Assembly: GCA_040752695.1 (NCBI GenBank)
Contig: JBFMGO010000054.1
Span: forward strand, 1-36,367
Length of the DNA stretch: 36,367 nucleotides
Reading direction: 5' to 3'
Source: a bacterium
GTDB taxonomy: Bacteria; SZUA-182; DTGQ01
Shown: positions 1-36,367 of the stretch, in pieces
How the letters are laid out: each line of letters opens with the position of its first letter
Numbering within the stretch: position 1 is the stretch's first letter
Notes under the pieces: generated by a model
Seen by the model: the letters and a program-made list of their open reading frames with translations, nothing else
Told to the model about the DNA's origin: nothing
The model's database searches: none
Position numbers and translations under genes: made by a program

Positions 1-409
1 AAATAGATGCCATATTCTCTCTGATGATCAGAGCGACGAGGGTAGTTCCCATGCCCAGAAAGGCGGGATCAGCCACTGCTTTTGCCCTGATCGCCTCATG
101 AGCCTGGAAGATGGCCCTTTTGAGCAGCTCGAAGTCGGTCATCTCTTCGCCATCTCCCTCGATCATGTCCTTCAGGTAGGCATAGGCTGTCTCTACGGCC
201 AGTTTACTGGCAACTTCTCCAGCCTGATGACCACCCAGGCCATCGGCCAGGATAAAGATGTTCCGGTCTTCATCCACCAGAAGATAATCTTCGTTATTCG
301 CTCTTACGCGGCCAGAATCGCTCAGATAGGCTGCCCTGGTCTTTATGGAACCTGTGGGACCCATAGGATTTGAAGGATCCACAGGATTTGAGGGATTTGC
401 AGGCTTCAT
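1..409 (-). CDS. PP2C/PPM-family Ser/Thr protein phosphatase (Stp1/PrpC-like); 5' part only, continues past the left edge
   Basis: Translated by hand on the minus strand (absent from the ORF track): MKPANPSNPVDPSNPMGPTG...SDSGRVRANNEDYLL...IFILADGLGGHQAGEVASKLAV...GMGTTLVALII. RxxNED, ADGxGGH and GMGTT are canonical PPM motifs. AAGGAG lies upstream of ATG 409; alternative ATG at 364. Confidence 0.93.
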   Translation of the reverse strand, partial: MKPANPSNPVDPSNPMGPTGSIKTRAAYLSDSGRVRANNEDYLLVDEDRNIFILADGLGGHQAGEVASKLAVETAYAYLKDMIEGDGEEMTDFELLKRAIFQAHEAIRAKAVADPAFLGMGTTLVALIIRENMASI

Positions 410-431
410 GACCGGGTGTTCTCCTTCATCT

Positions 432-1169
432 TCATCCTCGCAGGTAGGGCGGGAGAAAAGGGGCTCTCCTGGCTACAGGAGGGCGTAGAATTTCAGACAT
501 GACGATCCCCTGCCAGAGCATATCCGGGTGGCTGAGATAAACAATTTTCCCTTCAGCTCCTTTCTCCCTGGAAATTGCCGGCTCTATGAGAGCGGTCGGT
601 GCAAATTCCTCATCCATTTCCTTCATCGTCACTGGCACCTCCATTGCTTCCATTGTCGCCGGCTTCGCAACCGAAGGTGCTTTCCCAGGGATAGTTCCCG
701 GAGCGGCCCCTGGTTGAGTCGGACGTTGCAGGGGGGGGCGTTTCGCGGCCGGAATTTCGGCCCTTGTGGGGGAGGGAACTTCAGGTATCCTGCCGGGTGA
801 TGTTCCTCTCCCTGGCGGAATTTGCGGTTCTTTTGCGCCTCCTCTTCGAGCCCTGGCCCTGTGCTCCCACTCAGCCAGAATATCCAGGGCTTCGCGTTCT
901 CTTGGTGTGAGTACGGGTGGACCCGAAGGAGGAGTCCCCGGCATTCTGCTGCGTGAAGGGTAAGGAGACATCGGCTCTCTCCACCCAGGCTGCATCGGCT
1001 CCTCCCTCCCGGTCGGCGTTCCTGTCTGCGGCGGCAGGGGGGGAGGTGCTGGTCTTTTGTGCGGTACAGGATGAGAGGGATGATCCTTCCTTTGCTGGCT
1101 TTTCTTCAGAAACCGGAGAAAGGCGCTGATAAAATAAAAAACAATGATAAGTTCAACGATCTTATCCAT
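432..1169 (-). CDS. Membrane-anchored Pro-rich disordered protein, YqfB-like gene downstream of floA
   Basis: N-terminal TM (IVELIIVFYFISAFL), long Pro-rich linker, C-terminal LWQGIVMSEILRPP motif typical of genes following floA. Start moved to ATG 1169 so it does not overlap floA. Confidence 0.7.
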   Translation of the reverse strand: MDKIVELIIVFYFISAFLRFLKKSQQRKDHPSHPVPHKRPAPPPLPPQTGTPTGREEPMQPGWREPMSPYPSRSRMPGTPPSGPPVLTPREREALDILAEWEHRARARRGGAKEPQIPPGRGTSPGRIPEVPSPTRAEIPAAKRPPLQRPTQPGAAPGTIPGKAPSVAKPATMEAMEVPVTMKEMDEEFAPTALIEPAISREKGAEGKIVYLSHPDMLWQGIVMSEILRPPVARRAPFLPPYLRG

Positions 1170-1173
1170 AGCG

Positions 1174-2193
1174 CTAACTCTTATCTTTTTCAGGCTTTGG
1201 CGCATGGCCGCCCGGAGGAGCGGGTTTTTCTCCTCCCATTTTTGAAATGGATTCTCGCATTTCCGTATCGGCAGAAATATTTTTAAGATGGTAATAATCC
1301 ATAACTCCGAGATTCCCTTTGCGGAAGGCTTCGGCCATGGCCAGAGGCACCTGGACTTCTGCCTCGATAACTTTTGCCTTCATCTCCTGTACCTTGGCTT
1401 TCATTTCCTGCTCCATGGCCACGGCCAGAGCTCGCCTGCTTTCAGCCTGCGCCTGAGCGATTTCCTTATCAGCCTGCGCCTGTTTAGTCTGCAACCTCGC
1501 ACCGATATTTTCTCCAACATCTACATCGGCAATATCGATGGATAAAATCTCAAAAGCGGTCCCTGAATCCAGCCCCTTGGCCAGGACGGTTCGGGAAATG
1601 GAATCGGGATTTTCCAGAACGTCCTTGTAGGAGGCTGCGGACCCGATCGTCGTGACCACTCCCTCTCCGATGCGGGCGATAATGGTTTCCTGTCCGGCGC
1701 CTCCGACCAGCCGTTCCATATTGGCCCGCACGGTTACTCTGGATTTGGCCTGAACCTGAATGCCGTCCTTGGCAACGGCAGCTACGACCGGAGTCTCGAT
1801 TACCTTGGGAATAACACTCATCTGGACCGCTTCCAGCACATTCCTGCCGGCAAGATCGATGCCGGAGGCAACACCGAAACCCATCTTGATACCTGCCTTG
1901 TCTGCTGAGATGAGCGCCTTGACAACGGATTCGACATGCCCGCCCGCCAGAAAGAGCGCTTCGAGGTCGTTGATGGCAATATCCAGCCCTGCCTTGACCG
2001 CGCTGATTCTGGCATTGACCACAACGTGGGGAGGCACCCGGCGGAACCTCATGCCGATCAGGTTCGTGATTCCTACATATGCTCCGGAGGACCAGGCAGC
2101 AATCCAGAGCGGGACCGGAATAAGGTACGTAAAGAGAATTAAAAAGGCAATGATAAAACCAAGAATAACGACTGGCAATGCTACGATAGGCAT
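1174..2193 (-). CDS. floA: Flotillin-like SPFH protein FloA (YqfA/UPF0365)
   Basis: [65 protein letters not shown] and GNLGVMDYY match FloA; downstream of nfeD; GGAGG RBS. Confidence 0.95.
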
Positions 2194-2272
2194 GGCTTAA
2201 GCCTCCAAGGTTAGTGAGAAGTTAGGCTGATAAAGGCCTTACTGAACAAACATCATTTTTCAAACCCTTATG

Positions 2273-2884
2273 TTAACGGTCTTCCTCTACGAATATGCGG
2301 TTTCCCTCGATTTTGATGATTTTAATCTGGGTATTTCTCCTGATGTAGGTACCATCCGTAAGTACATTCAGGCGATGCCCCTGAAAATTGGCTATTCCCG
2401 CTGGTCTGAGATCAGATATGGACAGACCGGTTTGCCCGACGAAAATGACCGAATCTTTTTTTCCGGTTCCCTCTGCCTGGTTTTTCCCGATTTCCCCTGC
2501 CTGGTCAGGGACAGCAGGCGAAGGTGCAGGTTTTCCGACGTGGTGTTTCAGTACCATGCGGCCGGTCAGGCCGCTCTTCTTTAAAAAAGCAATCGTCAGG
2601 ACAATGGATGAAATGCCGACCAGAGTTGTCCCGACCGCCCAGGCCAGGTTCAAGCCGGTCCATGACAGATAGATCCCTGTAGCCAGAAAAAAGATGGACA
2701 GAATGCCCGCAATGCCAAAGCCGGGGATAATCAATACCTCGATAAGCATCATGATCAATCCCACAACGAAAAGCAGGACGATGATAATGGGCAGGACGCC
2801 GATGGTCACGATATTCAATCCCAGCACAAGCCCCAGACACAGGAACAGCACAATCAGAATGGGCCATATTACGAGCCGGTACAT
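2273..2884 (-). CDS. Short NfeD-family protein (membrane domain + C-terminal OB fold, no protease domain)
   Basis: EVLIIPGFGIAG membrane motif and C-terminal GLSISDLRPAG...LNVLTDGTYI; TGATG stop/start coupling with the upstream nfeD at 2884. Confidence 0.88.
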   Translation of the reverse strand: MYRLVIWPILIVLFLCLGLVLGLNIVTIGVLPIIIVLLFVVGLIMMLIEVLIIPGFGIAGILSIFFLATGIYLSWTGLNLAWAVGTTLVGISSIVLTIAFLKKSGLTGRMVLKHHVGKPAPSPAVPDQAGEIGKNQAEGTGKKDSVIFVGQTGLSISDLRPAGIANFQGHRLNVLTDGTYIRRNTQIKIIKIEGNRIFVEEDR

Positions 2885-4551
2885 CAGGTTTTCTCCTCTT
2901 TCTCAATCTCTTGGACCATTTTCTCAATCTTTTGGACTATAATCTTCGTACCCTCCACACGAATGATTCGAACCGGCAAGCCCTTTTCGATAAAATCGCC
3001 CTCTGTGATCACGTTGAGACGTTTTTTCCCGAATTCGGCCTTGCCCGCAGGTCTTAGATTCGTAAAGGCCACACCATGCTGGTTGAGATACTGCATCAGG
3101 TCCGGGGTGAGAGTATCCGTTTTCGTTTCCCCTGAAACTGGCGGCCAAGGCGCCGCGGGCCCTCCCTCGGCCTGCGCGGATTCTCTCATGGGCTGCTCAG
3201 GCGGTTCCCTCCTGGCCTGGCCGGATACCTCCGCAGGTGGCGCAGGTTGTTCCCCCTTCACAGGGAGAGCGTCCGGCACAGAGGGCGTTGCAGGTGGCGA
3301 AGACTTTGAACCATGGCCGGAACGGGCATGGAGTACCAGTCTCTGCGCTATCGCGCTCCTGGCCAGGAATTTCAACGAGAAGGCAAAGGCAATCAGGACG
3401 ATGAGGAAAACAACCGCGATTTGCGATACAGCTCCCCAGATTTCCCACATGTTTGGATTTTTTCCCACCAGACTCAAGGTAAGACCCGCTGCCAGGGCTA
3501 TCAGGCCGAGTATTCCCGTCAAACCAAAGCCGGGGATAACAAGGGCCTCCAACAAAAGCAGGATCGTGCCGATCAGAAGAAGAATAATTTCTTCCCATCC
3601 GACCAGGTGAAGAACCGCATGTCCCCAGAAGAAAACGGCCAGGCAAATCAAGCCCACAGTTCCGGCTATCCCCCAGGTGGGGGTTCTCAGCTCCATAATC
3701 AGGCCGAGAAGACCAATGGTCAGGAGCAGGGAACTGAACAGGCTGCCGCCTACAAGCCGGAGAAATTTTTCGGCCCAGTTCGTTCGCTCTTCCATCAGGC
3801 TGGCTGGCTGAAGATCGAACTTTTGCAGGATTTCATCAATCCCATGCGAGATTTCAAAGTCTGCCACCTCATACTGAAGGGCTTCCGATGCAGTCAGAGT
3901 CAACGGCTTTTTCCCTTCGGTCAGCCCCTCGATGATTACATCAGGGTCAACCATGGCTTCGGCAAGGAGTGCGGGGCGATGATTTTTCTCCGCAGTGGCT
4001 TTCATCTCTTTGCGAAAGTAGGAGACCACTTTCTCGCTGGCAGGCTGCATTGTCTGATCAAAGGGGGACATCGTTACCGGTGTCGCCGCTCCGATCGTCG
4101 CCCCGGGGACCATGGTGATTTTCTGGCAGGCGAGGGAAATCAAGGCTCCGGCGGATATGGCCCGCTCGTTAATGTAGGCGATGGTTTGAGTCTTTGAATT
4201 CAGCAAAACATCCCGAATTTCGACAGCCGCATCCATTCGTCCGCCAAAGGTGTTGATTTCCAGAATCACCGCCCGTGCGCCCTCCTCGTCCGCCTGCCTG
4301 ACCACCCGGCTGATGAAAGGGACCAACCCCCGGTCGATCTCTCCACTGACCTTAACCAGATAGACGAGATTTTCCTCTTTACTTCCTTTTTTTATTCCCG
4401 CTCTGGTTTTTATTCCCGCTCCGGCATCGGTTATTCTTTCCTCAGCTTCTAGAGGAGGAAAGATTCCTAAAGGAAAGGCTCCTAAAGGAAAGAATCGTAA
4501 GAGAACCAGAACCATCGCCAGAATAAAAATCGGAAAAGATAATTTTCCCAT
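2884..4551 (-). CDS. nfeD: Long NfeD/YqeZ protein (ClpP-like serine protease domain, membrane domain, OB fold)
   Basis: INTFGGRMDAA, AISAGALI (putative catalytic Ser), SEKVVSY (putative Lys), EAMVD, EALVIPGFG, TNLRPAGKA. Start set at ATG 4551 (AGGAGG RBS, promoter at 4592-4620); the ORF-track extension to 4743 reads through promoter and repeat DNA. Confidence 0.92.
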   Translation of the reverse strand: MGKLSFPIFILAMVLVLLRFFPLGAFPLGIFPPLEAEERITDAGAGIKTRAGIKKGSKEENLVYLVKVSGEIDRGLVPFISRVVRQADEEGARAVILEINTFGGRMDAAVEIRDVLLNSKTQTIAYINERAISAGALISLACQKITMVPGATIGAATPVTMSPFDQTMQPASEKVVSYFRKEMKATAEKNHRPALLAEAMVDPDVIIEGLTEGKKPLTLTASEALQYEVADFEISHGIDEILQKFDLQPASLMEERTNWAEKFLRLVGGSLFSSLLLTIGLLGLIMELRTPTWGIAGTVGLICLAVFFWGHAVLHLVGWEEIILLLIGTILLLLEALVIPGFGLTGILGLIALAAGLTLSLVGKNPNMWEIWGAVSQIAVVFLIVLIAFAFSLKFLARSAIAQRLVLHARSGHGSKSSPPATPSVPDALPVKGEQPAPPAEVSGQARREPPEQPMRESAQAEGGPAAPWPPVSGETKTDTLTPDLMQYLNQHGVAFTNLRPAGKAEFGKKRLNVITEGDFIEKGLPVRIIRVEGTKIIVQKIEKMVQEIEKEEKT

Positions 4552-4591
4552 GTGCACATCCCTCCTGGCATGGTATTTCTCAATCAATCGC

Positions 4592-4620
4592 AGTATAACA
4601 ATGTGTTGACCAATTAGCAA
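4592..4620 (-). promoter_or_regulatory. Sigma70-type promoter for the nfeD-floA operon
   Basis: Minus strand TTGCTA-17 nt-TATACT with a TG extension, about 40 nt upstream of ATG 4551. Confidence 0.6.
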
Positions 4621-4675
4621 GGATTTCATGGAGATCAGTAGGGTATTCCAAAAAGGTGACTGATTAACGATGCCG

Positions 4676-4797
4676 GGATTCAGAACCCCGGAACTCAGAA
4701 CCTCAGGATTCAGAGTCCTGGAACTCAGAACCTCAGGATTCAAGAATTCCGAAAAACTCCTGAGTCGCAGAACTCAGAATCCCCGAATTCAGATTTC
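4676..4797. repeat. Degenerate 15/30-bp tandem repeat array between divergent promoters
   Basis: GGATTCAGAACCCCGGAACTCAGAACCTCA (4676-4705), GGATTCAGAGTCCTGGAACTCAGAACCTCA (4706-4735), GGATTCA, then decayed GAACTCAGAATCCCCGAATTCAGA. Confidence 0.85.
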
Positions 4798-4804
4798 ATG
4801 ATGT

Positions 4805-4833
4805 TTGACAAAAATACAACAAGATGGTATTAC
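4805..4833 (+). promoter_or_regulatory. Sigma70-type promoter for the metalloprotease gene
   Basis: TTGACA-17 nt-TATTAC with a TG extension. Confidence 0.5.
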
Positions 4834-4869
4834 ATTAAGGGAGGAGTGTAAAGGAAGAAGCCGAAGTTC

Positions 4870-7176
4870 ATGCTCATGGGTAAAGGAAGTTTCGTGAAGG
4901 GTCCATCTCGATTCGTGTTATCCCGTTCTCTATATGTGCTTTCCATCTATATCATGAGTGCATTCCTCCTTCTTTGCCGACCAGGACAGAGCGGTGCCCG
5001 GTCCGTTGACAAGCCGGCTGGTTTTGATAATTCCGGTACCGCTGACCAGGAACAAATGCGAGCATGGCTGAATCAGCAGATAGCTGCGCTGTTTCCGCGT
5101 AAGGGAAGAGGATTGCAGCGGTCGGCTTCCGTTCCATCCTCTTTTTTTCCCCGCTGTGCGACTCCGCTTATTCGGGCAGCACTCAAGCATCCGGAACTTC
5201 TGGATGAGCAAAACCGGTTCATACTCTATCGCCCGACAAGTGGTACTTTGCAGGATCTTTCTTATGGTCCGGTGAAAGTTTTTGTCTACAATACGACAGG
5301 GGGGCATTTCCGGATTCACTATACGCTGGACAGCAGTCAGGGAGATGCGGTTTCCGCTTCCGAAGGTGTTGTTCTTACAATTCCCCCCTATGTTTTGGCT
5401 GTAGGCAAGGCTCTTGAAGCAGCATGGGCCAAGGAGGTGGCAGCCATGGGATACACCCCGCCATCTACTCTCATTTCATTTGATGGCAACTATCAGCTCG
5501 ACTGCTATATCATGGGGATTTCCAACTATGGGTATTCCAGCATCGATCAGCAAAATCACCCTTATATGGTTATAAGCAATAATTATAGTGACATCCAGCT
5601 CCCCCCGAACCAAGATCCTGAGGGGAGCGCTCTCGGTGCCATGAAGGTTACCGTAGCCCACGAGTTTTTTCATGCCATCCAGTATGGCTATACCGAGTGG
5701 AACGATCAATGGTGGGAGGAAAACAGCGCTGTCTGGATGGAGGATGAGGTCTTTGACCAGGTCAATGATTACCTGCACTACCTTGGCGAGCGTTATGACG
5801 ATATCAATAAAAATGGCAGGTGGGATGCCGGAGAGTCTTACTATGACAGTCTCGGTCATTTCATCGGCCTCTCCGGCAGGGAAAATAACGGCTGGGCTGA
5901 ATGGCCTTTTCTGCCGCTGGATGCCAGCAGTTTAACCTACAGGAGGGCACCGTATCAGGAATATGGTGGAGCAATTTGGGTCAAACATCTAGCTGAAAAA
6001 TATGGGCAGGATATCGTGCGAAGCATTTTCCAGCGGGGTAGGAAGATCCTGCTCCAAAGCGGCAAGGGAAGCAATGCCCTGGACTTGATCAAGGCCGAAC
6101 TCATTTCCCGTGGAAGCAGCCTGGCCTCTGAACTGGAAGAGTTCAAGATCAAGGTCCTGACCAGGGAATTTGAAGAGGGGGAATGGTATCCACAGGTATG
6201 GCACGTTGCCTGCTTTGACAATTATAAAGAAACAGCCCTCTTTGACAGCGACGTTTTCTACGACAGTGGACGTGGAGGCTTTGCCGGCATCCTGAATCAT
6301 CTCTCGTCTCAGTACATCCGCTTTCTAGCGCCCGAAGGGCTGGGGTCGGTGCGCATCGAACTCACCCGAACCTATGGGGAAGCGCCTTTATCCTGTCCCC
6401 TGATCCTGACTACCCGCAGCGGCCTGATTCAACGAGTCAACCTCCCTCTGAATTCTGCTACCGGCTCAGGAGCAATAACCCTTTCAGGGTTTGGAAAGAA
6501 TGCGGAATTGAAATGCGTCGAGGCTATTCCCATCAATAGTTCCGATTTTCCCCGGGATGATAGCATCGGTTTTACCATCAAGGCTGATTTTGAGATTGAA
6601 CCATACATCACGATTTCCCTGCTGCCTGGGATGAATCTTTTTTCTCCTGTCCTGCCTGAGGGTCAATTCCTGGATTCACATCAATTTATCCTTAACTATT
6701 TCACCCCTGATTCGCTCTATTCGCTAAGCGCCTATGACCAGCAAACAGGGCGGTGGATCAAGAATTCGCTGAAGGGGGACTCATATTCTTTTACCGTCCC
6801 GGAGGCATCCTTCTCCCTGTTCCCGGGAGGCATCTACCTCTTGAACATGAAGGCAGCCCAGACCGTAACGCTGCCAGCCGCCTCAAGCAGTGCAGGTCCC
6901 GAAACCTGGCTCATGAGAACAGGTATGAACTTTTTCTCATTCCCGCCCCTTCAGCCGGACCAAGTCCAAGGACAGAAGCCGGTGGAGGACGCATTCAGGC
7001 TTTTGCAGGACCTGGGAGACAAAATCTCGGTGATCACGCAAAAGAATCATGACGATGGAAAGTGGGTGTGCGCTTATCGCTTCTTCCAGAAGCCGGCAGG
7101 GGAAAACCTTGCCATCTCAGGCGGAAAAACTTCTGTGGTAAATATGGTTCAGGAAGAGATGTGGCGCCGCAACTGA
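4870..7176 (+). CDS. Secreted zincin metalloprotease (MXAN_6640-like)
   Basis: N-terminal hydrophobic signal; RCATP; HFRIHYT; KVTVAHEFFHAIQYGY (HExxH) followed by WWEENSAVWMEDEV; Ca-binding-like DINKNGRWDAGE; two C-terminal GMNxFS repeats. Confidence 0.82.
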   Translation: MLMGKGSFVKGPSRFVLSRSLYVLSIYIMSAFLLLCRPGQSGARSVDKPAGFDNSGTADQEQMRAWLNQQIAALFPRKGRGLQRSASVPSSFFPRCATPLIRAALKHPELLDEQNRFILYRPTSGTLQDLSYGPVKVFVYNTTGGHFRIHYTLDSSQGDAVSASEGVVLTIPPYVLAVGKALEAAWAKEVAAMGYTPPSTLISFDGNYQLDCYIMGISNYGYSSIDQQNHPYMVISNNYSDIQLPPNQDPEGSALGAMKVTVAHEFFHAIQYGYTEWNDQWWEENSAVWMEDEVFDQVNDYLHYLGERYDDINKNGRWDAGESYYDSLGHFIGLSGRENNGWAEWPFLPLDASSLTYRRAPYQEYGGAIWVKHLAEKYGQDIVRSIFQRGRKILLQSGKGSNALDLIKAELISRGSSLASELEEFKIKVLTREFEEGEWYPQVWHVACFDNYKETALFDSDVFYDSGRGGFAGILNHLSSQYIRFLAPEGLGSVRIELTRTYGEAPLSCPLILTTRSGLIQRVNLPLNSATGSGAITLSGFGKNAELKCVEAIPINSSDFPRDDSIGFTIKADFEIEPYITISLLPGMNLFSPVLPEGQFLDSHQFILNYFTPDSLYSLSAYDQQTGRWIKNSLKGDSYSFTVPEASFSLFPGGIYLLNMKAAQTVTLPAASSSAGPETWLMRTGMNFFSFPPLQPDQVQGQKPVEDAFRLLQDLGDKISVITQKNHDDGKWVCAYRFFQKPAGENLAISGGKTSVVNMVQEEMWRRN

Positions 7177-7314
7177 GCCGGAGCCGATAGCCTTTCCTGT
7201 AGTGTGGATGTGGATGACTCAGGAAGAGATATGGCACTGCAACTGAGCCGGAGCCGATAGCCTTTCCTGTAAGTGTGGATGTGGATGGCTCAGGAAGAGA
7301 TGTGACGCCGTAAC
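7149..7314. repeat. 70/71-bp direct tandem repeat (2 full copies + 25-bp partial) spanning the stop codons of two convergent genes
   Basis: Units begin TCAGGAAGAGAT at 7149, 7219 and 7290; the first two share GCAACTGAGCCGGAGCCGATAGCCTTTCCTGTA(A)GTGTGGATGTGGATG. Confidence 0.95.
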
Positions 7315-8624
7315 CGGCGCAGGCTCCGCGCCCCGGCCGACAGCAACCGGCCTGCCAGCTTCCTCTGGGGGACAATGGCCCCGTAGCGACAGGCTTCATG
7401 GCAGCACATGCAGGCAAGGCAGCACCGTTTATCGATCCGGGCAAGACCGGAGGGACTAAAGGAGGAATCGATTCTGATGGCATCTGCCGGACAAACCCCC
7501 ACGCAGGCACCGCAACCGCGGCATTTTGCCGGAATCACTCTGGGCCGTGCTTCGAACTGGCGGCAAATGGCCCCGAAAAGAAAGTCAGGCATCCATTTTT
7601 TAATGCTCCCCAAAGAGGTATGGCTGATCCTGAAATCCGGGATACGTACCGCCTCAAGCCGCTCGCCCATGACCTGGATCTGCTCCAACTGATAAACTCC
7701 AGCCCCCCGCCTGGCTGCATCCTTGAGGTGAAATACCAGCTCATGGTCAATTCCGGCCACTGCCAGGGCTACTCGATCCAGGGCCACCGCGTCGGCTGAA
7801 GCCAGTATGAGACCGATCCTGCGGGTGTCCCCATTGGCAGGGCCTTCCCCTTCCATCCCTACCACCGCATCCATGATATTGAGCTGTGGCCGGACCGCTG
7901 TAAAAAGGTCCGCCAGCAAGGAGTTGAACCGCTCCTCCCCTTGAAACTGAGCATGATACCGAACCCGAAGCCCGCTGGGAAGACAGCCGTAAATGTTTTT
8001 GACCGCACCCGTAAATACGGCCAGAGAGTGCGTCTTGAATTTGGGCAGGTTAATCACAACATCGGTTTCAAGAACCGCCCTGGCCAGGTGCGTCTCCTTC
8101 AAAGACTTCCCGTTCGGGATGGCGACGTGCTTAAACCCTTCCTCACGAAAGCTCAGGCATTCCACTCCGAGCCTGTCGCAGACCTGACGCAGGCCCGAAA
8201 CGGCAAATCCGTCGCAGGGGTCAAGGGCGATATCATCTCCTACTCTCACCTTCGCCCCGAGACCGCTCTCCTTGAGGATAATCAGGACCTGCTCTACAAA
8301 GACAGGATGGGTCACGATTCCCCGCTCCGGCGCAGAAGGCGGAGGGAGGTGATTGACTTTGACTAAAACCCTGTCCTGAGGCTTGATGAATTGGCTGATG
8401 CCGCCCAAAAGGTCCAGGGCCTTTTGAATGGCCGGGTAAAGCTGATCCTTTTCGTAGGCAGGACACCTGACCAGGCTGACCCTGGCTGCGGCTGGGGAAG
8501 GGGTGGGGTTGAATTGGATTGTGGGGGAGGATTGAGTTGTCAGGCACGATTGGGCTGTAGGCAACGATTGGGTTGTGGTTGCATTGGATTCTGATTTGGT
8601 TTTTGGGGTGGATTTGTCTTGCAT
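7290..8624 (-). CDS. DUF362 domain protein with C-terminal 2x[4Fe-4S] ferredoxin domain
   Basis: VLVKVN, VTHP, INLPKFKTH, TGAVKN, DAVVGMEGEGP, DAVALD; CRGCGACVGVCP and CLACMCCHEAC. Confidence 0.92.
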   Translation of the reverse strand: MQDKSTPKTKSESNATTTQSLPTAQSCLTTQSSPTIQFNPTPSPAAARVSLVRCPAYEKDQLYPAIQKALDLLGGISQFIKPQDRVLVKVNHLPPPSAPERGIVTHPVFVEQVLIILKESGLGAKVRVGDDIALDPCDGFAVSGLRQVCDRLGVECLSFREEGFKHVAIPNGKSLKETHLARAVLETDVVINLPKFKTHSLAVFTGAVKNIYGCLPSGLRVRYHAQFQGEERFNSLLADLFTAVRPQLNIMDAVVGMEGEGPANGDTRRIGLILASADAVALDRVALAVAGIDHELVFHLKDAARRGAGVYQLEQIQVMGERLEAVRIPDFRISHTSLGSIKKWMPDFLFGAICRQFEARPRVIPAKCRGCGACVGVCPADAIRIDSSFSPSGLARIDKRCCLACMCCHEACRYGAIVPQRKLAGRLLSAGARSLRRLRRHISS

Positions 8625-8765
8625 ATGATCACCTATCCAATAGTGCTTATAGTTTTTTCAGCTAAGATAGTAAATGCAATGTCCTAAAAAATATGTGTCG
8701 TTGTAGGCTTAAAGCCTGCGGAGACACGCTTTTTCACTCCAGCGAAGCAAAGAGTCTCTATGGCG

Positions 8766-8804
8766 GCGGGAATCCATAAGCCATTGAAAAGACTGGATTC
8801 TAAG
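8766..8804. repeat. Partial REP-like palindromic element (GGAATCCA..CTGGATTC type)
   Basis: GCGGGAATCCA...AAGACTGGATTCTAAG; 8789-8804 is the exact reverse complement of 9047-9062. Confidence 0.55.
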
Positions 8805-8891
8805 TACACGGAACATTAAGTGCCTATCCCAAAACCCAATTCCAGATGAATGATTGCACCTGTTGCCAGGATTTTGGGGTTTTCCAGGGCA

Positions 8892-8990
8892 CTAGTGGGT
8901 CTTCACGGCTGAATTTGTGAAGGAGAGAGGTTGTTTTTGCCCCTCATTTAAACGCTTGTCCCCACAATTTCAAGTGTGAAGATCCACTAG
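8892..8990. mobile_element. MITE copy 1 (99 bp including CTAG at both ends)
   Basis: Terminal inverted repeats CTAGTGGGTCTTCACGGCTGAATTTGTG and CACAATTTCAAGTGTGAAGATCCACTAG (23/28 complementary); no ORF; 98/99 identical to 11930-12028. Confidence 0.88.
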
Positions 8991-9030
8991 TACCCCCTCA
9001 CACCTTAATTTATGAAGATAATCCATCATC

Positions 9031-9062
9031 GTCATTCCCGCGAAGGCTTAGAATCCAGTCTT
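9031..9062. repeat. REP-like element half (GTCATTCCCGCGAAGGC type)
   Basis: GTCATTCCCGCGAAGGCTTAGAATCCAGTCTT; GCGAAGGCTTAGAAT recurs inverted in the palindrome at 12340-12378. Confidence 0.6.
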
Positions 9063-9096
9063 CACAAACTTGGCTGTGAAGAGGTACGAGCCGGAG

Positions 9097-10152
9097 TCAC
9101 GAGAAGACGACCGGCCTGCCCTCAGCTTTCGCATCTTTTTTGGTATAGGCGACGCCGTCAACCTTGAGTCCTCGAGAATCGAGGAGCGTTATTGTGCCTC
9201 CTTTATTCGACAGTTGTGCTCCTTTTCCACTAAGCCGAACGACAATCGCCTGTCCAGGCTCGATCTTGCCTGTGATCGTGTCGGCTTTGTCGTGTTGGTC
9301 GAGAATCTTCCAGCCAGCCAGGTCCAGCGTGTGGTCAGAAATGTTAAGGATCGTCACAGATTCGTGACCGGGATCACCAGATTGAGGATTTACCATGGCG
9401 GCAACGATGCGTGCAAGACGATACGGTGAATCTGACGCGATCACTGGCCATGGTTCGACAGTGTCTGCTTCCGGGATCGGTATCGAGGGGACAGTTGGCG
9501 CGTCGCCTATAGGCGTGGCATCGTCTTCATGAGTGTGCCAGATTTGATTCTGGAACTTGAGAAAGAGCGCCGAAGCTGTTCCAGAGCCGGGGAAATCTAT
9601 GATAAGAGCGCCATCGCGGTAGGTACCGTTGTTGTCACCGCTACCGCCCTGGTTCATATGGATCAGGTGGACGCCGTTACCGGGCAGGAAATGGAAGTAT
9701 TCATCCCTCTTATTCTCCTCAGGACCCCACTTTTCGCCGAAAGCGTACACGACAGCCCCATCCTCAACTATGGCACGCTGCAAAAGGTCCTCTACATGCT
9801 CGAAAAGATCGTTATTCGGACCAGGCTTGAGATGTACGAGCGGCTTCATGTCCTCCGCGCGGAAGATGTTGCTTCGGATGTAGTCAATGGCTGCACCGTC
9901 CTGTACTCCATCCCTCAGGTCGTTCCAGCCGAAAGGAAGCTTGCGCGCAGAGTCGACGACCGGATGCCCGATATCGTGCATGATCAAGTACTCGACCAAT
10001 CTTTTGTAATTAGGTCCACGACTTGATCGCACATTGATAGCAATCCGGTAACTCACACCTTGAACGTCCATAAGAAGTTCGGAGTGTGGATCCTTGTCGT
10101 TGTCCCGATCGAATTTGACTGCTCTTCCTTTTAGAACACCATAGTTCTTCAT
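9097..10152 (-). CDS. YukJ/DUF2278-family protein with C-terminal lamin-tail domain
   Basis: NYGVLKG, YRIAINVRS, IDYIR, VYAFGE, GVHLIHMNQG, RDGALII; C-terminal IVAAMVNP...ESVTILN...LDLAGWKILD...LSNKGGTITL is a lamin-tail pattern. Start at ATG 10152 (GAAAGGAAG RBS). Confidence 0.85.
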   Translation of the reverse strand: MKNYGVLKGRAVKFDRDNDKDPHSELLMDVQGVSYRIAINVRSSRGPNYKRLVEYLIMHDIGHPVVDSARKLPFGWNDLRDGVQDGAAIDYIRSNIFRAEDMKPLVHLKPGPNNDLFEHVEDLLQRAIVEDGAVVYAFGEKWGPEENKRDEYFHFLPGNGVHLIHMNQGGSGDNNGTYRDGALIIDFPGSGTASALFLKFQNQIWHTHEDDATPIGDAPTVPSIPIPEADTVEPWPVIASDSPYRLARIVAAMVNPQSGDPGHESVTILNISDHTLDLAGWKILDQHDKADTITGKIEPGQAIVVRLSGKGAQLSNKGGTITLLDSRGLKVDGVAYTKKDAKAEGRPVVFS

Positions 10153-10230
10153 AAATACTTCCTTTCTTGTCGTTTTAAGTTGATAAACCACTACTGCCAT
10201 TGGCTGGTTCATCGTGCAGTTGCGGTTGGT

Positions 10231-11763
10231 TTACGCTCTCAGGACCGGGGAGGGAACTGGCGAGCCGCTTCTATCGAGGGTGTAACAATACGCTTCCTTC
10301 AGATTTATCTTGCCGCTGTCAGTGTAAATCAGCAGTCGGCTGCCATCGGTACGGGTCTTCACAATGCCGTAAGCTGTGCGGCTGAATGCGAAAAAATCCC
10401 CTCTTTCCTCGTCCTTCTTCTTATCAGTCAGCCGTGCCCAGCCTTCGAGGTTAAAGAAAGCGACCAACTCGGTCACGAAGATAAGTGGTTCATCCAGCCG
10501 GGAATACCGGCCCAAAGCACCCATGAGGGTCGCACGGGGATGGATGTACTCTTTCCTGGCCGATTCATCGCCACTTGAGACGACGCTGATGATTGGTGAG
10601 ACCATCTGAAAGAAAGCACCCGAAAAATCCGCTGACCCGTGATGTGGCACCTTGAAGACCTCAGAACGGAGATTGATTTCACCCTTTTGGTGCCTGGCCG
10701 CCAGGATGCGACTGGCCTCGTCGTTCAGGTCGCCGGAAAACAAAAAGCTGAACCCACCGTACCGGAGGCGAAAAACTATCGAATGGCCATTGATTGTGTG
10801 GGGCACCGAGAAGCCTTTGAAATTCGCTTCGCCAAAACCCATCGACTCGTGACCGATCCTTGGCCCCTTCGGAGGTTTGCCAAGAAATTTGAGGCCGGTG
10901 ACTGCTCCCTTCCTGGTCAGAATTGGCCCAAGAACGGAAATTCCCAGGTCGTCGCCTTGAAAGAAATCGAAAGCATCATCATCACCGAAGGCTATCCTGC
11001 GAAACTCGATCTTGCCACGCTCATTCCATTTCTCGAGGGCTTTCTTCCACCGGCGGAAATGCTGGTTCATCTCCGTGTCCGACATATCAAGCAGAGAGTC
11101 CACAAGCCCTGTCAGAATTGTCTCACCGTCAACGGTTTCCGTGGGGCCGAGCAGTTCCTTCTCAGGAGTGGATCTGCCGGCTCCGTTCTTGCTCGGACGT
11201 TTCACAAGGCCGTTATGATAGACCCGCTTCGGGGCTATGAAGAGTCTCTTTTTCAGATTCGGGTTGGTCTCCGACTCGTGAATCTCCGTCAATCCGGCGA
11301 AGTGATCGGCATCGCCGTGGGTCACGACCATACAGTCGATCTTTTTGGGCTCTTCTGCACTCGTTCCCCGGAAACGGGCAGCTAAATATCGGGCAAAGAG
11401 CTGATTATCGCCACCGTCCACCAGAATGATCTTTCCATCCGGGGACTCGATAATTGTCCCATCCCCTTGCTGCACATCGACAAAATTCACCTTGAGAACC
11501 TTATTGTCCTCCCGCGGAATAACTACATCGGATGGTCTCAGGCCGGATGATTTTTTGGGGCAGATGTACGCTTCAGTTGTCACCGGCAAAATACTGCCGT
11601 CCGATTTCTCCTCGTATTTAACCGTGCCGATCCGAAGGTGTTTGTCAGTCGTTTGGAGCACATCGACCTCATCGCCCCAGGCAAGCGTATGAAGTAGCTT
11701 CTTTTGGTCAGGCTGCTCGAATACATCAGCCAGATCTACGTTAATGACACATGGCGTGCCCAC
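10231..11763 (-). CDS. MBL-fold metallo-hydrolase (ComEC/Rec2-like) with a possible N-terminal SH3-like domain
   Basis: FVDVQQGDG, LVDGG, THGDADHFAGL (HxDxDH), NGHSIV, FLFSGDL, KVPHHGS, YIHP; GTG start with a G-rich RBS; no signal peptide evident. Confidence 0.88.
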   Translation of the reverse strand: MGTPCVINVDLADVFEQPDQKKLLHTLAWGDEVDVLQTTDKHLRIGTVKYEEKSDGSILPVTTEAYICPKKSSGLRPSDVVIPREDNKVLKVNFVDVQQGDGTIIESPDGKIILVDGGDNQLFARYLAARFRGTSAEEPKKIDCMVVTHGDADHFAGLTEIHESETNPNLKKRLFIAPKRVYHNGLVKRPSKNGAGRSTPEKELLGPTETVDGETILTGLVDSLLDMSDTEMNQHFRRWKKALEKWNERGKIEFRRIAFGDDDAFDFFQGDDLGISVLGPILTRKGAVTGLKFLGKPPKGPRIGHESMGFGEANFKGFSVPHTINGHSIVFRLRYGGFSFLFSGDLNDEASRILAARHQKGEINLRSEVFKVPHHGSADFSGAFFQMVSPIISVVSSGDESARKEYIHPRATLMGALGRYSRLDEPLIFVTELVAFFNLEGWARLTDKKKDEERGDFFAFSRTAYGIVKTRTDGSRLLIYTDSGKINLKEAYCYTLDRSGSPVPSPVLRA

Positions 11764-11856
11764 GTTATGATTCCCCCCCTTTTTTGTGTGACTATTGAGT
11801 ACTCATGGCAAGATACTTCGACAGATGGCTTTGATTGATTAAAAAAAATGTAATTT

Positions 11857-11885
11857 ATTCTGCTACTGCTGAAAAAGAATGTCAA
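11857..11885 (-). promoter_or_regulatory. Sigma70-type promoter for the MBL-YukJ unit, inside the MITE pair
   Basis: Minus strand TTGACA-17 nt-CAGAAT. Confidence 0.55.
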
Positions 11886-11929
11886 GAAGAATTCATCAGC
11901 AAATGCTCTGTTTTGTTTTTATTAAGAAC

Positions 11930-12028
11930 CTAGTGGGTCTTCACGGCTGAATTTGTGAAGGAGAGAGGTTGTTTTTGTCCCTCATTTAAACGCTTGTCCC
12001 CACAATTTCAAGTGTGAAGATCCACTAG
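11930..12028. mobile_element. MITE copy 2 (99 bp including CTAG at both ends)
   Basis: Same orientation as 8892-8990; single C/T difference (GTTTTTGCCCCTC vs GTTTTTGTCCCTC). Confidence 0.88.
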
Positions 12029-12339
12029 AAGTATTCGCTTAAACAAGGCATCTTATTTGGATTCAATAAGTTTACTGAACATATTTTATAAGTTTATCTG
12101 CAAGTGATTGTTTAGTTTCATAAATTTCTTTTCCATGATTTATGGATAGTTAGCCGATTATAGCTTTTTTAATCCGTCTGGCTACCCTCCTACATTAACC
12201 TTTATGAGGTAGATCATGGAAAAGAAGAGTTCTCGCAAAGTTAATTGACATGCACTCATTTTTTTCAACAGTTCTAACTCTACAGCGAGACTTTCAAGTG
12301 GGAACTTGCACTGATGCTTGATTCCACTTGGCTATCTTA

Positions 12340-12378
12340 TCAACGTCATTCTAAGCCTTCGCTCAGAATGACGGTTGA
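12340..12378. repeat. REP-like palindrome
   Basis: TCAACGTCATTCTAAGCCTTCGCTCAGAATGACGGTTGA; GTCATTCT/AGAATGAC arms. Confidence 0.55.
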
Positions 12379-12465
12379 AAGCTTCGTTGTATTAGGCAGG
12401 ATCTTATTTCCCGCTTTTTGTGAAGCGGGTCAGGGGGATAAGAATAGGCAGCTATCCAAAAAAGC

Positions 12466-12493
12466 TTGACATTAAGCGTCAGGTCATTAAAAT
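12466..12493 (+). promoter_or_regulatory. Sigma70-type promoter upstream of the PilZ gene
   Basis: TTGACA-16 nt-TAAAAT. Confidence 0.55.
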
Positions 12494-12755
12494 AGATGAG
12501 GATTTGGGGAAATCGTTGAGCGGACTTTTATTATAAATTACAATAAGGAACCAGGCTATCTTTTCCTGGAATTATAACCGATTTGAGGAGTAGTCAGAAG
12601 TGCCTGGGCGAGATTTTTGGAGAATTCAGCGTTCATCGGGCTCCTGCAGGACTTTAAGGTTGGTGCTAAGAAATGTTCCTCTGTATTCCGAAAAAAAGCC
12701 GAACTATTTAAACGTGGGTCACACAATGAAGAATACCAGGCGGAGGGCTGATGTC

Positions 12756-13124
12756 ATGATTGTCGAATCAAACGATAGAAGGACAACCAAAAGGTTTATC
12801 GCAGAAATTCCCCTCGAGTTAGTGACTCTCCCTATTACTATTGCCAAAGGATCTCAAAGCGCTCAGACTCAGAATATTAGCTGTTTTGGATTATATTGCA
12901 AATTGAGCAAATATATCCCCCCCTTCACGAATGTAGAAGTAAGCTTGTTCCTGCCTCAAAAGCAAAACACTCAGTCCCCCTCTAAAATTTCCTTTGAAGG
13001 GATCGTTGTCCGCACCGAGCCGGTAGAAGAAGGCGATAGCTGTACAGAGTATAATGTTGCCATTTTTGCACCTTCAGGTATTGACCTTAAGGATCAGCAT
13101 ATAATATCCCCTGTCGGAGATTAG
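12756..13124 (+). CDS. Stand-alone PilZ domain protein (putative c-di-GMP receptor)
   Basis: RxxxR (DRRTTKRF) and NxSxxG (NISCFGL) motifs; GGAGGG RBS before ATG 12756. Confidence 0.8.
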   Translation: MIVESNDRRTTKRFIAEIPLELVTLPITIAKGSQSAQTQNISCFGLYCKLSKYIPPFTNVEVSLFLPQKQNTQSPSKISFEGIVVRTEPVEEGDSCTEYNVAIFAPSGIDLKDQHIISPVGD

Positions 13125-13177
13125 CCGCGAAGGGGACGCGTTGCGTGTCTTTTCAGGTTTTCGATCATGAGACACGG

Positions 13178-13228
13178 CAACTGTTTTCCTTTTCCTGCAC
13201 AAGGACAACTGTTTTCCTTTTGCTGCAC
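13178..13228. repeat. 23-bp direct repeat x2 (28-bp period) upstream of mutL
   Basis: CAACTGTTTTCCTTTTCCTGCAC and CAACTGTTTTCCTTTTGCTGCAC. Confidence 0.85.
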
Positions 13229-13334
13229 GAGATGGTCGAAGTTTCAGCCTTCAGTAGACTTACTCTTTACTCTATCCACAGAGAGATAATTCGGCTCTGT
13301 TGGTTTACCGACAAGAGCACGCACTACGGAAAAT

Positions 13335-15401
13335 ATGCCGCGAATCAAGGTTTTGCCGGAAAATCTGGCCAATATGATTGCCGCAGGAGAGATTATTGAT
13401 CGGCCTGCCTCGGTCGTGAAGGAATTGGTGGAAAACGCCATCGATGCCGGGAGCGACACGATAGAAGTACATCTTTCCCGCTACGGCAAAGAGGAAATAA
13501 AAGTCATTGACAATGGCTGCGGAATGGGCCGCCACGACGCCCTTTTGGCCTTCGAGCGGCATGCTACCAGTAAAATCCGTGAGCCCGAAGATCTGCACAA
13601 GATCCTCACTCTGGGATTTCGGGGAGAAGCACTGCCCAGTATTGCCTCTGTAGCCAGATTGTCGCTCGTTACGAGGGAGAGGGGGGCAGAGATCGGCACT
13701 CAGGTGATTCTCGATGGAGGAAAATTGATTAAGGTTTCTGAAATCGGGGCTCCTTTAGGGACCTGTATTCAAGTTTTTTCTCTATTCAAGAATATTCCTG
13801 CCCGCCTCAAGTTTATGAAAAGCGATGCAGTAGAGTTCAACCACATTACTCAGATCCTGTACCAGGAGGCTATCGACCATTATCGAATCAGCTTTACGCT
13901 CAGGCACAACGGAAAAACCGTCTGGTATATGCCGGCAGTCAAAACGCTGGCCGGGCGGATTCAGCAGGCTTACGGTTATGAGATCGCTGATCATCTGCTC
14001 GAAATTAATGGCGAGTTTAAGGACTTGAGAATTCAAGGGCTTATAGGAAAAGCCACCTATACGAAGCCAAACCGCTTCTCTCAGTATACCTATGTCAATA
14101 ACCGGTTTATCCGAAGCCCGATTCTCCTGAAAGCTGTTTCCGAGGGTTATAGCCAGGTACTTCCGCGTGACCGGTTCCCGGTCTTTTTTCTGTTTCTTGG
14201 GATCCCTCCTGAGGAGGTCGATGTGAATGTGCACCCTGCTAAAATCGAAGTCCGGTTTTCCAATCAACAGGAGGTTTTCGAGGGAGTAGTCAGCCTCATT
14301 CGAAATCGGCTGGCCACCTCCCGGACTACGGCCCCCGGGATCATGGTGCCTGCTTCTTCGGCTGCACTCGACGGACCGCAAGCTACGGTGATTCATGAAT
14401 TCGAAGGGGCACCACCCGCTGCCCCTGCAAGGGGGATTTTCGTTCAGGACGGAGCGGGTGGACAACGACTCCAGTCTGAGACTGAAAGCCATACTTGTGC
14501 TCCAGCCAGAGCGGCTGGGGCGGTGGATGAACGCCAGGCAGAGGCGGTGGATGTGCGCCAGGCAGAGGCGGTGGATGTGCGCCAGGCAGAGGCGGTGGAT
14601 ATGCCCCAGGATGAAGGCAAACAGGATGCAGCTCCGCAGAATGAGGCAGTCCGGCAAAGGGAAACCACGCGGCAGGGTGAGGCAGTCCGGCAAGGCCAGG
14701 CTATCCGGCAAGGTGAGACTGTCCAGCAGGGTGAAACCGCGAGACAAGGGGAAACCACGCGGCAAGGCGGATCTATCCGGCAGAGCGAAGTCGGCGGGCA
14801 GAGCAGCGAGGATTCCCGGCAGCTCTTTCTGCCGGTGGGTGATCTTATTCAGCTCGATAACTCCTTTATTCTCTTTGAAACCAGGCTGGGCCTGGTCATT
14901 GTGGATCAGCACGCAGCTCATGAAAGGGTCCGATATGAGCAGTTACAGCAGGAATACCGCACCAAGACCCTCCACAGCCAGAGGCTTTTGGTTCCCATAA
15001 CCTTCGAGATGCCGGGGGCTACTGAAGAGTCAGCAAAAGAGTTGCTGCCCCGGCTTCACCTGCTTGGATTCGATATGGAACACTTTGGCCATGACACATT
15101 CATCATCAAGGCCACTCCGCTTTTGCTCGCCAAAAGCGATCCCAGCGAGGTCATCCAGGGTATGTTCGATGATTTCTCAGAGCTGTCCAAAAGTGATCCT
15201 CAAAGCCTGTTCGACGAACTGCTGAAGCGAATGGCCTGCTCTTCAGCCATAAAAGCAAACCACCGTTTAAGCAAAGAGGAAATGAGGAGCCTGATCGAGC
15301 AATTGCGGGCGACCTCTATGCCTTTTCGCTGCCCGCACGGCCGTCCAACCACGATACATCTTGACCTGAGGCTTTTAGAGAAGCATTTTCAGAGGACATA
15401 G
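13335..15401 (+). CDS. mutL: DNA mismatch repair endonuclease MutL
   Basis: IAAGEIIDRPASVVKELVENAIDAG, DNGCG, RHATSKI, GFRGEAL, DVNVHPAK; endonuclease motifs DQHAAHERVRYE and CPHGRP; clamp-binding-like QRLLVP. Confidence 0.98.
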   Translation: MPRIKVLPENLANMIAAGEIIDRPASVVKELVENAIDAGSDTIEVHLSRYGKEEIKVIDNGCGMGRHDALLAFERHATSKIREPEDLHKILTLGFRGEALPSIASVARLSLVTRERGAEIGTQVILDGGKLIKVSEIGAPLGTCIQVFSLFKNIPARLKFMKSDAVEFNHITQILYQEAIDHYRISFTLRHNGKTVWYMPAVKTLAGRIQQAYGYEIADHLLEINGEFKDLRIQGLIGKATYTKPNRFSQYTYVNNRFIRSPILLKAVSEGYSQVLPRDRFPVFFLFLGIPPEEVDVNVHPAKIEVRFSNQQEVFEGVVSLIRNRLATSRTTAPGIMVPASSAALDGPQATVIHEFEGAPPAAPARGIFVQDGAGGQRLQSETESHTCAPARAAGAVDERQAEAVDVRQAEAVDVRQAEAVDMPQDEGKQDAAPQNEAVRQRETTRQGEAVRQGQAIRQGETVQQGETARQGETTRQGGSIRQSEVGGQSSEDSRQLFLPVGDLIQLDNSFILFETRLGLVIVDQHAAHERVRYEQLQQEYRTKTLHSQRLLVPITFEMPGATEESAKELLPRLHLLGFDMEHFGHDTFIIKATPLLLAKSDPSEVIQGMFDDFSELSKSDPQSLFDELLKRMACSSAIKANHRLSKEEMRSLIEQLRATSMPFRCPHGRPTTIHLDLRLLEKHFQRT
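14520..14790 (+). repeat. In-frame tandem repeats in the MutL linker (24-bp unit x3 + partial; degenerate 18-bp units)
   Basis: GCGGTGGATGTGCGCCAGGCAGAG-type units at 14520, 14544, 14568 and a partial at 14592 (AVDxRQAE); then RQGE(A/T)x hexapeptide repeats to about 14790. Confidence 0.92.
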
Positions 15402-15428
15402 AAATCCGTGTCGAGAAGGCATTGAAAG

Positions 15429-16388
15429 ATGAAGATTGACCAAAAACCTCTGGCTGTTGTCTTAGGCCCTACGGCAGTCGGGAAATCCCATCTGGCTCTC
15501 GAAATGGCCCGTGCAGGCAAAGAGAGAATGACGTGGACAGCGGAAATCGTCAGCGCCGATGCCCTGCAAATCTACAAAGGCATGGATATCGGCACTGCCA
15601 AGCCTTCCGCCTATGAACGATCGCTGGTTCCTCACCACATGATCGATATTGTCTTCCCTGACGAGCAGTATAATGCGGGCAGGTATGAGCGGGAAGCAAC
15701 CGAGGCTATCGATCGCATCCACGGGGCAGGGAAAGTTCCGCTGCTTGTGGGCGGCTGCGGGCTTTACCTCAAGGCTGTTCTGCATGGCCTTTTTCAGGGG
15801 CCTGAGACTGATCTGGAACTGCGCGAAGAGCTTCGTCAGGAGGCTGAAACTCATGGAGAGTATTACCTGCACGAGAGGCTCAAAGAAATCGATCCCGAAA
15901 CCGCTCAACGGCTTCACCACAAGGATCGCCCACGGCTGATTCGCGCCATCGAGGTTTACCTGAAAACCGGCGTACCCATTTCTGTACTTCAAAAGGATCA
16001 TGCCTTCCGTAAGGTACGCTACCGGACCAGAATCATTGGATTAACGAGGGATCGCGCCGATCTTTACAGCCGGATTGAAAAAAGGGTTGACTCCATGATC
16101 GAGGAAGGTTTGGTTGCAGAAGTCGAGGGGCTGCTTGATTCGGGTTATTCGGAAAATTCAACGGCTCTTCAGGGGCTTGGATACAAACAGATAGTGGCAG
16201 CACTTAAGGGAAAGTCCTCCCTTGAGAACGCCATCCATCTGCTGAAAAAAGAAACCCGGCATTATGCCAAGCGGCAATTCACCTGGTTTCGCCAGATGGG
16301 GAATATCCACTGGATCGACCTTGGCGACTGTAGCTCTTCGGAAGAGGCACTTCATGAAATGAAAAAGGTGCTGGCAGGTCTTTTTTGA
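15429..16388 (+). CDS. miaA: tRNA dimethylallyltransferase
   Basis: GPTAVGKS, SADALQIYKGMDIGTAKP, HHMID, GLGYKQ, TRHYAKRQFTWF; follows mutL. Confidence 0.98.
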   Translation: MKIDQKPLAVVLGPTAVGKSHLALEMARAGKERMTWTAEIVSADALQIYKGMDIGTAKPSAYERSLVPHHMIDIVFPDEQYNAGRYEREATEAIDRIHGAGKVPLLVGGCGLYLKAVLHGLFQGPETDLELREELRQEAETHGEYYLHERLKEIDPETAQRLHHKDRPRLIRAIEVYLKTGVPISVLQKDHAFRKVRYRTRIIGLTRDRADLYSRIEKRVDSMIEEGLVAEVEGLLDSGYSENSTALQGLGYKQIVAALKGKSSLENAIHLLKKETRHYAKRQFTWFRQMGNIHWIDLGDCSSSEEALHEMKKVLAGLF

Positions 16389-16405
16389 CCTGCCAGCACC
16401 TTTTT
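16362..16405. terminator. Bidirectional intrinsic terminator overlapping the end of miaA
   Basis: Perfect 19-bp arms AAAAAGGTGCTGGCAGGTC and GACCTGCCAGCACCTTTTT, 6-nt loop, between convergent genes. Confidence 0.88.
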
Positions 16406-16424
16406 GAGTATCGCAAAAATCTCG

Positions 16425-16467
16425 ATAATTATAATCTTTAATAATTATAATCCTTAATAATTATAAT
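16425..16467. repeat. 16-bp tandem repeat echoing the last codons and stop of the Gly/Tyr gene
   Basis: ATAATTATAATCTTTA, ATAATTATAATCCTTA, ATAATTATAAT. Confidence 0.8.
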
Positions 16468-17401
16468 AAGGATTGGTAGTGCCGCTATAATAACTGCTGC
16501 TGGTGTAGGGGTTATAGGTGGTACCGTAAGGATTATAGGCCGTACCGTAAGGATTATAGGTCGTGCCGTAAGGGTTAGAAGAGCTATAGGTACTGGCATA
16601 GGGGTTGGTATAGTACTGGCTGTAAGCACCGTAATTGGGGCTATAATAATAGGGTGTCGAGCCGTAAGAGCCATAGCCTGTGGTGCCATAGCCGTAGCCT
16701 GTGCTGCCATAACCATATGGGCTGTAGCCTGTGCTGCCATAGCCGTAGCCTGTGCTGCCATAGCCATATGGGCTATAGCCTGTGGTGCTGTACCCGTAAG
16801 GGCTGTAGCCGGTTGAGCCATAACCATATGGGCTGTAGCCTGTGCTGCCATAGCCATAGCCTGTGCTGCCATAGCCATATGGGCTATAGCCGGTGGTGCC
16901 GTAACCATAAGAGCCATAGCCTGTGGTGCCATAGCCGTAAGGGCTGTAGCCTGTAGTACCATAGCCGTAAGGGCTGTAGCCGGTAGTAGCGCCGTAACCA
17001 TAGCCATAAGGGCTATATGCTGTAGTAGCGCCATAGCCATAGGGGCTCATCGCATAGCCGGCACCAGCAAAGGGGCTCAAGCCATATCCGGCTGCATAAG
17101 CGCCCACTCCCAGGCCACCATATCCCAATCCACCCAGGGCACCCAATCCGCCATACCCTAAGGTCCCTAATCCACCGTAACCGCCCATCAAAAGCGGATT
17201 CATCATCAGTGGATTCATAAGTCCCATCATTATGGGGTCGGACAGTATTTGATTCGTAGCCATCTGCCCCATGTACATCGGATCGAGTCCGCCAAGCAAC
17301 TGGGCCTGGGTTACCGGGACGGTGCTGAGCACTACGAGGGTCGATAAGGCAAATGCCATAATAAAAGATCTCTTCAAAAGCCTACTGGTTTTCGTATTCA
17401 C
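16454..17401 (-). CDS. Secreted low-complexity Gly/Tyr/Ser/Thr repeat protein
   Basis: GTG start with AAGGA RBS; Sec-type signal ending TQA; Met-rich segment, GGLG segment, many GYSPYGYG(S/T)T repeats, YNPYGT repeats. Third-position variation between repeat copies preserves the peptide in this frame. Confidence 0.85.
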   Translation of the reverse strand: MNTKTSRLLKRSFIMAFALSTLVVLSTVPVTQAQLLGGLDPMYMGQMATNQILSDPIMMGLMNPLMMNPLLMGGYGGLGTLGYGGLGALGGLGYGGLGVGAYAAGYGLSPFAGAGYAMSPYGYGATTAYSPYGYGYGATTGYSPYGYGTTGYSPYGYGTTGYGSYGYGTTGYSPYGYGSTGYGYGSTGYSPYGYGSTGYSPYGYSTTGYSPYGYGSTGYGYGSTGYSPYGYGSTGYGYGTTGYGSYGSTPYYYSPNYGAYSQYYTNPYASTYSSSNPYGTTYNPYGTAYNPYGTTYNPYTSSSYYSGTTNPYYNY

Positions 17402-17594
17402 AATTCTTATCCTTTCTGTTCCTTCTCTCTTCTTCTCCCCCCTGAGACAATCAGAGAAAACGCCCTTGAATCTCCTACCATACAGTAACGAACACTTGAG
17501 TCTTACGACCCGAAAGATACTTCCAAAATCACCTCCCTTTTTTTGCCCCGCTGTTACAGTCTCTCATTTTCTCAGGTAAAAAAAGTGCTGATTT

Positions 17595-18287
17595 TCACGG
17601 TTTCTTAGCCCAGTTTACTTCGGCATCAGAAGGACGCAGGTAGGTCGGTACCAGCGTCTCTATCCTGTCAACCTGATGTAAGGCCAAACGGTGCAGCCCT
17701 AAACCCGCCACCACCGATGCCCTGGGAAAGTTATGATGCCAGGGAGAAAACTCAGCCTTTTCACCGAATTCAGCACGAATCATCTCCTCATAGAGGTGTG
17801 AGCCATTACCTACAAAAATTGTCTTGCACGACCGATCCAATCGATGAATCATAGTCTCTGGAGAAACTGCCATTTCCGGAATGAGCACTCGCAATTTTCC
17901 TTTGCTCCATTGGTATAACGCAGTATAGACCTCGCTCTTCCTTGCGTCGATCATGGGACACACTAAGCCGCAAGGAAACGGTAGATTCCAGGCCAGAGCC
18001 TCAAGGGTCGAAATTCCCAGAATAGGCCTGTTCATGGCAAAGGCCAAGGCTTTTGCCGTACTGACTCCGATCCGAAGGCCGGTAAATGACCCCGGCCCGA
18101 TTGAGACTGCCACTGCCTCACATTCTTCCAGCGATTTTCCCGCACTGAGCAGAATTTGATCAATTTCCCTCAATACCTGTTCACTGTGGCTCTTCGTATT
18201 GATTATGTACTCGGCCACAATCTCGTTCTCACTCACCAGGGCTGCGCTGCCGAGCCTGGTGGAAGTTTCTATGCCTACTATAATCAT
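17595..18287 (-). CDS. tsaB: t6A biosynthesis protein TsaB (YeaZ)
   Basis: GIETS, HSEQV, GPGSFTGLRIG, IDARKSEVY, PTYLR. Confidence 0.97.
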   Translation of the reverse strand: MIIVGIETSTRLGSAALVSENEIVAEYIINTKSHSEQVLREIDQILLSAGKSLEECEAVAVSIGPGSFTGLRIGVSTAKALAFAMNRPILGISTLEALAWNLPFPCGLVCPMIDARKSEVYTALYQWSKGKLRVLIPEMAVSPETMIHRLDRSCKTIFVGNGSHLYEEMIRAEFGEKAEFSPWHHNFPRASVVAGLGLHRLALHQVDRIETLVPTYLRPSDAEVNWAKKP

Positions 18288-18304
18288 AGCAAAATTCCTG
18301 CCTT

Positions 18305-20503
18305 TTAGACAGGGATAAGTAAAATAAATTTCGTTCCCGCAGGTTGATTATCAACGCCGGTGATACTGCCATTATGATCATCGATAATCCGGTGGACTAT
18401 GGCCAGACCCAAGCCCCGGCCCTCCCTTTTGGTGGAAAAATACGGCATGAAGAGTTTTTCTTTATCTTCCGGAGAGATTCCCTTCCCATTATCGCTGACT
18501 TCGATTCTTATTTTAGACGCGGTACAGTCATAAATACTTACTACGGATATTCTTTTTTCCCCGTGGCCGACTTCTGCCATAGCATCGATCGCATTATCGA
18601 ACAGGTTAATAAACACACGTTTTATCTGTTCACGGTCAAGATTGACCAGAGGCAGATCCTGTGAAAGGTGCTGTTCGAAGTGGACATTAAAATACATCTG
18701 CTGATACCTGGTTATAACCGTGGTAATCAGATGATTGAGGTCTTCGGGCTTCAGATTGGGCAGGGGGAGTCTGGCAAATTGGGAAAATTCGTCAATCATC
18801 GTCTTCAAATCGTTTACTTCCTGGATGATGGTTTCGGTGCATTCTTCGAAAATTGCTTTATAACCGGAATCCGCCTCATAGAATTTCTTCCTTAAACGCT
18901 GGGCGCAAAGCTGAATCGGAGTCAGGGGATTTTTGATTTCGTGGGCCAGTCTGCGGGCCACCTCCTGCCAGGCAGCCACTTTTTGGGCCTTAATGAGCTG
19001 AGTGAGATCATCGAAGGCGCAGACCATGCCAATATAATTATTTTCCTTATCGAGAAGGACCGATATATTGACCAGAAGGTGGACACTCGCACCCCCCACC
19101 TGCAGATGGGCCTCCTTTTCATAAACGGCCTTCTGCCGCTTCTCCACGCTCTGGAGCAGCACATGCAGCCCGTGAAGGCTCGGGCAGCCGAAAATGGCCT
19201 GATAAGGGGCTGCTATGGCCTCTTTTTTGGAAATGTGCAGCATCTTGCTGGCTGCGTTATTGATGGTGATGATCCGGCCATCACGCATGATGGTCAAGAC
19301 TCCGGAGGCGATATTTTCCAGAACCGTTTCGATATAGTCTCTCCTTCGGTCCAGTTCCTGGTTCGTCGTTTGCAGCCTTTGATGGACGGAATGGAGCTCA
19401 TCGGTCATTTTATTGAAGGAAGTGACCAGCATTCCGATCTCGTCATCCGCCTGAACCGTGACTTTATAATCCCAGTTTCCCAGGGCCACTTTTCGGGTGC
19501 CTTCGGCCAGCTTCTGGATGGGAATAGTGATGCCCTTGGCCAGATAAAATCCGAACCAGGTGGCAGAAAAGATAATCAAAAGGGTAATGAGCAGGAAGGT
19601 AATAATATAGCTGCTCTTGATCGGAGTTTCAAAAACCTTCCGCTGCTTGTATTCGTCATAGGAGTTTTTGATGGCATTGATTTCATCCATGATGCTGTGG
19701 GGATCAAAAATGCTGAAGACCAGGGCCCCGGCAATGGCCTCTTTTCCCCATCTGGAGGCGATGGGAACGACTCCTTCGATTAAATCCCCGCCCTGGTCCG
19801 CCTTTTGAACGATGGATGATTCCTGGCCAGAAAGAGCGCTGGCTACGAGGTCCGATACAGGATTCGTGAAATTGCTCTTTGGGATATCGGGATTATCAAG
19901 GTGAGCGATCTCCACACCCTTGGCTGTAAATACCTTGACTGCACCGAGCGCTGAATTTTGCCGCACGCTTTGAATCGCGGTCAGTAATTCATCCTGCTTT
20001 CCTTTGCCGATCAGGTCCCTCGCGGTGATGATTTCACTCATTTCACGAGCCTTGTTGAACGCTTTTCCCAGTTCCGCATCGTAATAAACCTGAGCCACCT
20101 TCATGGCCTTTCGCAGGGATTCCTCATTCTGGGCATTAAACCAGCTGTCAATACTGGTATTAATCAAATTACTGGCTACCAGAAACAGGAGCACGCAGGG
20201 GATGAGAGAGAGCCCGACGAATGAGGTGATCAATTTTGTCCGGAATTTGGACCCCAGCACATTATGCTTTCTCTCGAAGTACAGTTTCACCAGATTCCGC
20301 AGCACTAAAAGGACAAGGACCACCAGGAGGATAATGTTGAGGTTCAGGGCCACCAGGATCAGAACGTTATTGGCAATATTGATCTGTGCCCGCAGTTGAT
20401 AGATAATGGCTTCGGTAGCGGTCAGAACCATGATCAGAATGATCAGGCCAATAATGACCTTCCACCTTTGGTCCTTACCTTCGGTTTTTTCCGTTTCTTT
20501 CAT
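18305..20503 (-). CDS. NtrY-like multi-TM HAMP-PAS sensor histidine kinase
   Basis: GSKFRTKL, HAMP (DDEIGMLVTSFNKM), PAS, AWQEVARRLAHEIKNPLTPIQLCAQRL, NLFDNA, DNGKG, FSTK, GLGLAIV. Confidence 0.92.
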   Translation of the reverse strand: MKETEKTEGKDQRWKVIIGLIILIMVLTATEAIIYQLRAQINIANNVLILVALNLNIILLVVLVLLVLRNLVKLYFERKHNVLGSKFRTKLITSFVGLSLIPCVLLFLVASNLINTSIDSWFNAQNEESLRKAMKVAQVYYDAELGKAFNKAREMSEIITARDLIGKGKQDELLTAIQSVRQNSALGAVKVFTAKGVEIAHLDNPDIPKSNFTNPVSDLVASALSGQESSIVQKADQGGDLIEGVVPIASRWGKEAIAGALVFSIFDPHSIMDEINAIKNSYDEYKQRKVFETPIKSSYIITFLLITLLIIFSATWFGFYLAKGITIPIQKLAEGTRKVALGNWDYKVTVQADDEIGMLVTSFNKMTDELHSVHQRLQTTNQELDRRRDYIETVLENIASGVLTIMRDGRIITINNAASKMLHISKKEAIAAPYQAIFGCPSLHGLHVLLQSVEKRQKAVYEKEAHLQVGGASVHLLVNISVLLDKENNYIGMVCAFDDLTQLIKAQKVAAWQEVARRLAHEIKNPLTPIQLCAQRLRKKFYEADSGYKAIFEECTETIIQEVNDLKTMIDEFSQFARLPLPNLKPEDLNHLITTVITRYQQMYFNVHFEQHLSQDLPLVNLDREQIKRVFINLFDNAIDAMAEVGHGEKRISVVSIYDCTASKIRIEVSDNGKGISPEDKEKLFMPYFSTKREGRGLGLAIVHRIIDDHNGSITGVDNQPAGTKFILLIPV

Positions 20504-20540
20504 TATATTGAGGTTCCAGCCAATGTACTATGAGATGTGA

Positions 20541-21182
20541 TTAAGGTTGTCGTGCCCAGATACGCCAGCTCATCGCTGATGTATCGGAGACCGCTGCAGG
20601 GATGGGTAAAGTAATCCAGGGAGTATCGAAATCCAAAAACGAAATAAGGTAATATAAGAGATAATTCAAAGGAAACGGCATCTTAATACATTTCATTTCA
20701 GCCTTGAGCCTGATCAGATACTTCTCCTCGGATAACGACAATTCCTGAGAGGGCAGAAACCTGACCGAAACAAGGCTGGACATCCATTTTTTCATTTGCT
20801 CCTCATCCTTGGTAACTCTCACCTGAGAGGAAAAACCGTCATCCAGGATAACCTGGTATTCTTTTTTGAGGGTGTCATAGGCTACCTTATGCTGTATCAC
20901 CCGTTTGGCCGGTTTCTTGTCCATAAAGAGCGGACGGGGTATAACCAGCTCCAGGTAGTATCTGAAAGTGGTTGGAATACCGCTGGCAATAGCCTCATTG
21001 ATCCCGTCGGTAAAGGCCCCTTTCAGCTTGGCATCGATATAAACGTAATCTTTTCCCCTCGTAATGCTGAATTCCCTAATTTCCGCCCTGGCCGTCCAGC
21101 CAGCGGCCTGGGCGCCTGAGGCCGGAATCAGGTGAAAAACGATAAAAAACATCAGGAAACGCTTCACAATCCTACTTTGCAT
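20541..21182 (-). CDS. DUF4390 domain exported protein
   Basis: Signal peptide; EAIASGIPTTFRY, YDTLKKEY, FDTPW; usual position directly upstream of ntrY. Confidence 0.8.
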   Translation of the reverse strand: MQSRIVKRFLMFFIVFHLIPASGAQAAGWTARAEIREFSITRGKDYVYIDAKLKGAFTDGINEAIASGIPTTFRYYLELVIPRPLFMDKKPAKRVIQHKVAYDTLKKEYQVILDDGFSSQVRVTKDEEQMKKWMSSLVSVRFLPSQELSLSEEKYLIRLKAEMKCIKMPFPLNYLLYYLISFLDFDTPWITLPIPAAVSDTSAMSWRIWARQP

Positions 21183-21255
21183 ATGCCTTCTTCTTATTTT
21201 TTTAAGGTATGGGATCTTGGTCTCTCAAAGTGCCCCTATGTCCTTGCTGTCTGGC

Positions 21256-21807
21256 TTATTTCAGCCGGTTAACCAGCCCTGCTTCCATTTTGATGACCTC
21301 ATCAGAATCATGGGCTACCCACTGGTTCATCAGACCGCACATATCCCGGAAAAATCGCGTCTGCCTGGATACCGGGACTATCCCTGCACCCACATCATTG
21401 CTGATGAAAAGTACCCCGTCCAGATTCTGACATGACCGCGCGGCTGCCAAAAGCCCCTTGATATCTTCCATCAGCCATGCCTCAAACCGCTCCTGCTCAT
21501 CGAGCTTTTCCAGTGAGTCATGCCTTTCAAAATGATTGGCCAGATACATGGTCAGACAATCCACGATGATAAAGCCCGCGCCTTTGCCGACCTGTTGAAT
21601 CGCCTCTGTCAGGGAATAGGGCGATTCGATGACCTCCCATTCTCTTGGTCTGTCTTTTCGATGCTTTTGTATCCTTTGCTGCATCTCCTCATCCAATATC
21701 CTTGCAGTGGCCAGGTATATGACACGGGGAGAATCATTCACAAGCTGCACGGCGTAAGAGCTCTTTCCACTTCTACAACCACCAAAAATAAAAACTACTT
21801 TAGCCAT
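21256..21807 (-). CDS. cobU: Bifunctional adenosylcobinamide kinase/adenosylcobinamide-phosphate guanylyltransferase
   Basis: GGCRSGKS, YLATA, DEEMQQRIQKHRKDR, VDCLT, SNDVGAGIVP, RFFRD; start ATG 21807 (GAGGA RBS), alternative 21822. Confidence 0.94.
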   Translation of the reverse strand: MAKVVFIFGGCRSGKSSYAVQLVNDSPRVIYLATARILDEEMQQRIQKHRKDRPREWEVIESPYSLTEAIQQVGKGAGFIIVDCLTMYLANHFERHDSLEKLDEQERFEAWLMEDIKGLLAAARSCQNLDGVLFISNDVGAGIVPVSRQTRFFRDMCGLMNQWVAHDSDEVIKMEAGLVNRLK

Positions 21808-21870
21808 AAAAACATTCCTCATACGGAATTCTCAAGGTAACGCACAAATCAGGATTGAACTAAATGGTAA

Positions 21871-21899
21871 ATTCTATCAGAAAAACAAAGAGGTGTAAA
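21871..21899 (-). promoter_or_regulatory. Sigma70-type promoter for the cobU-tsaB unit
   Basis: Minus strand TTTACA-17 nt-TAGAAT with a TG extension. Confidence 0.6.
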
Positions 21900-21921
21900 T
21901 CTTTTATTTTTTAATAACCGG

Positions 21922-21950
21922 TTGACTCTGCACGATTAATTCTATACAAT
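21922..21950 (+). promoter_or_regulatory. Sigma70-type promoter for the GH57 gene
   Basis: TTGACT-17 nt-TACAAT. Confidence 0.65.
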
Positions 21951-22030
21951 ATAAGGTAAATTTATATATTTTTATAATCCGTTGACCAATTGTCTAACCT
22001 TTACCTTTCATTGAAAGTGGATCCTTAACT

Positions 22031-23662
22031 ATGAATACTGAATTTTGCGGTACCTATATCTTACTGCTTCATTCTCATATCCCGTATGTTCTCCATCATG
22101 ATCGCCTGAATGAAGAGTGGCTGTATGAGGCAACTGCGGAAACCTATATCCCTTTGCTCAACATCCTGTATCGGCTGGTCAGAGAGGGGATTTCCCCCAA
22201 GATCACTATCAATATCACGCCGGTGCTGGCAGAGCAGTTGATCAGCCCCTATTTTGTAAAAGGATTCCAGGATTACTGCCAGCAAAAGATCTTCCTCACG
22301 CAGGAGGATAAAAAAAACTTTCGTAGTAACAACGCCTATATCATGAGGCTCGCGAGCCTCTGGCATAAATTTTACTACAAAACCCTCAGGGTTTTCCAGG
22401 ATCAGTACGAGGGAAATATCGTTCAGGCCTTCAGGCACCTGCAGGACGAAGGCCACATCGAGATCATCACCTGCGGCGCCACCCATGGATATCTGCCTGC
22501 CTTCGGTGAAGATGCCAGCGTCAATGCCCAGGTCAAGATGGCGCGGCTCAGTTATGAGCGCCTTTTCGGACGGTCTCCCAAAGGCTTCTGGCTCCCCGAA
22601 TGCGGCTACCGCCCTGCCTGCACCTGGGCCTATCCTCTGACTCACCGCAGATTTAAGCCGGCTTTCGAGCGCCGGGGAGTGGAGGAATTCCTGGGGGAGA
22701 ACGGCATCGGTTACTTCATCGTCGATCAGGAGCAGTTTAAGAAAGGCTCACCCGCGCATCTTGATAAAATTCCGTGGAGTACCTATTCCCTCGGCAATCC
22801 AAGGATGTCTGCCCCTTTAACCCTCTTTGTTCGCGATAAGGATCTTTCCGAGCAAATCTGGAACTTCCAGGTCGGCTATCCGGGGGACAGAGATTACCTC
22901 GAGTTCCACAAAAAACAATGGGGAAGCGGCAATCGGTACTGGAGAATCACCGATAAGAAACTGGATATGGCCTATAAAGAGATCTACCTCCCCGAAGCTG
23001 CCAGAAATCTGATCATAAGACATGCAGGCCACTATAAATGGTCCATCAAGACAACCCTCAAGAGCCGTTTCCTGAAAACCGATCAGCCCGGCCTGAAATT
23101 CGTAGCCTTCGATGCCGAGTTATTCGGCCACTGGTGGTTTGAAGGGCCTACCTGGCTTTACCAGTTGCTGAAGTGGATTCACAGCGACCCGGAAATGAAA
23201 ATTCTCACCTGCTCCGCCTATATGGATACCTCTTTGCCCTCACACTGCGTCGAGTTGCCCGAATCTTCCTGGGGACATGGCGCAAACAGCAGCACCTGGA
23301 TCAATCCGTCACTCGAGTGGGTATGGGAGAGGATTTATGATGCGGAAAAAACCATGCGCGAACTGGCCATCCGGTTCCGGGGTCAGAAAGCTCCTCTTTT
23401 GAAAAGGGTTCTTCGCCAGTGCATCAGAGAACTGCTCATCCTGCAATCCTCGGACTGGGAATTCATGATTTCCACCAACAGCACCAAAGACCATGGGGAG
23501 AGGCGTGTCGTGGAACATCACGAAGACTTCAAGAGGCTCGTTCAACTGGCCCTGACCTTCGAGCATAACCCAAAACTCGACGCTGAAGGCATGGCCTTTT
23601 TGAAAGAATGCGAACAAAGGGAGGAAATTTTCGCTGACCCTGACCCCGCCTGGTACCTTTAA
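22031..23662 (+). CDS. GH57 1,4-alpha-glucan branching enzyme (DUF1957)
   Basis: LHSHIPYV, EATAETYIP, THGYLP, WLPECGY, FDAELFGHWWFEG, SSWG, SSDWEF. Confidence 0.93.
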   Translation: MNTEFCGTYILLLHSHIPYVLHHDRLNEEWLYEATAETYIPLLNILYRLVREGISPKITINITPVLAEQLISPYFVKGFQDYCQQKIFLTQEDKKNFRSNNAYIMRLASLWHKFYYKTLRVFQDQYEGNIVQAFRHLQDEGHIEIITCGATHGYLPAFGEDASVNAQVKMARLSYERLFGRSPKGFWLPECGYRPACTWAYPLTHRRFKPAFERRGVEEFLGENGIGYFIVDQEQFKKGSPAHLDKIPWSTYSLGNPRMSAPLTLFVRDKDLSEQIWNFQVGYPGDRDYLEFHKKQWGSGNRYWRITDKKLDMAYKEIYLPEAARNLIIRHAGHYKWSIKTTLKSRFLKTDQPGLKFVAFDAELFGHWWFEGPTWLYQLLKWIHSDPEMKILTCSAYMDTSLPSHCVELPESSWGHGANSSTWINPSLEWVWERIYDAEKTMRELAIRFRGQKAPLLKRVLRQCIRELLILQSSDWEFMISTNSTKDHGERRVVEHHEDFKRLVQLALTFEHNPKLDAEGMAFLKECEQREEIFADPDPAWYL

Positions 23663-24138
23663 GCCCGGCGGCCAAGGGCTGTCGCCCCATAAATCTTATC
23701 CTTTACCATACCCTCCCTTACCGGACTCTTTTGAAGAAAAAGTCTTAAAACCTGATTACCTGAGAAAGAGCGGGGAAAAAGTGTCCCCTCGTGGATAATG
23801 ATATCAAAGACCGTTATCTATACCGTTAATCCGTGCCATATTTTTTTAACTTACTGACTTGACAAAGAAAGGCTGAAGGACATATTATAAATAAAGAAAT
23901 GTGATACATAAATAAAATTGAGGTGACACGTAACTGCGGGAAAGCTAAGCACAACAATCTGGTTCCTCAGTATACCTGATCTTTCCAAAAGAGCGTGCCT
24001 CTTTGCTTTATCGAAATGCATCTTCGAGTTGTTTATTATTTTTTATTCTTGACTTTTGGAAAAGTTTATTAGAAAATCTAACGAGCCACGGATTAGAGCG
24101 CAAAACAATCATAGCTGAGAAAGGGGGCAACAAATAAA

Positions 24139-24432
24139 ATGGGAATGATTATGGCAGTACTGGGTGGTTTTTTAGCGGTGATCCTCGGTATTATCGGGCT
24201 CATTTTCTGGTTTAAATATTTTCTCTACCTGCTCGGGGGAAGTATCCCTTTAATTCTCATCATTGGTGGGCTCATTGCCTTATTTATCGGTATTACGGAA
24301 ATAAAAGATACGATAAAGAGTAAAGAAGAAGAGAACCGGTTCGATACTTTCCGCGAGGAACCGAAACAAGCCGAAATCTCCGAACCAAAGAAAGAGAAAC
24401 AGAAAGAGGAAGAGAAAGAAAACAACGATTGA
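24139..24432 (+). CDS. Small membrane protein with charged C-tail; resembles magnetosome protein MamI
   Basis: AAGGGGG RBS; hydrophobic hairpin G-x6-G-x2-GL-x2-W-x7-LxG-x2-P-x6-GLxAL-x2-G; own terminator at 24490-24523. The MamI resemblance is from a recalled sequence, not a search. Confidence 0.75.
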   Translation: MGMIMAVLGGFLAVILGIIGLIFWFKYFLYLLGGSIPLILIIGGLIALFIGITEIKDTIKSKEEENRFDTFREEPKQAEISEPKKEKQKEEEKENND

Positions 24433-24489
24433 CCATCGCTTCAACAGCGATTGGCCACAAGGTCAATCGATGAGCTTATGCATACAGCA

Positions 24490-24523
24490 GGAACCTTCTT
24501 ATCAAGAAGGTCCATTTTTTTTT
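24490..24523 (+). terminator. Intrinsic terminator
   Basis: ACCTTCTT-ATC-AAGAAGGT stem followed by a run of 9 T. Confidence 0.7.
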
Positions 24524-24692
24524 ATGAGAAGACTAACTATCCCGGAAAAAGTGAATTGAGGATGGTTAGTCTTTTTTTGTGTCTTTTTTTACACTTTTTT
24601 TTGTGCCTTTTTTGCGCTTGTTTGTCCTGTCTTTTTCCCTGCCGCTAAGGTGTGGAAAAGTTTCATGTTGAAACTTTTTTTTTGACCTTTTC

Positions 24693-24721
24693 TTGACAAA
24701 TTAAATCTCATCTGGTATACA
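24693..24721 (+). promoter_or_regulatory. Sigma70-type promoter abutting the exeA-like start codon
   Basis: TTGACA-17 nt-TATACA with a TG extension; the ATG lies 7 nt after the -10. Confidence 0.6.
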
Positions 24722-24728
24722 CATCTTT

Positions 24729-26543
24729 ATGGATTACACAACCCTCCTTAATTTAAAAAAGGAACCGTTTTCGATTTCTCCTGATCCGAGCTTCTTTTAT
24801 TATTCCAAGGATTATCAGGAATGTCTTCAGAAGCTTGAGATATCCATCAGGCTGCGCAGGGGACTGAACATCATTCTGGGGGATGTCGGAACCGGCAAAA
24901 CAACCTTGAGCAGGGCCTTGATTCAGTTGTTTCAGGGCTACGAAGAGTTTCGGTTTCATTTGATTCTCGATCCTTCGTTTAATTCAGAATATGAATTCCT
25001 GCTTACCCTGATCAAAATCTTCAATATTCCGATCCCGGCAGAAAAAACCTGTCTGGCATTTAAAGAAGCCATCCGGACCAACCTCTTGCGGGAGGGCCTG
25101 GAGAGAAAGCGGGTAGTCGTTCTGATCATCGACGAGACACAGAAGATGGATTATCCCTTTTTAGAGCTTCTGAGAGATTTTTTAAACTTTGAGACCAATG
25201 AATATAAGCTTCTGCAGCTCGTGCTCCTTGGGCAGATGGAGTTTTTGGAAAAGATTCAGGGAAAAAAGAATTTTATGGACAGGGTCAATATGATCTATTT
25301 CCTGAAGCCCTTGAATCAGATCGATACCCGGGAGATGATCGAGTTTCGCTTGAGAAAGGCTGGTTTTTTCTCCCGCGAGCCTCTTTTTACGAAAGAGGCC
25401 TACAAGAAAATATTCGATTACAGCCAGGGATATCCACGAAAGATTGTCAATCTCTGTCATCATTGTCTTTTGATGATGCTCATCAGAAAGCAGCAGGTCG
25501 TAGACAAGCAAATCGTTGACGTGGTTGTCAAATCCCTCTTCCCCGATACCGTCTTTCCGGAGCAGAAAAAGTCCGGCACCATGATGAGGTGGGGAAAACT
25601 GGCCGGCTCGCTGGCAGCCCTTTTCGTTCTCATTATCGTGGGAATTTTCGGGTTCCTTCACTTTGGGGGAACATCCTCCACGCGTCAGGCTGATAAAACT
25701 TCACAAAAAAGACGTCAGGCTGATAGGCGTACTCATCAGGCTGATGCGCCCAAAAAGAACATTCAGTCGCAGCCTGCGGGATCTTTGCCGCAGCCACCCG
25801 CATCACCGGCAAAAACGGACTCTGTGCCATCCGCGTCACCGGCAAAGGCGGGTCCGGAAGGTGCTCCTTCCGGGACAGTTGCGGATCCTCAATCGGTCCC
25901 GTCTGGAGCTGATCAGAAGGCTTCACTCCCCGGGCGGAAAACGGATCAGAAAGCTTTACCACAGGACCGGAGGGCTGAGCAGAAAGCTGATCAGAAAAAC
26001 GATCTTCTCTCCCCCTTATCTCCGATAAGAAAAACAGGTGAGGGATCTTCCGACAGCCAGCAATCCTCATCCGGGGAAGCTATCACCAGAGCGAGGGAAG
26101 GAGGATATGAGGTGATAGCGGGCAAAGGAGATTTCATTTCCAAGATTGCCTTAAGGCTTTATGGGCGCGAGGTTACGGACGACATTTTAGCATCGATTCA
26201 GAAGGTTAACCCCCATATCTCAAATATGGACATCATCACACCCGGCCAGAAGGTCTACTTTCCTGTTCCCGATGGCAAAAAGAGGGGGGGCAAAGGCTCT
26301 TATATTTATGGCGTGCAGGTAGAGCGCTTTTCAACGGTAGCCGAAGCCCAAGGTTGCATAAAGAAGCTATCCTCAATCGACAGCCGGGCATATATTGAGA
26401 AGGAGAATACTTCTGATCAAGGCGAAACCTACTCCGTAGTTATTGGCCCTTTTGCAAAAATAACTGGTGCCTGGGATGTCATAGATGAACTGAAGAAAAA
26501 GGACCTCAATAACTCACGGGTGATGATAATCAATCAGGATTAA
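24729..26543 (+). CDS. ExeA/GspA/MshM-family AAA ATPase with TM, LysM-like and SPOR-like domains
   Basis: EPFSISPDP, Walker A GDVGTGKT, Walker B LIIDETQ, LVLLGQ, GYPRKIVNLC; TM; KGDFISKIALRLYG...NPHISNMDIITPGQ (LysM); YGVQV...YSVVIGPF (SPOR). Confidence 0.88.
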   Translation: MDYTTLLNLKKEPFSISPDPSFFYYSKDYQECLQKLEISIRLRRGLNIILGDVGTGKTTLSRALIQLFQGYEEFRFHLILDPSFNSEYEFLLTLIKIFNIPIPAEKTCLAFKEAIRTNLLREGLERKRVVVLIIDETQKMDYPFLELLRDFLNFETNEYKLLQLVLLGQMEFLEKIQGKKNFMDRVNMIYFLKPLNQIDTREMIEFRLRKAGFFSREPLFTKEAYKKIFDYSQGYPRKIVNLCHHCLLMMLIRKQQVVDKQIVDVVVKSLFPDTVFPEQKKSGTMMRWGKLAGSLAALFVLIIVGIFGFLHFGGTSSTRQADKTSQKRRQADRRTHQADAPKKNIQSQPAGSLPQPPASPAKTDSVPSASPAKAGPEGAPSGTVADPQSVPSGADQKASLPGRKTDQKALPQDRRAEQKADQKNDLLSPLSPIRKTGEGSSDSQQSSSGEAITRAREGGYEVIAGKGDFISKIALRLYGREVTDDILASIQKVNPHISNMDIITPGQKVYFPVPDGKKRGGKGSYIYGVQVERFSTVAEAQGCIKKLSSIDSRAYIEKENTSDQGETYSVVIGPFAKITGAWDVIDELKKKDLNNSRVMIINQD

Positions 26544-26545
26544 AG

Positions 26546-27196
26546 ATGAGGAAAGAGGAAAACCTTGCAGCCACGAGCCAGTTACTTCGGTTCATTCGCG
26601 GAGGAATCACGTGTGAAGAGTTTTATACCCGGCATCCTGACATGCAGCCACAGCAAAAATCAGGGATGGCATGGTTTGTTTTTCCTCTCCTGGCAGGGCT
26701 TGCCCTTATCCTGATCGGTTATCTGATTGTATCCTGGCAGTTAAAGGCCGATCAATCACAATTGGCACAACTGGATATGGTTTACCGGGATCTGGAATCC
26801 GTAAAAAACCTTTCACCACAAGACATCGAGGCAAGGCAGGCGTTTTGGCATAAACAAGAGGCACTCTATCAGGATCTTATTGGTGAAAAACTATCCATGA
26901 GCTGCATTTTTAAAGAATTGAGCCATTTATGTCCTCCGGGTATCTTTTTCAGGAGGATTTCTCTGAAGGAAGCACCACCCAAGCAGCAGGATAAAAAGTA
27001 CCTGCTGGAAAGATATCTGATCCTCGAAGGCAGGGCAATCAGGATAGATGCTTCCGAAAATGGCGATTTTCCCACATTTTTGACCCGGCTCAATCAATCC
27101 TCCTTTTTTCAAAAGGTGCATGTTGATTCTCAGACCGAAAATGATACTGATCGTGATCACGGGCTTGATTTTATTCTCACCTGTGATTTGAAATAG
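26546..27196 (+). CDS. PilN-like alignment protein
   Basis: Single TM, coiled coil, ELSHLCPPGIFFRRISL, LEGRA, FLTRLNQSSFF, FILTC. Confidence 0.75.
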   Translation: MRKEENLAATSQLLRFIRGGITCEEFYTRHPDMQPQQKSGMAWFVFPLLAGLALILIGYLIVSWQLKADQSQLAQLDMVYRDLESVKNLSPQDIEARQAFWHKQEALYQDLIGEKLSMSCIFKELSHLCPPGIFFRRISLKEAPPKQQDKKYLLERYLILEGRAIRIDASENGDFPTFLTRLNQSSFFQKVHVDSQTENDTDRDHGLDFILTCDLK

Positions 27197-27291
27197 ATGC
27201 GGATACGATAAGTCACAGCCAGTTTCCTCACAAAAATTTTTCCCACGAAGATTAGCACAAAAATTAGCTCGAAGACTAACAGGACCGGAAT

Positions 27292-28446
27292 ATGAGAAAG
27301 ACACTGATCTTTACTCTCATTCTCTTCATTCTGTTAGCCGGTTGCGCATGGCTTTTGTTTACTCCTTATGTGGCAGGGATCCAGGAAGTAAGGCAGAAAA
27401 TCGAGCAGACCCGCAAAAGGACCGAGATGCTGCGCCACCTTTACCGGCAATCTGAAGAGATAGAAAGAAAGGCCGCAGATTTCCAGAGAGATATCCAGTA
27501 TCTGAGCCGGTATCTTCCGTCGCAGGAAGAAATCAGCGCTATTTTGAACAAGGTTCGCGCAAAGGGAATGGAATACTACGGGCTGAACATGGTCAAAGCA
27601 GATTCCGATTACTCTCTTTTGCTGGAAGGTGCAGGCATCTTGCAAGGTGATAAGGTCCTTTGCCTTGAGGCTATTCCCTTTAAGCTTCAGGCAGAAGGGC
27701 CGCTTCCCAATATTTGCAGCTATCTTGAGTGGCTGGAAGGATTACCCTGTTTTTTAAGTATCGATAACCTGCAGGTCTCAAGACTCGGGGACGACTCCCT
27801 CCTCTTTCCCCTGCTGCGGGCCACGATACTCCTTAAGGTAATGGGTTTGGTCCGTAAGGGAAAAGAATCCATAGGCCATCTTCGGCGGGAATCGGACGTT
27901 TACTATCCTGTCCGGCTTTCTCCCTCTTTGATTACTGCCCAGAAGAACCTTCGGGTTACGGCGCTGGAAAAGGACCTTTTTTCACCTGAGGAGGGAGCGG
28001 GCAGTGATGGATACGCCAGCTATCAGGGAGTCGCCGGAGGGTCGGCAGACGAAACGCCTTTTCAAGACGGGTTTGCTCGAGACGGGCTCGTAAAAGGCGG
28101 GACCGCAAGAGGCGAGAATGCAAGAGGCGAGGACTCAGGAGGCTGGTCGGCAGGCGGAGAAGGTGCAGGTGACTGGCATCTGGGCGTAGGAAACTGGTCA
28201 CTGGGCACACAGAGCGCGGAAGGAGAAGATGACGAATCATGGGGGGAGGAAAAGGGAGGGACTTCCATACAGGATCTTGATTTTACCGGGATCGTGAATT
28301 ATCAGGGCGAATACACGGCGCTGATCAATAATCGAAGAGTGAAAAAAGGAGATGGCATAGCTGGAATGGAGGTGATGTGGATAACCAAGGACAGCATTTG
28401 CCTGTCAAAAGGCAGGGATAAATTCATCTTGCGCTTGAATCAATAG
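27292..28446 (+). CDS. PilO-like protein with acidic Gly linker and C-terminal MshK/GspB-like domain
   Basis: N-terminal TM, coiled coil, LPSQEEISAIL, YLEWLEGLPCFLSIDNL (PilO); C-terminal GIV...ALINNRRVKKGDGIAGMEVMWI. Confidence 0.72.
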   Translation: MRKTLIFTLILFILLAGCAWLLFTPYVAGIQEVRQKIEQTRKRTEMLRHLYRQSEEIERKAADFQRDIQYLSRYLPSQEEISAILNKVRAKGMEYYGLNMVKADSDYSLLLEGAGILQGDKVLCLEAIPFKLQAEGPLPNICSYLEWLEGLPCFLSIDNLQVSRLGDDSLLFPLLRATILLKVMGLVRKGKESIGHLRRESDVYYPVRLSPSLITAQKNLRVTALEKDLFSPEEGAGSDGYASYQGVAGGSADETPFQDGFARDGLVKGGTARGENARGEDSGGWSAGGEGAGDWHLGVGNWSLGTQSAEGEDDESWGEEKGGTSIQDLDFTGIVNYQGEYTALINNRRVKKGDGIAGMEVMWITKDSICLSKGRDKFILRLNQ

Positions 28447-28473
28447 GGTACTTATAAAGAGAGGGGATGGTAT

Positions 28474-31400
28474 ATGAGTACTACACACAAGGGGAAGAAC
28501 CACGAAGTCTTGGAAGATGAGATAGAAGAGGGGGAAGAAGGGGTTTCCCTCAACTATATCATCTTCACCGTCATCATCGGCCTGCTGCTCCTCCTCAACT
28601 GGCTCGGTATTTTTAAAACCTTTCTTGGGATCGATACAGCCATTATTTTGACTCTGATCGGAGGGTACAAGATTTTCTTCGGTGCTCTGGAGAGCCTTTT
28701 CAAACGGAAGATTTCGGTTGATCTGGCGATTGCCCTGGCCGCGATTGCCGCTTTATCCATCAGGCAGTATCTGGCCGCAGCCGAGGTTATCTTTATCATG
28801 TTGGTAGGGGAGGCACTTGAGTCCTTTGCCGTAGACAGGACCAGGGGCGCCATCAAGAAGCTGATCGATCTTTCGCCAAAGAAGGCCCGCGTAATCCGTG
28901 ATGGAGTGGAAAGGGAGATCGATGTTGAAAATCTGATGAGCGGTGACCGGGTCAGAGTCAAACCCGGCGAGAGAATCCCTGTGGATGGAGAAGTCCTCTG
29001 CGGCCACTCTTCGGTGGATCAAAGCACGATTACCGGTGAATCGATTCCTGTGGAAAAGAGCACAGGGAGCAAGGTGTATTCGGGAACCATCAATCAACTG
29101 GGCGTCATAGAGATCCGCGCGGACAAGGTGGGGAGGGATACGGTCCTTTCCAAGATCATCCATCTGGTGGAAGAAGCCCAATCACAGAAGGCTCCTATTC
29201 AAAAGGTGGCGGACAAGTACGCCAAATTCTTCGTTCCTGTCATCATTCTGGTGGCAGCCGGCTCCTTTCTCATAACACGCGATCTTGTGCGATCGGTTTC
29301 GATTTTGATCATCGCCTGCCCCTGCGCTTTGGTATTGGCCACACCTACGGCCATTTTCGCCGGGATCGGCAGAATGGCCAAAGAGGGTATCCTGGTCAAG
29401 GGAGGCGCATACCTCGAGGCAATGGGCAGAATCGACCTGATCGCCTTTGATAAAACGGGAACCCTGACCCAGGGGAAACCAAAAATTGCCGGTATCGTTC
29501 CCTTCGGGGACTACACCGAGCAGCAGATTCTGTCCATGGCAGCCACGGGAGAGCAGCACTCGGAGCACCTTTTGGCCAGCATTATCGTGGAGGAAGCCAG
29601 AAAAAATTCGGTGGAGATTGGAAAGACCGGGGATTTTCTGGTGAAGCCCGGCCTGGGGATTGAAGCTGTCCACCAGGGGGAGACTCTGCTCGTTGGCAAC
29701 AGGAGGCTCCTGGAGGAGAAAGGACTCGAGTTTGACCCTGCCACTGACAAGATCCTGGAACGTATTGATCAGAAAGGGCAGACCGTGATTCTGGTGGCCC
29801 GTGGCCAGGAGGTGGCCGGTGCCATAACCGTGCAGGACGAGATCCGGCCCGAAGCGGTGGAGACCCTGCGAAAGCTGAAAAAACTAGGCATCAGGCTGGC
29901 CCTTTTGACGGGAGATAACGAGCGGGTGGCCAGGCAGATCGCCCAGATTGCGGGTATCGACGAATGCGCAGCCAACCTTTTGCCTGACGGTAAAGTGACC
30001 AGGATCAGGGAATGGCAGAAGGAAGGATATACGGTGGCCATGGTCGGGGACGGAATTAACGATGCTCCTTCCTTAAGCACCGCAAATGTAGGCATAGCCA
30101 TGGGCTGCATAGGTTCTGACATTGCCATCGAAACCGCAGACATGATTTTCATGGCCGATGACCTGACCCGGCTGGAAAATGCCGTTGACATCGGCAGAAA
30201 AACGGTCAAGACCATCAAGCAGAATATCCTGTTCTTTGCCATCATCTTCAATGCCCTGGCAGTGGTGGCTGCATCGACCGTCAGTTGGGTTACGCCGGTG
30301 GTGGCTGCGATTGTCCATCAGATCAGTTCCCTTCTGGTGGTTGGAAATTCCCTGCGGCTCCTGGCAGGAAAGATGAAAGCGATTCTGACCGGATGGCTGG
30401 CAGATCTTTCGGGGTGGTTCAAGGAGCTTGGCCACGATCACCTGGAGCCTTTCTATCGTGCTCACCGCAAAGAGATCTTAAACGGGCTTGCGGCCTTGCT
30501 GGTGGTGATATACTTGGCTTCCGGTCTTACGATAGTCTTTCCGAACCAGCGTGGTGTAGTACAAAGGTTCGGTAAAAAGATCACCGATGACCTGAAACCC
30601 GGAATTCATCTTTTGTTCCCCTGGCCAATCGATAAAGCCACCAAACTCCTGCGGAGTGTCGAGCGGGTCGAAATAGGATTCCGAAGAACCAAGAACGTAG
30701 CCTCCAGGGTAGATCAGAAGACCGGCCAGGTAGTTACTTCCTATGAGTGGGATGTTCAGGACCGGACCGGAGAGTATCAGAAAATAAGCGATGAGGCTCT
30801 GGTGTTTACCGGAGATGAGAATTTCCTCGAAATGGACATGGTCGTTCAGTATCTCATCAAAGACCCTTCGGCCTATCTTTTTAAAATCCGGGGATTTCAA
30901 GATACCGAAAGTCTGGTACGGTTTTGCGCTCAATCGGCTATCAGGCAGATCGTCGGACAGAAAGGCACTGATGAAATCCTGACCGTGGACCGGACGGAAA
31001 TCGAAACCCTGGTCTCGCAGATTATCCAGAAAGAACTGGATGCCTTCAACAGCGGCCTTTTGATCAAAGGAGCATATCTACAGAGCGTGCACCCGCCCAT
31101 TGAAGTGGCCGATGCTTTTCGAGCTGTGGTGAATGCACATGAGGAGAAGAACATGCTCATCAACCTGGCTGAAGCCTACCATAATGAGCAGATCCCTCTG
31201 GCCCGCGGCAAAAGCGCTCAGACGGTAAGGCTCGCTGAGGCTTACCAGGAAGAGATCATAGACCGGTCCCGGGGCGAAGGAGCCAGATTTGTTCACATGT
31301 GCGAAAACTACGACGATTTTAAAGATGCAACCTCCGTACGGCTCTACCTGGAAACCGTAGAAGGAGTGCTGCCGGGCATGAAGAAATTCATCCTGGACGA

Positions 31401-31509
31401 GCAGCGTAATGGTCGCGAGGAATTGACCGTTTTCGGTTCGAAAAAGATCGAAACGCTCATCAATAACATTACCAGAGAATTCTTCCCCCGTGGCAAACAG
31501 CAGAAATAA
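28474..31509 (+). CDS. P1B-type heavy-metal ATPase fused to a C-terminal HflK-type SPFH domain
   Basis: TGES, CPC, DKTGT, TGDN, GDGINDAP to about nt 30363; then an extra TM and VVQRFG, PGIHLLFPWPI, TGDEN, PPIEVADAF, INLAEAY, RLYLET. One uninterrupted 1011-aa ORF. Confidence 0.93.
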   Translation: MSTTHKGKNHEVLEDEIEEGEEGVSLNYIIFTVIIGLLLLLNWLGIFKTFLGIDTAIILTLIGGYKIFFGALESLFKRKISVDLAIALAAIAALSIRQYLAAAEVIFIMLVGEALESFAVDRTRGAIKKLIDLSPKKARVIRDGVEREIDVENLMSGDRVRVKPGERIPVDGEVLCGHSSVDQSTITGESIPVEKSTGSKVYSGTINQLGVIEIRADKVGRDTVLSKIIHLVEEAQSQKAPIQKVADKYAKFFVPVIILVAAGSFLITRDLVRSVSILIIACPCALVLATPTAIFAGIGRMAKEGILVKGGAYLEAMGRIDLIAFDKTGTLTQGKPKIAGIVPFGDYTEQQILSMAATGEQHSEHLLASIIVEEARKNSVEIGKTGDFLVKPGLGIEAVHQGETLLVGNRRLLEEKGLEFDPATDKILERIDQKGQTVILVARGQEVAGAITVQDEIRPEAVETLRKLKKLGIRLALLTGDNERVARQIAQIAGIDECAANLLPDGKVTRIREWQKEGYTVAMVGDGINDAPSLSTANVGIAMGCIGSDIAIETADMIFMADDLTRLENAVDIGRKTVKTIKQNILFFAIIFNALAVVAASTVSWVTPVVAAIVHQISSLLVVGNSLRLLAGKMKAILTGWLADLSGWFKELGHDHLEPFYRAHRKEILNGLAALLVVIYLASGLTIVFPNQRGVVQRFGKKITDDLKPGIHLLFPWPIDKATKLLRSVERVEIGFRRTKNVASRVDQKTGQVVTSYEWDVQDRTGEYQKISDEALVFTGDENFLEMDMVVQYLIKDPSAYLFKIRGFQDTESLVRFCAQSAIRQIVGQKGTDEILTVDRTEIETLVSQIIQKELDAFNSGLLIKGAYLQSVHPPIEVADAFRAVVNAHEEKNMLINLAEAYHNEQIPLARGKSAQTVRLAEAYQEEIIDRSRGEGARFVHMCENYDDFKDATSVRLYLETVEGVLPGMKKFILDEQRNGREELTVFGSKKIETLINNITREFFPRGKQQK

Positions 31510-31540
31510 CGTCTTACCATTCACCTGTTAGGAGATACCG

Positions 31541-32509
31541 ATGGAAGCAAAAGCAGGAAAGAAAATTACTACCGTACTTTCGATTCTTGTGGCCTTGATT
31601 CTGATCTTCTTGAGTCTGTTTGTAGTGGACGAAACCCAGTATAAGATTGTTACCCTGTTCGGAAAGCCGACCAGGGTGGTTTCAGAACCGGGGCTCCACT
31701 TCAAGTCACCCATTCACACCACGATTACTCTGGACAAGAGGCTTTTGGTTTATAACCCGGTTCCCAAAGAGTACCTGACGAGAGATAAGAAAAACGTGGT
31801 AGTGGATAATTTTGTCTGTTGGCAACTCATCGATCCTCTGGATTTCTACGTTACGGTCAATGCCGTCCCGCAGGCGGAAACACGCCTTGACGATATGGTG
31901 TACTCCGAAGTGTCCGCTGCTCTGGGTAAATATGACTTATCCTCTTTAATCTCTACCCAGCCCGGGGAAATGGAAGTCGAGAAGATTTTTCAGCAGATCA
32001 CGGATAATTGCCGAAGGAGGGCGGAAAAAGATTACAGCATAAAGATCGCCAGCGTGAAGCTGAAACAACTGATCCTTCCCCAGCAGAATAAGCAGAGCGT
32101 TTTTGACCGGATGAGGGCCGAGCGGCAGAGGATCGCCAAACAGTACCGGGCTGAAGGGGAGGAGGAGGCCATGAAGATCCGGGCAGCCACGGATAAGGAG
32201 ACCAAAACGATCCTCTCCGAAGCCTACCGGACGGCTGAGATTACCAAGGGAGAGGGTGATGCCGATGCTATCAAGATTTATGGGGAGGCCTATGGTAAAA
32301 ATATGCAGTTTTACCGGCTCTTAAGGACACTTCAGGCCTATCAGAAGTTCCTGAATGAAAAAACCACGGTGGTTCTCTCCTCCGGATCGGAGCTGTTCAA
32401 GCTTCTCAGTGAGGGACAGGTGAAAGATAACACCAGGGCCGTAGGATTGGAAAAGAAAAAGAGCGGTACCAAGACGGTCACTGGGACAGATAACCTGGCC
32501 AGGAAATAG
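31541..32509 (+). CDS. hflC: HflC-type SPFH protein
   Basis: FVVDETQ, PGLHFK, LTRDKKNVVVD, DRMRAERQRIAKQYRAEGEEEA, GEGDADA, FYRLLRTLQAY. Confidence 0.92.
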   Translation: MEAKAGKKITTVLSILVALILIFLSLFVVDETQYKIVTLFGKPTRVVSEPGLHFKSPIHTTITLDKRLLVYNPVPKEYLTRDKKNVVVDNFVCWQLIDPLDFYVTVNAVPQAETRLDDMVYSEVSAALGKYDLSSLISTQPGEMEVEKIFQQITDNCRRRAEKDYSIKIASVKLKQLILPQQNKQSVFDRMRAERQRIAKQYRAEGEEEAMKIRAATDKETKTILSEAYRTAEITKGEGDADAIKIYGEAYGKNMQFYRLLRTLQAYQKFLNEKTTVVLSSGSELFKLLSEGQVKDNTRAVGLEKKKSGTKTVTGTDNLARK

Positions 32510-32511
32510 GG

Positions 32512-33468
32512 GTGGGCATAAAGATGAGCAAAAACAAAATCTTAACCACATGGATAAAATACCTTTTCAGTATAGCCGCAAGTGTCTACATCCTGTCCGG
32601 TTTTTATCTGGTGCCAACCAACTCGTTGGGCGTGAGGAGGCGCTTTGGCCGGGTGGTCGATGCAAGAGTGTCACCGGGATTACACTACAATTGGCCCTAT
32701 CCGATGGGAAAAGTAGATAAGATCCAACCGCAGGAGAAAAAAAGGATCAGCGTGGGTTTTGAATTCGCTGATCAGGCCATTGGAAGGGCTTCGAATCCGA
32801 CTCAAGGGGAATTTTTAACGGGCGATAGAAATATCATCAAAATGGAAATGGTCCTCCAGTATTCCATTCTGGAGCCTGTTGATTACCTGTTCGTATTTAA
32901 GGACCCATCCATACTGATCAAAGACCTCGCCAAAGCCTCCCTGACCGAAGCCGTGGCCCGGATGAACGTGGATGAAGTCCTCAAAGGGAATGGGAAAATA
33001 GCCATTCAAAACGATGTCTTAGAGGATACTCAAGCCCGTCTGGATGAACTTGGCAGAAGGAAAAACCGCTGGGTGCAATTGGCTTCGGTCAACCTTCAGA
33101 ACGTCTTCCCGCCTCTTGAGGTGGCAGATGCTTTTAAGGATGTGGCCGCAGCCAGACAGGACAGGGACCGCTATATCAACGAGGCCGAAGGATACCGGCA
33201 TGAAAAGATTCCGCAAAGCAGAGGAGAGGCAGAAAAAATCGTGCGTGCTGCCGAAGCCTACCGGAATGAAAAAGTCAACGTTGCTCAGGGAGATGCTCGA
33301 AGATTTATCGAGATGTGCTCTGAATACCAGGGGAACGAGCAGGTTACTTCCTCCCGTCTTTATCTGGAAACCATGGAGCAGACCATGACCAGAATGCAAA
33401 AGGTTGTGGTCGATTCCGATAGTCAGAAAAAACCCTTTGATTTAAAAATCATAGATCTCGAAGAATGA
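32512..33468 (+). CDS. hflK: HflK-type SPFH protein
   Basis: RFG, PGLHYNWPYP, LTGDRN, PPLEVADAFKDV, INEAEGY, RGEA, RLYLETM; alternative start ATG 32524. Confidence 0.9.
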   Translation: MGIKMSKNKILTTWIKYLFSIAASVYILSGFYLVPTNSLGVRRRFGRVVDARVSPGLHYNWPYPMGKVDKIQPQEKKRISVGFEFADQAIGRASNPTQGEFLTGDRNIIKMEMVLQYSILEPVDYLFVFKDPSILIKDLAKASLTEAVARMNVDEVLKGNGKIAIQNDVLEDTQARLDELGRRKNRWVQLASVNLQNVFPPLEVADAFKDVAAARQDRDRYINEAEGYRHEKIPQSRGEAEKIVRAAEAYRNEKVNVAQGDARRFIEMCSEYQGNEQVTSSRLYLETMEQTMTRMQKVVVDSDSQKKPFDLKIIDLEE

Positions 33469-33938
33469 GAGCCATGAAGAATAAAGCTGTTATTTCCATA
33501 GTCGTCATTGCCGTCTTACTGGGAGTCGTGTGGTTTACCGCTCCGGCACGGAACAAGGGCCCGGCGAAGACCGAGGACGTAATCTGGAGAATGTTTGCCG
33601 CAGCCAGAACGGGGGATATTCAACAATACCTCGATTGCTTTTCCGGCTCATCTTTAGCTACCCTTTTGGACAACCGTAAACAGAGTAAAAGCGATACGGC
33701 TTTTCGTGATTATATCAGACGGGATGTCCAGGATATCAAGGGACTGTCAATCATCAATGGCAGGCAGGAAAATCCCCAGAAGATCGTATTCGATGTCGAG
33801 GTGGTTTACGCGGATCGCAACGAGGACCAGATCTTCGCTCTCCAAAAGGTTCAAGATACGTGGAAGATTGCCGAAATCTCAAGACCGGTTATTACCAGGC
33901 AGCCAATTCGCTATATGGATACGGTAGTGAAGGAGTAG
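33465..33938 (+). CDS. Membrane-anchored exported protein, possible NTF2-like fold
   Basis: ATGA overlap with hflK; N-terminal TM; MFAAARTGDIQQYLDCF...FALQKVQDTWKI pattern. Confidence 0.7.
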   Translation: MRAMKNKAVISIVVIAVLLGVVWFTAPARNKGPAKTEDVIWRMFAAARTGDIQQYLDCFSGSSLATLLDNRKQSKSDTAFRDYIRRDVQDIKGLSIINGRQENPQKIVFDVEVVYADRNEDQIFALQKVQDTWKIAEISRPVITRQPIRYMDTVVKE

Positions 33939-34010
33939 TAGGCAGGTAACAGTGAACAGGGAGCAGCGAACAGGCAGCAGCAGGGAAGTGTGAGCGAAGA
34001 GGTCAAGGAA

Positions 34011-34065
34011 AGGACATACGGTGTGGGTTTTTAAGCCTTTTGAAGCAATCCACACCGTATGTCCT
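34011..34065. terminator. Long hairpin between convergent operons (terminator or 3'-stabilising stem)
   Basis: Perfect 16-bp arms AGGACATACGGTGTGG and CCACACCGTATGTCCT; no strong U tract on the + strand. Confidence 0.6.
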
Positions 34066-34075
34066 GATCATCATC

Positions 34076-34181
34076 ATCATCAGTTACTCAAGTACCCGGA
34101 TAATCATCAGGTACTCAAAATCCACTCCGGATAATCGTCCACTTATTCAAGTCCCCGGGTAATCGTCAGCTATTCATCCCC
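34076..34181. repeat. Degenerate 27-31-bp tandem repeat including the pfkA stop codon
   Basis: ATCATCAGTTACTCAAGTACCCGGATA, ATCATCAGGTACTCAAAATCCACTCCGGATA, ATCGTCCACTTATTCAAGTCCCCGGGTA, ATCGTCAGCTATTCATCCCC. Confidence 0.8.
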
Positions 34182-35273
34182 AAGACAGGTGCCGAGCGCT
34201 CTGGCAGCCTTGATCAGGGGTGAGTCGGGAGGAACCAGTTTCAGGTGGCTGACAGCCTCCGAAAGAGGAATGGAGGAAATCTCCTGTCCATGCAAGCAGA
34301 CCATCTGCCCGAATACTCCATGTAACGCCAGATCGAGGGCTTTTACGCCGAAGCGGGTAGCCAGAATGCGATCGAAGGCAGTAGGGGTTCCTCCCCTCAA
34401 AAGGTGCCCCAGGACCGTGACTCTGGTTTCGATACCGGTGTCATTTTCGATTTGCTCCGCTACCTGGCGACCGATGCCTCCCAGGCGGATGGGGTCAGGG
34501 CTGGTCTCGATCACTTTTTGTACGGACATGTGGCCCCCCTTCATTTTCGCTCCTTCTGCCACCACGATGATACTGTATCTTTTTCCCTTCCGGTTCCGTT
34601 CCCTGACTTTGGCTGTAATGCAGCACGGATCGTAGGGAATCTCCGGAATCAGAATGATATCTCCTCCGCCTGCAAGGCCTGACTGAAGCGCTATCCAGCC
34701 CGCGTATCTTCCCATGGTTTCCACAATCATGACCCTGTGGTGTGATTCGGCGGTAGTATGAAGTTTATCGATGGCTTCGGTGGCGTTCATAACAGCCGTA
34801 TCGAAACCGAAGGTCACATCTGTTCCGGACAGGTCATTATCAATAGTCTTCGGAATGCCGATGATATTCAACCCCAGTTCATGAAACTTTCGGGCTACCG
34901 TAAGTGTTCCATCTCCGCCAATACAGAAAAGACAATCCAGACCTAATTCATGATAATTTTTCATGACCTGATCTGAAACATCCCGGTAGGTGATTTTCCC
35001 CTTTTTTTCCTCTGGCCATTTGAAGGGATTCGCTTTGTTTGAGGTTCCCAGAATGGTTCCCCCTTGAGTAAGAATTCCGGAAACATCTTCATATTCCAGC
35101 CGTTTCGTCTTGTTGTCTACAAGTCCCTGAAAGCCGTCTTTGATTCCGATAATCTCCACCTGAAAGCCCAGGATGGCTGATTTGGCTACTGCCCGGATGG
35201 CTGCATTGAGGCCGGGGCAGTCCCCTCCTCCCGTAAGAATACCTGCTTTTTGAATCGAGTTTTGAGCGGCCAT
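34170..35273 (-). CDS. pfkA: 6-phosphofructokinase (group III-like, probably ATP-dependent)
   Basis: LTGGGDCPGLN, GGTILGTS, IGGDGT, PKTIDND, ETMGR, VAEGA, LGHLLRGG; AAGGAGG RBS. Confidence 0.96.
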   Translation of the reverse strand: MAAQNSIQKAGILTGGGDCPGLNAAIRAVAKSAILGFQVEIIGIKDGFQGLVDNKTKRLEYEDVSGILTQGGTILGTSNKANPFKWPEEKKGKITYRDVSDQVMKNYHELGLDCLFCIGGDGTLTVARKFHELGLNIIGIPKTIDNDLSGTDVTFGFDTAVMNATEAIDKLHTTAESHHRVMIVETMGRYAGWIALQSGLAGGGDIILIPEIPYDPCCITAKVRERNRKGKRYSIIVVAEGAKMKGGHMSVQKVIETSPDPIRLGGIGRQVAEQIENDTGIETRVTVLGHLLRGGTPTAFDRILATRFGVKALDLALHGVFGQMVCLHGQEISSIPLSEAVSHLKLVPPDSPLIKAARALGTCLGDE

Positions 35274-35475
35274 AATGCCTCCTTGAAGTAGTAGGAAAAA
35301 AAAGTCATAACCGATAAAATAAATATAAAACAGCAGCTTAAGAAAGCTTTGTCTGTCCCGTATGTGAAAACATTTTCATTATTCAACTGCCGACAAATTA
35401 CGGATGTTTGTCTACTATAGCAATAAGTACTTTGAATTACAAGGATAATTGTTCATGAGGGAATGGTTATAGAAA

Positions 35476-35491
35476 AGGCATAGAGATTGCA
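35476..35491 (+). promoter_or_regulatory. Candidate sigma54 (-24/-12) promoter
   Basis: AGGCATAGAGATTGCA: GG-N10-GC spacing with TTGCA. Confidence 0.5.
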
Positions 35492-35519
35492 TATAACTAA
35501 TAAAAAACGAGGTGAGGTA

Positions 35520-35675
35520 ATGCGTCGTTCTTTCAAGGGGGGTGTAGTACGGGGGGGTCCAGTGTTGTTCCTACACAGTTTTTGGCGGTTATTCCTACCA
35601 GATGTGAATTTTCATATATTTTTCTCTATTGACATTCAGCTTATTGATACTCTGAGCCTGTTCACAGTTCCTTAA
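35520..35675 (+). CDS. Possible 51-aa small protein
   Basis: ATG preceded by a GAGGTGAGG SD-like sequence just downstream of the sigma54-like site; no recognisable motif. Confidence 0.25.
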   Translation: MRRSFKGGVVRGGPVLFLHSFWRLFLPDVNFHIFFSIDIQLIDTLSLFTVP

Positions 35676-36052
35676 AACCAGGCTGAAAAGCCATGGTTTT
35701 TCCCCAGTTCGGAACTTGACATTCGAGGATTAAGAGCGCTCCAGTACAGTGGCAGCTTTCCCTTACTGCTTTGAGGTAGACCTGCGCCTGCAAGCAGACC
35801 TAAACTCCTTGTTCGATAAGACGAAAAAACTCTTTTAAAGGGGGGGTGATGACCATCACGTATACAGCTTTCTATTTTTAACACGGTTTACCTTTTGTAT
35901 AAGAAACAGTGAGAGCTTATCCCATAATATCTCGCTCCTCCCTTTTCTCAAAAGGGGATAAGGATAGTTTTCACCAGAAAAAACCTATTGTGCGATAGGT
36001 CATCAAGAGCATTGAAAAATGTTTTCATAAATAAGGGAGAGGGTTGCCCAAA

Positions 36053-36277
36053 ATGTATCAACAGGCATATCAATTAAGAGAAAGTGATGAGAGCAAGTTT
36101 TATGCAATCTTGGAGTTCCTGAATGGAGAATCAAAGATCCAACAACAAATACCGAAGGAGGAAGAGGACCCGGAACCCAGTGATCCTGGTCTTGACTGTT
36201 CATGTCCTTTCTGCCGGGGAACATCGGAAAACGGCGCTTCATGTATTGATTGCTCTTCCACTTTTTGTCAAGAATGA
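36053..36277 (+). CDS. Small acidic Cys-rich protein (possible metal-binding)
   Basis: GGAGAGGG RBS 9 nt before ATG 36053; C-terminal CSCPFC-x9-CIDC-x4-C. Confidence 0.55.
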   Translation: MYQQAYQLRESDESKFYAILEFLNGESKIQQQIPKEEEDPEPSDPGLDCSCPFCRGTSENGASCIDCSSTFCQE

Positions 36278-36367
36278 GTATCCCTTTTTAAAGACACTTG
36301 AGAGTATCCCTTCGACAATATCGTAACACCGGCGATATAATACCACCGGATTCGGGGAGAAACCTCC

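Follow-up and report, generated by a model that had tools for sequence, protein, structure and literature searches.

The locus described here raises the question of why a heavy-metal pump would be encoded in one frame with an HflK-type scaffold domain, and what such a protein would do together with the products of the genes behind it. It lies in a stretch of bacterial DNA of 36,367 nucleotides, all of which was analysed (the window). An initial annotation had described a pump–HflK fusion followed by three further genes, and had named a domain-architecture search, a neighbourhood comparison, an HflK/C phylogeny and a check for a separate canonical hflKC locus as means of judging it. Features are listed in Table 1.

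Table 1. Features of the four-gene module, with nucleotide positions in the window and residue positions in the K1 protein.
Feature	Position (nt)	Strand	Residues or length	Description
K1	28474..31509	+	1011 aa	P1B-type metal ATPase fused to an HflK-type SPFH/coiled-coil domain; single ORF
K1, ATPase part			about 1-630	8 TM, CPC in TM4, HQISS in TM6
K1, tether			~37 aa	between ATPase and ninth TM; cytoplasmic
K1, ninth TM			about 667-692	
K1, HflK-type domain			686-979	SPFH/coiled-coil domain, complete
Module HflC	31541..32509	+	322 aa	N-terminal TM, Band_7 at 28-207
K2	32512..33468	+	318 aa from GTG	free module HflK; likely start ATG at 32524
P4	33465..33938	+	157 aa	membrane-anchored NTF2-fold protein; likely start ATG at 33474

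Pfam domains E1-E2_ATPase (residues 133-303), Hydrolase (320-537) and Band_7 (687-901) were assigned to K1. Its ATPase part matched the NCBIfam heavy-metal P-type ATPase model TIGR01525 with 607.1 bits (residues 82-629; cut-off 346.25), and its C-terminal part the hflK model TIGR01933 with 193.8 bits (residues 686-979, profile positions 2-252 of 261; cut-off 159.4). The motifs DKTGT and CPC were located at 326 and 282-284, respectively, and hydropathy analysis gave eight hydrophobic helices in the ATPase and one more at about 667-692. Profile matches, Pfam domains and hydropathy thus bear out the earlier reading of the ORF as an intact P1B-ATPase joined to an extra TM and a full HflK domain. 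Because the ninth helix follows eight ATPase helices, the HflK-type domain is predicted to face outward, as HflK itself does, with the ATPase in membrane and cytoplasm. The initial annotation had likewise put the SPFH domain on the side where the pump releases its substrate. CPC and HQxxS..N..RLL were retained in 46/46 aligned full-length fusions. A His-containing linker (GHDH..H), also pointed out before, is present in the K1 of the window but was not conserved in the alignment of the fusion family, and was on that ground ruled out as a metal site.

Downstream of the fusion, the genes previously named hflC and a second, free hflK both gave products passing curated models (module HflC with TIGR01932, 201.9 bits, profile positions 3-317 of 318, cut-off 134.4; K2 with TIGR01933, 206.7 bits, cut-off 159.4). 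Between the genes, spacings of 31 nt and 2 nt, then a 4-nt overlap, had been reported, which is correct for the longest ORFs. Since relatives and the database copy begin at internal ATGs (residue 5 of K2, from which the K2 relatives align, and residue 4 of P4), the true starts of the third and fourth genes are probably at 32524 and 33474; short gaps are then left and the overlap vanishes. Promoter-like and terminator-like sites around the module were no commoner than in shuffled sequences, and the limits of the putative operon were read from gene spacing.

The neighbourhood comparison showed that the module is no singleton. Of 13 genomes from the order to which the window belongs, its own among them, 12 had a fused frame of ~1000 aa (the exception is 63% complete), and K1, HflC and K2 were contiguous in 11/11 relatives and in 4/5 genomes of other phyla examined in full. 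The domain-architecture search gave ATPase plus Band_7 fusions as 50 of the 60 protein clusters matched with the HflK part. With a DNA-pattern scan for the TM6 motif, at least 120 stretches were found, and 80 loci with DNA were examined. Among the loci listed, 67 had an open fused frame, 4 an interrupted or cut one, 8 were unfused and 1 was a chance match; 71/80 were fused loci from other genomes, with at least eight phylum labels. Planctomycetota (39) and Acidobacteriota (22) accounted for most of the 71 listed, followed by Verrucomicrobiota and Armatimonadota (2 each) and by Abditibacteriota, Fervidibacterota, Sumerlaeota and Pseudomonadota (one each), with 2 unlabelled. HflC was detected directly downstream in 53 of these 71; in the other 18 it was not detected with the single query used on ~0.7-0.9 kb of downstream DNA per locus, some of which end at contig ends. 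P4 adjoined the module in 5/5 family relatives and 5/5 other-phylum genomes, and in 16/27 further genomes it was encoded on the same strand at most about 5 kb away. The four genes form a conserved unit. Because P4 was not found in 10 of the 27 further genomes (mostly Gemmataceae-type) and does not adjoin the module in the 5 family f2 relatives, it is not obligatory for the module.

For phylogeny, quick IQ-TREE trees with SH-aLRT support only were calculated for the SPFH parts (17 rows for K1, 17 for K2 and 10 for canonical HflK). K1 (SH-aLRT 95), K2 (98) and canonical HflK (93) each formed one clade, so that K1 and K2 both fell outside the canonical FtsH-associated one. The HflC proteins of ATPase and CDF modules likewise grouped together (98), separately from canonical HflC. 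A branch of the ATPase-domain tree divided 64 fused sequences (96) from 7 unfused ones (98). On these trees, K1, K2 and module HflC are separate, distinct ancient clades, and the fusion has a single origin.

With TIGR01525 over its cut-off, DKTGT and an xPC motif in TM4, K1 is a P1B-type heavy-metal ATPase. It resembles CopA (7r0g/3rfu), ZntA (4umv) and sCoaT (7qbz) in its 8-TM core, DKTGT, CPC in TM4 and full A, P and N domains (~400 bits to CopA and to sCoaT). It differs from them in having no N-terminal HMA domain and in its C-terminal extension of ninth TM and HflK domain. The subgroup models do not discriminate, since K1 passes both the TIGR01511 (Cu) and the TIGR01512 (Cd-family) cut-offs. 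P1B-1 (Cu+) pumps are marked by YN in TM5 and MxxSS in TM6, a signature seen in the aligned CopA chains. Compared with CopA of A. fulgidus and L. pneumophila, K1 has FN for YN and HQISS for MAMSS/MALSS. P1B-4 pumps carry SPC in TM4 and HEGxT in TM6 according to PMC8880997, and here K1 has CPC and HQISS instead; K1 fits neither subgroup signature. The TM6 His of K1 aligns with H657 in the HEGxT of sCoaT (PMC8880997) and, in CopA, with the Met of the MxxSS motif; its HQxSS has a His at the position taken by Met in Cu pumps and by the His of HEGxT in P1B-4 pumps. CPC with HQxSS, shared by the single clade of fused ATPases, defines an unclassified P1B signature. The genome has a further P1B pump besides the fused one, a classical HMA-domain CopA on contig C123.

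Related scaffolds were found on two other metal-exporter families, likewise with the exporter N-terminal to the HflK domain. Four of five CDF loci had a CDF::HflK-HflC-HflK module with HflC and then a free HflK downstream, as in the ATPase module, and the fifth ends at a contig end; CDF-module HflC groups with ATPase-module HflC. The CDF part covers profile positions 3-199 of 285 and appears to be without the usual cytoplasmic C-terminal domain. P4 was not seen beside the CDF modules fetched. A fusion of the SO_0444 Cu/Zn exporter (ArsP_1) to HflK gave 329 bits on NF033936 (cut-off 300); this fusion was seen in the protein sequence. The N-terminal ~300 aa of two long Band_7-only proteins (P0058 and P0060) had no family match, with Atlas scores of 0.81 or less. 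Because of the CPC-plus-His signature, and because the same scaffold type is fused to CDF and SO_0444 Cu/Zn exporters, the substrate of K1 is probably a divalent or thiophilic metal, e.g. Zn2+ (possibly Cu, Co or Cd), an assignment made by motif analogy.

On balance, and with modest confidence, we favour the reading that the four genes encode a dedicated HflK/C-type SPFH assembly of three paralogues with a covalently tethered heavy-metal exporter. K1, HflC and K2 would co-assemble like E. coli HflK and HflC, giving a ring or cage in which K1 with its pump and K2 without one would share the K positions. The tether, which is flexible and little conserved, would only have to keep the pump in or at the membrane patch bounded by the SPFH proteins, and the scaffold may cluster, stabilise or gate metal efflux, with P4 as a putative accessory on the outer face. 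Capture of exported metal by the cage, or control of pump turnover, as suggested in the initial annotation, would be likewise hypothetical. Cage assembly, metal and any role of FtsH are all parts of this reading that we infer.

Like the E. coli HflK/HflC–FtsH complex (PDB 7vhp, 7wi3, 9cz1/2, 9paw), the module pairs HflK-type with HflC-type proteins that have a single TM at the N-terminus and SPFH and coiled-coil parts facing outward. All three SPFH proteins of the module can be aligned with the solved HflK chain. The module differs in having three paralogues instead of two, one of them with a whole transporter at its N-terminus, and in lacking linkage to ftsH or hflX. As noted before, neither gene is in the window (contig C54); ftsH-family matches over the cut-off were found on contigs C75, C34 and C10, i.e. 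three paralogues, and hflX on C1. The check for a canonical hflK-hflC pair located one on contig C23, coexisting with the module.

These proteins may instead be variants of the FtsH-HflK/C holoenzyme, with the fusion delivering the pump to FtsH or shielding it from FtsH, and pump abundance would then be set by regulated proteolysis. We regard this as unlikely, although all three SPFH proteins pass curated hflK/hflC models named for FtsH modulation, K1 aligns with E. coli HflK residues 143-346 of the solved complexes, the genome has its three ftsH paralogues, and PMC12048511 reports that HflK/C promotes the breakdown of certain membrane proteins by FtsH. Against it, ftsH was near no module (window, 23 loci with long flanks, 80 listed short loci), a further stand-alone HflK is encoded elsewhere in the window's genome and in 10 of 11 module-bearing relatives, and K2 and module HflC are outside the canonical clades. 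In addition, HflK fusions occur in three families of exporters that are unrelated to one another, each of them for metals, which favours metal handling over general quality control. In four of five other-phylum genomes, however, no other HflK passed the family cut-off; for this reason module HflK/C may there also be the FtsH partner, and the module may not be independent of FtsH. Arg191 is given as an HflK–FtsH contact residue in PMC12048511, and its mapping is ambiguous, as the aligned chain has arginines at index 185 and 193 nearby. The canonical HflK of the window's genome also lacks one of these two, which makes the comparison non-discriminating.

The fourth gene had been called NTF2-like, and structure prediction supported this. 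An AF2 model of P4 from a 127-sequence alignment had a pLDDT of 91.5, and Foldseek gave 26 PDB matches with E <= 0.001, among those listed mostly NTF2-like proteins, including SgcJ, ketosteroid isomerase and the CaMKII hub. Judged by this model, P4 belongs to the NTF2-like fold superfamily (alpha+beta cone). No Pfam family was matched by P4 itself, and its match to NF051431 (Rv0361 family membrane protein) was below the cut-off (23.7 bits; cut-off 37). Among its relatives, weak matches to DUF4878 (7/127) and SnoaL (5/127) were found. The family defined by P4, of NTF2-fold proteins anchored in the membrane, comprises 639 representative clusters. When a complex of P4 with truncated forms of K1, HflC and K2 was predicted, the score was 0.19 (mark 0.32), a value that speaks neither for nor against their association.

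A role in metal supply rather than detoxification was also considered, in which the module would deliver metal at the outer face, within the SPFH cage or next to it, for loading into Sec-exported metalloenzymes; P4, anchored in the membrane, would assist. What suggests it is a ~1000-aa protein encoded ≤10 kb from the module in 13/32 genomes of several phyla. Its N-terminus resembles a signal peptide, and it combines a beta-propeller with a DUF3604 / CehA-McbA-type metallohydrolase domain at the C-terminus. Some of the genomes with this neighbour have no more than one or two members of the hydrolase family; in one genome P4 adjoins such a gene away from the module, and the separate classical CopA in the window's genome fits as well. 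We nevertheless hold a supply role to be improbable: the window and its order have no hydrolase neighbour, and the only homologue there is distant (22% identity; contig C63). Some Acidobacteriota have many copies of the family (19 matches in each of two genomes), so that part of the adjacency could be chance, the domain matches are below curated cut-offs, and no metal-binding motif was identified in P4 or the SPFH domains. Still more speculative is an extracytoplasmic, cage-bounded metallation compartment made of K1, HflC, K2 and the NTF2-fold anchor, in which the pump, tethered to the cage wall, would release Zn2+ or a related metal into the enclosed space or next to it, and apo-enzymes would be loaded there. 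Its candidate clients, proposed just as speculatively, would be Sec-exported apo-enzymes such as the neighbouring DUF3604-type metallohydrolase. If this were true, SPFH cages would act as reaction chambers for metalloprotein maturation, beyond protease regulation. An artefact confined to one assembly, in which an ATPase gene and an adjacent hflK were fused by misassembly or by loss of a stop codon, can practically be dismissed, as the open fused frame recurs in assemblies made independently (11 relatives, 50 protein clusters, 67 listed loci of other phyla) and the ATPase and HflK parts are each monophyletic.

The fusion and its partner genes represent a conserved but apparently undescribed module. 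No characterisation had been known at the outset, and a full-text literature search, with subscription-only papers outside its coverage, found no paper on such a fusion. Stomatin/NfeD pairs and the regulation of channels and transporters by eukaryotic stomatin-type proteins are known cases of an SPFH scaffold coupled to a specific membrane-protein partner. Coupling there is non-covalent or by operon, whereas here it is by gene fusion to an HflK-type hetero-oligomeric scaffold. It is an old question what effect SPFH cages (HflK/C, prohibitin, stomatin, flotillin) have on membrane proteins that they enclose or adjoin, and the clients of these cages are usually transient and hard to define. In this module a defined client, a metal pump with assayable activity, is welded to one cage subunit; two partner subunits and an accessory are kept across at least eight phylum labels, and the design is repeated with two other metal-exporter families. 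The module would be a tractable system for how a cage accommodates its client and for the stoichiometry of fused versus free HflK, as well as for the effect of the cage on transport, on stability and on the fate of the exported metal.

The proteins of the four-gene module are K1 (the P1B-ATPase::HflK fusion), HflC, K2 (a free HflK) and P4 (an NTF2-fold protein), all encoded by co-directional ORFs (see table). K1 scored above the models for heavy-metal P-type ATPases (TIGR01525; 607 bits vs cut-off 346, residues 82–629) and HflK (TIGR01933; 193.8 bits vs cut-off 159.4, residues 686–979). Its Pfam domains are E1-E2_ATPase (133–303), Hydrolase (320–537) and Band_7 (687–901), with the motifs CPC at 282 and DKTGT at 326. 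By hydropathy, the ATPase part has eight hydrophobic helices, and a ninth follows at ~667–692. Since the N-terminus of P1B pumps is usually cytoplasmic, nine predicted helices would expose the HflK domain at the outer face, which is the normal HflK topology. No Pfam family was found for P4. The tight spacing described in the initial annotation holds for the ORFs (2-nt gap before gene 3, 4-nt overlap of genes 3 and 4), but both values hinge on start choice because genes 3 and 4 begin at internal ATGs in relatives. The reported lack of ftsH and hflX within the window was borne out.

Coordinates of the module and of further features (window positions, or positions within fetched loci, L-numbers)
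Feature	Position	Strand	Evidence or remark
K1, fusion, 1011 aa	28474-31509	+	ORF translation, Pfam, NCBIfam
HflC, gene 2	31541-32509	+	ORF translation; HflC model 201.9 vs cut-off 134.4
K2, gene 3	32512-33468	+	ORF translation; HflK model 206.7 bits
P4, gene 4	33465-33938	+	ORF translation
AAA_22+SPOR (604 aa), PilN-like (216 aa) and PilO-like (384 aa) genes	24729-28446	+	
Second SPFH system (FloA and two NfeD genes)	432-4743	-	
FloA flotillin-like protein	1174-2193	-	
Short NfeD	2273-2884	-	
Long NfeD1b-type protease-like NfeD	2884-4743	-	
768-aa ORF	4870-7176	+	No Pfam match
Metallohydrolase-like neighbour, example	L172:863-3853		
Metallohydrolase-like neighbour, example	L173:230-3229		
Metallohydrolase-like neighbour, example	L178:1996-4923		

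The fusion proved genuine and is no singleton. In whole genomes, a ~1000-aa open fused frame was present in 12 of the 13 members of the window's order, the sole exception being 63% complete; it was not found in any of 7 further genomes from the class or of 21 additional genomes sampled. The HflK part of K1 was searched against long proteins only, which yielded 60 clusters (domain assignments re-checked on a subset). P-type ATPase was combined with Band_7 in 50 of these, query counted, Cation_efflux in 5 and ArsP_1 in 1; in the remaining 4, Band_7 follows an unassigned multi-TM region. Two members (P0034, P0040) derive from ~5-Mb contigs. A DNA pattern for the TM6 motif matched at least 120 stretches in a collection of species-representative genomes, and 80 loci with DNA were classified: 67 with an open fused frame, 4 interrupted or cut, 8 unfused ATPases and 1 chance match. 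By label, and as lower bounds, the 71 fused loci fell into Planctomycetota (at least 39), Acidobacteriota (at least 22), Verrucomicrobiota and Armatimonadota (at least 2 each) and Abditibacteriota, Fervidibacterota, Sumerlaeota and Pseudomonadota (at least 1 each), with 2 unlabelled. Mis-binning is possible for the Pseudomonadota locus, whose MAG contig measures 3.2 kb.

K1, HflC and K2 were contiguous in 11/11 relatives of the order and in four of five other-phylum genomes examined with long flanks; in the fifth, K1 and HflC were side by side and a K2-type gene lay elsewhere. HflC was detectable 3' of 53 of the 71 fused loci, where downstream DNA extends only ~0.7–0.9 kb. P4 adjoined the module in 5/5 relatives of the window's family and stood beside it in 5/5 genomes of other phyla, two of which have P4 on the opposite strand. 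It was not adjacent in five relatives of a second family and lay 3.7 kb downstream in the single genome of a third. In 16 of 27 further carriers, P4 was encoded on the module's strand no more than ~5 kb downstream; 1 carrier had it elsewhere, and in 10 it was not found. The AAA_22/SPOR, PilN-like and PilO-like block ends 27 nt before the pump gene; most order relatives with retrieved loci also carry these genes 5' of the module, and other phyla do not.

The NTF2-like fold first read for P4 was supported by a model from 127 sequences (pLDDT 91.5; N-terminal TM helix and alpha+beta cone), whose listed PDB matches were mostly NTF2-like proteins. A profile of 18 sequences matched 639 representative clusters at E <= 0.001 and 441 at 1e-10; the 150 matches listed measured 92–217 aa, mostly ~150–200 aa. 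In other phyla, 13 of 32 carriers encoded within 10 kb of the module a ~1000-aa protein that begins with a signal-peptide-like segment and combines a beta-propeller with a metallohydrolase part resembling DUF3604 / CehA-McbA; the domain matches fell below curated cut-offs. The window's genome has no such protein near the module. In one genome, a P4 homologue and the metallohydrolase-like gene are neighbours at a site separate from the module.

Among solved structures, A. fulgidus CopA and sCoaT, a P1B-4 pump, are closest to the ATPase part (~400 bits each). ACPC/GCPC in TM4 and HQxxS..V..N..RLL in TM6 were kept in 46/46 aligned full-length fusions. In the alignments, the TM6 His of K1 matched the His of sCoaT HEGST and the Met of CopA MxxSS, and TM5 carries FN in K1 vs YN in CopA. 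PMC8880997 describes the HEGST His as functionally crucial and proposes it as counter-ion or ligand. K1 lacks an HMA domain, and its TM motif signature fits none of the classical P1B subgroups tested. The window's genome also encodes a classical HMA-CopA (contig C123) and another P1B-like gene (C58). Between the TM6 motif end and the SPFH start, ~50–90 residues were counted (median 69; 90/113 sequences with both motifs, two regex mismatches left aside). Among fusions this segment is poorly conserved, which suggests a flexible leash, not a fixed interface.

Ancestry was assessed by a quick IQ-TREE search under LG+G4 on 83 sequences of HflK/HflC type, with SH-aLRT as the only branch support. ATPase-fused HflK domains (SH-aLRT 95), free module HflKs (98) and canonical stand-alone HflKs (93) each formed one clade, and HflCs from ATPase modules and CDF modules together formed another (98), apart from canonical HflC. 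In the ATPase-domain tree, one branch separated 64 fused sequences (96) from 7 unfused sequences bearing the same motif (98); this split fits a single old fusion event. Eight unfused ATPases with the HQxxS motif (L062, L074, L092, L099, L106, L114, L116, L126) end ~20 residues past it, with no HflK/C within 2 kb downstream; the seven placed in the tree are the sister group of the fused pumps. The proposed check for a separate canonical locus located an hflK-hflC pair on contig C23 of the window's genome, which also has three ftsH genes. A further stand-alone HflK was found in 10/11 relatives of the order; no other HflK over the cut-off was found in 4/5 other-phylum carriers.

CDF::HflK proteins were confirmed by Pfam in 5 loci, and HflC followed by a free HflK came next in all 4 without a contig-end cut. 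Against the 285-position CDF model, the CDF part covers positions 3–199 only (P0031) or 2–189 only (L049:6003-7739), and a TM plus HflK extension seems to replace the usual cytoplasmic C-terminal domain. One ArsP_1::HflK protein passed the model for SO_0444 Cu/Zn efflux (329 bits vs cut-off 300). ATPase, CDF and ArsP_1 fusions thus bring the same kind of scaffold subunit to three unrelated families of metal exporters. In four cluster representatives (P0058, P0060, P0062, P0063), an HflK-like domain below the hflK cut-off follows a ~300-aa multi-TM region without a family match, possibly a fourth type of fusion partner in the membrane. Another unusual SPFH fusion is the combination of N-terminal SPFH/Band_7 with radical SAM and SPASM in the window's genome (C18, ~31.6–33.8 kb, L005, at least 737 aa; C15, ~38.5–40.7 kb, L006, at least 720 aa; both frames open to the locus DNA end).

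A full-text literature search returned no description of such a fusion or module. Live alternatives are a role of the module centred on FtsH and one in metal supply. We infer assembly, metal and role alike; the best-supported reading is that the module encodes a dedicated three-paralogue HflK/C-type assembly, to which a metal exporter would be tethered.
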